From Nitrosopumilaceae archaeon (lineage in GTDB: Archaea > Thermoproteota > Nitrososphaeria > Nitrososphaerales > Nitrosopumilaceae), in assembly GCA_965207375.1 (NCBI GenBank), contig OZ242274.1, positions 1,248,001 to 1,312,000 on the forward strand: a DNA stretch of 64,000 bases, read 5' to 3'. The notes under the pieces were generated by a model. The model was not told where the DNA came from. It worked only from the letters and a program-made list of their open reading frames with translations, and searched no databases. This document shows, one piece after another, positions 1 through 64,000 of the stretch (position 1 is the first letter of the stretch; each line of letters starts with the position of its first letter). A program made the position numbers and the translations under genes.

Positions 1-126
1 AGTTCCTGGTGGAATAAAGACATCTGAGATGTATTTTAGAACAAAAGAATTTGCAATTGAGTTAAAACAATTTAAAAAAAATTATCTGTGTGGGATTTGT
101 CGAGATAAAAAAAGGACAAGTAGACT

Positions 127-435
127 ATGAATCCCTTGTTTCAGCTAAGCACTAGAAGTTATGATAAGGAAATAATTTTAGTAAGGCAGGCACTTGCAGA
201 TCTTCAAACCCAATGCGGAGTTCAAAACGGATATGTTATAGAGGAGCCATTTACAAAGTTTGGTTGGACGTTTTTTAATATACAGATTAGTGAAATCCTG
301 GCAGACACTATTGAAAAATCTGGAATTATGGCAGGAGCTGCAGGCTACAAAATCGGAGAACAGATTACCAATTTTGTAGGCCATTATCTAGAACAAAAAG
401 GCAGCAACGTTAGAATCAAACAGATTGATTATTAA
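127..435 (+). CDS. hypothetical protein
   Basis: 102-aa ORF with normal globular composition; no motif recognised. Confidence 0.75.
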   Translation: MNPLFQLSTRSYDKEIILVRQALADLQTQCGVQNGYVIEEPFTKFGWTFFNIQISEILADTIEKSGIMAGAAGYKIGEQITNFVGHYLEQKGSNVRIKQIDY

Positions 436-732
436 AAATTGCTTCATAATTCGGCAAACTCATCAACGTATTCAGATATGTAGCATGAATAATCATCAGC
501 AAATACACTAACACATTGAGAATATAAGAAATTATCTGATTGCCAGTACATTTGATGATATATTGCAGACAAACAATCTATAGTCTTTTGACGTACAGAC
601 AAGGCCCGGTCTTGCACATGTCTGTCTGGTAAGAGATATTACATCTGTACTATTCTGTTTTATCTCAACGCTTTAGATCTAAAGAAACTACTTACAATAC
701 TGACTGCTTACATTGAAGGCATATTGATACAC

Positions 733-832
733 TAGACTTTATGCACAATTGACTAATTCGAAATAAAATTTTTAAATTTGAGGCTAAAAAATGAGCATTT
801 TTAATTCAAAATTCAATTATGCATAAGGTCTA
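733..832. mobile_element. MITE-like element with TA ends
   Basis: TAGACTTTATGCACAATTGA (733-752) and TCAATTATGCATAAGGTCTA (813-832) form an 18/20 inverted repeat around a non-coding AT-rich core. Confidence 0.6.
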
Positions 833-979
833 CTATTCAAATCATTTTGATATATTTCTTTTTACACCTTCAAATTTCTGTTACTATTATTTTGAATCAT
901 TAAAATGATGATAAACCGCATTATATCAAATACCGTACAGTTTATCAATCCGTATTTTGATGCCCAATCGTAGGCAAGC

Positions 980-1615
980 ATGAAGATTATTGTAATATTT
1001 GATTTTGATGGAACATTGGCAGATTCTGTGCACATATTCATTGATGCAATCAACAAATTTGCAGACAATTTCAATTATAAAAAAATAAAACCAGAGGAGC
1101 TAAAAATGTTACAATCAAAACGTCCTAGGCAGATCCTACGCCACCTCAGAATTTCTCTGCTAAAATTACCTTTTGTACTAAAGCGAATCAGAAAAGAGAT
1201 GAACAAAGCAGTAATACATGCAAAGCCATCAGTGGATATCAAAGACACGCTAACAACTCTAAAAAAGAACGGATGTGAAATAGGAATTTTAACGTCAAAC
1301 ACAGAACAAAATGTAAAGGAATTTTTGATAAACAACAACTTGGATGTTTTTGACTTTTTATATTCTGGAAACAGCGTATTTGGAAAAGGTCGTGTTCTTC
1401 GTAAAATAATTCAGAAAAACAATCTTGCTAAAAACCAGATATTTTATGTTGGTGATGAAATAAGAGATATTGACGCTGCAAAAAAGACCCAAATAAAGAT
1501 GATTGCAGTCTCGTGGGGATTTAATACAATTGAGGCATTAAAAAAAGAAAATCCAGACTATACTGCAGAGACACCACAACAAATCCAGAACATAATTTTG
1601 GGCAAAAAAGAATAA
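980..1615 (+). CDS. HAD-superfamily hydrolase (phosphoglycolate phosphatase-like)
   Basis: Motif I DFDGTLADS, motif II LTSN, motif IV YVGDEIRD. Confidence 0.9.
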   Translation: MKIIVIFDFDGTLADSVHIFIDAINKFADNFNYKKIKPEELKMLQSKRPRQILRHLRISLLKLPFVLKRIRKEMNKAVIHAKPSVDIKDTLTTLKKNGCEIGILTSNTEQNVKEFLINNNLDVFDFLYSGNSVFGKGRVLRKIIQKNNLAKNQIFYVGDEIRDIDAAKKTQIKMIAVSWGFNTIEALKKENPDYTAETPQQIQNIILGKKE

Positions 1616-1643
1616 ACATATACCATCAGGGACAAATCTTCAC

Positions 1644-2183
1644 ATGAGCAAGAATTTCTGGCATGATATTGAAACTGGTAGCGATATTCCCGAAATTGTA
1701 AATGTTATTGTAGAGATTCCAAAAGGCTCCCAAAACAAGTACGAATACGATAAAAAACACAACATGATGAAACTAGACAGAGTTTTGTTTTCACCATTTC
1801 ACTATCCTGGAGATTATGGAATCATACCGCAGACGTTGTCAGATGACGGAGACCCACTAGATGCACTTGTACTAGTCACAAATGCAACGTATCCTGGAAT
1901 ACTTGTAGAGGCAAGACCCATTGGCTTGCTTCGTATGAAAGATGATGGCTCATCAGATGACAAAATTATCTGCGTTTCAACAAATGATCCTAGATATTTG
2001 CACACTACTGACATTTCAAACATTGAGGATCATTACAGATCTGAGATTGCTCATTTTTTCCAAGTGTACAAGGATCTAGAAGGCAAAAAAGTGGAAATTC
2101 TAGGGTGGGAGTCTGCAAAGGATGCAAAAAAGGTGATTTTAGATTCTGCAAAAAACTACAAAAACACCTTGAAAAAATACTAG
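1644..2183 (+). CDS. ppa: soluble family I inorganic pyrophosphatase
   Basis: EIPKGSQNKYEYD, YPGDYG, DGDPLD signature, DDKII. Confidence 0.97.
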   Translation: MSKNFWHDIETGSDIPEIVNVIVEIPKGSQNKYEYDKKHNMMKLDRVLFSPFHYPGDYGIIPQTLSDDGDPLDALVLVTNATYPGILVEARPIGLLRMKDDGSSDDKIICVSTNDPRYLHTTDISNIEDHYRSEIAHFFQVYKDLEGKKVEILGWESAKDAKKVILDSAKNYKNTLKKY

Positions 2184-2403
2184 TGCCATCTTTGTATTTT
2201 TTTCTAAAAGTGCAAAACTATACAGTAGCAATATCGTCTGATGTATCTAACATGTTTAGGTAAAAAGGCATTTTGAACAAATACTGTCAATAACTGTTTT
2301 TGGTGATTTAATTCAATAGCTGTATAATTTAGTTGGGTTTGTATTTGCCAAATTCCTCTTTTCTTGCATTAGTTTTTTAATAACTGCAATTTTGTTAAAT
2401 CAA

Positions 2404-4170
2404 ATGGCAAAGTTTCAAACACAAAAATGGAGTTTGGTAGAACTTGTACGAGATCCCAAAAGTGCAGAATTTAAAGCCCAGATAGAGGAGGTTCAAAAAC
2501 TCGCAAGCTCATTTGAGAGATTAAAATCAAAACTAGACAAAAAAATGTCTACAAAAACATTTCTAAAGATAATTTCAGCCAAAGAAAAGCTTGTTGAAAA
2601 AATTACCATAATTGGAGGATTTGCATCTTTAGAGTATGCAGCAAATACACAATCAGATGAGGCAACCTCACTGCTTACTCAAATGAGCAAGCTGGGCTCA
2701 GATGTATCAAATCAAGTACTGTTTTTTGACCTGTGGTGGAAACAGAAAATAGACGAAAAAAATGCCCAACGCCTGATAAAAGAATCAGGCGAGCTGCGGG
2801 GATATCTGGCTCACAAAAGATTGGTTGCCAAATACTCTTTGAGTGAACCCGAAGAGCGAATCATTAACACACTAGATGTTACGGGGGCCTCTGCACTGGT
2901 GAAAATATATGATAAAATTACAAATGCCTTTGTATATACTGTAAAAATCGACAATACCTCAAAACAGATGACAAGAGAGCAGCTGACAAACCTTGTAAAA
3001 AGTGCAAATCCAAAAACACGCAAAGCAGCATATCAGTCACTTTTGGGAAAATTTTCAAAAAACAGTGGAGTGCTTGGAGAAATCTATCAAAATATTGTTT
3101 TAAACTGGAAGGATGAAGGCATACAAATTCGCAACTATCCATCCCCCGTATCTATTAGAAATATTGCAAATGATATTGATGATAGAACCATTTCATCTTT
3201 ATTGGATACGTGCAGGGCAAATGGTACAATTTTTCAAAAATTCTTTTTACAAAAGGCAAAGATTGCAGGAATGAAAAAACTAAGACGTTATGATTTGTAT
3301 GCTCCTGCACCAAAGGCCGTAGAAAAAAATTACACCTATGGCAAGGCAGTGAATCTAGTGTTAGAGTCCTTGGCACTGTTTAGTCCTAAACTTGCAGGAT
3401 ATGCAGAAAATGTGTTTTCACAAAACCATGTTGATTCATCTATACGGCCTGGAAAAAGAGACGGGGCATTTTGTAGTACGTTGTCTCCTAAAATAACCCC
3501 GTTTGTTTTAGTAAATTATACCGGAAAGATACGTGATGTTTTTACCTTGGCACATGAGTTAGGCCATGCAGTACACAGCCAGGCAGCTGCCAGACACTCT
3601 ATTTTGGTCCAAGATGCTCCATTACCTCTAGCCGAGACTGCATCGACATTTTCTGAACTCTTACTGTATGATAATATTTCAAAAAAGATATCGCCTGGAG
3701 AGAGAAAATCAATGCTTTTGACAAAAATCGACGATCTGTACGCTACTATAATGAGACAGTCGTTTTTTACATTATTTGAGATAGATGCGCACAAACAAAT
3801 TGCTCAAAACACTACAGTTGAGGAATTATCCAAAACATACCTTTCTAATCTTAAAGCGCAATTTGGAAGCTCAGTTGTAGTCTCTGAGGATTTTGGAATT
3901 GAATGGAGCTGTATTCCTCACTTTTACCATACGCCATTTTATTGCTATGCGTACTCTTTTGGGAATCTTTTGGCACTATCATTGTTTCAAAGGTACAAAA
4001 AGGAGGGCAAGGATTTTGTTCCTGCATATCTTGACATACTAGCAGCAGGTGGCACGACAAAACCTGAGATGTTGCTTGAAAAGCACGGTTTTGATATTGG
4101 CTCTACAAAATTCTGGCAACAAGGTTTTGATTATATCAAGGCCCATGTTGGACAATTATCAAGACTGTAA
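2404..4170 (+). CDS. pepF: M3B oligoendopeptidase F family peptidase
   Basis: GKRDGAF, TLAHELGH zinc motif, AETAS, IPHFY..FYCYAY; ATG at 2404 preferred over TTG 2392. Confidence 0.92.
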   Translation: MAKFQTQKWSLVELVRDPKSAEFKAQIEEVQKLASSFERLKSKLDKKMSTKTFLKIISAKEKLVEKITIIGGFASLEYAANTQSDEATSLLTQMSKLGSDVSNQVLFFDLWWKQKIDEKNAQRLIKESGELRGYLAHKRLVAKYSLSEPEERIINTLDVTGASALVKIYDKITNAFVYTVKIDNTSKQMTREQLTNLVKSANPKTRKAAYQSLLGKFSKNSGVLGEIYQNIVLNWKDEGIQIRNYPSPVSIRNIANDIDDRTISSLLDTCRANGTIFQKFFLQKAKIAGMKKLRRYDLYAPAPKAVEKNYTYGKAVNLVLESLALFSPKLAGYAENVFSQNHVDSSIRPGKRDGAFCSTLSPKITPFVLVNYTGKIRDVFTLAHELGHAVHSQAAARHSILVQDAPLPLAETASTFSELLLYDNISKKISPGERKSMLLTKIDDLYATIMRQSFFTLFEIDAHKQIAQNTTVEELSKTYLSNLKAQFGSSVVVSEDFGIEWSCIPHFYHTPFYCYAYSFGNLLALSLFQRYKKEGKDFVPAYLDILAAGGTTKPEMLLEKHGFDIGSTKFWQQGFDYIKAHVGQLSRL

Positions 4171-4241
4171 TGTCTGATTTGGATAATATTTTGATATAAT
4201 TTGGTCAAAGCCTTAAATCAAAATCATTAATCTGCCATGCA

Positions 4242-4973
4242 ATGAACGCAAAACAACGAACCGGAATTCTTGCAATATCTGTAATAGCTGCAATTATGAC
4301 TATAGGCAGTATTGGAGTTGCAGAATCAAGTGCAGTCAAGACGATAACCTATGAGGTCACAGTTACAAATATCACGCCAGGCCAACCAATAACTCCTCCG
4401 TTACTTGTAACGCATGCCAAAGATATTGGAATTTTCTCGGTAGGACATTTGGCAAGTGAACAGCTTGGACAACTTGCTGAAAATGGAAATGCCCAACCGC
4501 TAGTTCAAAGCATTACTGAGGCAGGAGCTTTTGATATTGTACAGGGCACTACACCACTAGTTCCAGCAAATGATCCGGGACAGACAGATCTGAATCATTC
4601 TGAGACATTTACCATTACGGCAAGTGGCCAGCAGAAATATCTTTCATTTGCAAGCATGTTAGTCTGTACAAATGACGGATTTGCAGGTATTGATAGTGTA
4701 AGATTGCCTTACTATAACGAAAAAACAGTTTATGCAAAAGGCTATGATGCAAGAACCGAGGTAAACACCGAAGATTTTGCTGATATGGTACCTCCATGTC
4801 AGGGCGCAATTGGAATAACATCAGACGATGAGGGTACAGGTACTAGCAATCCTGAAATTGCAGAAGATGGTGTAATTATTCCACACGTGGGAATCTTGGG
4901 CGGCAACGACCTTACATCTGCACATGCATGGAGTAATCCTGCAGTTAAAATCGATATTGTGCGTGTAGGGTAA
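4242..4973 (+). CDS. secreted spondin-N-domain protein
   Basis: Signal peptide; VTVTNITPGQPITP, LAENGN, SMLVCTNDGFAG, YDARTEVNTE are typical of prokaryotic spondin domains. Confidence 0.8.
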   Translation: MNAKQRTGILAISVIAAIMTIGSIGVAESSAVKTITYEVTVTNITPGQPITPPLLVTHAKDIGIFSVGHLASEQLGQLAENGNAQPLVQSITEAGAFDIVQGTTPLVPANDPGQTDLNHSETFTITASGQQKYLSFASMLVCTNDGFAGIDSVRLPYYNEKTVYAKGYDARTEVNTEDFADMVPPCQGAIGITSDDEGTGTSNPEIAEDGVIIPHVGILGGNDLTSAHAWSNPAVKIDIVRVG

Positions 4974-5642
4974 TCACACCACAAGTTATTTTTTTTCAAG
5001 ATGATTGGGAGCATTTTAACATCTTTACAATTACCATTATTCTAAAATAGGTGTAATTGTTTTGCTTTTTGAAGCTTCAGCCTAACTGCATCCCTCTGAT
5101 TGTTTGCCAAGAAATTTGTACCTGTTGATCTAATTTCTGTCATGGCCGTGCCTTGAGAAAAATACAAGTACTGTAAATGGTGGTTGCAACAAACCGGTAT
5201 TGACAAGATGTTATGATATGGGTATAATACAGGGCATATTGCCATGTCCATAATAATTTCTATTGTCAGATCGATTTTCTAGACAACTTTAGAAAGTCGT
5301 CCTGTTACAATTCTCGTTTCATGGATATCAATTATTTAGGTGCAATAAATCTAGAAGAATTGTTTGAAATGTTTCTGAGCGAACACTTTGGTGATAATAA
5401 TCATGATGAGTAAATTATTGATTTTGTAGTTTTTTTGATTTTCTCAATGAAATAGATTCAACAATAATTGATAATCAAAACTTTACAGAAATCCAACCGT
5501 GCGGCATTGCGTGCAAATGTTTTAGATGATTCGTTTGAATTCTTTATCTAGTAATTCTTCTTATTGGTATAAGAATAGTAAATTAGATATTAATAATTAA
5601 CAATTCGTATTATCGTAGGTGTTTTCTAAATTTTTAAAATGT

Positions 5643-5685
5643 GGGGCTGGCAGTCACGCACTGACTGCCAGTCATTTTGTCCCCC
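5643..5685. other. GC-rich intergenic hairpin, candidate structured RNA
   Basis: CTGGCAGTCA-cgcac-TGACTGCCAG perfect 10-bp stem flanked by GGGG and CCCCC. Confidence 0.45.
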
Positions 5686-6047
5686 GAATCGGTTTGAAAT
5701 TCGATGTCTATTCTATTTTGTATGTTTGATATAAATACGAATCGAATCGGTGCACAGATTTGAGTATTGTAAATTATTTGGTTATGTCTATTTTGAACAG
5801 TGCAACTGTACCTATAACAAAAAGATGTTTGGTTAGATGATGTACAATGTGCAGACTTTAAAAAAATTCAATACCTGTGATTTTTGCATCACATTTAGGC
5901 ATGGTATTTTATGTCTTCAATCTATTACGGTAAGAGTTGATTCGTAATTGGCAAATCTTGCCACAATTTCCATTTGATTATGCTAAGTTCCAAACATTTT
6001 GTGTTTTATGACACATTAACAGAAAATGTTAGACGGTTAAGCAATGC

Positions 6048-6700
6048 TTAATTTACAGCCTCTATTTTCTTCAAGGTGTCAGCTATTTGTTGCTAGAGTG
6101 GATTAGAATATTTTTGAGTATTGTTTTGGGCTTCAGCTACAGTCATAGGATTATCATGTTATATAATGCCAAATGCTGCCAAAACTCTATTCCATCTGTC
6201 AACGTGTTCTGCACCAAGATGCGTTTGTTCTGCCATTAGCCTTGCACCGTCTATTACTGCAGGATCAATTTCAGGTATTGGACTATCTGGTATTGGAACG
6301 CCAGATTTGATGCCACTGATGCCACCGTCACCGCCACTTTCAGTATCAGATATTATGACTGTCTGGCTAGTGATTCCGGTTAAACTATGTCCTGTACTTG
6401 GAAGTAACGTAATTGTGAGTGCCCCCGCCCTGATCCCCTGCTAATCACCGGAGATGCGAAAAGTGCAATCGTTGTCCATATACTTGTCGCATCGATTGTA
6501 AAAGTACCTATGGCCGAATCGGGAAAATAGGCGCCTTCTTGGGTAATGGAATATCTTGTATTGTGTCCCCATCTGTACTCGGGTTAGGACCAACATGAAT
6601 CTGTGGAGAAATACCGGCACCCTCAAGTATGGATGGTGGAAGATTAGTGTTGAGTTGTACTGCATACATTCTATTGTACGAAAAATAGATCTGTCTAGAT
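6048..6700 (-). pseudogene. pseudogene of a secreted Calx-beta-like protein carrying the HVDRWNRVLAAFG module (paralogue of 31741..33873)
   Basis: Minus frame reads ...GVPIPDSPIPEIDPAVIDGARLMAEQTHLGAEHVDRWNRVLAAFGII*HDNPMTVAEAQNNTQKYSNPL*QQIADTLKKIEAVN*; nonsense codons at 6159-6161 and 6093-6095; frameshifted Calx-beta-like region upstream; 5' boundary approximate. Confidence 0.85.
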
Positions 6701-7000
6701 TGGCGCCTCCACAGACTGATTAGTTACGAAAATCAACTAATTACGAAATCCAAGGTTGTCCTTGATGTCACAAAGATTATTTCATATCTTTTTATTGGCC
6801 AGTTCATTGCCATCTGCGTTCATGATAGATACTTGAATGGTTTTTTTGTGAAACGCCTATACAGACAAAACAAGGTTCCATAGACGCCCTCAATTTTACG
6901 GTTTTGTGTTTGTTTGCATTATTTCTTGGAGACTGAGATTCTGTAGAACTGGGATTTCACTATAATCTAAATTTCCTTGATCGGGGCATCTATGATTATG

Positions 7001-7465
7001 TTAAACGCCTCTGCTTGTTTTGATTTCAATGGTTCCCATCATCCATGGATGAGGTTGACAAAAATAATTTATTTCCATGGGCTCTGTAAACAAAAATTCG
7101 TATGTTTCATTTGGCAGTATGACACCATTGGAACCAAAACTACCACTGTACTGATCAGCTGTTCTATGATCAGGGGTTACAGTATGTGCTATACTGTCAT
7201 CATTTGTCCATACCACCTTATTGTCTTTAGTTAGTGTGACTACGGAATGATTTGGAACATAATTATCATTTCCTTCCGTTGTAGCTCCTTCAACTATAGA
7301 TATTTGATAAGTCATTTCAGGTTCCAATATTGCATGTGAAACAGAGGGTTTTTCAAGATATTCGGGTAAATAAAACATTTGATAGAAAATTATACTTGCA
7401 CCCACTGCGATTATCATTGTCATTATACCAATACCATAAGCATGACTTGTTTTTTGCTCACTCAT
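7001..7465 (-). CDS. membrane-anchored plastocyanin-like blue copper protein
   Basis: N-terminal TM helix; WTNDDSIAHTVT and YFCQPHPWM type-1 copper ligands. Confidence 0.92.
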   Translation of the reverse strand: MSEQKTSHAYGIGIMTMIIAVGASIIFYQMFYLPEYLEKPSVSHAILEPEMTYQISIVEGATTEGNDNYVPNHSVVTLTKDNKVVWTNDDSIAHTVTPDHRTADQYSGSFGSNGVILPNETYEFLFTEPMEINYFCQPHPWMMGTIEIKTSRGV

Positions 7466-7702
7466 AATATTTTTAATAAAAAAAATAATTTAAAGGTTTG
7501 TCAATAAAACAATTTTATTACTGGATTCATATCTATCTTAAATTTACAAAGTTTGCAACATTTCAGATTTTTTGAAGCTTTTACATAAAAAATTCAGAGC
7601 CCGAAATTTGACATCTCAATTACATGCAGCACTTTATACACTCGATCTATCTGCAAAGTTCTCCGATCTAAATGACTTAGAAATCTGCAATTTTTGCAAC
7701 AT

Positions 7703-7834
7703 CTATGGAATTTCTTCTTCAATATCACAGCAAAATTTGTGAACCCAGATGCCTTTGGAGTTTTTTAAGATCTCCTTTCCTGCCTTGATGGGCTCACCAC
7801 ACTCGGTACATTTGCCTGCAAATCTAGCCTTCAA
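7703..7834 (-). CDS. 43-aa putative zinc-binding microprotein
   Basis: MKARFAGKCTECGEPIKAGKEILKNSKGIWVHKFCCDIEEEIP; CxxC and HxxC; TTG start; below ORF-track cutoff. Confidence 0.7.
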   Translation of the reverse strand: MKARFAGKCTECGEPIKAGKEILKNSKGIWVHKFCCDIEEEIP

Positions 7835-7903
7835 ATTGATCTCACCATTAGCTAATCAAAATTAACTACGAGCAAATTAATGTATCTAGTTAGAACCTAT
7901 ATT

Positions 7904-8014
7904 ATGATTGGATTATGCCATAAATGCTATGCTAGTGGGGTCTCTGTCATTCTTGATGAAAATACGTCAATGACGCTTTGCACAAAGTGCCGCAACCAAG
8001 CAACACAGGAATAG
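7904..8014 (+). CDS. 36-aa zinc-ribbon microprotein
   Basis: MIGLCHKCYASGVSVILDENTSMTLCTKCRNQATQE; two CxxC pairs. Confidence 0.65.
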   Translation: MIGLCHKCYASGVSVILDENTSMTLCTKCRNQATQE

Positions 8015-8066
8015 ATCTGTACACTAAAACAAAGCAACTTTATGTGACAGAAAAAAAAAGTAAACT

Positions 8067-9740
8067 GTGAGCGACATCTTAGCTAGCTTTCCAGAACAAT
8101 ATATGCCTAGGACGATTCAAAAAGACATTTTACACCAGATAGAGGAAAAATTAGATTCTGGATACAAAAAAATCATACTGTCTGCACCAACTGGGGTAGG
8201 AAAATCGCTGATTGCAGCAGCTACTGCCAGACACTTTGATAATTCATTTATTGTAACTGCATCAAAACATCTACAGGATCAATACAGCAAAGATTTAGAT
8301 TTTTTAAAGCCAATTAAAGGAAAATCCAATTTTGTCTGTCAGAAATTAATGAAAAATCAAAAGATTCACGACTCTTCTAGTGCAATGCGACTCGGCCTAA
8401 CATGTGAAAAAGGAAAATGCATAGAAAAGATTTCAAAAAATGATGTAATAATTGAAGAGACATGTGAATTCAAGCCAAAAATAAAGGAGGTAGCATCAGG
8501 CTTGCACACGACAAGTTCCTGTGATTACTATATGCAAAAATATATCGCACTAGCTGCACCTCATTCGATATGGAACTATTCTGCATATTTTCAGATAATG
8601 AAGTATAACAAACAACTATTTGCAGATTATCTGAACAGACAAATTGCAATTTTTGATGAGGCGCATAAAATTGAAGATCAAATTATACAATTTATAGGAA
8701 TTAACATCTACAAAGGAGTATTAGATGAATGTGAAATAAATATTGACTCGTATGATTTGACAGATATTGATTCTATCATATCGCTGTCTGATGCAATGGC
8801 AGATTATTATGCAAAGAGGTTACATGACTTGGAGGATAATGCATCTACCCAAGACCCAGATGGTAAACTAGAGACAAGATTAGAATCTAGATACCAAAGG
8901 GCAACTAGAGACAGAATAGCGATGCTAGAAAACAAAAAAAATTTTGTTATAAGCAAACCAGAAACAGACTATGAAGGCAACTTTAAATCCATATCGATAA
9001 ATCCCATTGATATCTCAAAATATGTTACAGATTTTTTTCAAACTCCATATCAGCTGTTTATGTCTGCAACAATAGACAGAGCTAGTTTTTGTGAAAATAC
9101 TGGCATTGACCCACAGGAGGTAGCCATAATAGACACCCCCAAATCTCCATTTCCATTAGAGAACAGACAGGTCCGCTTTTTAGATATCAGGCGACTCAAC
9201 AGCAGATCAACTGATGATGACAGACTAGCAATAATTAAAAAAATTGACGATCTCATGAATTTATACTCTGACACACGGGGACTGATTTTAACATCGTCTA
9301 TTTTTTGGTGTAATGAAATCAAAAGACATTTGTCGCCAAAAAATCAAGGACGAATAAAAATATGTCATAGTAAAAATGAAGATGGCAAGACACAGGATGA
9401 AATACTAGACGAGCACGCTAAAACGCCTAATAGCGTATTGCTGTCTTCATCATTGTGGGAGGGCGTGGATCTAAAAGATGATTTATCTAGATTTCAAATA
9501 ATTGCCAAAGTTCCATATCCTAATCTAGCAGAAAAACGAACTAGTGAAAAGATGCAACTTTTTCCACTATGGTATGACAGCCAAACATTGATGAAATTAT
9601 TGCAAGGATTGGGCCGTTCAATTAGAAACGATAAGGACAAGGCAAATACATACGTTTTAGATGCCTCTGTTCATCATGTTTTGAGCAAAGCAAGAAAACT
9701 AATTCCAAAGGCGTATTATGACACATTTGGTTGGAATTAG
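8067..9740 (+). CDS. XPD/Rad3/DinG-family SF2 DNA helicase with putative Fe-S domain
   Basis: APTGVGKS Walker A, Cys cluster after KGKSNFVC, DEAH, MSAT, WEGVD, QGLGRSIR. Confidence 0.92.
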   Translation: MSDILASFPEQYMPRTIQKDILHQIEEKLDSGYKKIILSAPTGVGKSLIAAATARHFDNSFIVTASKHLQDQYSKDLDFLKPIKGKSNFVCQKLMKNQKIHDSSSAMRLGLTCEKGKCIEKISKNDVIIEETCEFKPKIKEVASGLHTTSSCDYYMQKYIALAAPHSIWNYSAYFQIMKYNKQLFADYLNRQIAIFDEAHKIEDQIIQFIGINIYKGVLDECEINIDSYDLTDIDSIISLSDAMADYYAKRLHDLEDNASTQDPDGKLETRLESRYQRATRDRIAMLENKKNFVISKPETDYEGNFKSISINPIDISKYVTDFFQTPYQLFMSATIDRASFCENTGIDPQEVAIIDTPKSPFPLENRQVRFLDIRRLNSRSTDDDRLAIIKKIDDLMNLYSDTRGLILTSSIFWCNEIKRHLSPKNQGRIKICHSKNEDGKTQDEILDEHAKTPNSVLLSSSLWEGVDLKDDLSRFQIIAKVPYPNLAEKRTSEKMQLFPLWYDSQTLMKLLQGLGRSIRNDKDKANTYVLDASVHHVLSKARKLIPKAYYDTFGWN

Positions 9741-9868
9741 ATGCTTTAACAAATTGACTTAAGTTATCTAGAAAATCAAAAGCAGAAACTATTGATATGC
9801 CAATTTTAGAATGCACCAAAACTATATCCGTTAGCAACCTTAATAATTTGACGTTAAAATTTCTCATC

Positions 9869-11044
9869 GTGTATAAAATAATACTTGTTTTTGCATTAAT
9901 TTTCATGATTGGTTTTGCAGCAAGCAGTGCATACTCGCAGGCACAAAGAGCCACATTCCAAGAAACGGCACAAATTTTAGTAGACAGAACAATAACTAGC
10001 AACATAACGTCCTCAGTAACACTACACACAACTAGCAATCAAGAAATCAAAATTCCTACCCAACTGAGTCAGAAAATTCTGCAAAACCCACGAATCGTAT
10101 CTGTAATTTTGACCAATCAGGAAGGGTGTGGCGTATTAGGAATATCTGATCAAAATTGCATTCTAGTCAATGTTTTAAGAGGCCCAGAGGATACCAACAT
10201 CATCAAAGTTCAAGAATCTGCCAAAAAATTTGGTGATAAGATAATTGATGATGTGAATATGGTGTTTGGCACAGATGCAAAGCACCATTCCAGCTATCTG
10301 CATTACCGAGATGCAAATAAGCAGATGCTTGAAACATCAGGTACAGTATCTGGAAAGGATGTAATATCTGCAGTATACGCCATGCCAAAAGAACAAACAC
10401 AATCTATGTATCAAAAAATATCTACATTAACTGTTGCAAGAGAAATTAGAGATGCCGGAGGATTTTATGATGTCGCACATGCCTTGTCGTATCATGATGA
10501 TTCGCACATGGCCTTTTCTATAATTCCGTTAAACGGTAACTTACTGTATCAGATTAAAGTATCTGCAGAGTATGCAGGAGCAGAAGATACAAACCAGTTC
10601 AGACCGCTAGATTATCTCCAAGTAGATGAAATTACGCGCTCAAAATATTTTGAAGGCGGATTTTATCCGCTAAATTCAATATTTCAGATAGTGATGTTAT
10701 CACCCCAGCAAATTCAGCTACATGACACAAACACAAATCCAATTCCAACAGTTACCGTAGATGGTGAGACAATACCTACAGAGCTTGTACAAAATGGTTG
10801 GATATTTGATGAAACTGTGGGGACTAAAATTGAAGGCAAATACCTGTTTGGCACAAAAACGTCTGCAAGCGGAGATGAACTAGCATTGGCATTTGGAGCA
10901 GTTGGAGAATCATCAAAAGTATCTACAAATATGCAAGACGATACAATTGAGCTTGATGAATCAATTGCAATAGTTGCAATAATTGCAATATTTGCAGTAG
11001 CAGCTGCCGGATTTTATCTTAAAGGGTACAGAAAAGGTCCTTAG
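9869..11044 (+). CDS. secreted protein with C-terminal membrane anchor
   Basis: Signal peptide after GTG 9869 (ORF track starts at 9797); C-terminal TM helix followed by KGYRK. Confidence 0.8.
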   Translation: MYKIILVFALIFMIGFAASSAYSQAQRATFQETAQILVDRTITSNITSSVTLHTTSNQEIKIPTQLSQKILQNPRIVSVILTNQEGCGVLGISDQNCILVNVLRGPEDTNIIKVQESAKKFGDKIIDDVNMVFGTDAKHHSSYLHYRDANKQMLETSGTVSGKDVISAVYAMPKEQTQSMYQKISTLTVAREIRDAGGFYDVAHALSYHDDSHMAFSIIPLNGNLLYQIKVSAEYAGAEDTNQFRPLDYLQVDEITRSKYFEGGFYPLNSIFQIVMLSPQQIQLHDTNTNPIPTVTVDGETIPTELVQNGWIFDETVGTKIEGKYLFGTKTSASGDELALAFGAVGESSKVSTNMQDDTIELDESIAIVAIIAIFAVAAAGFYLKGYRKGP

Positions 11045-11592
11045 AGTAACAATACTGCTGCAGAAAAGACCGTAGTCCATTTACCATCCTTGTCACCTTT
11101 TGCAGTTTGCGTGATGTTTTGTGTTTTGTAGATTTGACCTGAGACATTCCATTGTTGACGCTTTTCGTCCCAGTTTTTATCCACATCAAATGGAATCCCC
11201 AATGAGGATGCCAGCATTTGTGCGGCAATGTCCTCTGCATAATCTCCTGCCTGCTTTTCATTTTGACCAAATGAATCGTATTCAGAAAGGTATCCGTATC
11301 TGTTTGGATCAGCGGGTCTTGCTATTCCTACAGATGCACCACACAATCTGTGTGGTTCGTTGGTTTGATTGCGGGAATAAATTGTAAATAGGATTTGTCC
11401 TGGACTGATTTCTTTTAGTCCTGCGGCTCGTGAGACAAGTTTTGCATTTGGCGGAAAAATACTGGAAATCAGTACGATGTTGGTTCCTGCGATTCCTGCA
11501 TCTCGTAAAGCATATTCAAAACTAGTCAATCTGTCCTCATGGATGCCTTTTCCACGAGTCAAAAATAGCTTTTTAGCAACTAAATCTAGCAA
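11041..11592 (-). CDS. pdaD: pyruvoyl-dependent arginine decarboxylase
   Basis: SFEYALRDAGI, NIVLISSIFPP self-cleavage SS motif, GYLSEY. Confidence 0.92.
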   Translation of the reverse strand: MLDLVAKKLFLTRGKGIHEDRLTSFEYALRDAGIAGTNIVLISSIFPPNAKLVSRAAGLKEISPGQILFTIYSRNQTNEPHRLCGASVGIARPADPNRYGYLSEYDSFGQNEKQAGDYAEDIAAQMLASSLGIPFDVDKNWDEKRQQWNVSGQIYKTQNITQTAKGDKDGKWTTVFSAAVLLL

Positions 11593-11921
11593 ATCTGAAT
11601 TGAGAAAATATTGTTAATTATTTATATTATTTGCATGTCTCATCAAAATACGTATATGACAGTTGGGTTTTAGATGCATGATTTTATAATGATTATCTAA
11701 ATTCTCCATTCTGACCTCAGTTGCAGTGTTTTATTGTGGATTTTTGACTAGAGAATTAATACCTCCTATCTAATCTGATTTGCTTTAAAAATCAAATAAT
11801 TTCTCAACTCTTGGCCTGAATATTTTTGATAAAATGCTTTTTGAAATAATGTTAGATCTTTTTGCAAGGTTAGAAATATTTAGATTCTGCATAGTCATGC
11901 AAATGTGTACATGATTTTTTT

Positions 11922-12022
11922 GCAAGTGTTAACGTCACGCCTAAATTTTTATTTTATTTTTTGATGGCAAAGTAATCTCATATATGAAATTACCATAAAT
12001 TCAAAACAACGTTAACAGACAC
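11922..12022 (-). mobile_element. ~101-bp MITE family 1 copy
   Basis: Ends GCAAGTGTTAACGT ... ACGTTAACAGACAC; flanks ATTTTTTT/ATTTTTTA; similar to copies at 21737, 46594, 52360, 57335. Confidence 0.8.
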
Positions 12023-12246
12023 ATTTTTTATTATTCTATTATATTACCTGGTATTACAAGCAATATTGTTAGTTGCTAGCTGTGTTGTAATTATGTTTTT
12101 TAAAATTTTTAGATGCAAATTTGCAAAACATGATTTATAATCAAAAAAGATGACATCACTTGGATGTTTAATTCACATTGCAGTGTGAATCAGAATCTGC
12201 CTAGTTTTTGTTAATGCTTGCAACAAAAAACTTTATTGCCTTGTAC

Positions 12247-12456
12247 TCATTTGTCGCCGCTACGCTTTTTCTTTCTATAATCACGTGGGCGCGGGGCCTG
12301 TGTTAGAAATATCCATCCAAAAAATCCACCCAAACACAAATTGATTGTTCCTAACATGGTAAGATAAAACGCCGAAAAATTCAACCCCATCACGATTCCA
12401 ACAGTACCGGTTCCAAAGAACATAGCCATGATGACTTTGAGCCTGTACGGTTCCAT
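12247..12456 (-). CDS. small two-TM membrane protein
   Basis: MEPYRLKVIMAMFF... two hydrophobic helices and a basic tail; start at ATG 12456 because the longer track ORF crosses the tRNA. Confidence 0.75.
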   Translation of the reverse strand: MEPYRLKVIMAMFFGTGTVGIVMGLNFSAFYLTMLGTINLCLGGFFGWIFLTQAPRPRDYRKKKRSGDK

Positions 12457-12560
12457 GTACTTGAGTTTAAACACGATTTGCTCAAGGTTTGAGCATATTA
12501 AAAACTGACGGTAAAAATTGAGATAACACTTTAAAGCTTCAAGATGGGCAAAAAATTCGT

Positions 12561-12635
12561 GCCAATGTAGCTCAGCCTGGCTAGAGCATTCGCCTTGTAA
12601 GCGAAAGGTCATGGGTTCAGATCCCATCATTGGCT
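12561..12635 (+). tRNA. tRNA-Thr(UGU), no intron
   Basis: Acceptor GCCAATG/CATTGGC, anticodon arm TTCGC-cttgtaa-GCGAA, T arm ATGGG-ttcagat-CCCAT; TTTAAA box ~30 nt upstream. Confidence 0.96.
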
Positions 12636-12843
12636 TTATACTATAATTGACAGAGGTACAGTCTGTCACAGTCTGTACATCAAATTTTAGACACATCTTG
12701 GACAAACAATGCCTTGGGTTCATCCTTTAATCTGCTGATATTCAAGGGTTTATTAATAGTCAAAATAGCTTGCGCATATCGCAATAATGACGGACTGGCA
12801 ATGAGCTTTTCTGTCATTGCTATGAGAAAGAGAAAAAGAGAAA

Positions 12844-14670
12844 ATGACAAAATTTGAGGAATTGGGGATAAAGACATCCATCTTGGAAGGATTAGCCAAG
12901 CTTGGCTTTGATGAGGCGTTTCCGATTCAAGAGGCGACCATACCTGTATTACTTTCAGGAAGAGATGTTGTAGGTCAAGCACATACAGGCTCTGGAAAAA
13001 CTGCTGCATTTGGAATTTCAATGTTGCAACAAATCAAACAGGGCGGAGGAATTCAGGGTCTCGTCATGGCACCAACTAGAGAGCTTGCAAATCAAATATC
13101 TGATGAGATTAAAAAATTCGGTAAATTTACTGGAATTAAGGTGGTGACAATTTATGGCGGCCAAGGAATGGGAATTCAACTTGATGCATTAAGAAAAAAT
13201 CCAGAAATAGTTGTGGCAACACCTGGCAGACTAATTGATCATATAAACAGAGGATCTATTGTTTTAGAAAACATATCTCATGTTGTATTAGATGAGGCAG
13301 ATACCATGCTAGACATGGGATTTATTGATGATATAAAATTCGTATTACAACTAACTCCTGATGAGAAAACAATGTCTTTGTTTTCAGCTACGATGCCTGT
13401 GGACATTCTCAGACTTGCCGAAGAGCATCTTCGAGATGCAAAACAATTCCTACTAGACGCAGACGATCTAAGTGGCGAGGGAATTGATCAGTCGTATCTA
13501 GTCATAAAAGATAGGGACAAGCCAGAACACCTCTTTAATTTTATCAACGAAAATGATGGAAAACAATGCATAGTATTTTGCTCTACTAAATACAGAACAC
13601 GTGATGTAGCATATCTGCTAAGAAAAAAATACAACACAGTAGTTATTGAAGGAGACATGTCGCAACCCAAAAGAGAGGCATCTATGTCAAGATTCAGACA
13701 GGGAAAGGCACAAATCTTGGTGGCCACAGATGTGGCATCAAGGGGAATCGATGTCCCACAAGTTTCGTTGGTAATCAACTATGATGTGCCAAATCAAGAC
13801 ATGACATACTTTCACAGGATTGGAAGGACCGCAAGAGCAGGTGCAAAGGGTCGTGCCATCACTTTGGTGTCATATTCCTCTATTGGAGATTTCAACATAA
13901 TAAAGCGTCAAATCAAGGTAGACCTAAAAGATCTCAACAAAGAAATGGGAATTGAAATTTCTATCCCAGATCCGCTAAAGCGAGATGTTGCACCTAGAAG
14001 ATACGGATCATACTCTCGTGGAAATAGAGACAAGCGCGGATTTGGACGCAGAGATAACAGAAGCTCTCGAGGTGGATTTGGACGCAGAGATGATAGAAAT
14101 TCCGGCAGTGGATACAGAAACAGTGGATTCAGACGAGACGGTGACAGAAACAGTGGATTCAGACGAGACGGTGACAGAAACAGTGGATTCAGACGAGACG
14201 GTGACAGAAACAGTGGATTCAGACGAGACGGTGACAGAAACAATGACAGAAACAGTGGATTCAGACGAGACGGTGACAGAAACAATGACAGAAACAGTGG
14301 ATTCAGACGAGACGGTGACAGAAACAGTGGATTCAGACGAGACGGTGACAGAAACAGTGGATTCAGACGAGACGGTGACAGAAACAGTGGATTCAGACGA
14401 GACGGTGACAGAAACAGTGGATTCAGACGAGACGGTGACAGAAACAGTGGATTCAGACGAGACGGTGACAGAAACAGTGGATTCAGACGAGACGGTGACA
14501 GAAACAGTGGATTCAGACGAGACGGTGACAGAAACAGTGGATTCAGACGAGACGGTGAAAAAATCAGCAGTTATAGAAATCAAAGACGTGATGGAGACGG
14601 TGGCAAACCTGGATACAAAAACCAGTCTGAGAACCGAAAGAAATTTGGAAATCTGCGCAGCAGATGGTAA
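12844..14670 (+). CDS. deaD: DEAD-box RNA helicase with expanded R/G/D-rich repeat tail
   Basis: Q motif, AHTGSGKT, PTRELA, TPGR, DEAD, SAT, HRIGRTAR. Confidence 0.95.
   Translation: MTKFEELGIKTSILEGLAKLGFDEAFPIQEATIPVLLSGRDVVGQAHTGSGKTAAFGISMLQQIKQGGGIQGLVMAPTRELANQISDEIKKFGKFTGIKVVTIYGGQGMGIQLDALRKNPEIVVATPGRLIDHINRGSIVLENISHVVLDEADTMLDMGFIDDIKFVLQLTPDEKTMSLFSATMPVDILRLAEEHLRDAKQFLLDADDLSGEGIDQSYLVIKDRDKPEHLFNFINENDGKQCIVFCSTKYRTRDVAYLLRKKYNTVVIEGDMSQPKREASMSRFRQGKAQILVATDVASRGIDVPQVSLVINYDVPNQDMTYFHRIGRTARAGAKGRAITLVSYSSIGDFNIIKRQIKVDLKDLNKEMGIEISIPDPLKRDVAPRRYGSYSRGNRDKRGFGRRDNRSSRGGFGRRDDRNSGSGYRNSGFRRDGDRNSGFRRDGDRNSGFRRDGDRNSGFRRDGDRNNDRNSGFRRDGDRNNDRNSGFRRDGDRNSGFRRDGDRNSGFRRDGDRNSGFRRDGDRNSGFRRDGDRNSGFRRDGDRNSGFRRDGDRNSGFRRDGDRNSGFRRDGEKISSYRNQRRDGDGGKPGYKNQSENRKKFGNLRSRW
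14116..14559 (+). repeat. 30-bp coding tandem repeat (RNSGFRRDGD) x14
   Basis: Unit AGAAACAGTGGATTCAGACGAGACGGTGAC in a 4+1+9 arrangement separated by two 12-bp AGAAACAATGAC inserts; last unit ends GAA. Confidence 0.97.
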
Positions 14671-14715
14671 TTTTATAAACTTTAAGAGTCAGTGTGTGAT
14701 AATTAAGAATATAGA

Positions 14716-14952
14716 ATGCATATAGGCTATGTTTTACTAAACTGTGATCTTGGAGCAGAGGAATACCTCGTAGAGCAAATCAAACAAATACCTCATGTTA
14801 AACATGCATATCTTACGTTTGGTGCATATGATGTAGTAGCAGAGATTCATGCAGATACTCAAGAGGATTTTGAATACACTGTAGGCAGCAAGGTGAGAAA
14901 ATTATCAAGGGTCGTAAGCACCATGACTCTAAATGTAATAAACCCCGAATGA
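14716..14952 (+). CDS. Lrp/AsnC ligand-binding (RAM) domain protein
   Basis: GYVLLNC..., TFGAYDVVAEI, VVSTMTL. Confidence 0.88.
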   Translation: MHIGYVLLNCDLGAEEYLVEQIKQIPHVKHAYLTFGAYDVVAEIHADTQEDFEYTVGSKVRKLSRVVSTMTLNVINPE

Positions 14953-14985
14953 CAGTTATATGAGACACTAAGAGTTTGAAAAAAG

Positions 14986-15273
14986 ATGGATAAAATAGAA
15001 TATACGGACAAGGTTTTTGCAATCAATCACAACAACCCTGAACCACTAGTCAAACACGCACTTCATCAATTGGAGCTGCACGGAATAAAAAAAGAGGACA
15101 TAGAATTAACAGACGCACCTGAAAATGTACAGGTGGGAGCAATAGTGGTTGAAATTTGGCCATATCATCTAGATGTGGCAAGAGTTAGAACAATTCGAAA
15201 TGAATCTTTTATCAGCGGAACCGTAATGACAATTGAGTTAAAAATAGATGCAGATGGAGAATACACAGACTAA
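14986..15273 (+). CDS. hypothetical protein
   Basis: 95-aa ORF in a co-directional gene string. Confidence 0.75.
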   Translation: MDKIEYTDKVFAINHNNPEPLVKHALHQLELHGIKKEDIELTDAPENVQVGAIVVEIWPYHLDVARVRTIRNESFISGTVMTIELKIDADGEYTD

Positions 15274-15314
15274 ATTACAAAATTAATATCAAGGACACCA
15301 TAAAGTAAAACATC

Positions 15315-15812
15315 TTGAAAAAAAGACAGAAACAAAACCTAATCATGGCAGCAATTGTAGTTGTTATCATTGCAAGCTTGGCAGGATACAGCTATTCGCT
15401 GGAACAAACAAGACAGGTTGGATTTATTTTTGGAAATGAAATTTTTGCAATTCAAGAAAAATTAAAAAATTACCAGGCAGCATTTAGCTCTATGACAACA
15501 CAGTGGGAGGAAGGAGATCTCACAGAATCAGAATTAAATAAATTTGCAAAGAATCACTTTGATAAAATGACTCAATTGATATCTGAATATGACAAACTAA
15601 TACCTCCAAAATCATTTGAATCATCTGTGGCCATCTTCAAATTATCTGCACAATCTCAGCTGGAAAGTGACAGGGAGTATATTTTATGGCTACAAACCGG
15701 AGATGATGCACACCTTATAAGATCTGATGCATTGATTCAAGAGTCATTTGAATATGATACTGCAGCATTAGGAGAATTTAACCGCGCAAAGATTGGAATT
15801 GAGGTACCGTAA
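15315..15812 (+). CDS. membrane-anchored helical hypothetical protein
   Basis: Basic N-terminus plus TM helix, then a helical domain. Confidence 0.75.
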   Translation: MKKRQKQNLIMAAIVVVIIASLAGYSYSLEQTRQVGFIFGNEIFAIQEKLKNYQAAFSSMTTQWEEGDLTESELNKFAKNHFDKMTQLISEYDKLIPPKSFESSVAIFKLSAQSQLESDREYILWLQTGDDAHLIRSDALIQESFEYDTAALGEFNRAKIGIEVP

Positions 15813-15840
15813 TTCTTTAATTTTTGAATACGTAACAAAT

Positions 15841-16599
15841 ATGATGAAAAAGTATCTTTTAGCAATGGTTTTGGCGACTTTTTTGATGCCTGCATATGCT
15901 GAGGTCTCAATACACAATGATCAAAAATACCTTGCAGATGATCAAAGCATACACATTGTGGGTGAACTACAAAATGATTTGGAATATACAATAAGTCAGG
16001 TCTCAATCAAGGCCACCCTATATTCAGAAGATAACGAAATTTTAGACATAAAAAGTGTAGATTCCCTAGTTAGAACGATATCGCCTGGAATGAAGGCGCC
16101 CTTTGACATAGTTATCATAGATAAAAAATCAAAGGAAATGGCAAATTACGACCTAGAGCTGACCTATCAAATCAGTGCACCAAAAAGCCAAGTGATAGAG
16201 ATTACCAATTCACAATTGATACGAGACAAATTAAACAACTTGATGATTTCAGGAACCGTTACAAACAAGGGAGAAATCACTGCAAATACCGTATCTATAG
16301 TTGCCACATTGTATGATATCTCAGGCAATGTGGTAGCCGTTTCAAAGCTGCATGCAGAGCCTGATTATCTAAGAAGCAATGATCAAACTCATTTTGTGGT
16401 TATTGTTCCAGATAAGACAAAGTCTGATTCTGTACGCGACTATGTGCTAGTGGCCGAATCCGAAGAATACGCAGCCGTTCCAGAGTTTCCAATTGGTTCG
16501 GGATTGCTATTGGCAGGGTCTGTGGGAGCATATGTCCTAATTACAAGGGTGCCGAATCGATTTATAGCAAGTTTAGTGTCTGTAACCGATTTAAAATAG
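15841..16599 (+). CDS. secreted Ig-like (FxLYD-type) domain protein with PEF-type C-terminal sorting signal
   Basis: Signal peptide from ATG 15841; two repeats of G-x-x-x-N...ATLY; VPEFP followed by a TM helix. Confidence 0.8.
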   Translation: MMKKYLLAMVLATFLMPAYAEVSIHNDQKYLADDQSIHIVGELQNDLEYTISQVSIKATLYSEDNEILDIKSVDSLVRTISPGMKAPFDIVIIDKKSKEMANYDLELTYQISAPKSQVIEITNSQLIRDKLNNLMISGTVTNKGEITANTVSIVATLYDISGNVVAVSKLHAEPDYLRSNDQTHFVVIVPDKTKSDSVRDYVLVAESEEYAAVPEFPIGSGLLLAGSVGAYVLITRVPNRFIASLVSVTDLK

Positions 16600-17026
16600 A
16601 CTCTATGTTTTCATAAATGATTTTCTTGTCTAGGGCAATGGGATTTTCAAACCTTACCTCCATTGTGATGCTGAGCATATCTTGATCTGTGTGTGAAACC
16701 GATATGGAATGCGTACTCTTAAAGGAGGAGAGAAATTTTTTCCAGTCTGATATGCGGGTAAGTGATGATTGCACCTGTTCTGTTAGGCCATCTATTAACA
16801 TGAACTCTTCGGTAAATATTCCGAATTTGACCATGGGAACGGTCAGAAAACCACGGGTGATTTTGTCTGAATTTTTATGCATCTGCTCAATTATCTCCAA
16901 TTCTTTTTCAGGAGATTTTATTTTTCCATAATCGGGATCAAAATACCCTGCAACCTGCTTTTTAGAGTCATAGATTTTGTAAAAATACTCTTCAAAATCC
17001 AACTTCCACATGTATTTTCCAAACAA
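16562..17026 (-). CDS. hypothetical protein
   Basis: 154-aa ORF with normal composition. Confidence 0.7.
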   Translation of the reverse strand: MFGKYMWKLDFEEYFYKIYDSKKQVAGYFDPDYGKIKSPEKELEIIEQMHKNSDKITRGFLTVPMVKFGIFTEEFMLIDGLTEQVQSSLTRISDWKKFLSSFKSTHSISVSHTDQDMLSITMEVRFENPIALDKKIIYENIESILNRLQTLNLL

Positions 17027-17046
17027 AAGTGTTAGATAAACGTAAT

Positions 17047-17343
17047 TTAGCAGTTACAGATTGGTTTTGACCCAGTTGATTGTTCAAAGTCTGCTATCAT
17101 CTTTTTCTGAGTTTTGTCAGGATCATCGACAAAGAGTTTCTGATAGGTGTATGTTTTTTGTTTACATTTGTCTGATTCAAAATCCGTATCAAGATATTTT
17201 GTAAACTGTTCTTGAAGGTTTTGTGCAGCACCGATAAATAAGACGGTAGATTTTCTGTCATAAAAAACGTAGATTGCAGGTCTGGGTTTTACAAACCTGG
17301 CACTGTCTATCCACACTTGAACCTTTTCTTCTAAAATTTCCAT
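17047..17343 (-). CDS. small GIY-YIG-like domain protein
   Basis: AIYVFYD...VLFIGAAQNL resembles a degenerate GIY-YIG/UvrC N-terminal pattern. Confidence 0.6.
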   Translation of the reverse strand: MEILEEKVQVWIDSARFVKPRPAIYVFYDRKSTVLFIGAAQNLQEQFTKYLDTDFESDKCKQKTYTYQKLFVDDPDKTQKKMIADFEQSTGSKPICNC

Positions 17344-17530
17344 GGCTCTAATTTGTCAAATAATACTGTGCAGAACACTCTTTGCAGCAAAAAATACTAA
17401 TAAATAATTCAAATTCCTTATTACAATTTTTACAATGCGTCAACATATAACAATTTGATGTGAGCCTAGTATAAGAACTATATACAAATGCAAAGAATCA
17501 ACTTAATAATTTGAATCATTCACAAATATC

Positions 17531-17854
17531 ATGACCATATCAAAGGAGAACAAAGAGTTCATTGCTGGCTTGATTGATTATTACATATCTACTGCCTCCT
17601 CATACAAGGATTTGGCTCGGGTATACAGCGACTTTACTGATTCTCTTGAAGATACTACACTAGGCATGATAACAGGAAGCATTTATTCTAGTTTTATGCA
17701 GATTTATCAAAACCAACAGGTGACACCTAGCATTGAAGATATTGATGAATTCAATCAAATGATAAAGGCTAGATCATCTGAAATTAAAAAGGCAATCTTG
17801 GAATTAAAACCTGAAAAAGAAACTCTGATATCAAATACAGATACTAGAAAATAA
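17531..17854 (+). CDS. hypothetical protein
   Basis: 107-aa helical ORF with an AT-rich TATA-like element upstream. Confidence 0.75.
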   Translation: MTISKENKEFIAGLIDYYISTASSYKDLARVYSDFTDSLEDTTLGMITGSIYSSFMQIYQNQQVTPSIEDIDEFNQMIKARSSEIKKAILELKPEKETLISNTDTRK

Positions 17855-18192
17855 AATGTGCAACACGTGTATAGAATAGATTTAGCTGTATCTGCAAAAG
17901 TCGTAACATGTCTACTTTTTAAATCTGTGTGCAAAAAACTCCAAGCATATTCTTGGGGTTTTATATGTGATTTAGACGCAGGCACTTGAGCCAAAGTGTT
18001 GTCAAAAATCATACAAACAGGGTTTATGCCTCCTAATTTTCCCTGCTGTGACATGTCAGAATGTATTTGCCTTTAGTTCTTTACAAATTCTGATGGTTTG
18101 TTTGTATTTGATTTGCAAATTATAAGGCCTATGAATATGTCCTTGGCACAAAACATGGATACAATTATAATTTTTGAATAAATGGGATAATC

Positions 18193-18285
18193 ATGAAAGC
18201 GAATGGGAGCAAAGTGATCTTCTTTTTAGGTGTGGGCTTTTCGCTAGTTGTAGCAATGATTAGTTTGATGTTTGCATTAGGATAA
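18193..18285 (+). CDS. 30-aa single-TM microprotein
   Basis: MKANGSKVIFFLGVGFSLVVAMISLMFALG. Confidence 0.5.
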   Translation: MKANGSKVIFFLGVGFSLVVAMISLMFALG

Positions 18286-18406
18286 ATGAAAATCAGTTTA
18301 GAACATGTACATGAATTAAAAATTTAGTTAAAAATCGCAAACAGTTCAAACAAACTTTTAGAGTTTCTTTGATCCTTGTTATATATTGTTTTTACATAAC
18401 TTGTAC

Positions 18407-18516
18407 AGGTTACGAGGAAATCATCAATCGTAGAGCGATTGAATGAAAAGAAAAGGGAAAAGATCAAATGTTATTGCCCATGGTAGATGCCATGGATATT
18501 TCCTCGTCCTTTTTTT
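18407..18516 (+). ncRNA. candidate small RNA with three-way junction
   Basis: Upstream TTATATAT box, closing stem ACGAGGAAAT/ATTTCCTCGT, two internal hairpins, T7 run at the 3' end. Confidence 0.55.
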
Positions 18517-18940
18517 ACAATTAAATTTGTGTGATGTTTAGAATCTGCAGAGTTTACACATGATAATTTTAAAAAATAATGAAACCAAAATGCGTGCAAG
18601 CATGACGCCATAATAATGGCATTTTATGATTCTGATATTTTTTAAATTTACTATATGCTGATGAATAAATCCTGCTATTTGTTAATCCTGTATAATGTAC
18701 GAGTATTCTTTCATAGGCTGAATTATGCCTCCAATGAATCTTAATGCCAAATCTGTAGGAAAACGGTATTGATACTGTGTTTTATCTTGATGTATTACAA
18801 TATATTTTGTATAATGTAACTATTTAGATCGCAATAAACTAGCTGTTTCTTTGCTAGTTGCAGCATAATCAGAGCCATCGCTGTATCCAGAAAATTCACT
18901 AACTGTATGATTATATAATCAATAAATATTTAGTTACGGT

Positions 18941-19792
18941 ATGCTTCACTTGACAGACCCCGTTACCAATTATGGAAACTTGATGTCCTACAAGTTTTAC
19001 ATCCGACCTGCAGCACATGCACAGTTTGGCTATATTGCAAAAGTCAAATCAAAGCATCAAAAAAATGTACATCATGTATTGCGTTTGTTATTCATTCATG
19101 GGGCCTGCACCACCTGGGATATGGCAAAGATACGTCTTAATAACACCAATGAGATTCGAGAAAAGGAAAGGGAATACCGGCGACTCTTTGTAGGAAGAAA
19201 CGACGGCGTACGACATACAAACGGCATATTGGATCTTGGTCTCGTGATAAGGCAGGAAAAGATCATTGGAAAAAAGATTTCTTGGATATATCGACTTTCA
19301 CTGCATGGAATTTTGTACTGTCTAGATGTATTAGAGCCTACAAAAAAGGATATTGACACAATGGCATCAAAGTATGCTGCATCACTACCTATGATATTTG
19401 GAAGGTGGGATGTGTTAAAATCTTTTCTGGGAGATGACGTATACAGATTGAGTGTGCTTTCAAAGGCACTCTTTTTGGATAACGCTACGACCACATCTGA
19501 CACATCTAATCCTCTGCATGAACTTATGACTTTTGTTCATATAAAATACAAAAAACATTTTGATTTAATATCTGAGCAGGACTTGGCAGAACAGATAGCA
19601 TATTGGTTTTACACATATATGCGATACTATATACATCCAAAATCTAAAAAAACTTTGAGCAGTAACGGTAAGATAAAAAAGATGTTCATGCAGGATCCGC
19701 ACCTTCACAAATGGTACGTGAAATTTTTCAAAGATGCCAAAGCCTATTACAAGCAGAGACTTTATACTATGAATTCTGTAACCTCGCCTTAG
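18941..19792 (+). CDS. hypothetical protein, possible winged-helix regulator
   Basis: 283-aa basic protein (GACTTWDMAK...YRLSLHGILYC); convergent with the two-component pair. Confidence 0.75.
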   Translation: MLHLTDPVTNYGNLMSYKFYIRPAAHAQFGYIAKVKSKHQKNVHHVLRLLFIHGACTTWDMAKIRLNNTNEIREKEREYRRLFVGRNDGVRHTNGILDLGLVIRQEKIIGKKISWIYRLSLHGILYCLDVLEPTKKDIDTMASKYAASLPMIFGRWDVLKSFLGDDVYRLSVLSKALFLDNATTTSDTSNPLHELMTFVHIKYKKHFDLISEQDLAEQIAYWFYTYMRYYIHPKSKKTLSSNGKIKKMFMQDPHLHKWYVKFFKDAKAYYKQRLYTMNSVTSP

Positions 19793-19798
19793 TAAATT

Positions 19799-20164
19799 TT
19801 ATTTTGCATGTCTTATTATCATTCTTTCAAGGTCTGGCCAATTTATGGGCTTGTTGATAAGTCCTGCAAGAGATCTTTTTTTGGCATATTTGTATTTCTC
19901 GTCATCTAGTGCATAGCTTGATGTAAGAACAACACGTGCATTGCAGTCGCGCTTTTGAATACTCAAAAATGTATCATAACCGTCTATCCCTGGCATTCTA
20001 ATGTCCATAAATACAATATCGGGCCGAAACTCAAAATATTTTGTTATAGCCTCTGCTCCATTTGCTGCACCTACTGTAATGTATCCGTCGTCAGCTAGTA
20101 CAAGCTGGCATGACTCTCGAACCTCATAATCATCATCGACTATCAGTATCTTTTTGGACTTCAT
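19799..20164 (-). CDS. stand-alone response regulator receiver
   Basis: ILIVDDD, PDIVFMDIRMPGIDG phospho-Asp, NKP. Confidence 0.95.
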   Translation of the reverse strand: MKSKKILIVDDDYEVRESCQLVLADDGYITVGAANGAEAITKYFEFRPDIVFMDIRMPGIDGYDTFLSIQKRDCNARVVLTSSYALDDEKYKYAKKRSLAGLINKPINWPDLERMIIRHAK

Positions 20165-21411
20165 TGTTCCTCCTGTATTTTTGGAAGATGCACTGTAAAT
20201 GTCACGGGGTTGTTTTGTACCGTGATGCTTCCACCGTGGGACTTGAGTATGTTTTTACAGCTTGCCAAGCCCAGACCTGTACCTTGTAGCCGTGTGGTGT
20301 ATAGCGGTTCAAATATCTTGGTAATGTTTTCTTCAGGTATGGACGGTCCAGAGTCCTCAAACTTCATTATGATATTGTTGTTATCTTCTGTCAGTCTTAT
20401 TGTTATGTTCCCTGTTTTACTGTCAATTGCATCTATTGCGTTTCTTATAATGTTTGCAAAGACGACTTGGATCTTTTCACGGTCACATTGCACCTCTATG
20501 TCATTTTCTGGAATCACCATCGTAACATTTTCTGGAATATCTATCATCTCAATGGATTGCTTCAAAATGCCCCGTATGGATTCTTCTGTTACTGCGATCG
20601 GTACTGTCCGTACATAATTCATGACCTCTTCTATTTGGTGTGACATCCTATTTATACATCGATCCACCCTTGTAATCTCGTATTTGATGACATTATTTCC
20701 CTCATTGTGAGTATGAATTCTTTTCACAGAGTTTTTCATTGCTCCAAGCGGATTTTTTAGATTGTGCGCCATAGAAGCTGCAAACTCTCCTATGGTGACA
20801 AGTTTTTGTTCCTTTATTGTTTTTTCTGTATACCTGCTAAATATTTTCCAGATCATTGTGATCATGAAAATATGTGTTATGACGTTGATTATGCCAAGTA
20901 TTATCTGTAAAGTTATCAATTCAGCTGACAGCATGTCGACTTTATGTCCGAGTTTTTCTGTAAGTTCATCAGATAGTTCAATTAGCTCTTGACCTGCCTG
21001 TTCTATATTTGCAATGTCTGTATCGTATATTGTGTCTTGTTTTATGACATACAATATGTCCGTTTTGTATTTCCCAAACTTTTCCCACATGATGTTCCAG
21101 TCTGTATCAAACTGTGCAGGGAACCTAGATTCCTCCATCTGTGTTGGCGCGATATGCATCCTTAGTATTTCCATATTATCTGATAGTATCCTGATGGACT
21201 CTAGTACCTCATCTTGCGTTTGGTTGTACACGAGTGTATGATGCATCTCCAATAGAACCGTGCTGGTAAGAACTCTATTTTTACCTGAGATGTTTACGAT
21301 CTTTCCTGCTAGACTATTTTGAGATTCAAAGTGCACAATTACTAAAAAGCTTACAATAATCAAGACTATTTGTAGCGATACTAGTATAATTACCCTGTTT
21401 GTCGCCTTCAT
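20161..21411 (-). CDS. membrane sensor histidine kinase
   Basis: Two TM helices, H-box AHNLKNPL, N-box NIIRNAIDA, DSGPSI, GTGLGL; ATGA overlap with the receiver gene. Confidence 0.95.
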   Translation of the reverse strand: MKATNRVIILVSLQIVLIIVSFLVIVHFESQNSLAGKIVNISGKNRVLTSTVLLEMHHTLVYNQTQDEVLESIRILSDNMEILRMHIAPTQMEESRFPAQFDTDWNIMWEKFGKYKTDILYVIKQDTIYDTDIANIEQAGQELIELSDELTEKLGHKVDMLSAELITLQIILGIINVITHIFMITMIWKIFSRYTEKTIKEQKLVTIGEFAASMAHNLKNPLGAMKNSVKRIHTHNEGNNVIKYEITRVDRCINRMSHQIEEVMNYVRTVPIAVTEESIRGILKQSIEMIDIPENVTMVIPENDIEVQCDREKIQVVFANIIRNAIDAIDSKTGNITIRLTEDNNNIIMKFEDSGPSIPEENITKIFEPLYTTRLQGTGLGLASCKNILKSHGGSITVQNNPVTFTVHLPKIQEEQ

Positions 21412-21736
21412 GCTAAATGTTGGTTTAGGAGGTAAAAATCCTTGTCGGTGTTTGTAGTATAATGCCTAATTATGGGGTAGATCGATTTTGTGTAAACGTG
21501 TACATAAAATACACAAGATGTGATTTTGACGTACAATTTAAGCGTGGCACTTTGAGTTCGATCTACCTTATGACTAGTGCAATCCTTGCATAAACTAAAA
21601 GTGTGATAAATTTTACGCCTTAAATTTGCACCGTATACATATCAACAGGTAATGAATTTCTACCCTGTACAACCAAATCATGTTTGTATCCAAGATAAAA
21701 AGAATTCAAAGGCAAAAGAAATGCTTTTGATATGTG

Positions 21737-21837
21737 GTATTTGTCAACGTTGTTTTGAATTTCTGGTAATTTTAGACATGAAATTACTTTGCCGTCAAAA
21801 AATAAAATATAATTCCAGGTGTGACCTCAACACTTGC
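21737..21837 (+). mobile_element. ~101-bp MITE family 1 copy with perfect 8-bp TSD
   Basis: GATATGTG at 21729-21736 and 21838-21845; internal sequence matches the 57335 copy. Confidence 0.85.
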
Positions 21838-21924
21838 GATATGTGTATCAAGAATAACTTTAACTAGTTTACATTATGTATGATTTTTTTTATTTCGCTT
21901 CCAAGTGATTATGTGAAAAGTACG

Positions 21925-22025
21925 GCAATTGTTACCTTTGATTTGAAATTCTGATAATTTTAGGCATAAAATTGCTTTACAATCGCAAAAATAAAAAAAA
22001 GCCTAGGCGTGTGGTTAACCTTTGC
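21925..22025 (+). mobile_element. degenerate MITE family 1 copy
   Basis: TGTTACC...GATAATTTTTAGGCATAAAATTGCTTT...TAGGCGTGTGGTTAACC, same length as the other copies. Confidence 0.6.
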
Positions 22026-22570
22026 AAACATTGACATGCGCGTTTCTTCAGAAAATGGTTTTTCTTTCTAAAATTATCATGTGTCGTTTAAAATTAATGA
22101 CATGTGTGATAAGAATTTCTAGAACTTGAATGTTGGTTCAGTAAGGTATAGGTATTTGATGTAAATTATGTGATGATCTAGTCATCTAGAGCATATAATT
22201 GCAAGCTTGTCTCTGTGAATTACCTCTTGTAATGTAGTCAAAAGAAGAATTTAGTATGTGTAATTTTATGTGTGTTGTGAGATTTTTATATATCGTACTA
22301 GGTAAGCATAAATCATCTCAAGAATTTAAAAAAACTAGTGTGACTATGCATTATTTCAAAAAGAACTTATGGTACTTGTACAAAAGGCATATTCATAATG
22401 GAGTGGAACAAAAAAAAGTATTTAATTATCAATTCTAAAATCATTCTAAAAATTTTATTTCACAAGATCACATTCCTGTTAAAGATTTTGATACAGAAAA
22501 TTTCTCTGTGTACATCTAGGATTGTATAACAAATAAAAAAATAATCTAAACATGTAGAGAATAAAAAATC

Positions 22571-22669
22571 TTAACTGTTAACGTTGTGTCTAGATTTTTA
22601 TTTTATTTTTTTAAAAAATAATTTTGTGTTTTAAAATTATCATGAATTCAAAACAATGTTAACAGATAC
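22571..22669 (-). mobile_element. MITE family 1 copy
   Basis: TGTTAACGT (22576) ... AATTCAAAACAATGTTAACAGATAC (22669). Confidence 0.75.
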
Positions 22670-22944
22670 AAAACAGATCATGTACTTGTTTGCCTCATGC
22701 TTAATTTTTCAATTATATCATCATGTGTTCACAAATTAACTCTTACGTGAAAGTACCATAAGCATTCTACAAAAAACAATTATGGTTCGTTATTTGTACC
22801 AGATGTTATTACAAAAAGAAGCATGCCGTAATTCAATATATGTCCTTATATCACCGTACATGATAGGTGAAAATAATGACAAATGATAAAACTCAACTGG
22901 CAATTCAGACACTTGCCTGGTCTATCTCATTTTAGGTGTACCTC

Positions 22945-24516
22945 ATGAAACTTGCTTCTAGTGCTATAATTTTGGCAACATTGCTTGTAACAAGTGCTGT
23001 ATTTGCAGCATCTCCTGTAGCATTTGCACTTCACAACGGTGACCACTCTGGCCATCCAACTATTGATAAAACCATACCACCACAGCTAAACCTTAATTCA
23101 AAATCACGTGAGCTGACAGTCACCTTTGATAGGGCAATTGTACAAGGCAACGTTGATCCTTCAGAAATAACAATATACGATAAAAGATATAGATCCAGCA
23201 TCTCTCTTGATAATGCCAAGGTAACTCATGACAGTGACAAAAAAATAACCATTACACTATCACAAAGTCAGGCAAACACCGTAAAGTCATTTGATACGAA
23301 CAAAGATTATGTTTCAGTAGAGGGTCCCGATGGTAAATTTACCTCTAAAATTGAGAATTCTGTGCCGTTTGTAGTCATGAAACGTGCAATTTGGGACGAT
23401 GAAACGTACGTATATGGCAAAACCACATATTTTTCACTCAAAATTGTAGATATCGTACCGCTACTCCCATCTGAGGATTCACAAAAACAAATTGCCGCAC
23501 TTGAGGCAAAAAATACAAAATTATCTAGCGATATACTTGACCTTCAAAACGAGATATCAACACTAGAATATCAGATACTCTTACTGTCTACAACACCTTC
23601 TACTATCCTTACAGAATACGCCGAATTACAAAGTAAGGTCAAAACTCTAGAGGCAGAAAAGATCACACTACAAAACAAAATTACAGCACTATCTACAGCA
23701 CCTAACACTCTTGCTACAGAAAATGCACAATTACAAAACAAAGTAACCACACTAGAGACACAAAACGCCAATCTGCAAAACAAAACCGCTACTCTAGAGG
23801 CAGAAAAGATCACACTACAAAACAAAATTACAGCACTATCTACAGCACCTAACACTCTTGCTACAGAAAATGCACAATTACAAAACAAAGTAACCACACT
23901 AGAGACACAAAACGCCAATCTGCAAAACAAAACCGCTACTCTAGAGGCAGAAAAGATCACACTACAAAACAAAATTACAGCACTATCTACAGCACCTAAC
24001 ACTCTTGCTACAGAAAATGCACAATTACAAAACAAAGTAACCACACTAGAGACACAAAACGCCAATCTGCAAAACAAAACCGCTACTCTAGAGGCAGAAA
24101 AATCTACATTACAGAGTCAGATAACTGCACTACAGAGTCAAGTAACTTCACTTCAGAGCAAAATCACAACACTAGAAACAGAAAACACCAACCTAAAAAA
24201 TAATGTAATAATACCTGTTGTAGAAGACCAGCAACAACCACAAAATACAACACAAAATATACCACAGCAACAACCTGAACCAATACCAACACCTGAAATA
24301 GATCCGACCTTAATTGAAGATGTAAAATACCTTGCATCACAAACCCATCATGGTAACCAACATGTAGATAGATGGAACAGAGTGCTTGCAGCATTTGGAG
24401 AAATAGAACATGACAATCCGATGACTGCAGCCGAAGCTGAGGCTAATACCAAAAAGTATTCTAGTCCACTCTGGCATCAGATAGCAGACATCCTGAAAAA
24501 ATTAGAGGCTACATAG
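22945..24516 (+). CDS. secreted protein: N-terminal beta-rich domain, coiled-coil stalk, C-terminal HVDRWNRVLAAFG module
   Basis: Signal peptide MKLASSAIILATLL..., heptad repeats, Q/P linker, C-terminal module shared with 31741..33873. Confidence 0.9.
   Translation: MKLASSAIILATLLVTSAVFAASPVAFALHNGDHSGHPTIDKTIPPQLNLNSKSRELTVTFDRAIVQGNVDPSEITIYDKRYRSSISLDNAKVTHDSDKKITITLSQSQANTVKSFDTNKDYVSVEGPDGKFTSKIENSVPFVVMKRAIWDDETYVYGKTTYFSLKIVDIVPLLPSEDSQKQIAALEAKNTKLSSDILDLQNEISTLEYQILLLSTTPSTILTEYAELQSKVKTLEAEKITLQNKITALSTAPNTLATENAQLQNKVTTLETQNANLQNKTATLEAEKITLQNKITALSTAPNTLATENAQLQNKVTTLETQNANLQNKTATLEAEKITLQNKITALSTAPNTLATENAQLQNKVTTLETQNANLQNKTATLEAEKSTLQSQITALQSQVTSLQSKITTLETENTNLKNNVIIPVVEDQQQPQNTTQNIPQQQPEPIPTPEIDPTLIEDVKYLASQTHHGNQHVDRWNRVLAAFGEIEHDNPMTAAEAEANTKKYSSPLWHQIADILKKLEAT
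23644..24101 (+). repeat. 147-bp exact coding tandem repeat x3 plus 17 bp
   Basis: Units start at 23644, 23791, 23938 and (partial) 24085; 49 aa = 7 heptads. Confidence 0.95.
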
Positions 24517-24732
24517 TCTTGATTATAGAGCAAAAAGCACATGTGTAATGAAAAAGTGCAGGAATTACCAGAAATCATCTGCAAAATTTAGATTGTCTTG
24601 ATTATGCCAATGTCTAAACTCTGAACAATTGTATGAAAAGACAGTTTGTATCAATCTGTGTTTTGTGTAGGTGCTATAATCGGATTTGGTAAGGATTAGG
24701 AAAAACCGTTATAGTTAGAGATAAAAAGCAAG

Positions 24733-25071
24733 ATGTCTGTTCTAAATTACATGTCAGAAGTATCAGAATTTAAAATACAGCAAATCATTGACAATGGTCA
24801 GGCAGTACAGATGAATCTCATCGAAAATGTAAACACAGAGCCAATTTCACAAAAACAGATGATTATGGAGTCAGTTGCAAAAAAACTGGATTCTGAAACT
24901 AGGGAACAAGTAACTCCACTGCTAGAAGCTATTTTGCAGGCACAGCCCACAGTCAAGGTAAAAAGCTACCAGCAAACGTCGATAAATGTGGCCATGCCAA
25001 AAAACCGATATGAACGAATGGGCAGACCACAGGTTGGTGCAATTGTCGACATACAGTTAAAATCACTCTAG
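24733..25071 (+). CDS. hypothetical protein
   Basis: 112-aa ORF (start may be 24751). Confidence 0.75.
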
Positions 25072-27090
25072 ATGGGATGTAATTTCTGATATTGATTTTA
25101 AGGGCAAAGAACAGCTAAAATTCTTACATACAAATGAAGTTGTTTGCAAGGGATCAAATTCCTTACCCTCAAAAAAGGCAATTGATTTGAGAGATTCTAG
25201 TTGCTTTGGGTTTTGAACTGAGACTAGAATCGCCTCTGGTATGTACTGTTTTGAAATTTCAAATGTTGTTTTGCCATCTGTATCTAGTATTGTGATTTCT
25301 GTTGGTTTTTGAAGATACAGGTAAATGGTATTGAGCATATATCCAAATCCAAATGGATTTTCTGCTGCCATCTGTGCCTGGGATCTGAGTATCTTCTCAG
25401 ATGTGCCAAGATAATTTTCATTTTGGGTCATATGGTATAGTCTTAGCAAGAGGTGTGAGGCAACTGAATTTCCTGAAGGTAGCGATAAATCGTAATTGTT
25501 TTTTGGACGAACTATCAAACGTTTCTGATTATCTGCAGTCATAAAGAAACTGTTACTTTGTTCATCCCAAAAGTGCTCCAACAGGTAATTGGCAAGCTCT
25601 TGTGCCTTGTTCAGATAAACTATGTCAGGACAGATTTCAAAAACATCAAGCAGGGAGCTAGCATAATACGCATAATCTTCTAGATATCCTGCGATTTTGG
25701 CATTGCCATTTTTGCAGGTACGCACAAGTGTTTTATCTTTGAATAAATTTTTCTCAATAAATGAAATACATCTTTTGGCAGCATCTAAATATCTAGAATC
25801 CCCAGTAACCCGATATCCTTTTGCAAATGCAGTAATCATCAACGCATTCCAGGAGGTCAAAATTTTGTCATCTAATCCAGGTGCAATGCGATGATTTCTT
25901 ACCTCTAGTAATTTTTGAGTGCAACGGTGCAGTAATTTTCGTATATCTTGTTCTTTTATGCCGCTTTGAAACGCCACAGTAGAAATATTTAGATTATTGC
26001 ACAGAATGGTATTGCCTTCCCAGTTGCCTCCATCAGTTACATCATAATACAGACAAAATGTTTCTGCATCATTTCCTAGGATTTGCTGTATTTCACTTTT
26101 CTTCCAGACGTAAAATTTTCCCTCTACGCCCTCTGAATCTGCATCCTGTGCAGAATAAAATCCTCCATCTGGACAGGTCATTTCACGTAAAACATAGTCT
26201 AATGTCTTTTGTAGTATTTCTAAATATACAGAGTCTTTGGTAATCTGATAGGCTTCTGCATAATTAATTGGAATCAGGGCATTGTCATAAAGCATTTTTT
26301 CAAAATGAGGAACCAGCCATCTTGCATCAGTGGAATATCTGTGAAATCCTCCTCCAATCTGATCAAATATTCCGCCACGTGCCATTTTGTTTAGAGTCTT
26401 TAATGCAAATTCTTGGAATTTGGAGATTCCAGATAATTTTGCATATTTGAACATAAAAGAAATGTTTGCAGCATTGGGAAATTTGGGAGCAGAGCCGAAT
26501 CCGCCATGAGTCGTATCGCCTAACTGTAGCAGGTTCATTGCTGCCTCATCTAAAATTGTTTTTTCAATGTCAGAGGTCTCTAGTTTTTCAGTACGGTCAA
26601 GATTCTGTATGAAATTTTCTGCAGACTGTTTTATGTCATTGGGTTTTTCCTTCCATGCCTGGGACAATTGCCCAAGTATGCTTCCAAATCCCGGTCTGCC
26701 ATATGTATCCAAAATTGGAAAGTATGTTCCTACATAAAACGGCTTTTGGTCTGGGGTCAAAAATACACTCAATGGCCAGCCTCCCTGACCTGTTGCAATT
26801 TGACATGCCTTTTGATAAATATCGTCAATATCTGGACGCTCTTCTCTGTCTACTTTGATGTTGATAAAATTTTCATTCATGACTTTGGCAATTTCCTCGT
26901 TTTCAAAGGATTCGTGAGCCATTACGTGACACCAGTGACACGAGCTATATCCGATGCTTAGGAAAATTGGTTTATTTTCATTTTTGGCCTTTTCAAGTAT
27001 ATCATCATTCCAAGAATGCCAATCTACTGGATTGTGGGCATGTTGTAAGAGGTATGGACTAGTTTCGTCAATAAGGTTGTTTTCTGCCAC
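25063..27090 (-). CDS. thioredoxin-domain/six-hairpin protein (YyaL/DUF255 family)
   Basis: [45 protein letters not shown]. Confidence 0.95.
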
Positions 27091-27439
27091 AAACTTTGTA
27101 AATTGTAATTGGTATTTGTATCTACGCTGTTTGGGTACAAGAAACTAAGTCTAATCTAGTTATGATACAGGCAAGACGAAGCTGCCTTTTTTGTATTTTC
27201 ATTTGATATAATTTGCAGTATCGCGCCACTTGATCTTGTAGATACAATATTTGAAATTATGTATAGTATGAGTTTTAATTGGACAGCCTTCAGAGACAGT
27301 CTGAGTTTATGATGTGTGGTATTGACTGTAAAAATTATGGATTTGGTATTTTTATGGATACAAAAATCTACATGTTTCAATATGACTTTTTAAAAAGTTT
27401 CAATAGAAATTATTTTGTTAAATGCGTTACATCTGGGTT

Positions 27440-27667
27440 TTAGATTCCCTCTCTTCCTTCCTCTAACTCGTAAACTCTGACATTAATTTTTGCCAGCAAT
27501 TTCATTTTGGATTTGTTTGCCTTTTTATCGTGACTGTAATCTTTTTTTTGTATTAGCTCCTCTAACCGTTTTAGCTGACTATAGTCAAGGGACTTTAAGC
27601 TTTGTTCACTGACAATTTTTAACAGAGTTACTCTTTCCATATCTTCTGAAGAGATCTTATCTGTCAT
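27440..27667 (-). CDS. hypothetical protein
   Basis: 75-aa charged helical ORF. Confidence 0.7.
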   Translation of the reverse strand: MTDKISSEDMERVTLLKIVSEQSLKSLDYSQLKRLEELIQKKDYSHDKKANKSKMKLLAKINVRVYELEEGREGI

Positions 27668-28226
27668 CTCAATTCCTGTTCCAATTTACATAACGTATCA
27701 GTTACAGGAAATGATTTTTCAAGTTTGTATGTTTTAAAATTTAGTTTTTGTTTTGTTTTGGAGCATATGTTTATAGGTGTAATGTATACTGTACAGAAAT
27801 TAATTTTTTGTATTGTATTTATTCTAAAACCCTGCATTGTACACAGTATTTTGTATTGTTTGTACTGTGTGATTATGATGTTCCATGCAGTCGTAATCTG
27901 AAATCTCAAGGTTTGTAAAATATCATAAAAAACTGTTGGCAGACTATTTTCCATTATACCTTTCATGATATGGTGTTTAACAAGTACATTTTAAACTTGA
28001 ACTGATAAGCTCCTGCTAGTTTTGACTGTGTAATTGTCAAATTGTATGACACAAAGATGGTTCAAGATTCTCTCTACCGTAGAGCCTTTTCTGACTGTTT
28101 GATTTTTGAATTTATATGAAAATTTCATGTGTATCTCTGCGATCTAGTATACGTCTTTACAAAACATCAAATAACTAGCGTAAAATCAGGGTTAATCTAA
28201 TATGTGCAAAAAAGCCAGCCATCATT

Positions 28227-29264
28227 ATGTCAGAAAAAATGAGAGCCATGGTTTTAGAAAAACTAGGGCCTATAGAATCAAAACCCTTAAAGCTATCAGA
28301 AATTGAAAAACACCAAATTAAAAGACCAAACGAAATTCTAATCAAAATTCAGGCATGCGGTGTGTGCCATTCGCAATTGCATGGAATAGAGGGGGATTGG
28401 AAGGAGTTAGGAATTCCCCCACAACTTCCAACTGTCCCAGGCCATGAGGTGGTAGGCACAGTTGTCGAGATAGGAAAGGACGTAACAAAATTCAAGCTAG
28501 GAGAACGCGCAGGCATCTCGCCACTGTTGGAGGCATGTCAAAAATGCAGTTACTGCCTAGAGGGAAAGGAAAATCTATGTGAGGACTCTGAGGTTTTAGG
28601 TGAGACTCTGAGGGGTGGATATTCTGAATATGTTACAGTATCTGAGGATTTTGCAGTAAAGGTACCTGATGCCATGAATCCTGAATATGCAGCACCACTT
28701 TTTTGTGCAGGTATCACTGCCTACAAGGCAGTAAAGGCTGCCGAGCCCGAACTAGGAAAGAAGGTAGGAATTTTTGGTATAGGTGGGGTAGGACACATGG
28801 CAGTACAATTTGCCAAGGTTGAAGGATTTGATATAACTGCCATTTCAAGAACACAAAAACATCTAGATATTGCAAAAAAATTAGGTGCAACCCATACAAT
28901 AGTGTATAATCAAAATCAAGATACGGTGCTGTCTGGACTAAAAAATACTGTAGGATTACTTGATGTGGCGATTGTTTTTGCACCCTCTGATCACGTAACT
29001 GATACTGCAATAAAATCTGTAAAGAAGGGAGGTCTGATAGTAATTGCAACAATTGGACAAATCAAGGGCTTTGTTGCATTTGAAGAAAAAACAATTCGAG
29101 GCACATTGATTGGATCAATACACGACATGAAACAGGTAATCAAAATCGCACAAGAATATCATCTTGAGGTAATATCTGAGACGTATCCGCTAGAGGAGGC
29201 AAATGAGGTCCTAGAAAAACTCAAAAACTCACAAATAGACGCAAGAGCCGTCCTTGTACCGTAG
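28227..29264 (+). CDS. zinc-dependent alcohol dehydrogenase (MDR family)
   Basis: CGVCHS, GHEVVG, structural Zn C..C..C.......C, GIGGVG. Confidence 0.95.
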   Translation: MSEKMRAMVLEKLGPIESKPLKLSEIEKHQIKRPNEILIKIQACGVCHSQLHGIEGDWKELGIPPQLPTVPGHEVVGTVVEIGKDVTKFKLGERAGISPLLEACQKCSYCLEGKENLCEDSEVLGETLRGGYSEYVTVSEDFAVKVPDAMNPEYAAPLFCAGITAYKAVKAAEPELGKKVGIFGIGGVGHMAVQFAKVEGFDITAISRTQKHLDIAKKLGATHTIVYNQNQDTVLSGLKNTVGLLDVAIVFAPSDHVTDTAIKSVKKGGLIVIATIGQIKGFVAFEEKTIRGTLIGSIHDMKQVIKIAQEYHLEVISETYPLEEANEVLEKLKNSQIDARAVLVP

Positions 29265-29273
29265 TGAAACATT

Positions 29274-29426
29274 ATGAACTGTCATAGATGTCATCATATG
29301 GATCGGGCTCATTTGGAATCTGATAAAAGCGATTCGTTAATGAAACTTGGACAGTGTCAGATTCCAGATTGTACCTGTAGACAATATGCTGACGGAATTC
29401 AAAAAATTGATGAGGATTTACTTTGA
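29274..29426 (+). CDS. 50-aa Cys/His-rich microprotein
   Basis: MNCHRCHHMDRAH...GQCQIPDCTCRQY...DEDLL; fills the gap between two co-directional genes. Confidence 0.75.
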   Translation: MNCHRCHHMDRAHLESDKSDSLMKLGQCQIPDCTCRQYADGIQKIDEDLL

Positions 29427-29455
29427 TTCATATGGAATAGGGTGGAAAAAATAAC

Positions 29456-29692
29456 ATGAAAAAGCATGCACCTGCACAGGAAATGAAAAAAGATCTTGAC
29501 GACCTGCTATCAAAAATCAATGCGTTGGAGGTAATAGCTGTAGATTCACACCAGAAAGGCACAGTAAAGGTACTACGGGCACTAACTGAGGGTCAAATTC
29601 ATGCAATCAATGAATTTGAGCATCTCAAAAAGGCAATTGATCTAGTGACTCTGCAACTATTTGATGTGCAAAAAAAGATCAATTCACTTTAA
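29456..29692 (+). CDS. hypothetical coiled-coil protein
   Basis: 78-aa helical ORF. Confidence 0.75.
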   Translation: MKKHAPAQEMKKDLDDLLSKINALEVIAVDSHQKGTVKVLRALTEGQIHAINEFEHLKKAIDLVTLQLFDVQKKINSL

Positions 29693-30166
29693 ACGGGTGT
29701 CACTAATTCCACAACTGGCACATTTGTAGAGGTTGCTTTTTTCAAGCTCTTTTTCTAGCGACATGCCTGCACCACAACATGCACATTTGATATCTGTTGC
29801 ATGTTTTTCAAAAGGTGTTTCAGAGGATGATTGTTCTGTGTCTTTACCGTTGCAGACAGGCCTGTATTTTGATATTATTTTCTCGACTATGTTTTGTCTA
29901 GACTGTGGGGATGAGTCAAACATGGGATATATTGCAACATGTAGATTCTTTTCGGTTCTAGCGTGACTCACCCAGCACTTGAATCTTGAATTCTTTGTGA
30001 AAAATCCTACATCATCGGACTTTGTACACTGATCCACATAGATCAATGAGAACTTTTCCCCATCTTTACCAAGTAATATGTATACTATCTCCTCCATGGG
30101 CGGACCCCATTCGTCAAGTTGGATGGGCCCCATGAATTCATAATGAAGGATTTGAATACTCAACAA
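29684..30166 (-). CDS. hypothetical protein with C-terminal zinc ribbon
   Basis: CACCG...CASCG at the C-terminus; N-terminal part loosely GIY-YIG-like. Confidence 0.75.
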   Translation of the reverse strand: MLSIQILHYEFMGPIQLDEWGPPMEEIVYILLGKDGEKFSLIYVDQCTKSDDVGFFTKNSRFKCWVSHARTEKNLHVAIYPMFDSSPQSRQNIVEKIISKYRPVCNGKDTEQSSSETPFEKHATDIKCACCGAGMSLEKELEKSNLYKCASCGISDTRLK

Positions 30167-30263
30167 CTAGTATTATTTAGTGTCAGTTTTACACCTTTCT
30201 GATATTTTCATCCTCTATTGCCACTTGAAAAGAATAAATGCGACATGCTTGGATGTTTGCTAA

Positions 30264-30518
30264 ATGGTAGAAAAAGATCCTCACAACTATAGATCAGTTG
30301 GATGGGCCATGATCACAGTTGCTGCCGGACTAGCAGGAATAGGTTTGATTGCACTTTTTATAGGGGGCGATGTGCTGTATTCGGACAACTTTCAGAGGGC
30401 AAAGACTGCAGAGTTTAATCACTGTAAAAGCATAAATTTTGAAAGTAACATATGTGACAAATATTTGGATCGAATCAATACCGAAATTTCTGACGTATTC
30501 GTTGACGACAGGGGCTAG
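30264..30518 (+). CDS. small membrane-anchored protein
   Basis: One TM helix and a Cys pair. Confidence 0.7.
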   Translation: MVEKDPHNYRSVGWAMITVAAGLAGIGLIALFIGGDVLYSDNFQRAKTAEFNHCKSINFESNICDKYLDRINTEISDVFVDDRG

Positions 30519-31183
30519 TAACCATTTGCAAAATCCTCCCACGAATTGAGATTCTTTGTCAGTTTATTCATGGCAAAAAATGCACCGCCTATAATTCCTG
30601 CCTGATAAAATGTATACAAAAATACACCTGCGTTTGTAGGATCGGATTTGGAAAAACTCAAGACCAGCATTGAAAAGAATGTAAACGTACCAACGCATGT
30701 AATCAAACGGTTCAAAAATCCTGCATTCATTCCTACGATTTTTTTGGTAGCAGCTGCCATCAGGGCAATGCTGGAAATTATAAGAAATGTCGCACCGCCA
30801 TTTGCAGTAACAAAGTCACTTATCCATGGCAAAAGACCGTCTCCTAAGATTGTCATTTCCGGCATGACGCTTCCTCCATTTAAGGCAAAGTTAACCGAAC
30901 TAAACAGGCCTCCTATAACGAAGAAAAACAAAAATATTTTCACTATAGAACGCTTAATCGGACTACGTGTTTCTGATGGTCTTATGGCCCGTTCTGTAAT
31001 TTTTATGCCATAAAGAAAGCCGACTGCCATGGCAGGTACAAACATAATATTTATCAAAATTGGAGATTCTTGGTTGATTTTGTCGATTTCAGGATGAAAT
31101 ATCAAAAACAACAATATTGCCATGGCAGCAGAAGCCACAAACAGTATCAAATTAAGATATGTAGGACGTTGCGAGTCTGACAT
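30515..31183 (-). CDS. multi-pass membrane protein
   Basis: About six hydrophobic segments; ATG 31183 preferred. Confidence 0.8.
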   Translation of the reverse strand: MSDSQRPTYLNLILFVASAAMAILLFLIFHPEIDKINQESPILINIMFVPAMAVGFLYGIKITERAIRPSETRSPIKRSIVKIFLFFFVIGGLFSSVNFALNGGSVMPEMTILGDGLLPWISDFVTANGGATFLIISSIALMAAATKKIVGMNAGFLNRLITCVGTFTFFSMLVLSFSKSDPTNAGVFLYTFYQAGIIGGAFFAMNKLTKNLNSWEDFANGY

Positions 31184-31297
31184 GTCTCGTTCCCAATTGT
31201 ACACAGTATATTGTCACAAAACAACGATTAAAGAAACAACAAAAAATCATTTATGTAAACAATTCAATTCTGTTTACCTTTTTAACTGCCAAATGCT

Positions 31298-31516
31298 ATG
31301 TTTTGTGTGAAAATAGCGCATATTCTAGTTGTGGGGGGTGGTTTTGTAGTGTTGTTTGGTTCAGTTTTTCACCTTCAAGGCCTCTCAATTGTAGGTCCGG
31401 AGGCCTCGTTTATGTACTCAAATCCAAACTGGGTAACGTACGGTTTTCAGATGATAGTTTTAGGTGTAGTAGCTATCTGCGCAGGATTGGCAATTTGGTT
31501 AAAAATCAGACGATAA
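31298..31516 (+). CDS. small two-TM membrane protein
   Basis: Two hydrophobic helices around GPEASFMYSNPNW. Confidence 0.7.
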   Translation: MFCVKIAHILVVGGGFVVLFGSVFHLQGLSIVGPEASFMYSNPNWVTYGFQMIVLGVVAICAGLAIWLKIRR

Positions 31517-31740
31517 TTTCACATAAACGAATATGCGGTAAAACATTTCATTATGTCTTCTAGGCTTTGTGTTTTATTCAAATTGTATATCTGGTCTTTT
31601 TGTATGTATAATTTACCATAGTGTATCGCCTTGGATCTTTAACTGAATTGAGTTTATGAAATGCCATGCATACATTGAATGTAAAAATCATAGATTTGAT
31701 ATTTTTGACATGTATTGTTTGTAAGACAGCAATGTTGTGA

Positions 31741-33873
31741 TTAATTTGCAGCCTCTAATTTCTTTAGGGTGTCAGCTATTTGTTGCCATAGTGGATTAGA
31801 ATCTTTTTGGGTATTGTTTTGGGCTTCTGCTGCAGTCATAGGATTATCATGCTGTATAATGCCAAATGCTGCCAAAACTCTATTCCATAAATCCACTTGT
31901 TCTTTTACAGCTTCAATTAAAGTTGCATTTATCGTGTATGTTGGTTCTGGTACTGGTTCTACTGTAGGTGTTGGCTCTACTGGTTCAACCTGTGGTGAAT
32001 CTTGAGCAACGGCTGAAGTTTGATTAACCTGTGGTACGTGTATTTCCTGTGGTATATTTTGTGTTGCATTTTGCTGTTGCTGCTGTTGCTGCTGTTGTTT
32101 GAGTTGTTCAATTGCAGCCTCACGCTCTTGTAAGATATTTGCAATCTTGACCCATAATGGACTAGAGTATTTCTTTGTATTTGCCTGAGCCTCTGCTGCA
32201 GTCATTGGATTGTCATGCTGTATCACTCCAAGTGCTGCAAGTGCTCTATTCCATCTGTCAACATGTTGGTGGCCGTGATGTACTTGACTTGCAAGGTACT
32301 TTATATCTTCAATTAGTTCTGGGTCAGCTGTAGGTATTGGTACATCTTCTGGTACAACTACCGGTATATCTTGTGCGATATTTGATGTGTGATTAATCTG
32401 TGGTACGTGTATTTCCTGTGGCTGTTGTTGTGGTGTACCTTGTTGCTTTGCCTTTTCATAACAAGTACCTAAAATGCAGAATTGTTCGTTTTGTGGCGGT
32501 ACTGGTTGTGTTTGGTTTTGTTGCGGTGTATTTTGTGTTGCATTTTGTGGCTGCTGCTGCTGCTGTGAGCCTGCTGCATCCCTTGCAGCCTCTAATTTCT
32601 TTAATTCTTCATATACCAAATTCCAAAATGGCACGTTACTATATTTTTCTACATTGGCTAGAGCCTCTTCTGCAGTCATTGGATTAGAGTGTTCTATTTC
32701 TCCAAATGCTGCCAAAACTCTATTCCATAAATCAACGTGTTCTGCACCAAGATGCGTTTGTGCTGCCATTATCTTTGCACCGTCTATTACTGTAGGATCA
32801 ATTTCAGGTATTGGACTATCTGGTATTGGTACGCCGGTTCTGATCATGTCAACGCCACCATCATCGTCCTGTACTAAGATTGTAAGACTGTGCCTAGAAC
32901 CTATGTTGTAATCGGAGCTGGGACGTAACGTGACTGTGATGCTACCATCAGCTTCATCTATGTTATCATTTATTGTAAAAATCGTAAATGTTGCGGGCTC
33001 GCTTGCCAATATTGTATGATCCCCTTCTGGCGAGTGTGAATCTAGATAATCGCCGATTTGGGTAATGGTGTAATGTACTGGTAGGTTGGTAAAACTAGAA
33101 GGTGTAATCCCAATTGCTATTGAAGAGCTTTGACCCTCTATTCTGTTTAATTGGGCTGAGAAAATTTGTACTGTTGGAACTTCTCTTCCAAGATGAGCCT
33201 CCCAATAGTGTTGACTACCATGTTTTGTGTGACTTGGTGTGCTTGGGTGTAGCCACTCATAGAGGTATGGGTTATCTATAGTGCGTTGTACTATCGGTGA
33301 AACCATGACTAGGAGTGATTCACCAGCTACAACATTTCCTAGTTTTGTATTATATGAGGCACTACCTGATGTGTCTCTTGCATTGATTGTTATCTTTTTG
33401 TAAGTAAAAGGAAGGAAGGTAGGGTTGGTTCCCGAGTCCCTGTCGGCCGTGTTACCGTAGGTTGCAAATGTTTCAGTGTCACTGCTAGTGCCCCCGAGGG
33501 TGGCAGTATTGGAATTATTACATCTGCTTGTTGCACTTGGCTTGGCACTGTTAGATAAATTACAGTCATCAATTTGGACATAAAATTCTATTGTTCCATT
33601 TGCAGGCTCATCTAGAGTTACAGTTACTGTGAGGGGTTGGCCGTGAGTTGGATTGTTTAGTGTGACTGTTGCTCTGTTTATCTCCTTATCATCTGTATAA
33701 AATTGATCAGACATTTTATTGACTGGCTCAGGTATGGGGTCACAATGAGCCACTTTGGGTGTTCTTTCTGAGTAATAGCAAAATCCATGATCGGAGAATG
33801 CCTCTGGTGTCTGGAAACCAAGTAATAATGATATAGAAAATGCCACAATTATTGTATAATGTAATGTTTTCAC
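31741..33873 (-). CDS. secreted protein with Calx-beta-like domains and three HVDxWNRVLAAFG modules
   Basis: Signal peptide; TINDNIDEADGSITVTL..YNIG...ILVQDDD Calx-beta-like pattern; three module copies separated by poly-Q/P linkers. Confidence 0.9.
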   Translation of the reverse strand: MKTLHYTIIVAFSISLLLGFQTPEAFSDHGFCYYSERTPKVAHCDPIPEPVNKMSDQFYTDDKEINRATVTLNNPTHGQPLTVTVTLDEPANGTIEFYVQIDDCNLSNSAKPSATSRCNNSNTATLGGTSSDTETFATYGNTADRDSGTNPTFLPFTYKKITINARDTSGSASYNTKLGNVVAGESLLVMVSPIVQRTIDNPYLYEWLHPSTPSHTKHGSQHYWEAHLGREVPTVQIFSAQLNRIEGQSSSIAIGITPSSFTNLPVHYTITQIGDYLDSHSPEGDHTILASEPATFTIFTINDNIDEADGSITVTLRPSSDYNIGSRHSLTILVQDDDGGVDMIRTGVPIPDSPIPEIDPTVIDGAKIMAAQTHLGAEHVDLWNRVLAAFGEIEHSNPMTAEEALANVEKYSNVPFWNLVYEELKKLEAARDAAGSQQQQQPQNATQNTPQQNQTQPVPPQNEQFCILGTCYEKAKQQGTPQQQPQEIHVPQINHTSNIAQDIPVVVPEDVPIPTADPELIEDIKYLASQVHHGHQHVDRWNRALAALGVIQHDNPMTAAEAQANTKKYSSPLWVKIANILQEREAAIEQLKQQQQQQQQQNATQNIPQEIHVPQVNQTSAVAQDSPQVEPVEPTPTVEPVPEPTYTINATLIEAVKEQVDLWNRVLAAFGIIQHDNPMTAAEAQNNTQKDSNPLWQQIADTLKKLEAAN

Positions 33874-33882
33874 AAAATTAAC

Positions 33883-33892
33883 GGGGGGGGGG
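33883..33892 (-). promoter_or_regulatory. G10/C10 homopolymer just upstream of the 31741..33873 start codon
   Basis: Ten G on the + strand, lying between a TTTTTAGAA TATA-like box (minus strand) and the GTG start. Confidence 0.6.
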
Positions 33893-34131
33893 TTCTAAAA
33901 ATGTTGCGATTTGAATGGCATGTGTAAGATATTTGGGTTTAGCGTGTGGTAAAATTGTACGAGTCGTGTCTAATTGGATACCCCTCATTTTTGACATTTA
34001 ATTAGGACACACATCAACATGACTGCAAATCCTGATTTGAATCTATTTTACATCTTGAATCCGTGCAGCAATTGACCATTAGAATTTACCATACAAAAAT
34101 CAAATAGATGTGTTCTTTTTGCAAAATCACT

Positions 34132-35340
34132 TTAAAATCCACAAGACAGCGGCATTGAAGGCTTTATTATTTCCCGCATCACAATGGTGGCAAATGAACC
34201 ACGTGACAATGTAAAAGATACGATATTATCACAAGCATCAAAGTCTGTCACGCTGATTGCCGAGTTTCTAAATCCTCCCTCTCCGCTTGCCTCCTGAATT
34301 TCTTTTATGTAAAAATCCTTTGGAGTAATTTCCTGCTCTTTTAAAATTTTTGAAATGTAAAAATTAAACCGTGTTTTTTTGTAATACGAATAGCCTACTA
34401 TTGGAATTGCAAGTCTTTGATCTAGGCCATCTATGTGTTTGCCTAAAATACCTGCACCGTCATAACATACATCGCCATCCTGTGACTCAAAAAGCTGCTC
34501 ACCATAGTCAAAGGCTTTGCTAATTGTTAGATTAAACAAATATGATTGATACGCCTGAACATAAAATCTGCGCATCTGTACAGGCAACGCCCTGATTGCA
34601 CGCAACTCGTCTCCGTGTTCTATTAGCTCAGCAATTACTGTGCGTTCTAGGTCCATCTGCGGTGGAATCGATTCATAGACTCTTTTGTAATTTGAAGGAT
34701 CAGACATTTCTGTGCGAATCTTTGTATTCTCATCAGAGTCATATTTTGATACATAGGACAACAGATAATGTATGGCATCAGAGTATCGTTTCTGTACTAG
34801 TGCCTTGCCTATCAGATGTGTTACGGGCCTAGATGATCCAAACCTTTGATATCCGTAAAAATTTAAAATTCTTTGATACTCAAAGTCTTCAAATCCTGCG
34901 TCATTATCTGATATTTTAATTGTAAATCTGTTTCCAATCATGTTTTTTTTGGACAGTGGTTTTTTTGTATATCCTAGACGCTTTAAGCTATATTTGCCAG
35001 ATTCGAATTTTTCAATTCCCTTTGATCTGCTAGTCGAATACACAAATTGTGTTGTTACTGCATTTGAATCCTTTAGTCCCAAAGAAAAAAGACGCAATCC
35101 TGTTTTTTTAAATATGCTAGACAGGGCATGGTTTGTATCAATGCGGGTTTTTCTTAGAGAATACACTGGATATCCTTTTGTTTCTTTTATTGCAGATTCT
35201 GACTTTGGTGAGAGTACCTCCTCAACTAGAAAATCCTTTGGTCTTTTACGAATTCTACCGCCACATCCTGCAAAGCCTGTACTGTAACAAAGGATTCCAA
35301 CATCAGAATCAATCTCAGATACGGTCATGTGACTAGCCAA
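34132..35340 (-). CDS. truD: tRNA pseudouridine(13) synthase
   Basis: DFLVEE, GLKDSNAVTTQ catalytic Asp, GNRFTI, NFYGYQRFG, FTLSRGSFAT. Confidence 0.95.
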   Translation of the reverse strand: MASHMTVSEIDSDVGILCYSTGFAGCGGRIRKRPKDFLVEEVLSPKSESAIKETKGYPVYSLRKTRIDTNHALSSIFKKTGLRLFSLGLKDSNAVTTQFVYSTSRSKGIEKFESGKYSLKRLGYTKKPLSKKNMIGNRFTIKISDNDAGFEDFEYQRILNFYGYQRFGSSRPVTHLIGKALVQKRYSDAIHYLLSYVSKYDSDENTKIRTEMSDPSNYKRVYESIPPQMDLERTVIAELIEHGDELRAIRALPVQMRRFYVQAYQSYLFNLTISKAFDYGEQLFESQDGDVCYDGAGILGKHIDGLDQRLAIPIVGYSYYKKTRFNFYISKILKEQEITPKDFYIKEIQEASGEGGFRNSAISVTDFDACDNIVSFTLSRGSFATIVMREIIKPSMPLSCGF

Positions 35341-36910
35341 TAACTAGGGTAAAGAATTCAGAGACTGCAATGTCTGCTGTCTGAGCCCCCAGTAATACCT
35401 TGTAGGTGCCAGGAGACAGTGATTCAGAGACTGAAACCCTGAATGGAATTGTCTTGGTTTGCCCCTCTGAAAGATGTATCGTTGAAACATCTGATTCTAT
35501 CAAAATTAAATCAGCTGCAACGCTGTTAGAAATAACATCAAAGGTGCCCTCTTTATTTGCAGTAACTTTTAGTGTGACAAAAGTGCTTTCTTCATAAAAC
35601 ACCTTCTCAGAATCTATAGCAACGTCCATTGTAGGTGTAATTGATGTATCTACGACACCTATATTGTTGGCAGCCCACTCTGTAAACCAAATCTTGTCAT
35701 CTACTATGGTAAAATCAAATGATTGGGCAATACCGCAATTGGTAGCCAAAACACAGTCTGCCCATGTGGGATTTTTTGTAGGTATTGTATATTCTACAAG
35801 TTTTTGAGTCTGCGGATCAAATGTAGCTATGCGATTTGCAGTCTGCTCGTTGAACACTATTTGCCCGTCAGGTGCCAATCCCATCCAGTATGGTCTTGAG
35901 AGTGGAGTGGTTTTTATCAGTCCTGTCTGATTTCCATATGCAAATTCTGGTACGGGAGAAGTTATGTATCGTGTAAATACCTCAGTTGTAGGATCAAAAC
36001 TGTAAAAGTGCGATGTGGCAGTATCTGCCATCCATACGGTATTAAAATTATCTAATATGATGCCATTTATTGCAACAGCATGTGGCGGTAATCTAAAGGC
36101 ATCAACATATTTTGCAAATTCTATATCCTCTGGACTTTGAGAGTATGCCAATATGTATTGGTCTTGTGCCAATTTGACAAGTGCGCCTTCTCCCTCTGGA
36201 GTCCAGTTGGTATACCAGATGTTTGATTCTGCATCTTGGGCAAACCCTGCAGTTGCAGAACCATCAAGCGGCGATGGAATGATAACAGGTGGCTGATCAG
36301 ATCCGCTTGCATCTAAAATTACAAGTTTGTTGCCGATAAAATCATTGACAATGATTTGAGCACCTACAACGCTTAGTCTTTGCGGTAATGCGTCACCTTG
36401 GGAGGGGAAATTAAATCGTTGATATTGTTCATCGGCAATTGAAAATTGCCATATAGAGTCATGTGCCTCATCTGAATACCAGACAGAATCATCAGAGGAA
36501 TAATCCATGCCCCAAACCATGGAACGTGCACCCTCAGGCCATGCCTGATTTTCAAACTCCCTAAATGCCCTTGTATTTGGATCAAACTTTGCCACATTGC
36601 CTGTGTTTGTTTGTATAAACCAAATATTGCCCTGAGAATCTGAGGTAATGGCAAGTGGCTGGGTACACTCTGTAGGAATTGAATATTCGGTCACATAATG
36701 ATTATACCCTGCAATGCCGTCTCCACAAAACTGTGCCCTCTGCTGATCTGGAAAATTCTCTGCAGGTGTTCCTGTTTTGGTGGACTCCATTGATCCGTTC
36801 TCAGGCGCAATGCCTGGAATTGCAATAACGACACCAGATGTTACCATTATACCTCCTAAAAATAAAAAAGCCAAAATTCCTTTGGTACGTTTTTTCACAA
36901 AATTGGTCAT
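35333..36910 (-). CDS. membrane-anchored Vgb-lyase-like beta-propeller protein
   Basis: Repeated D..GNIWF/WFTE blades, N-terminal TM, C-terminal Ig-like domain. Confidence 0.82.
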   Translation of the reverse strand: MTNFVKKRTKGILAFLFLGGIMVTSGVVIAIPGIAPENGSMESTKTGTPAENFPDQQRAQFCGDGIAGYNHYVTEYSIPTECTQPLAITSDSQGNIWFIQTNTGNVAKFDPNTRAFREFENQAWPEGARSMVWGMDYSSDDSVWYSDEAHDSIWQFSIADEQYQRFNFPSQGDALPQRLSVVGAQIIVNDFIGNKLVILDASGSDQPPVIIPSPLDGSATAGFAQDAESNIWYTNWTPEGEGALVKLAQDQYILAYSQSPEDIEFAKYVDAFRLPPHAVAINGIILDNFNTVWMADTATSHFYSFDPTTEVFTRYITSPVPEFAYGNQTGLIKTTPLSRPYWMGLAPDGQIVFNEQTANRIATFDPQTQKLVEYTIPTKNPTWADCVLATNCGIAQSFDFTIVDDKIWFTEWAANNIGVVDTSITPTMDVAIDSEKVFYEESTFVTLKVTANKEGTFDVISNSVAADLILIESDVSTIHLSEGQTKTIPFRVSVSESLSPGTYKVLLGAQTADIAVSEFFTLVIG

Positions 36911-36929
36911 TTTGTGTTGTTAATATCTC

Positions 36930-37286
36930 TTATAGAAGCTTTAGTTTGCCTGTTATCTTGTCAATTAAATTTTCAGGTGCAGGTCCTACTGAGATGCAAG
37001 TTATTGTACCTGGTGCAATTTGTGTGCGTCCTGCATCTGCAACCTCAGACCATGGAAGGCCCAGATCAATTGCCCCATGCTTGATGTCTTGCAGGTCTTT
37101 AATACCTGAAACTTTGAGAACCACCTTTTGCTGACCTGTGCGCTGCCATGCATCAAACCAATCAGGATGGGATTTTCTTACGTGCTCTGCACCCAAAACG
37201 CATGCATGACCTGTCTGGGCTGCAATCTTTCCTTTACCCATGCCCAAGTCGACTCTAACTATGACTACCTGCTTGATCTCATCCAT
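36930..37286 (-). CDS. pth2: peptidyl-tRNA hydrolase Pth2
   Basis: MGKGKIAAQTGHA, DAGRTQI, VGP. Confidence 0.95.
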   Translation of the reverse strand: MDEIKQVVIVRVDLGMGKGKIAAQTGHACVLGAEHVRKSHPDWFDAWQRTGQQKVVLKVSGIKDLQDIKHGAIDLGLPWSEVADAGRTQIAPGTITCISVGPAPENLIDKITGKLKLL

Positions 37287-37376
37287 ACAATTTACCAAAA
37301 CATGCTTTAAGAAAAACCTTGACAATAAACTGCATTAATTGTAGACTAAAATAATGACACATGATTTGAAAATATA

Positions 37377-38510
37377 ATGTATGATGTAATTGTGGCAGGA
37401 GGCAGTATTGCGGGCCTTTTGTGTGCAAGACAAATTGCTGATGGTGGCTTTTCTGTGCTTGTCTTGGAAAAAGATTATGAAATAGGTACTCCAGAACACT
37501 GTAGCGGATTGGTAAGCAGTACGGGACTAGGCGACTTGGGAATAATTCCGTCACAGAAAACCCTTGAACACATTGTTGCATCTGCACAAATTTTCGCACC
37601 AAATGGCAAATCAATAACAATAGATACAAAAAGACAAAAAATAGTAGAGCTAAACAGGCGAGAACTAGACAAGCAGGCAGCATACCAGGCACAAAAAAAT
37701 GGTGCACAAATAAGAGTAAAAACCCCTGTTTTAGATTTTCAGTCAGGCGAGGTAAGAACAAAGAATGAAACAATACAATGCAAGATATCAGTCGATGCAA
37801 GAGGAGTAGCATCGCTGATGCAAAAATACAAAGAGGCAGTGATGTCATCAGCACAGTACGAAGTCTATGCAGACTGGCTAGTCAAAGACCGGATTCAGAT
37901 ATACTTTGATCAGCAAAAGTATCCTGGTTTTTTTGCCTGGATAATACCGTCTGCACATGGTAAGGGCAAAGTAGGCGTAGCAGGAAGAGCAATAAATCCT
38001 GCAGATACCCTGGATGCATTTTTAAAAAACAGGGGTGCATATTCTGTAATTAGAAAAATATTTGCACCCATCTGGACTGGGGGGCCGATTAAAAATTTTG
38101 TTCAAAACAATGCAGTAATAGTAGGAGATGCTGCCGGACAGACAAAGCCTACTACTGCGGGGGGAATATACACTGCAGGAATGGGGGGAATAATGGCAGG
38201 AAATGCAATAGTACAGTATCTGAAAACCTGTGATGCTACAAAACTGACTACATACCAGACACAGTGGACTACAAAGTTTGGAGCAGAATTTGAAAAACAA
38301 TCCCTTGCAAGAAAAATTTTAGAAAAAATAAACAATGACACACTTGACAAAATTTTTAGCGCAATTACTCCAGAAACTGTTTTAGAGATTTCTAAAAAAG
38401 ATGACTTTGACTTTCATGCAAGTTCAATTGTAAAATTGCTAGGAATCAAGGGTTCTCTGAAAACTGCACAAGCATTGCTTGGTGGCGAAATAAAAAAACT
38501 GTTAAAATGA
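37377..38510 (+). CDS. geranylgeranyl reductase family flavoprotein
   Basis: GGSIAG FAD motif, PEHCSG, FAWIIP, VGDAAG..KPTTAGGI. Confidence 0.9.
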   Translation: MYDVIVAGGSIAGLLCARQIADGGFSVLVLEKDYEIGTPEHCSGLVSSTGLGDLGIIPSQKTLEHIVASAQIFAPNGKSITIDTKRQKIVELNRRELDKQAAYQAQKNGAQIRVKTPVLDFQSGEVRTKNETIQCKISVDARGVASLMQKYKEAVMSSAQYEVYADWLVKDRIQIYFDQQKYPGFFAWIIPSAHGKGKVGVAGRAINPADTLDAFLKNRGAYSVIRKIFAPIWTGGPIKNFVQNNAVIVGDAAGQTKPTTAGGIYTAGMGGIMAGNAIVQYLKTCDATKLTTYQTQWTTKFGAEFEKQSLARKILEKINNDTLDKIFSAITPETVLEISKKDDFDFHASSIVKLLGIKGSLKTAQALLGGEIKKLLK

Positions 38511-38550
38511 AATAAGCAAGGCATAAATACGGTAATCCGAAGATCGGTTC

Positions 38551-38727
38551 ATGTCTACAATATCACTGCCCATTTGTAGCTGTTGTCACCGACACATTAT
38601 GCCAAATGACAAGTGTGTAAAGTTTGACTGTCCTGAATGTGGCTCGGTTCTAATTTGGAGATGTGAAAGCTGTAGAGAATCATCAAGGGAATTTGTCTGT
38701 CCATCGTGCAAATTCCAGGGGCCCTGA
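38551..38727 (+). CDS. zinc-finger microprotein (DUF1610/HVO_2753-like)
   Basis: 58 aa with four CxxC motifs, ending FQGP, directly upstream of aEF-1beta. Confidence 0.9.
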
Positions 38728-38731
38728 GAAA

Positions 38732-39013
38732 ATGGCGCAATTACTACTTGTATGCAAGGTATTGCCTGAAGGAACAGAGGTAAACGTTGATGAGCTGCCA
38801 GACAAGATTGCAGCCAAATTACCACAAGGCATCAAAAAAAGAAATCATCAAAAGGAGCCATTGGCATTTGGATTATTTTTCTTAAAAATAGAGTTTATCA
38901 TGGAGGATGCAGGCGGATTTTTGGAAAAATTAGAAAAAGCCGTTCGCTCAACTCCGGGAGTCAGCGAGTTTGAGGTTTTACAGCAAAGCCGTATGTCAGT
39001 TGACATGAAATAG
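38732..39013 (+). CDS. ef1b: archaeal elongation factor 1-beta
   Basis: KVLPEG, EPLAFGL, GVSEFEV; ATG 38732. Confidence 0.9.
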
Positions 39014-39021
39014 GTGATTTT

Positions 39022-41187
39022 TTGGCCCACAATGAGCTGCCCTTGCAAGTGCGTGTAGGTGAGGCAAAGCAGCGTGACATTGGAAAAAAGCGCGCCCGCA
39101 TAGGACCTGATGCAATGGACTATCTCGGTGTCACGCCTGGTGATATCATTGAGATTAAGGGTGAGAAGACAAGCAGTGCGGTGGTGTGGCCTGCTGATGA
39201 GGATGAAAAGCATCAGGACCTGATGAGAATTGATGGTCAAACCAGAAAAAACATTGGTGCTACACTAGATGACCTTGTCAAAATTCACAAGACTATATCC
39301 AAAGTGGCAAAATCAATCACGTTGATGCCTGTAAATGATTCTGTAACTGTGGATAAAGAATTTACTGATTTTGTCAAAAACCGATTAAAGGGAATGCCAC
39401 TGTCTCAGGGAGATGAGATTTCAGTCATGATTTTGGGAAATTCAATGGATTTTAAGATTAACAAGTCAAATCCAAAATCAATTGTAAAAATTGATCGTAC
39501 CACAACACTTGTAATTTCAACTGAATCAATAGATCGAAAGCCAAGGGTAACTTATGAGGAGGTAGGTGGTCTACAGACAGAAATCAAGGCAATGCGGGAG
39601 ATTGTCGAGCTGCCACTGCGTCACCCTGAACTGTTTAACCGATTAGGAGTTGAGGCACACAGTGGAATACTGCTGTATGGGCCACCGGGATGCGGCAAGA
39701 CGTTGATTGCCAAGGTGCTAGCAAGTGAATCTGAGGCCAACATGTATTTGATTAATGGTCCTGAAATTATGAACAAGTATTACGGGGAAACAGAAGCAAA
39801 ACTACGCGACATATTCAAGGATGCAAAAGACAACTCTCCTAGTATTGTATTCATTGATGAAATTGATGCAATAGCGCCAAAACGAGAGGAGGTATATGGG
39901 GACGTTGAAAAAAGAGTTGTTGCACAAATGCTTGCACTAATGGATGGATTAACAGATAGGGGAAACGTGATTGTTTTGGGTGCCACAAACAGACCAGACA
40001 GTGTGGATCCTGCCCTTAGACGACCGGGTCGTTTTGATAGGGAGTTTGAAATTTCTGTTCCAAACGAGGATGGCAGATACGAAGTTCTTTTGATTCATAC
40101 ACGGGGTATGCCCATTGCAAAAGGAATAGACATAAAGGATTTGGCATCAGAACTGCACGGATATACGGGTGCAGACATAAAGTCACTTTGTAGAGAGGCT
40201 GCAATGAAGGCAATTAGGAGGTACCTGCCTGCAATTGATTTGGAAACTGAACAAATTCCATCTGAGGTCTTACAATCAATGGAGATCAAACTGATTGACT
40301 TTTACGAGGCAATGCATGAGGTCGTGCCAACTGCCATGCGAGAATTTTACGTTGAAAGACCAAAGGTTTGGTGGAATGATGTAGGCGGATTAGATGACAT
40401 CAAAAAGGCACTTCGAGATAATTTACTGCTTGCAATGCGTGAGCCTGAAAAATTTGGCAAGATGGGAATCCGTCCTCCTAGGGGGGCCTTGATTTATGGT
40501 CCGCCCGGATGTGGCAAGACCATACTAGCAAGGGCTCTTGCCACAGAAAGCGGGGCAAACATGATTCTGGTACGTGGCTCTGAAATACTCTCAAAATGGG
40601 TAGGAGAATCCGAAAAGGCAGTAAGGGAGATCTTTAGAAAAGCAAAGGCCTCATCGCCTTGCGTGATTATCTTTGATGAAATGGATTCGCTTGCACGATA
40701 CAAGTCTGATGAGGGTGGCGTTGGAGACAATATTTTGAGTCAGCTGTTAACTGAGATGGAGGATACCATGACATCTCGAGTGGTGATTCTTGGAATCACA
40801 AACAGGCCTGATTTGTTAAACAACTCGTTGCTTAGAACCGGAAGGCTGGATCTAGCACTGTATGTGATGCCGCCTGATGAAAAGGGCAGACTGGAAATCA
40901 TCAAAATTCTTACAAAAAAGATGCCACTTGAGGATGATGTCAATCTTCAAGAGATAGCCCTTGTAACTAAAAATTATACTGGTGCGGATCTAGCAGCACT
41001 GTGTAGGGAGGCTGCAGTTTTTGCCATGCAAAACAAATCAGAAAAGATAACTAGTGCAAGCTTTGATGCAGGATTAAAGAACGTGCGCCCCTCAATTACT
41101 CAGGATGTAGACAAATGGTACGACACCATAAAAGAAGGTATATCTAATGTCATACCAAAAACAATAGACAAGGCGTTTTATGGTTAA
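39022..41187 (+). CDS. cdc48: CDC48/VAT AAA+ ATPase
   Basis: N-domain plus two [11 protein letters not shown] modules, [17 protein letters not shown]. Confidence 0.96.
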
Positions 41188-41485
41188 AATGGCAATTCCA
41201 ATAAGAAACCAGGTATATGACAAAATCCAGACGGCAGGGTCGCTAACAGATACTGAGCTATCAAAGGCACTAGTCAAAGATGACATTGACATACAAGAAG
41301 ACAGATTCAACAAGATTCTTTTGGATTTGGAAATTTTGGGTCTAGTTTATGTCACTTGGATTACAAAGGATACAAGGCGTATCGAGGTTGCAAAACAGAC
41401 CAAAGAAAAAGATGATGTTGAAGAGCAAAACAAACAGATGTTGGAAAAAGAATACGAGGCAAGCTTTCCTGGTGCAGACGACTAG
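41180..41485 (+). CDS. conserved hypothetical (winged-helix-like) protein
   Basis: Overlaps the cdc48 stop; FNKILLDLEILGLV pattern. Confidence 0.75.
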   Translation: MVKMAIPIRNQVYDKIQTAGSLTDTELSKALVKDDIDIQEDRFNKILLDLEILGLVYVTWITKDTRRIEVAKQTKEKDDVEEQNKQMLEKEYEASFPGADD

Positions 41486-42375
41486 GGTCTTATGTGAAAT
41501 GCAGCATCAAGTGCTATTGCAAGAAAAATTATGGTAAGATAGGGGGCAGTGACCTTGTATGCCTTCCATGCAAAGTCTGAGGTCGGAGTCTTGGTTAACC
41601 TGTAATGATATACAAGCATCAGGCCACCTGAGACTGTAGCAATTACAACATAGACTAGTCCCATTCCAAATGCGTAAAGCATCAATGAGAACGGAAGCAA
41701 AATTATAGTGTTTGCCAAAATATATTTTGATGTTTTTTGCATTCCTATAACTACTGGCAGCATGGGAACATTTGCTTGGGCGTATTCGTCTTTGATTTTC
41801 ATGGCAAGACACCAAAAATGCGACGGCGTCCATACAAACACCAAAAATCCGACTAGAAAACCAAGCAGGTCAAGCGTGCCAGTAGCTGCTGCCCATCCTG
41901 CCCAGGATGCTGCACTTCCTGCAATTCCGCCAATGACAATATTTGATGTGTTGAGTCGCTTTAGCCATGCAGTATAAATTATTACATAGGAAAAAATTCC
42001 TAGTGCTATAAAAAATGCAGATGCTGCATTAATTGTAAAATATCCATATGCCACTGAAATCATACTTACTGCTAGGCCGTATGTCAATACACTCTTGGCT
42101 GACATTCTGCCAGAAGGTATCGGCCTGTTGCTAGTTCTTTTCATTTTAGGATCAATGTCTTTGTCATAATAGTGATTCAGAGCACTAGAGCCTGCCGAAG
42201 CTAGTGCGCCTGCTATTATAATATGTAAATATGCCCAATAATCTAGATGGATGGCCCCTTCACCAAGTTTGCTTGCTGCATACATTGAGGTAACTGCAGT
42301 AATAACTAGCAGAACAACGATTCTAGGTTTTGATATTTCAAGTATTTCCTTTAGTCCCAATCCTCTTCTTGACAT
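41482..42375 (-). CDS. ctaB: protoheme IX farnesyltransferase (heme O synthase)
   Basis: KPRI, N..YDKDID..MKRT..RPIPSG, WTPSHF, Y..ANVPMLP. Confidence 0.95.
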   Translation of the reverse strand: MSRRGLGLKEILEISKPRIVVLLVITAVTSMYAASKLGEGAIHLDYWAYLHIIIAGALASAGSSALNHYYDKDIDPKMKRTSNRPIPSGRMSAKSVLTYGLAVSMISVAYGYFTINAASAFFIALGIFSYVIIYTAWLKRLNTSNIVIGGIAGSAASWAGWAAATGTLDLLGFLVGFLVFVWTPSHFWCLAMKIKDEYAQANVPMLPVVIGMQKTSKYILANTIILLPFSLMLYAFGMGLVYVVIATVSGGLMLVYHYRLTKTPTSDFAWKAYKVTAPYLTIIFLAIALDAAFHIRP

Positions 42376-42462
42376 GTGCTAGGGCATTTAATTTATTCGA
42401 CACTGCCGATCCCATGTACTTTCAAAAGGATTAAGTATATCACATCAAGAATCAAGGCGTAA

Positions 42463-43569
42463 ATGAGCAATTGGGACCTAATGATGCCCGGCATGGGCCT
42501 TACGTCAATTGGTTTGGCAGGCGTTGTTTTAGCATATGCCGAAATTGCTCATACATTTATTGACGGATTGCACGCCTTGGCAGGTCTTACTATGTTTATC
42601 GGCCTGATAATTTTGGCAGTTGGAATCTTAGATGGGGGAGTCTCCACTAGCAATAGGGCAAAGGCCACAGTTTTGGTCATACTGTCAATTTCGCTGGGAT
42701 TTGGCGCATATGCATTCATATTTAATACTGTAAGCACTACGGGAATATTTGCAGGAATTTTAATGGCAATTGCAGCACCTGCAACAATTATTGCATACAT
42801 TTCAATGAAGCACCCGGAGGTTTTAAAGCCCATATCTGCAATTTTTATCATGGGCTCAATTGCAGGCATTGCAGCATTTGTTGTATTTGGGGTTGTAGGG
42901 CCATCACCATATCTGATTTCAGAGGAGGTAATAGTAGAAGAGATTCTAGAAGAGCCGAGTCAAGCTCAGCTTAATCTGCCCGAATTTAGGATTGCAATGT
43001 TAGAAGGCTCTGCACAACAAGGTGCCCCCGACTATGATCCTGATGAGGCAAGGGTGCCGCAGGGCCACGTCGTAGTTTGGGTAAATGAAGATTCTGTTGC
43101 CCATACTGCAACTAGCCAGGACGACTTTGGCGATACATTTGACACGAGTCTGATTGATAACGGTGAGGAGTATAGGTTAGACACAACGGATTTAGCAGTA
43201 GGACAATATCCTTACTTTTGCATCGTGCATCCGTGGATGTCTTCTGTTTTAATTATAGAAGACCCAAATGAATCTGCAACTGTTGAGGTTTTGATTCCGG
43301 GTGGTGCAGGAGTATTGCAGCAGGGCCAAATATACTATGACCCTGAGACAATTGAGATAGCTGCAGGCACTACAGTTGTCTGGACTAATGATGATATTGC
43401 AGCACATACTGTAACCTCAGGCAGCACGGCTGATGGAATCTCTGATTTGTTTGACTCTGGATTGATGCCAAAAGATGCCGTATTTGAGCAGACATTTGAT
43501 GACGCAGGAGAGTTTGATTACTTTTGCATACTGCACCCTTGGATGGAAGGAACAGTAATAGTGAATTAA
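42463..43569 (+). CDS. multi-TM protein with two plastocyanin-like copper domains
   Basis: TM N-terminus; YFCIVHPWM and YFCILHPWM. Confidence 0.92.
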   Translation: MSNWDLMMPGMGLTSIGLAGVVLAYAEIAHTFIDGLHALAGLTMFIGLIILAVGILDGGVSTSNRAKATVLVILSISLGFGAYAFIFNTVSTTGIFAGILMAIAAPATIIAYISMKHPEVLKPISAIFIMGSIAGIAAFVVFGVVGPSPYLISEEVIVEEILEEPSQAQLNLPEFRIAMLEGSAQQGAPDYDPDEARVPQGHVVVWVNEDSVAHTATSQDDFGDTFDTSLIDNGEEYRLDTTDLAVGQYPYFCIVHPWMSSVLIIEDPNESATVEVLIPGGAGVLQQGQIYYDPETIEIAAGTTVVWTNDDIAAHTVTSGSTADGISDLFDSGLMPKDAVFEQTFDDAGEFDYFCILHPWMEGTVIVN

Positions 43570-43571
43570 GC

Positions 43572-43976
43572 TTGATAAATGCAATACACATAACAGATGC
43601 CCAAAAACAAATTCTTGTAGGCCACGCACAAAAGTCTCATCCAAACGAGTCATGCGCCATACTTTATGGTACTATGAAATCATTACATGCCAAAATTGAA
43701 GATATCTTTTTTGCAGACAATGCAGACGAGTCTCCAACTAGCTTTACAATCTCAAATGAACAGCTAATTGAAGCATACAAAAAGGCAAAAGACTGCAATA
43801 CTTCTGTAATTGGCATATTTCACTCACATCCTGGCTCAGAGGCAAGACCCTCAGATACGGATAAAAAATTCATGGAGATAAATCCAATAGTGTGGCTAAT
43901 TTATTCTGGAATTGATGATGATTTTAGGGCCTATGTTTTAGAAAAAGACATACGAGAAATTGAGGTTACGTGTTAG
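43572..43976 (+). CDS. JAMM/MPN+ (M67) metalloprotease
   Basis: PNESCAIL, FHSHP....PSDTD JAMM motif; start approximate. Confidence 0.9.
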   Translation: MINAIHITDAQKQILVGHAQKSHPNESCAILYGTMKSLHAKIEDIFFADNADESPTSFTISNEQLIEAYKKAKDCNTSVIGIFHSHPGSEARPSDTDKKFMEINPIVWLIYSGIDDDFRAYVLEKDIREIEVTC

Positions 43977-44279
43977 GTTTTGTCAAGGATACCCTGCTGT
44001 AACGGTTCTTGATATCATTGCCGTAACCTGCACTCAGGCCTTGCATGCAGTTTCATGAATCTAAAAATCAGAGTAACTTTAGAAAGTCTATCTGATGCCA
44101 TTGACTAGAGCAGCCTAAATAACAAAAGAGTCAGACCTACTAGAATTAATATTTCGGCGAGACCTACACGTGGCAGTATTCTTGTATTGCCTACCTTTCT
44201 CAGAGTAGTGGTTACTTTGGTTGAATTTATCGCCATAACAAATATAATCTACAATAATATTTATGCGTAGTGATTTTAA

Positions 44280-44380
44280 CAGCTAAGCGAAATGTGATCT
44301 AAATTCTTACCCCGCCCATATTGTTCTATTTGCATTTAGGAATAGATTTTAGCCTATTTTATCCACATTTCGTTTAGCTG
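44280..44380. mobile_element. 101-bp MITE with CAG..CTG ends and 5-bp TSD
   Basis: TIR CAGCTAAGCGAAATGTG / CACATTTCGTTTAGCTG (16/17); TTTAA on both flanks. Confidence 0.8.
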
Positions 44381-44835
44381 TTTAAAAAAGAATGCAATGC
44401 AAACTCGTGTAATCAGGCACGTAATGTCATAATAATTGGATTTATAGTTCCAATCTTTTTTGTGATTACTACGTGTCGCTGAACTTAACCTCTTACCGGA
44501 TTCAAATCAACAATTATATCATATTTGGAAAAAAGATGAAAAATAATTAAAAAACGAGATAATAATTGAGATTAAAAATTCACTGGAGCATATAGCACAT
44601 ATCGGACACGTTGACATGAGCATACTGCAAAGTTTGGATAAATTAAGACAAATACTGGAAACATCAAAGACAAAATGGTTAGAAATGTCAAACTCTGACG
44701 GGTTTTATTTTTATCAGGCACTGAGGAACATTGAGTTGGTACTAGGAAAAATGGAGTATCACTTTAAAAATTCTAAACATGCAAACGATAATCCAAAGAT
44801 TGCAGAGGATGCCTTGATGCTACTGCCATCCGTAG

Positions 44836-46311
44836 TAGTTAGTGTTATAACCCCTCTCTATTTCCACATGAGGGACATAGTACACCAATGTTCAAGTCGT
44901 ATGTTTATGCTATTGCCCTCCTTTGTACCTGTAACATCTTGTTGTAGATGTGTACCTTGAGATTAATCTCTTGTATGATGTTTTCCCACGTTACAGCAGA
45001 TACCGAATCACCAAACAGTCGCTTAATTGATGATATTACTATCTCAACTATCCATCTTTTGCCATATTGCACCCTTTTTTTCCAGACCTTCCTGTTTGCC
45101 TCGCGTTCTTCTTTTGTCAGCTGTGCAAATTTTTTAGGATCTGATACATCACCACCTAGTTGATCAATGGCTGCAAGAGTACGATCCCTACTGACACCAT
45201 CTGAACGCGTATTTGCATTGTGTTTTATTCTGATGCATGGTTTGATTTTTAGCTTTTTACATAATGCAAATATTTTACGCGAGTCAAACCCACCGTCTGC
45301 CCGCACGACTATTTTTAATTCATCCAATAATTCATTATTCAGAGATTGATATTCTTGCATGTCGTCTTCATCTTTCTGTGAATCTGCAATTGGATGTTCT
45401 GGGTCATCTGCTTTTTGACATGCTGATTGATCCTCATTTGATTTCTCTGCTTGGTTAATTCTGTCTGCAACATCTATACCGCAGTTTTCTAGTGCAGTAC
45501 ACGTAAGTTCCTCAAACTGTGGGGCCTCACCTATCCTTTCATCTGTTACGCTAAAGGAGAGTATCTCACGCGTGTCAGTATCTACAACAATGACAAACCT
45601 GATGAATCCGTGCTGTACTTTGTGCCTGTACCTGATGTATTCGCTTCTCTTACTAGGACTGAGACCAGTACCATCAGGTGCAAGATGAAGTGCACTCTTT
45701 TTGCCTTGTGCCGTAATGAGGTCATCTTTGATTGACACCTTGACGGTTTTCATTCTTTTTTGGATCTGACTAAAGCTTGGAACATACTCTTGGCCTAGTG
45801 CCTCTGTTGCAAAGCCTTCTAGTATGCGATAGGATAATCCACAAAATGCCCTCATTGTTGCAAGAGCTAGTATTGTAGATTCTGCGTATCTGTAAGGGTG
45901 ACCGTTTTTCTTTTTGTTGGCTCTTTTGAGTTCATCGTCATGATCTGGATTTTTTTTGGGATATATCATGCGTCCAACTGCTAGATATCTTGCATCGTTT
46001 TGTGCATTGGTCATCTTTAGACGTGATTTTTGCTTTGGTTTACTCGAAACTTTTTGCTCTGTCAATATTGTGACCTCCTGTAAATCATGTACCAGGCGTT
46101 GCCGAAGATTTTATACCTCCTTGGTTTGTATTGTATCAGGATTGTTTGCTCATCTCTTATGTGCAATCTGAGATGAGTAGGCAATCCTACTATTTGGATC
46201 TGAAAGGTCAAACTTTGTCTATTATATCATCAAATTGATTTCTCCCAGACCGAATCTGGCCTGAAAATTGCAAATTTTGAAAAATTCTAGGCAGGGTTAT
46301 AACACAAACTA
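44836..46311 (-). mobile_element. complete IS5-like insertion sequence, 1476 bp
   Basis: 18-bp TIRs TAGTTAGTGTTATAACCC / GGGTTATAACACAAACTA (17/18); 8-bp TSD ATCCGTAG at 44828-44835 and 46312-46319. Confidence 0.93.
44905..46065 (-). CDS. DDE transposase (IS5/IS4 superfamily)
   Basis: PDGTGL, ADGGFDS, YGKRWIVE..ISSIK (Y-R-E-K signature); GGAGGT upstream of the TTG start. Confidence 0.93.
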   Translation of the reverse strand: MTEQKVSSKPKQKSRLKMTNAQNDARYLAVGRMIYPKKNPDHDDELKRANKKKNGHPYRYAESTILALATMRAFCGLSYRILEGFATEALGQEYVPSFSQIQKRMKTVKVSIKDDLITAQGKKSALHLAPDGTGLSPSKRSEYIRYRHKVQHGFIRFVIVVDTDTREILSFSVTDERIGEAPQFEELTCTALENCGIDVADRINQAEKSNEDQSACQKADDPEHPIADSQKDEDDMQEYQSLNNELLDELKIVVRADGGFDSRKIFALCKKLKIKPCIRIKHNANTRSDGVSRDRTLAAIDQLGGDVSDPKKFAQLTKEEREANRKVWKKRVQYGKRWIVEIVISSIKRLFGDSVSAVTWENIIQEINLKVHIYNKMLQVQRRAIA

Positions 46312-46593
46312 ATCCGTAGATAACCTACTAAACACCGCCCAAAAATTCTACACTAGTGAAGAGACAATCAATCATGTGTTAAAACAAACACAGCATTTAC
46401 GCAAGCCGTTTTATCGCCTCTACTTCCTCTTCATAGTCTAGTTCATATTGTCTTTCACTGTCATGATCAATGTTATGCATACAACCACTATTTTATCATC
46501 TGAAATATTACTCATATGATAACCAATTTTGTAATTGTTAACGTCCTACCGTCTTCTAGATCATGTATGGCAAAATCACCTTTCCAATAAATC

Positions 46594-46694
46594 GTATCTG
46601 TTAACGTTGTTTTGCATTTATGGTATTTTTAGACACAAAATTACTTTATTATCAAAAAATAGAACAAAAATCTAGACCTGATGTTAACATTTAC
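46594..46694 (+). mobile_element. MITE family 1 copy
   Basis: GTATCTGTTAACGTTGTTTTG ... ATGTTAACATTTAC; a further family end GTAATTGTTAACGTC lies at 46531-46545. Confidence 0.8.
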
Positions 46695-46801
46695 AATCTT
46701 TCCTATGACAACTCAAATTCATGTCTTGACCTATAGCTGGCAGTTAACGCAAAAAACTCGTTTGATCCTTGAATTAAATATCCCTTTTATCTAGAGCATG
46801 C

Positions 46802-47059
46802 ATGGAAATTCACGTATACGATACATACGTAAAAGCAAAAGACGGCCATACCATGCACTTTGACGTTATCACAAAGGAAAAGGATCACGACAAGGCATTA
46901 GAGTATGCAAAAACATGGCTGTCATCAGTTGACGAAGGCGAATCTGTTGTAACTACCGAAGAGTGCCAATTCTGTCACTCACAAGCAGCACCTGCACCAG
47001 TCGTTGAAGCAATTGAAAAAGACGGATACTTTATCCAAAAAATGGAAGGCTGTCCTTAG
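46802..47059 (+). CDS. DUF2024 family protein
   Basis: VYDTYV..KDG.TMHFDVI, ECQFCHS. Confidence 0.85.
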   Translation: MEIHVYDTYVKAKDGHTMHFDVITKEKDHDKALEYAKTWLSSVDEGESVVTTEECQFCHSQAAPAPVVEAIEKDGYFIQKMEGCP

Positions 47060-47112
47060 ACACCTCTTTTCCTTTTTTCAAAGTTTTTATTATAATTAAG
47101 AGTATTTCATAT

Positions 47113-47292
47113 GTGAAAATACAATATTCCAAACTAACAGTTGAAGGAGACAAAAAAACAAGATGGATTTGCGGCTGCTTTGAAACTATAGATGGATATT
47201 TCAAATTCTGTGCAAAGCATGACAGTACCATGACTAGGGCAATCAAATCACAAATTGATGATCTTGATATGACTATAGTAGTAAATGATTAA
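47113..47292 (+). CDS. 59-aa hypothetical protein
   Basis: GTG start; KIQYSKLTVEGDKKTRWICGCFETIDGYFKFCAKH...; CxC and CxxH. Confidence 0.65.
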   Translation: MKIQYSKLTVEGDKKTRWICGCFETIDGYFKFCAKHDSTMTRAIKSQIDDLDMTIVVND

Positions 47293-49334
47293 AGCGCAAT
47301 GATTGCAACAAATGTTGATACAAACACAATTGCAATTGTGTTTAACAGCTTGATTACTGTGTTCAGTGCAGGACCTGCCGTATCCTTGTAAGGGTCACCT
47401 ATGATGTCCCCTACAACTGCAACCTTGTGTATCTCACTTCCTTTTTCTCCTCGCATTTCTACAAGTTTTTTGGCATTATCCCATGCACCGCCGGTATTTG
47501 CTAGGTGATATGCAAGAAAGATTCCAGTAACTACAGATCCCATCAAGAGTCCTGCAACTGCTGTGGGTCCAAGTAAAACTCCCAAAATAATGGGCGATAT
47601 AATTGCAATAATTGCAGGCTTCCATAGTTCCTTGATTGAGGCCACAGTTGCAATATCGACACATTTGGCATAATTTGGAGTTGATTCTCCGGTAAGAATT
47701 TTTGGGTCTGCCTTGAACTGTCTTCTTACCTCGTCTACCATTTTGCCTGCTGCCCTAGATACTCCATTGATCAGCTGTCCTGTAATGATAAATGGAATCA
47801 ATCCGCCTACTAATAGTCCGACAACTACTGCCGGATTAGTTAGGCTATAATCTAGATCCAAAATACCTGCAAATACGTGGGCTGCCTCAAATTGAAATGC
47901 CTGAATCATTGCAAGAGCTGCGAGAGCCGCACTTGCTATTGCAAATCCCTTAGTCACTGCTTTTGTGGTGTTGCCTACTGCATCAATTTCATCAGTAACC
48001 TTGCGATTTTCTTCACCCATTCCAGTCATCTCTACTATGCCGCCTGCATTATCTGCAATGGGCCCAAACGCATCAATGCTTAGTACGATTCCTGCCAGAC
48101 TCAGCATTGCCATGGCAGTCAATGATGTTCCAAATATTCCATAAAGAACAGGGTCTGCACCCTCTGGGGCAGCTGCTGCTGATATACTAAATGATACTAT
48201 AATTGCCACAACTAGTGCAATCATAAATGGCCCAGTTGACTGTAGTCCTTTGATAATGCCCATCAATGTCAATGATGCATATCCCCATTTTGCAGCGTCT
48301 GCAATCTCATTTACAGGGCCATATTTGTAATTTGTATATCTGTCGGTAATTTTCTGAATTACAGGTACTAAAATGACGCCAATTACTGTTGCTCCAAAGA
48401 GGGCGTATGCTGCTGCGTTATCTGAGATGAACTGCTGTGTAAAAAAGTAGTTTAGACCTATAGCAATTCCTGCTGAGACATAAAATGAGCGATTAAGTGG
48501 TTTCATAACGTCTGTGACTCCTTTGGAGCCTACAATTACAACGCCTATGATTGAGGCAATCATTCCAGAGGCTCCAATCAAAATCGGATACAGGAATAAT
48601 TCGGGTGCTCCAATTAGTGCAGTGATTAACAACGCTGCCAAAATTGTAACGATATACGACTCGTAAACATCAGAACCCATGCCTGCAGCATCGCCTACGT
48701 TATCGCCCACATTGTCTGCAATTGTTGCTGGATTTCTTGGGTCGTCTTCAGGTATGTTGGCCTCTACCTTTCCTACTAGGTCTGCTCCCATGTCTGCAGC
48801 CTTTGTAAATATGCCTCCGCCGATTCTGATAAACAATGCAATCAGGCTTGCGCCGATTCCAACGCCTGCTATGGTAATTGGATCCTGATAAATAAGATAT
48901 AGTCCGGTAATTGCCAAAAGTGCCATGGCAGGAACTGCTAGGCCTACTGTGGCTCCGCCTCTAAACGCCATGACAAACGTTTTGCCTAGTCCGCTACTGC
49001 TAAGATTTGCAGCCCTTACTGCTGCCTTTACTGTAATTTTCAATGATATTATGCCTGCTACTGCAGACAGTGTTGCACCTACTGCAAATGCGATACCATT
49101 AGAATATTGCAAAAATGCGCCAATTATGACAGATAACGCAATTGCTACCGGAATTATAATCTTCATCTCTCTTTTTAAAAATGCTGCTGCTCCCACTCTG
49201 ACTGCATCTGATATGGCCTGCATCTCCTTGGTACCGGGATCCTGCTTTACAATCCATGCAACTAATCCTCCTGCCACGCCAAATGATGCAATACCTGCGA
49301 TAATTGGCAACAATTCGGCAATACCAAATTCCAT
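47289..49334 (-). CDS. hppA: membrane-bound proton-translocating pyrophosphatase
   Basis: GGIFTKAADMGADLVGKVE, EDDPRN, DNVGDNVGD, GNTTKA, GDPYKDT. Confidence 0.96.
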   Translation of the reverse strand: MEFGIAELLPIIAGIASFGVAGGLVAWIVKQDPGTKEMQAISDAVRVGAAAFLKREMKIIIPVAIALSVIIGAFLQYSNGIAFAVGATLSAVAGIISLKITVKAAVRAANLSSSGLGKTFVMAFRGGATVGLAVPAMALLAITGLYLIYQDPITIAGVGIGASLIALFIRIGGGIFTKAADMGADLVGKVEANIPEDDPRNPATIADNVGDNVGDAAGMGSDVYESYIVTILAALLITALIGAPELFLYPILIGASGMIASIIGVVIVGSKGVTDVMKPLNRSFYVSAGIAIGLNYFFTQQFISDNAAAYALFGATVIGVILVPVIQKITDRYTNYKYGPVNEIADAAKWGYASLTLMGIIKGLQSTGPFMIALVVAIIVSFSISAAAAPEGADPVLYGIFGTSLTAMAMLSLAGIVLSIDAFGPIADNAGGIVEMTGMGEENRKVTDEIDAVGNTTKAVTKGFAIASAALAALAMIQAFQFEAAHVFAGILDLDYSLTNPAVVVGLLVGGLIPFIITGQLINGVSRAAGKMVDEVRRQFKADPKILTGESTPNYAKCVDIATVASIKELWKPAIIAIISPIILGVLLGPTAVAGLLMGSVVTGIFLAYHLANTGGAWDNAKKLVEMRGEKGSEIHKVAVVGDIIGDPYKDTAGPALNTVIKLLNTIAIVFVSTFVAIIAL

Positions 49335-49370
49335 ATTCTATCAGCTTTGCCTTTTACTGTGAAATATAAA

Positions 49371-49745
49371 TCATAAAGAGCTATGGGTTCGCTTTTTGTA
49401 TGGTGCAAATCTCTTACCCCTCAAGCCTCCTCTGACCAGCTTGTTAAAGCGCTTGCCGTGAGCCAGATATGGAAATCTCATATGGATCAGTTCATGAACT
49501 ATGGTGTTTTCAAGTGTCTTTTCGTCAGGTATTTTTCTAACGTTTATGAAAACCATATTGTGTTGTAAATAAGACACGCCGTAATACTTGTATGCCGATG
49601 TACGTCTACCTTGGGTCATCTCTTTTGGTGCATCTAGAACCTCCTTTGTGGTCAACAGTACATGTGGCTCTATAATTGAAAAACGACTAGAGTAAATTCC
49701 AATTTTTTCTAAAATCAAAAGACGCAGTTCGGGATCCAGCTTCAT
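49371..49745 (-). CDS. small zincin-like (HExxH) protein
   Basis: TIVHELIH....HGKRF. Confidence 0.75.
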   Translation of the reverse strand: MKLDPELRLLILEKIGIYSSRFSIIEPHVLLTTKEVLDAPKEMTQGRRTSAYKYYGVSYLQHNMVFINVRKIPDEKTLENTIVHELIHMRFPYLAHGKRFNKLVRGGLRGKRFAPYKKRTHSSL

Positions 49746-49986
49746 ACAGTACCTTGATGTATTGTGCCTATATTTTCAAATGTCAAAAGTTACTCTAGAT
49801 TTGGTTGAATTGAATTATCTGTCACTATTTGTTCTTTGATGCTTGTTTACGTAATAGTTCTAATTTGTGCTCAAGTGGTGATATAATGATTGAAAAATTA
49901 TGTATAATGTGAACATGTAAATTAAATTTTGATTAAAGGGTCAGAAATTAGTATGTGTAATCATCAATCATACAGCCACCGGCTCA

Positions 49987-50493
49987 TCATTCCCCTGGTT
50001 TCATTGAATCAACTAGTCTTTGTGTTTTTTGTCTTATTTTGTCATCTATGCAAACTATTACCATTCCCTCATTTGGCTGGCCATAAAGTACAACAGAATT
50101 ATCAGGTGCATAAATGCAGACAGGAAGCACTAACAGGTCTTCCTCACCTGTAACCTCTAGTCTGACAGGAACACTAGACAAAAACGCTTTTTTGATTTTT
50201 GAAACGCTTTGATCAGTTATTTGTCCTGCAGGATTTTGACACGTCATCTTAATTGTCCCTGTTGCAAGTTTGGGCTGATTCCTGTAAAGCCTCCTTTCTT
50301 GACCGTCTGTAATCTGCAAATCAGCAACAATGCCAAACTCTATTAATTTTTCCGTAGTTTTATCGCCTACTGTAATGATGTGTGCCGCATTTGCAGTGTG
50401 TGCAGAAATTGACGCATAATTTACTTGGTTGTCTGGCACAAGCGTGCCAAGCGGCACCTTTAGCTCATCGCGAAGTGTTTGGGGTAGTTTCAC
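49987..50493 (-). CDS. GTP-dependent dephospho-CoA kinase (DUF359)
   Basis: ITVGDKTT, NPAGQIT, GEEDLLVLP, LYGQPNEG; GTG 50493 preferred. Confidence 0.9.
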   Translation of the reverse strand: MKLPQTLRDELKVPLGTLVPDNQVNYASISAHTANAAHIITVGDKTTEKLIEFGIVADLQITDGQERRLYRNQPKLATGTIKMTCQNPAGQITDQSVSKIKKAFLSSVPVRLEVTGEEDLLVLPVCIYAPDNSVVLYGQPNEGMVIVCIDDKIRQKTQRLVDSMKPGE

Positions 50494-50500
50494 AGACAAT

Positions 50501-51616
50501 CTAGCTTTGCGGGGTATTTTCGTTTTCTGTTTGGCTTTTGGCCTCATCTTGTGCCATTTCCTCTTGTAGTTTTGCAGCCAATATGCTGCACTGTGCTGCA
50601 ATGTTTTTGGCAGCGGTTCTAAATGCTGCAGCACTTGGAGAATCTATATTGGTGATCATTATTGGCTTGCCCAAATCAGAACCTGACATGATTCCTGAAT
50701 TTAATGGAACATCGCCTAAAAATGGAATGTTAAACTGTTCGCTGATTTTTTTTGCGCCTCCGTCACCAAAAACATAATGTTTGTCATTGCAGTTTGGACA
50801 AATAAAGTGGCTCATGTTTTCAACAACTCCTATAATTGGCACGTTTAGCTTTTCAAACATTCCTATTGCCTTTGTTGCTACATTACTTGCCACATCTTGA
50901 GGGGTTGTAACAACTAGGATTCCGGTAATGGGAATGGTCTGTGCTAGTGTGAGTGGAATGTCTCCTGTACCAGGAGGCAAATCGACAATTAGATAATCTA
51001 GGTCAGACCAATTAGTGTCAACTAGAAACTGTTTTAAAATTCCAGAAATGATGGGACCTCTATATATTGCTGCCTGGTGTTCCTGTTCTGCAAAAAAACC
51101 AAATGAGACTACTTTTAGTCCATTAGAATCTGCAGGTTGTAGCTTGTTGTTATCTACCTCCATAAAGGCATCCTTCATTCCAAGCATTAACGGAATGCTT
51201 GGACCATAAATGTCTGCATCAAGTAAACCCACCTTTGCACCAGTTTGAGACAATGCTAGTGCAAGATTCAAAGATACTGTTGATTTACCAACTCCTCCCT
51301 TTCCGCTTGCAACGCCGATGATATTTTTAACAGTGGCCATTCCGGTGTCGTCATCTAAGGAGCGGCCCTCCATAACTTTGGCAGTCACGTTTAGCTCAAA
51401 GTTGGAAACGCCGTCTAGCTCTGAAATAACTTTGCGCACATCCTCTTCAATGTCTACATTAAACGGACATGCAGGTGTTGTTAATTCTAATGTAAATTTG
51501 AGGTCACCTTGATTTAGTTCCAAGTCTTTGATCATGCCCATTGAGACAATATCTTTTTTCAAATCTGGATCAATTACGGTACCTAGTTTTTCTAGAACTT
51601 GGTCAATGCCTACCAT
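50501..51616 (-). CDS. mrp: Mrp/ApbC/NBP35 Fe-S cluster carrier ATPase with N-terminal DUF59 domain
   Basis: LTTPACP, SGKGGVGKST, DLPPGTGD, ENMS..CPNC. Confidence 0.95.
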   Translation of the reverse strand: MVGIDQVLEKLGTVIDPDLKKDIVSMGMIKDLELNQGDLKFTLELTTPACPFNVDIEEDVRKVISELDGVSNFELNVTAKVMEGRSLDDDTGMATVKNIIGVASGKGGVGKSTVSLNLALALSQTGAKVGLLDADIYGPSIPLMLGMKDAFMEVDNNKLQPADSNGLKVVSFGFFAEQEHQAAIYRGPIISGILKQFLVDTNWSDLDYLIVDLPPGTGDIPLTLAQTIPITGILVVTTPQDVASNVATKAIGMFEKLNVPIIGVVENMSHFICPNCNDKHYVFGDGGAKKISEQFNIPFLGDVPLNSGIMSGSDLGKPIMITNIDSPSAAAFRTAAKNIAAQCSILAAKLQEEMAQDEAKSQTENENTPQS

Positions 51617-51848
51617 GAATCAAAAAATTATCCTGACATTATTTATTTTGTACACAAATTAGTTGACCCTAATTAATGTTAAAAGTTTAATCTATGCGTA
51701 TCACTATCTGATTCTAGGCATGACAGTGTCGTACATCTGCATCTATTTCAAATTTTATCTGGTATAGGCGTGATATTTTACAAACTCTAGAGATATTTTT
51801 TAAAAAACGGTGAACTATTAAGATCTTACATTAAACACACAAGACTGT

Positions 51849-52304
51849 ATGAAGCAACACACAAAGTGTAAAATTTATCCAATGATGTTGTCTGTAATAA
51901 TTGGACTGTCTCTACTTGCTCCAAGTGTGGTCATGCATGAGATTGGACACGCTGTTGCATGTGTTTGGCAAGGATTTGAGGTAATTGAGATCAATTTACT
52001 TTTGAGTTACATGATATGTTCCGAGTCAGACAATCAAATAGTCCATATTATGGGAGGTGCACTAGGTGGAGCCTCCATGTTGCCGTTTTTGTTGATAAAA
52101 AGAATCCGGAGTTACTTGCCTGTCTCACTTGGGCTAGTAACTGCTGCTATAACTCAGCTACTAAACATGATTCTGGAGGGATTTTCAAACTTGACATATA
52201 GGGCATTTGATCTTGAAAATTTGGTCTTTGCATTGGGGATTATCATGATAATATCACTTGTATTTTTACTTCGTTCTAGATTGTGTAAATATCATATTAT
52301 ATAA
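51849..52304 (+). CDS. membrane protein with HEIGH motif (M50-like peptidase)
   Basis: HEIGH inside the first hydrophobic segment; several TM helices. Confidence 0.65.
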   Translation: MKQHTKCKIYPMMLSVIIGLSLLAPSVVMHEIGHAVACVWQGFEVIEINLLLSYMICSESDNQIVHIMGGALGGASMLPFLLIKRIRSYLPVSLGLVTAAITQLLNMILEGFSNLTYRAFDLENLVFALGIIMIISLVFLLRSRLCKYHII

Positions 52305-52359
52305 TTGGTAAAATCTTTGGAGTCTTTGCCTTTTTTTGTCTAGTGCACTATATTATTTT

Positions 52360-52460
52360 GTATCTGTTAGTATCGTTTTGAATTTATGGTAATTTTAGAC
52401 ACCAAATTATTTTGCCGTCAAAAGATAGAATAAAAATTCAGGCGCGATGTTAACCCATAT
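52360..52460 (+). mobile_element. MITE family 1 copy
   Basis: GTATCTGTTAG...GAATTTATGGTAATTTTAGACA...AATTCAGGCGCGATGTTAAC, close to the 57335 copy. Confidence 0.8.
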
Positions 52461-52522
52461 TTTTTTGACGAATATAGTTACTTGTAATCTAACAATAAAT
52501 ATCGATTCAGCATTGTAAAAAC

Positions 52523-53230
52523 ATGACAGTCATGTATGTGGATGATTCTGGATCGCCCAGCTACAAGGATAATACAAACTATTTCGTACTGGCAGGAATA
52601 GTAGTAGCAGATAACAAGATCAAGGCCCTGCAAAGAACAACACTCTAATACAAACATTCAATCTTTGAGGATGAAACTAGTGATTCAGAGATACATGTGC
52701 ACCACATGCACCAGTCTAGGGGAGATTTCAGATTTCTTGATCATCAGACAAAGAACAACCTGCTAGATGAATTATACAAAATGATTAAGGCACTTGATTG
52801 TGTTGGAATCGTGATCGTAATAAACAAGTATGAACTAAAACAAAGTAAACCCAACTGGGACGTGTTTAATACTGCCTGGTTGTTTCTCTTAGAGGCATAC
52901 GAGGAATTTCTACTAGAAAACTCACTGCGGGGAGGTAGGATCAAGGTAGACAAGAGCTCCGGTGCGATGCACAAAAAGACGGGTACAGTATTGGATACGG
53001 TCATAAAGAATAGGACGAAATCCCAAAAAATATCACGAATCACGCGTATTGAGTTTACAGATTCATCGGGAGTGTTTGGGATATAGATAGCAGATGCGTT
53101 TGCGTACTGTGCACTAAAACACAAAATGAAAGATGAACGGTTTGCTCGATACTGGGATACAGTTTACGACAAACTTGTAAGAGATCATCGTGGCACGGTA
53201 TTAAGACATGGTTACTTGGAATATCCTTTA
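52523..53230 (+). pseudogene. DUF3800-family pseudogene
   Basis: MYVDDSG, YFVLAG, EIH and GI*IADAFAY (QxAD motif broken); in-frame stops at 52646-52648 and 53084-53086; 3' end approximate. Confidence 0.85.
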
Positions 53231-53342
53231 GATGTCAAGAATGTACAGCAAGGAACCCCCCACTAGCACATCCCATAGGCGATGCGCCGCATCGCCCTTT
53301 GACAGTATTATATTATTCATAATACTATAAATAAATTTCAAA

Positions 53343-53635
53343 TTGCCTATTTCGAATAAGATCAGACATGCTTTTGAGAGTCTATCTAAGGAACCTGGTT
53401 TGTTGGGTGTAATCTTTAGAAAATCCCAAAACAAAATACAAGATCCTGCCAAACTAGAGCGACTAATCCGGCTAATAGATGGAGATTCCAAAGACAAGGA
53501 CAGAATTCTTTGGATGGGTATGTATATCGATGTCAAGGGTGAAATCTACGAGGGCTTGTTGGAAAAAAATGCAGAAGATGTCAAAAGTGGTGCAGGTCAG
53601 TACTTTACACCAAGAGCATTAATCTCTGCAATTAA
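53343..53635 (+). pseudogene. hsdM: fragment of type I restriction-modification methyltransferase HsdM
   Basis: QNKIQDPAKL, KGEIYEGLLEKNAEDVKSGAGQYFTPRALI; lacks the N-terminus and the SAM/NPPF core. Confidence 0.85.
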
Positions 53636-54129
53636 CATCGATTTCAAACTCTCAGTAATTGTATCTTTTCCCCCTACAAACTCTTTTGCATCTGCAATAT
53701 TTACAACAGCATCCTCAACATCATTTGTTTTAGTATATCGTCCAAGAGATAATCCTGATTGACACATCAACTACTGTCCTATCAAGTCCCATGATAGTTA
53801 ATCTCTGTGAGGGCCTCACTAGATCGTAGCGTAACCCAAATTTTAGGCACACAAAATTTATCGCACTTTTCATTAATTTAGGCAGGATTGTGCTACTATC
53901 CACATCCATCCCTATTGTGAACATCATGTGTGGATTTGTAATTATCTTCAAAATAACAACAAGCAATCCCTTTTTCAGCAAATTGTAGGGGGTCAGATTA
54001 AACTCTTGGTTAATTTGCGTGTTTTGTGCCTAAAATTGGACATGCAGGCGTGATATGCATAGTCTTTTCCAACCAAATACCAAATTTACCCAAAGATTCA
54101 TAAATTCAGATTAGCGAGTTTGAGCACAG

Positions 54130-54747
54130 TTGTTTTCTATATCTACCCTAGTTGATGTTGTAAGGATCCCTCCAAGCCTGTTTGGAACCACACTCAAAAA
54201 GGCGGCAATGAACATACTCAAGGAAAAATATGAGAGCATGATCAACGCAGACTTGGGCTATATCATTATGATTATGGATGCAAAGGTTGACGAGATGGGA
54301 AAGATGATTGCAGGAGATGGCGGAACATTTCATAGAGTCGAATTTGATGCATTAACATTTTATCCAAAATTACAAGAAATTGTCCAAGGTGAAATTGTAG
54401 ACATTACAGACTTTGGCGCCTTTGTTAGGATAGGACCAACTGATGCGTTACTACACCTCTCACAGGTCATGGATGATTATCTAAAAAGTGATGTAAAGTC
54501 TGGCATGATAATTGCCAACCAGAGTGGCAAGACCTTAAGGGTAGGTTCTACACTGCGTGCAAGAATTACTGCAGTTTCATTAGGAAAGGCAGCCACCATG
54601 GGAAAAATTGGAATTACCTGCAGACAGCCTTTCTTGGGTGCAGACGAATGGATTGCAGAAGAAACCAAAAAGGCAGATGAACTCCCCGAAGCTAAACCAA
54701 AGGCTGAAAAAGATAAACCAAAGGCTGAAAAAGCAAAGGTGAAGTAG
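54130..54747 (+). CDS. rpoE1: RNA polymerase subunit Rpo7 (E')
   Basis: VRIPP, GDGG, S1 domain FGAFVRIGPTDALLH, TCRQPFLG. Confidence 0.96.
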   Translation: MFSISTLVDVVRIPPSLFGTTLKKAAMNILKEKYESMINADLGYIIMIMDAKVDEMGKMIAGDGGTFHRVEFDALTFYPKLQEIVQGEIVDITDFGAFVRIGPTDALLHLSQVMDDYLKSDVKSGMIIANQSGKTLRVGSTLRARITAVSLGKAATMGKIGITCRQPFLGADEWIAEETKKADELPEAKPKAEKDKPKAEKAKVK

Positions 54748-54936
54748 ATGGTTAGGGAAATGGCGTGCAGAAAATGCAAGTATGTCACAACCGGAAAAGT
54801 TTGTCCTGCGTGCAAATCATCAGACCTTACACCCGACTGGAATGGAGTGGTACTTGTGGTTGAACCAACACACTCTACAATTGCAAAAACTTTAGGAATT
54901 ACTGGAAAAGGAAAGTATGCACTAAAGGTAACATAA
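54748..54936 (+). CDS. spt4: transcription elongation factor Spt4 (RpoE'')
   Basis: ACRKC..CPAC, WNG, GKYALKV. Confidence 0.95.
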   Translation: MVREMACRKCKYVTTGKVCPACKSSDLTPDWNGVVLVVEPTHSTIAKTLGITGKGKYALKVT

Positions 54937-54937
54937 A

Positions 54938-55753
54938 TTGCAACTAGACATAAAAAAAGAACTCTTGCGGTTTTTAGCAGAAGATATCAGAACCGGCGAC
55001 ATTACGAGCTCTCTGTTGCCAAAAAAACAAATTTGCGCCAGAATAATTTCAAGACAAGGCGGAATAGTAGCCGGAGTAAAATTTACAAAACAGCTTTTCA
55101 ATTTAAAAAACTGTACAGTAACTGTAAAAACAAGAGACGGCCAAAAGATTATACCAAACCAGACGATAATTCAAATTGCAGGAAACCTACAAGACATACT
55201 GTCCTGTGAGCGAACCGCATTGAATCTGCTGTCTCGCATGAGCGGCATTGCCACACAAACAAACATACTGGCAAAAAATCTTCCAAAGAAAACAAAACTG
55301 TTTGCAACACGCAAAACCGCCCCAGGACTGCGCATATTTGACAAAGAGGCAGTAAAAATAGGCGGTGGCCAAAAACACAGAATGGCACTAGACGAGATGA
55401 TACTAATCAAAGACAATCATCTCTCAGTTGGACTCTCAATAGAGCAGCTGCTAAAACGCGCAAAAAAAAGATACCGCCGTATCGAAATCGAGGTTGAAAC
55501 AAAGCAGGATGCAATTATTGCCGCACAAAACGGCGCCACAATTATAATGCTAGATAATTTCACACCTGCGCAGATAACTGCCACAATTACGGAGCTCAAA
55601 AAACAAAGATTACACAAAAAGGTAAAAATTGAGGCCTCTGGCGGCATTACTGCACAAAACATTACAAAATATGCAAAAACTGGAATAGACATGATATCTG
55701 TTGGCACAATTACAAACTCTGCAGCTGCAATAGACTTTAGTTTGGAAATATGA
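54938..55753 (+). CDS. nadC: nicotinate-nucleotide pyrophosphorylase (carboxylating)
   Basis: EDI..GDITS, ERTALN, TRKT, IKDNH, MLDNF, EASGGI. Confidence 0.96.
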   Translation: MQLDIKKELLRFLAEDIRTGDITSSLLPKKQICARIISRQGGIVAGVKFTKQLFNLKNCTVTVKTRDGQKIIPNQTIIQIAGNLQDILSCERTALNLLSRMSGIATQTNILAKNLPKKTKLFATRKTAPGLRIFDKEAVKIGGGQKHRMALDEMILIKDNHLSVGLSIEQLLKRAKKRYRRIEIEVETKQDAIIAAQNGATIIMLDNFTPAQITATITELKKQRLHKKVKIEASGGITAQNITKYAKTGIDMISVGTITNSAAAIDFSLEI

Positions 55754-55871
55754 TTCTCAAAAAAAGGCTTGGTATACAAAAGACCCCATTTTATCGCACA
55801 AAATGTAACACTTGACTCTCCCAAATTAATTTACAAGTATTGATAAACTGCACTAGTGAAATCACAGATTT

Positions 55872-56264
55872 TTATGCCTCTAGCTTTCCTGCTAGTTCTC
55901 TGACGCCTTTGTTTTTTTCGTCAACCTCTAAAATCATATTGCAGCATTTTCTTGCCTGCTCTTTTTGGTCAAGAAAATAATGAGAGTTTGCCTTTAACAA
56001 TAGCGCATCAACATCATAGGTGGCAATATCTAATGTACGCTCAAAATAAGATAATGCTGTACTGTATTTTTTTTGCATATAGTAGATGCTTCCCACAATA
56101 AACAAAATATCGTGATCATGTGGTATTTTTTTCAGATATATTTTACCAACATCTAATACCTCTGCATATTGCTTTTTTTTGACAAGCTTTTTGATGTTTT
56201 TCTTTTTTTCTAGATTTTGCCGTCTTGCAACCTCTTCTGGAGTCTTGTTAAACAATCCTGTCAA
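55872..56264 (-). CDS. TPR-repeat protein
   Basis: Helical repeats of the type GSIYYMQKKYSTALSYFERTL. Confidence 0.8.
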   Translation of the reverse strand: MTGLFNKTPEEVARRQNLEKKKNIKKLVKKKQYAEVLDVGKIYLKKIPHDHDILFIVGSIYYMQKKYSTALSYFERTLDIATYDVDALLLKANSHYFLDQKEQARKCCNMILEVDEKNKGVRELAGKLEA

Positions 56265-56285
56265 ACCAAAAACCTACAAGATAAG

Positions 56286-57239
56286 CTAACCTATGGCAAT
56301 CATGCGTTCAATGGCAAGTCGTGCCTTGTCTGCAATTTCCTTTGGAACCTGAACCTCATATTTATTTTCATATAACGCATCTCTTACATTTTGTAGATTT
56401 ATCATCTTCATGTATTGGCATTCTGCCTTTTCAGATGCAGGAACAAACGTTTTTCTGGGATTTTGCTGCCTCATCCTGTGTAAAATCCCAGTCTCTGTTG
56501 CAACTACAAATTTTTCAGAACTAGACTTTGCAGCATATTTCATCATGCCCTCTGTAGATAGAATTGAAACCTTGCATCCGTCATAGCTTCCTGCTGCTGT
56601 ATCGTACAGCATAGGAGTGGTGCAGCTGCATTCTGGATGAATCAGAAACTCTGCATCATGCATTGAATTCAGCTTGTTTCGTACATCTTTGGGAGTAATT
56701 CCTGCATGTACGTGACATTCCCCTGCCCAAATGCGCATGTTTTTTCTCCCTGTAACCTTTGCAACATAGGAGCCCAAGAACATGTCAGGCAGAAACAAAA
56801 TTTCCCGGTCCTTTGCAATTGACTCTACCACCTTTACTGCATTTGAGGAGGTACAGCAATAATCTAGTTCTGATTTTATTTCTGCTGTAGTATTTACATA
56901 ACCTACAGTAATTGCATCAGGGTGCTGTTTTTTCCATTTTTGCAAATCCTGCAATGTTATTGAATCAGAAAGTGAACACCCTGCCTCCAAATTTGGAATA
57001 AACACCTGCTTTTGGGGACTAATAATTGCAGCAGTTTCTGCCATAAAGTGAACTCCACAAAACAAAATTCTCTTGTGTTCGGTGCTGCCTGCCTGCCTAG
57101 ATAGTCCCAAAGAGTCTCCGATAAAATCTGCAACATCTTGAACCTCTGGTACCTGATAATTGTGAGCTAAAATCAGAACATCTTTTTGTTTTTTCAAGCA
57201 AAGAACCTCCTCCTTTAGACTCGCTATCTGAGTAAGCAT
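56286..57239 (-). CDS. nadA: quinolinate synthase
   Basis: LAHNYQ, GDSL, CGVHFMAE, AGCS, CHVH, HPEC, CQYMK; ATG 57239 preferred. Confidence 0.96.
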   Translation of the reverse strand: MLTQIASLKEEVLCLKKQKDVLILAHNYQVPEVQDVADFIGDSLGLSRQAGSTEHKRILFCGVHFMAETAAIISPQKQVFIPNLEAGCSLSDSITLQDLQKWKKQHPDAITVGYVNTTAEIKSELDYCCTSSNAVKVVESIAKDREILFLPDMFLGSYVAKVTGRKNMRIWAGECHVHAGITPKDVRNKLNSMHDAEFLIHPECSCTTPMLYDTAAGSYDGCKVSILSTEGMMKYAAKSSSEKFVVATETGILHRMRQQNPRKTFVPASEKAECQYMKMINLQNVRDALYENKYEVQVPKEIADKARLAIERMIAIG

Positions 57240-57334
57240 AATCAAAAATTGTGTAAACCTAAAGCATTTAAAGAATAAGATAATACACAAAAATCTTCTG
57301 TCATCTGTATAATGTCGGCAATTATTGCCAAATT

Positions 57335-57436
57335 GTATCTGTTAGCATTGTTTTGAATTTATGGTAATTTTAGACATGAAATTATTTTGCTGTCAAAAGA
57401 TAGAATGAAAAATTCAGGCATAACGTTAACACTTAC
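57335..57436 (+). mobile_element. MITE family 1 copy between nadX and nadA
   Basis: Flanks GCCAAATT (57327-57334) and GCCAAACT (57437-57444), a 7/8 TSD. Confidence 0.85.
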
Positions 57437-57442
57437 GCCAAA

Positions 57443-58258
57443 CTAGGTGCCGATTTGAATTTCCTTGGAACAAATTTGGCGCAGTTTTTCAATGGCTGAA
57501 AGTATTGCTAGTCTGCTGGTTTTGGGATTTGCAGGGTCTGGCACATTTTGTATTTCAAAGCTCATCTTGCCAAATGTACCTTTTGCTACAATAAGATGTG
57601 TATTTTTGTCAGTACTTGGGTCTGCAACTATTTTGACCTCTGTGTTGGCACCTCCGATAGTTATCAGACTCAAAATTGCTGCCACATTGATGTTTGCAGG
57701 AAACAGAGAAACTGCCTGCTTGGCTGTTCCCTCAAAAATAACAATAGCCTTTTTTATTGAATCCAAATCAATATTCTCTGTTTCAAAAAATCTTGCTCCC
57801 TTTAATGAACGCGGGTGTTTTGTAGTAGTAAGAGATACACTAGATATTTCATTTCTTACTGATTTTAATCCATCAAGACCCGCTATTGCTCCAGAAGGCA
57901 GATAGACCGTCCTGTTAAAGTCTTTGCACGCATCTGAAATTATTTCAAATATTGACTCATCTAAAAGCGCACCCGTACTCATTATCATTAGATCCTTTCT
58001 ATTTTGCAGCACGCTCAGAGCTGCATCTCTTACTGCATCCTGTGATGCTGCCTCAACTACAAGATCTATTGGTTGGGATGATAACAGGTGAAAGTTCTCA
58101 ACTATTTTGGGTGCAGTTTTTAGTTGAGATACTAGTTTTTCAGAACGGGATTTGTCAGTATCATATACATGGGTAAGTGAGGCATCAATTTTACCCTCAT
58201 CAATTGCCAAAGCAATCTGGGTTCCGATTGCGCCACACCCAAGCAATGCTATCTTCAT
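57443..58258 (-). CDS. nadX: L-aspartate dehydrogenase
   Basis: GCGAIG, VEAAS, PSGAIAGLD, FPANINVAA, NPKTS. Confidence 0.95.
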   Translation of the reverse strand: MKIALLGCGAIGTQIALAIDEGKIDASLTHVYDTDKSRSEKLVSQLKTAPKIVENFHLLSSQPIDLVVEAASQDAVRDAALSVLQNRKDLMIMSTGALLDESIFEIISDACKDFNRTVYLPSGAIAGLDGLKSVRNEISSVSLTTTKHPRSLKGARFFETENIDLDSIKKAIVIFEGTAKQAVSLFPANINVAAILSLITIGGANTEVKIVADPSTDKNTHLIVAKGTFGKMSFEIQNVPDPANPKTSRLAILSAIEKLRQICSKEIQIGT

Positions 58259-58457
58259 CGTATTGTATTTTGACTTTCAAGTTATTAATTGTAGATCACG
58301 ATGCTCTGATTGCCTCAAAATCAAAGTCATTTGGCAAAAACTAGGATTATCAAGTTTTTCAAGTATGTGGCAACTTTAACAAATTATGGTAACAGCTTGG
58401 TCTCTAGAAGTTACCTGACAGAAACGGTTAAAGATCATAAAATCCTGTATTGTGTAG

Positions 58458-58730
58458 TTGATTGCCAAATCTGAGCTGCCAAACATAGATTGGAACAATC
58501 CAGATGTGGTAAAATTATTCGAATACGTTACAGGACGGTTTGAACGCATAGAACGTGACAACGAACACCTAAACAAAGTAAATCACCAGCTTGAGATGAA
58601 ATACCGCATAGCTCAGAGTGAAAATGAGCAGCTCAGAGCACAGATAGCCAAATTGATGAGCAATCAAGACCCAAAGACTGTTGCAGATGCCACTCTCAAA
58701 GATGCACTAAACACAGACTCGACACTGTAG
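58458..58730 (+). CDS. coiled-coil hypothetical protein, possibly mobile-element associated
   Basis: 90 aa with heptads; ends 14 bp before the truncated IS. Confidence 0.55.
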   Translation: MIAKSELPNIDWNNPDVVKLFEYVTGRFERIERDNEHLNKVNHQLEMKYRIAQSENEQLRAQIAKLMSNQDPKTVADATLKDALNTDSTL

Positions 58731-58744
58731 AGGACAAAACACTA

Positions 58745-59455
58745 GATGAATCCGTGCTGTACTTTGTGCCTGTACCTGATGTATTCGCTTCTCTTACTAG
58801 GACTGAGACCAGTACCATCAGGTGCAAGATGAAGTGCACTCTTTTTGCCTTGTGCCGTAATGAGGTCATCTTTGATTGACACCTTGACGGTTTTCATTCT
58901 TTTTTGGATCTGACTAAAGCTTGGAACATACTCTTGGCCTAGTGCCTCTGTTGCAAAGCCTTCTAGTATGCGATAGGATAATCCACAAAATGCCCTCATT
59001 GTTGCAAGAGCTAGTATTGTAGATTCTGCGTATCTGTAAGGGTGACCGTTTTTCTTTTTGTTGGCTCTTTTGAGTTCATCGTCATGATCTGGATTTTTTT
59101 TGGGATATATCATGCGTCCAACTGCTAGATATCTTGCATCGTTTTGTGCATTGGTCATCTTTAGACGTGATTTTTGCTTTGGTTTACTCGAAACTTTTTG
59201 CTCTGTCAATATTGTGACCTCCTGTAAATCATGTACCAGGCGTTGCCGAAGATTTTATACCTCCTTGGTTTGTATTGTATCAGGATTGTTTGCTCATCTC
59301 TTATGTGCAATCTGAGATGAGTAGGCAATCCTACTATTTGGATCTGAAAGGTCAAACTTTGTCTATTATATCATCAAATTGATTTCTCCCAGACCGAATC
59401 TGGCCTGAAAATTGCAAATTTTGAAAAATTCTAGGCAGGGTTATAACACAAACTA
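58745..59455 (-). mobile_element. truncated copy of the IS5-like element
   Basis: Appears identical to 45601-46311, including the TIR at 59438-59455; transposase cut after ...VQHGFI. Confidence 0.93.
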
Positions 59456-59504
59456 TCAACCTTAGATTACTTATATTCTAGTAAAGGATGATTATTACAA
59501 GAAT

Positions 59505-61298
59505 TTGATTAAAATACAATTAGCAATACCCATGTTTGCACTAATTCTCTTGGTGCCAGCACGTGTACTTGCACAACAAACAAATGAATTAAACACCGAA
59601 CAAATAGATAATCCTCACATTTTATCACCTGATGATATTGTAGGTCCGGTAGGACGAGCTGATGACTTGAATGAAGCTCACAGTAAATTAACTAATATAA
59701 TGCAACAACAGTCTTTTGGAAATTTTGATACACCTGATTACCCATTTATTCTAGCAGCAGTTGATGAGCAAAAAGGTGACCTTGTTGTAGTGATGCATGC
59801 AATGGCCGCTGCAGCCAACATCGAATACGAAGAAGAAGAGATTGCAATTGCACTAAACACAGATGTTCCTATTGATATTCAGTATGGCGTCTTTGTCTTA
59901 GAAGTATCTCAATCAAGAATTGAGAGCTGGAAGCAGTACTATAAGGACAACTGTATTCCAGTAAAAGCAGGTTATCAGACAGTCTGTAAAATTTTTGGAG
60001 ATAACTTAAGAAAGGAAGGAATTAACCCTGATTCTTTAGGTTCTACGTCTCCTGTTACTCCAAAACCTGCAAAGTCAACCTCTCCATGTGATGAAGATGA
60101 CGATTCACTGGCTTGTTATTATTACAAACGATACCAGGATAAATGCATTCCAACTAAAACCACGTCCCGATGCGATACTTATGCAACCCAAATTAAAAAT
60201 GCAGGGTATGAAGTACCAACAAAGCCTGCAACAATAGTTAAAGTTACGCCACCAAAAGTTACTGGCATACAGGCTGCAATGTATCGTGATGATATCAAGA
60301 TAACATGGAATACACCGCAATATGCAGTTGACAAGTATAGAGTGTACATATATGAGGATAACAGACGTGTTGATAGAGAGTATATCTATACAAACTCTTA
60401 CACATACGATGAGGTAAAAAAAGGCAAAGATTACAAGTTTAGAGTGTATGTCTACTATGAGAGTAATACTAAACTGACATCGACTTATGGTGGATATGTT
60501 TGGTCTAACGTGGTAAGTGTACCTGCGGGTACAACTACGATAACACCTGTGCCCAATCCCAACCCAACTCCTACCCCAGCAGTTGAAACAAACTCGACTT
60601 CAATATATGGTGGAAATCTATACCATTTGAAGTCACAAAACAATACGGGGATTTATCACACCCCATCAACGGTTACAATAGGTGCAACAAACAGTACCGG
60701 CTCTGTAGGTGTTGTAGTAAGTGGTCACGGTATCATCTTACCTACAGGTCACACATTTGCAGGTCATGCATTTGGAGCTAACAGTACTATATTCTCAAAT
60801 AGCATGGTACTAGTCCATTATGGACCACAAATAGATGCAGCATTCATACCAATTACAGAGCCAGACATCGTAGCAGACAACAAAGTTCAATCCTTAACTG
60901 GAGATGTAATATCTGTGGTTAATGGAACTTTGAGTAGTGTACCGCCTTATGAAACTTTGACCATTTATGGAAGTCAAACAAATGGTAATGGTACTTTACT
61001 ATACAAAAATGCTACATCCTTTTCAAGTGAGGGCAACCAGTTCTTAACCAATGCCGGAATAGCTTTGTATCCTAGCATTGGTGGTGATAGTGGAGCTCCA
61101 ATAATATACAACGATAATGGAACTGCATTCCTAGTTGGTGTGCATCAAGGCGGTGTATGTATTTTTGAAACCAATTCTAATAACTATAGAATTGATATTG
61201 AGAGTCATCTAAATCTTTGCAATTATGCCACTGATTATTATTATTACAAGATATTTAGTGCATGGGAACTTGTAAGAGAGACACTTTCGCTACAATGA
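59505..61298 (+). CDS. secreted trypsin-like (S1/PA clan) serine protease with Cys repeats and FN3 domain
   Basis: Signal peptide; FN3 pattern ITWNTP..YRVY..YKFRVY; triad VVSGHG, IDAAF, GGDSGAP. Confidence 0.85.
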   Translation: MIKIQLAIPMFALILLVPARVLAQQTNELNTEQIDNPHILSPDDIVGPVGRADDLNEAHSKLTNIMQQQSFGNFDTPDYPFILAAVDEQKGDLVVVMHAMAAAANIEYEEEEIAIALNTDVPIDIQYGVFVLEVSQSRIESWKQYYKDNCIPVKAGYQTVCKIFGDNLRKEGINPDSLGSTSPVTPKPAKSTSPCDEDDDSLACYYYKRYQDKCIPTKTTSRCDTYATQIKNAGYEVPTKPATIVKVTPPKVTGIQAAMYRDDIKITWNTPQYAVDKYRVYIYEDNRRVDREYIYTNSYTYDEVKKGKDYKFRVYVYYESNTKLTSTYGGYVWSNVVSVPAGTTTITPVPNPNPTPTPAVETNSTSIYGGNLYHLKSQNNTGIYHTPSTVTIGATNSTGSVGVVVSGHGIILPTGHTFAGHAFGANSTIFSNSMVLVHYGPQIDAAFIPITEPDIVADNKVQSLTGDVISVVNGTLSSVPPYETLTIYGSQTNGNGTLLYKNATSFSSEGNQFLTNAGIALYPSIGGDSGAPIIYNDNGTAFLVGVHQGGVCIFETNSNNYRIDIESHLNLCNYATDYYYYKIFSAWELVRETLSLQ

Positions 61299-61489
61299 AT
61301 CGACGACTTTTAATTTATTCTATTTTTTTTATTTTTATAATTTTTACAATATGTTTTCTAGTTTTTTATGAAAATTGCGAGGCCAATGCACAATATCCAA
61401 TCATAGGTAGAGAACCAGGCGAAGAACAGGTTATGCATGATATTCTGCCACCTGAGAAAGTAAAAGAACCCATTGATGCACCATGTTAA
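61295..61489 (+). CDS. small membrane/secreted protein coupled to the protease gene
   Basis: ATGA overlap with the protease stop; MNRRLLIYSIFFIFIIF... signal/TM segment. Confidence 0.55.
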   Translation: MNRRLLIYSIFFIFIIFTICFLVFYENCEANAQYPIIGREPGEEQVMHDILPPEKVKEPIDAPC

Positions 61490-61562
61490 ACTAGGCAAGA
61501 CCTTTTTCAACTATGCCAACAAAATAAACACGAAATGCTTTGAGCACATTATGCAGTGTACC

Positions 61563-61642
61563 AGATGGTGGCCAAGATGGTGGCCAAGATGGTGGCCAAG
61601 ATGGTGGCCAAGATGGTGGCCAAGATGGTGGCCAAGATGGTG
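61563..61642. repeat. 12-bp tandem repeat AGATGGTGGCCA x6.7
   Basis: Six exact units plus 8 bp; GC-rich within an AT-rich intergenic region. Confidence 0.95.
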
Positions 61643-61933
61643 CTGTTTTTAGATGAGACATACATCTTACGAGATACAAGAGTTTTTCAAGACCCAAGAT
61701 ATCGTATTGATATGGTGCACTGTAGGGCAGTAACGCTTTGACTTTCTAAAGTTGCGTGCATAAAAAATACCAAATCTATGATTTTTACATTTAATTCAGG
61801 CATGTCACTTTATAAAATCGATCAGTCACAAATTATGGTGTTTTTTGACATGGTATCGTTTATGATTTAAAACTTGATTTTTCCAGAATAATATATTTAT
61901 GTTCAAAAAAAACCATATCTGTAGAGAAAAATT

Positions 61934-62968
61934 TTGAAGACAGTACATTTGACAACACTTGGTATTTTGATTATTGCTGCAATGTTTTCATCAACTTTTG
62001 CAGAAATTCCATCCCCGAAACAACAGCTAGACCAAGGAGTGGCACCTGAAGAGATTGTGTGCAAACCTGAAAAGAGTCTGATATTAAGAGAGTCAGGCAT
62101 TCCTGCATGTGTAACGCCTGCAACGGCTGAAAAAATGCAGCTGCGAGGATGGACAATAATATATCTAAAAGCACCATCTTTGGAAAATGCTACTCAAATA
62201 GATGATGAACACGCCGACACACCAAAAGCGGTTCTGCCTCAATATCCTGCAACAACCAGTCAAATTGATACGATTCCTGCATCATCAAATAGTATCGTGA
62301 ATTTTTACATTACAGATCAGGATCTAAACCGTGCACCAAATGCAGCCGAGACTGTCTCCACACAAGGGTTATTTGAATTCACAATTAACGGAGTGCAGAT
62401 TCGGGGGCCAGACAAAATGATAGAGACAGGATTTGATACTGGGAAATTTTTTCTAAGACTGCAACTTCCAGATGATATCGACGGACGTGCACTACAACAT
62501 GACGATGTGGTTTTAATAAAGTATTTGGATAAAAATGACCATGCAGGAGACAAGAGTATTTTAACAAAATCAGTCGTTTTGTCATCTGTGTATGCCAAAA
62601 TAGAAACAAGTGGGGGAGGCACAAGAATAGGTCATGAATTTACGATTCGAATCTATGAACCCGATGCAAACACAGATTCACAAGATGAGAACAAAATTCC
62701 ATTAAGCACTCTTGAATATAGGGGTGAAGGCCGAATACGAACTACGCTTGCCAATCCTGCATTTGATGCAAATTCTGGATATCTGATAGAGACTGGACCA
62801 AACACTGGCGTCTTTGAGGCAAAGATCAAGATTCCAAGGGAATTAGACGGCGAAATCATCCACATAGGTGACTGGTATGAAATCACATATATTGACAAAA
62901 GTACACCATCTGGAGACGAAGAGATTATTTTTAAAGGCAGGATAGGAAGTCAAATTCCTGATAACTAA
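61934..62968 (+). CDS. secreted hypothetical protein
   Basis: Signal peptide; SPKQQ..GV....I.C.....CV.P.TA.K...RGW module; two ETG..TG.F repeats as seen in thaumarchaeal surface proteins. Confidence 0.8.
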   Translation: MKTVHLTTLGILIIAAMFSSTFAEIPSPKQQLDQGVAPEEIVCKPEKSLILRESGIPACVTPATAEKMQLRGWTIIYLKAPSLENATQIDDEHADTPKAVLPQYPATTSQIDTIPASSNSIVNFYITDQDLNRAPNAAETVSTQGLFEFTINGVQIRGPDKMIETGFDTGKFFLRLQLPDDIDGRALQHDDVVLIKYLDKNDHAGDKSILTKSVVLSSVYAKIETSGGGTRIGHEFTIRIYEPDANTDSQDENKIPLSTLEYRGEGRIRTTLANPAFDANSGYLIETGPNTGVFEAKIKIPRELDGEIIHIGDWYEITYIDKSTPSGDEEIIFKGRIGSQIPDN

Positions 62969-63025
62969 CAGCTAAACTGCCGCACTAGGAAAATATTATA
63001 TCTGCAAGTGGGAGCGAAATGGTAG

Positions 63026-64000
63026 ATGTCTCCTGATCCGGTAAAAAATCTAATTGAGGAGCTAGGATCACACCTGACACAAAAAGAGCACTCTGATGTG
63101 GTTTTAAACAACGGTGAAGGAAAACAATTTGAGATAAAACCCTCAGAATTTATGGCAATAAAGCCCACAGATATACTTCGAAAAATTGCATTTGTTGACG
63201 GTGGAGATGGCACCTTGGAAGAATCACCCAATTTTCTAATTACCATTAATCGCGTTTATTTTTCTATATTTGAAGGCAAGAGACGAATCAAGCCAAAATC
63301 AAATCCCCGAATACAATTTTTTGCATGTGTTACATCAAAGATTCAAACAAAGGATGGCAAAAAAAAGATAATCTATGACACCAGGCTGTTTGTGCACAAA
63401 GACGAGGATCAGCAGTATCTTCCCTCAGAGCCTGATTTGACATCTCAAGTTGAGCGTACCTCGATTTTGCAGGGTGCCCGCCTAAATTCACTTGGCAGAA
63501 GATTTGCAGAATGGAAGATGACATTACATGTGATTGAAAATGAGTTAAACGCAGGAGACGTGATTGTAATGGACGGTTCCCTCCAAACCCAGTTTAAAAA
63601 TGAAACAAAATATGCAAATATGGTATATGATGCAGCATTACAAAAAGGGATTATAGTGTGTGGATTGGCAAAAACTAGCAGACTTATCACAGAATCCGGC
63701 GATCCGCTCTTGGCACGAATTGCAGAAATTGCAGAAGATGTATCATTTGGAACATGGTACGTCAAGGTAGCAGAAAAGGTATCTTCAGATGACCGAGGTT
63801 TTATGCTTGCTGCAAAGTTTCATGAAAAATCTCCATTTGTGTTTAGATTTGAGATACTGCAAGAGCAATTCAAACATATGACTCTTGATGAGATAAATTC
63901 TGTTCTGTATAGTTTGGCTGCAAACTCACAAGATGTGGCCATGATTGGATACCCATATGGTGCAATTGATGCAGACAGGTTTGCCCAGGTAAGAATGGAC
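63026..64000 (+). CDS. nurA: NurA-family nuclease (partial, runs off the window)
   Basis: Open frame from ATG 63026: IAFVDGG, VMDGSL, GLAKTS, GYPYGAIDADRFA. Confidence 0.85.
   Translation, partial: MSPDPVKNLIEELGSHLTQKEHSDVVLNNGEGKQFEIKPSEFMAIKPTDILRKIAFVDGGDGTLEESPNFLITINRVYFSIFEGKRRIKPKSNPRIQFFACVTSKIQTKDGKKKIIYDTRLFVHKDEDQQYLPSEPDLTSQVERTSILQGARLNSLGRRFAEWKMTLHVIENELNAGDVIVMDGSLQTQFKNETKYANMVYDAALQKGIIVCGLAKTSRLITESGDPLLARIAEIAEDVSFGTWYVKVAEKVSSDDRGFMLAAKFHEKSPFVFRFEILQEQFKHMTLDEINSVLYSLAANSQDVAMIGYPYGAIDADRFAQVRMD

Follow-up and report, generated by a model that had tools for sequence, protein, structure and literature searches.

Genes and features of the window

We analysed a window of 64,000 nucleotides (the whole stretch of DNA studied) from a Nitrosopumilaceae archaeon. 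It holds five copies of a protein module, all where the original prediction had placed them: one at the end of 22945..24516, three in 31741..33873 and one in a relic at 6048. These copies score 44-104 bits against a profile built from 100 modules, whereas the six frames of the window, residue-shuffled 20 times, give it zero matches. The module had been correctly recognised, except for its length, which is about 70 aa and not about 60. The features are the following.

6048..6479, minus strand: 5'-truncated relic, the end of a Calx-beta domain and one module, with two in-frame stops
6057..6275, minus strand: module in the relic, one TAA and one TAG inside
22945..24516, plus strand: 523-aa protein, predicted exported (hydrophobic N-terminus, N-terminal domain, coiled-coil stalk, Q/P linker, one module)
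23644..24113, plus strand: coiled-coil stalk, a 147-bp (49-aa) tandem repeat in 3.2 copies, 99% identical
24292..24510, plus strand: complete module, four helices (H5-16, H22-34, H46-55, H60-72)
31741..33873, minus strand: 710-aa protein, predicted exported, one of nine class-A paralogues
31750..31968, minus strand: module 3 of the 710-aa protein, shortened
32116..32334, minus strand: module 2 of the 710-aa protein
32590..32808, minus strand: module 1 of the 710-aa protein
32860..33183, minus strand: Calx-beta-fold domain, structural match to NCX1 CBD1
33184..33792, minus strand: beta-rich N-terminal domain containing conserved Cys, mixed pLDDT when predicted alone
33883..33892, minus strand: C10 tract, candidate slipped-strand switch, flanked by a T-rich TATA-like box and the GTG

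The gene of the 523-aa protein has no poly-C tract. The N-terminal domain of this protein shares 31% identity with P0043, a protein of like layout whose stalk is shorter, and the Pfam matches of the stalk are to generic coiled coils. The 710-aa protein comprises, in order, a hydrophobic N-terminus, a Cys-containing beta domain, a Calx-beta domain and three modules with Q/P linkers. Its N-terminal part had been called Calx-beta-like, and structure comparison agrees: residues ~231-338 match NCX1 CBD1 (Z 12.0, rmsd 2.6 A, 104 residues), and the six best VIA matches for aa 231-338 are all Calx-beta domains (Z 10.6-12.0). The Pfam Calx-beta family (PF03160) gives no match to the same residues. This domain is the most variable part among the paralogues (over aa 241-320, the best paralogue is identical at 13/40 and 17/40 positions). 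The third module lacks about 10 residues, so that the H-G-x-x-H loop and the conserved His and Arg are gone, and it is shortened in all nine class-A paralogues. Neither intact protein has a C-terminal hydrophobic segment, in line with the predicted lack of a C-terminal TM helix. Short-read contigs of two runs are identical to unique parts of 31741..33873, and these runs may represent the source sample of the genome.

The relic had been regarded as a silent copy. It is a 5'-truncated piece rather than a whole gene, matching only aa 310-429 of an intact paralogue, and the data speak neither for nor against its being a silent donor; P0042, a 143-aa database protein, is 95% identical to it and has an open reading frame.

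Fold and relatives of the module

The predicted fold is a confident four-helix bundle, and the mean column identity of modules across phyla is 42%. Two Trp (Trp28 and Trp61) are invariant; they may be core residues, which would count against an exposed binding role. His24, Arg27, Arg30 and Glu48 are each kept in 87-97 of 100 modules. The suggestion of a metal site formed by several His is not supported, since a single His is conserved (His24, 94/100; His20, His40 and His19 are kept in 42, 26 and 25 of 100) and His-rich metal binding takes at least two conserved His/Cys ligands. A His metal site is thus weakly indicated at best by the sequence, and a site made of His and Glu, or formed between modules, may exist. 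Cys residues stand at both ends in 28 of 391 modules, a pattern fitting a disulfide.

Searches for known relatives were blank, as expected of an undescribed module. There was no match in Pfam-A up to E 10 with 26 modules (SLH included), in NCBIfam with 100 modules or in PHROGs, and no usable match in the ESM Atlas. The best PDB sequence match (E 0.028 over 28 positions) was rejected. Foldseek against PDB and viral structures gave no fold match, and a wide VIA search gave unrelated helical proteins (best Z 5.0); SLH domains are not among the matches listed by either program. The absence of a fold match is not proof of a new fold. No eukaryotic counterpart was found in Pfam, PDB, the Atlas or 2.1 Mb of eukaryote-like contigs, and no description of the module in the literature searched, which mostly excludes subscription papers and bioRxiv supplements. 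The original prediction had named two observations that would count against it, a match to a characterised family and common occurrence in cytoplasmic proteins of free-living taxa; neither was encountered in the searchable data.

Distribution across taxa and habitats

The module occurs in 538 protein clusters, of which we examined the best 150. Its carriers include at least 69 metagenome-assembled genomes (MAGs), from at least seven bacterial phyla and from Nitrosopumilaceae. Among the loci listed by the genome scan, 115 of 117 were confirmed, all titled MAG; L055 and L067 failed the module profile. In JGI metagenomes, the window module as query found a single weak locus, which also failed the profile and was dropped. 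The five bacterial carriers in which copies were counted have 23-40 each. All 12 carrier MAGs whose source was checked, of the at least 69, are Ircinia sponge bins, and three further ones bear Poriferi- names. These data support the suggested tie to sponge bacteria with giant Calx-beta proteins. The link of this archaeon itself to sponges is indirect. Among relatives, compared without stated habitat, the module was found in 4/400 genomes of the archaeon's own family, 0/4 of its genus, 0/261 of other families of the order, and 7/301, 12/201 and 8/101 genomes of three bacterial groups.

Phylum labels are interleaved in the module tree, as they would be if the module had spread across phyla and across the two domains, bacteria and archaea. 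The tree was quick, unrooted and made without a clade test, and we therefore claim no donor. A pattern search of IMG/VR and one query of the PLSDB plasmids did not find the module, so that no transfer vehicle was found. P0045 has no relative among viral contigs.

A probably recombining and phase-variable family in the archaeon

The archaeal genome has 54 module copies across 23 loci, six of which are broken or partial. (The 4.3-Mb assembly was also considered to contain two archaea, a reading rejected because C2-C4 have no protein in common with C1 and are 5-12% coding.) The archaeal paralogues have variable heads and, below them, a conserved C-terminal part formed by the module, and the proposed shuffling of modules among carriers was upheld. 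The family may have been amplified into its 17 full-length genes while keeping a conserved tether end below a variable, recombining head.

The homopolymer near the start of 31741..33873 had been proposed as part of a diversifying system, and the rest of the chromosome strengthens this view: 16 of the 19 C/G runs of at least 9 are at starts of module-family genes (C9-C12). The C10 tract lies 9 nt upstream of the GTG start, in a region that may act as promoter. In most paralogues the tract precedes the start codon, outside the reading frame; in one pair, C11 is in frame and C10 out of frame. These genes thus have, like contingency loci, long 5' homopolymers with length differences that alter the frame or would alter promoter spacing. 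The available contigs end at the poly-C tract, and a one-base gap at 33883, considered as a tract variant, is accounted for by a C9 paralogue. Judging from sequence, phase variation through the poly-C tracts is probable, and most family genes would be switchable at their start.

Position, partners and possible role of the module

The module had been described as always C-terminal. This fails outside archaea: among 172 outside proteins, it stands at the C-terminus of 74 and among the first 70 residues of 50, and it can also be internal. Its partners are extracellular types, namely Ig/Calx-beta stalks, VWA, LRR and proteases (S8, M10), and it shares polypeptides with LRR, FN3, cadherin and Calx-beta domains, in some carriers being interspersed among Calx-beta repeats. 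The expected export of the carriers is supported, as judged by hydropathy only, and we infer that they are exported. An N-terminal hydrophobic stretch is absent in 77 of 174 proteins longer than 200 aa, many of which are fragments or have doubtful starts; P0045 looks non-exported. None of the 174 has a C-terminal hydrophobic segment, and a single protein has a sorting-like motif in its last 50 aa.

The original prediction left the module as either a self-anchor, akin to SLH or dockerin, or a binder of host matrix. The second part fits better, because the module spans four envelope types (archaeal, actinobacterial, chloroflexal and Gram-negative) and sits in barrel-anchored passengers: 14 of the 172 outside proteins have an autotransporter-like barrel, the last module being 178-951 aa ahead of it, and with the barrel already present the module is unneeded there as an anchor. 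The most likely role, to which we give about an even chance, is that it fastens exported proteins to a sponge-supplied ligand, a polymer or glycan of matrix or cells. The module would then be a small, independently folding binding domain on varied exported proteins, usually paired to give avidity, and its carriers would adhere to a ligand of their shared habitat. A broader and more tentative version is that it acts as a community-wide residence tag: one undescribed fold, passed among archaea and bacteria of seven or more phyla, would bind a sponge-specific ligand, and the unrelated microbes would be retained or tolerated by the host, with phase-variable, recombining display in the archaeon.

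We favour this host-ligand tether over an SLH-like grip on the producer's own S-layer, glycan or wall polymer. Such self-anchoring would explain the missing C-terminal anchors and sorting motifs, the conservation of terminal modules beneath variable heads in the archaeal paralogues and the many different proteins per genome that carry the module. It is nevertheless improbable, as one ligand would have to serve four envelope types and yet be missing from most close relatives, and as modules lie far from the membrane in the barrel-anchored proteins or among Calx-beta repeats. Modules might instead recognise one another or a partner domain of microbial origin, as dockerins do, so that symbionts and their exported proteins are cross-linked in a common mesh. 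A habitat-wide language of this sort requires no shared envelope, and two copies per protein are the commonest state (113/184), but adjacent copies are less than 10 aa apart in only 43 of 229 cases, most pairs having longer linkers or entire domains between them, and we think this unlikely. Binding of a sponge receptor (for instance to damp phagocytosis, a role proposed for eukaryote-like proteins), or capture of metal or of a small ligand by His24/Arg27/Arg30/Glu48, would fit the conservation of these polar residues and the co-occurrence with LRR, FN3, cadherin and Calx-beta domains, which are reported to be enriched in sponge symbionts; it appears quite unlikely given that the single conserved His is absent from 14 of the 52 own copies and that searches of PDB, Foldseek, VIA and eukaryote-like contigs gave no eukaryotic look-alike. 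Least plausible is a stable helical spacer or hitch-hiker that has no ligand and was carried by recombination between surface genes rich in repeats. This would suit the common relics and shortened copies (6/23 own loci) and the lack of a fold homologue with a function, but neither the surface-type polar residues kept across phyla nor the dozens of copies retained per genome.

How sponges retain dense, specific microbes while eating others has so far been approached through known eukaryote-like domains. If the tether is true, it gives a direct handle on this question: a well-folding 70-aa module, with 23-54 copies per genome in bacteria and archaea that live together and rare in their relatives, is an easily made probe for the sponge ligand. 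It would also be a sequence marker of a sponge-resident lifestyle.

Comparison with known systems

SLH domains (PF00395) and choline-binding repeats are non-covalent wall anchors. Like them, the module is small, helical, repeated and terminal on many anchor-less exported proteins; unlike SLH, with which it has no sequence match and, among the structural matches listed, no fold match, it spans archaea, monoderms and diderms, and is also internal and in barrel-anchored proteins. Dockerins, the partners of cohesins, carry duplicated Ca-binding F-hand repeats. They resemble the module in size (~70 aa) and in being joined by linkers to varied exported proteins, but the module consensus lacks duplicated Ca-binding Asp/Asn loops and has no Pfam match, and cohesin was not found among the partner domains scanned. 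Carbohydrate- and collagen-binding modules are appended to secreted enzymes, and share with our module the free position, tandem copies, conserved Trp/His/Arg and fusion to proteases, whereas the module is all-helical and unmatched.

Sponge symbionts of several phyla are enriched in ANK, LRR, FN3, cadherin, Calx-beta and GPP34 domains (PMC11706023, PMC9531527), which are known Pfam families also present in free-living cells and eukaryotes. The module is found in the same kind of host, sponge symbionts of several phyla, and on the same polypeptides, but it is in no searched library and gave no eukaryotic match in the searches above.

Surface genes of Neisseria and Campylobacter are contingency loci with poly-C/G tracts. 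The archaeal family differs from these bacterial systems in its domain of life and in that its tract is mostly before the start codon. It shares with them long C runs at gene starts (for a survey of homopolymers, see PMC2831843), length differences between paralogues and one in-frame/out-of-frame pair, and it is a clear archaeal candidate for phase variation.

A predicted four-helix module repeated in the window

The five copies of the His/Trp module listed in the original prediction were all found where it had placed them, at three loci:

22945..24516 (+), 523-aa coiled-coil protein with one module
31741..33873 (-), 710-aa class-A protein with three modules
6048..6479 (-), relic truncated at its 5' end, with one module and two stops

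The repeat is real but about 70 aa long, instead of the ~60 aa first outlined. The copies score 44-104 bits against a profile built from 100 modules; when the residues of the window's six frames were shuffled 20 times, this profile matched nothing. Two short-read runs, which are possibly from the source sample and thus not independent, gave contigs that reproduce the unique parts of 31741..33873 with zero differences, so that this gene is not an assembly artefact. Run X4, from another study, revealed at window positions 29500-37000 a related strain or species with flanks about 96-98% alike, and many module-like contigs too.

The AlphaFold2 model from 26 copies has four helices (pLDDT 96.5, pTM 0.86). 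A fold search with it gave no match (best Z 5.0), a result compatible with either a new or a known fold. The module had been called unannotated, and it is indeed unmatched in Pfam, NCBIfam, PHROGs, PDB sequences and the ESM Atlas. Residues conserved among 100 diverse copies are His24 (94), Arg27 (94), Trp28 (99), Arg30 (97), Leu32 (100) and Trp61 (99), together with Val25, Gly36 and Met44-Thr45-x-x-Glu48-Ala49. Because T-x-x-E is a common helix capping box, the candidate functional face is His24/Arg27/Arg30. The initial idea of a metal site made of several histidines is unsupported: His24 alone is widely kept, and the others are present in 25-42 of the 100 copies.

Copy 3 of 31741..33873 lacks about 10 residues, the conserved His among them. 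This last module (window 31750-31968) is without the His/Arg loop in all nine class-A paralogues, yet has been retained, and may therefore have a role different from that of complete modules. At 1 kb from the relic, a 243-aa protein (4242..4973, +) carries Spondin_N (PF06468, E 4.5e-8), a domain of the animal extracellular matrix.

A gene family on one archaeal contig

The contig with the window, C1 (2.16 Mb, 38% GC), encodes archaeal amoA and hence belongs to an ammonia-oxidising archaeon, probably one of the Nitrosopumilaceae; two close homologues carry a Thaumarchaeota label. The other contigs of the genome, C2-C4 (2.14 Mb), have 5-12% coding in long ORFs, contain transposon-like ORFs and microsatellites, share no proteins with C1 and are probably co-binned eukaryotic DNA of the host. 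They double the apparent genome size; the stated contamination is nonetheless 0.06.

A profile of the five window copies identified 54 modules in 23 stop-to-stop fragments of this genome, all on C1 and none on C2-C4, and a second round added none. The fragments comprise 17 ORFs of 526-800 codons (1.7% of C1), two broken long genes and four short relics. By hydropathy only, all 17 full-length ORFs have an N-terminal hydrophobic stretch and none a C-terminal one. The module occurs under at least five unrelated heads.

Module genes of C1
Class A: nine paralogues, resembling 31741..33873
Class B: three genes
Class C: three genes
Ig-repeat protein: one gene
Coiled-coil protein: one gene, 22945..24516

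The best-kept blocks of class-A modules are identical at 33-38 of 40 residues between paralogues; in the Calx-beta region, whose predicted fold is borne out by a structure model and structure search, identity is at best 13/40 and 17/40. The best-matching paralogue switches along the gene, as would be expected under recombination. In the linkers, poly-Gln stretches reach about 90 residues, and QDPVPT or VEPTPI repeats vary in number (G000:C1:2035935-2038301 and other paralogues). Five tRNA-like copies, related but degenerate, with a GAA anticodon and a common TATA-like region upstream, lie at C1:1341225, 1355322, 1407365, 1444064 and 1974998; three follow module genes or relics at a few hundred bases on the downstream side, and these three may have been duplicated together with them.

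Poly-C tracts and probable phase variation

The homopolymer noticed near one start codon proved to have counterparts at most full-length module genes of this genome. C1 has 19 C/G runs of at least 9, of which 16 are at the 5' ends of module genes, on the coding strand, with lengths of 9-12. One broken gene and 15 of the 17 full-length ORFs bear such a tract, which is absent from the 22945 gene. These are not 16 independent events, because there are only three sequence contexts.

Contexts of the poly-C tracts
Context 1: T-rich box to start codon, in class A and one class-B gene
Context 2: within the codons of the signal peptide, in frame as C11 (C1:1663227) and out of frame as C10 (C1:1705307)
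Context 3: between two ATGs, in class C

In context 1, the tract may be a spacer able to shift the transcription start. The sequences make phase variation of module genes likely, though not more than that, because assemblies are prone to errors in homopolymer length, the short-read contigs are interrupted at the tract, and many runs of this kind also occur in other genomes of the family, whether or not these have the module (52 in G003, 138 in G396, 75 in G407, 28 in G107 and 15 in G123). G003 has its runs though the module is absent, and some archaea of the family may have contingency loci as a general feature. Three long tracts away from module genes (C1:1480665, 1795394, 1916464) are possible further switches. 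Among 5' homopolymers of archaeal genes, A/T runs were surveyed earlier (PMC2831843); the papers listed by a literature search on Thaumarchaeota do not cover such tracts, going by their listings.

Distribution and possible transfer

A database search revealed a spread far larger than first read, with 538 clusters (50% identity) matching at E up to 0.001 and 261 up to 1e-10. In the outside proteins, drawn from the best 150 of the 538 clusters and 47 further matches, the module is the C-terminal end in 74/172 and lies within the first 70 residues in 50/172 (some are fragments). In 14 of the 172, the C-terminal region is homologous to one that the ESM Atlas labels an autotransporter barrel (score 0.96), and 178-951 aa separate it from the last module. 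Partner domains in 32 proteins scanned with Pfam include Calx-beta, FN3, RTX/serralysin, subtilase, VWA, LRR, cadherin and Ig; 11 of the 32 had no Pfam match. The database protein P0045 (598 aa) has a module of the archaeon's subtype at 127-194 but no evident export signal and no Pfam match, and a search of viral contigs found no relative.

Scanning 185,579 species genomes with a degenerate motif gave at least 117 loci, 115 of those listed being profile-confirmed; by hand count, the loci listed come from at least 69 genomes, all titled MAG. Among the matches listed, carriers belong to Actinomycetota, Chloroflexota, Pseudomonadota, Acidobacteriota, Binatota, Gemmatimonadota and Nitrospirota, and the archaea are represented by one Nitrosopumilaceae genome. 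All 12 carriers with labels fitting an Ircinia study are listed there as bins from sponges (PMC9531527, supplementary file 6), so a sponge source is documented for 12 of the at least 69 genomes. Another three bear the names Poriferisocius or Poriferisodalis and another six Aldehydirespirator(aceae), a family whose lineages include both symbiotic and free-living ones (PMC11706023). Five bacterial carriers have 23, 37, 26, 23 and 40 copies. Module-bearing open frames reach 7,000-15,000 codons in genomes G426 and G428, and 24,501 in G540.

Most relatives are without the module: a one-query search found it in 0/60, and it occurs in 4/400 of the archaeon's family, 0/4 of its genus, 2/400 of its order and 0/261 of that order outside the family, in 7/301 of the order of G426 and, under stricter cut-offs, in 12/201 and 8/101 of two bacterial families, all counts being samples with limited candidates scored per genome and not split by habitat. 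On a quick tree (76 columns), the archaeon's copies group (16 rows, support 96) with other archaeal copies, two alphaproteobacterial copies and one from a gemmatimonad; further archaeal copies are placed elsewhere. Phylum labels require 23 changes (minimum 6, shuffled mean 42.7). This interleaving and the patchy spread suggest repeated transfer.

What the module may do

Two modules are present in 113/184 proteins, and a C-terminal hydrophobic segment that could anchor them in a membrane in 0/174. Judging from such patterns, we give about even chances to the module being a tether to a host-supplied ligand. Carriers would have in common their habitat, not their envelope, and a sponge-provided ligand would account for how widely the module is spread, for its free position and tandem pairs, and for the absent membrane anchors. 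The module might instead hold proteins on the producer's own wall, and the archaeal paralogues do have the conserved tail and variable head that such an anchor gives. This is improbable, since one ligand would be required across S-layer archaea, actinobacteria, chloroflexi and Gram-negatives while going unexploited by most relatives, and the anchor would be redundant in barrel-anchored proteins. Glue between modules is just as improbable, signalling or small-ligand capture is more doubtful still, and an inert spacer is very unlikely. Under the host-tether reading, exported enzymes and adhesins would stay put in water-flushed tissue. Candidate ligands, as a suggestion only, are matrix collagen/spongin or glycans, e.g., those of the aggregation factor, whose own structure rests on Calx-beta arms (PMC11670116). 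Unanchored exported proteases are noted in another sponge ammonia-oxidising archaeon (PMC6790972).

Comparison with known systems

Literature searches, with subscription papers and bioRxiv supplements outside their scope, found no description of the module, which is a real, undescribed domain family of a known kind, the appended binding module. It resembles SLH, dockerin and CBM in this respect, but has no Pfam match to SLH or dockerin, and its column profile lacks the duplicated Ca-binding repeats of dockerins. Similarly, it travels with the eukaryote-like domains of sponge symbionts, yet lies outside the families used in surveys of them. What sets it apart is that it crosses the boundary between archaea and bacteria within what is probably one habitat, with dozens of copies per genome.
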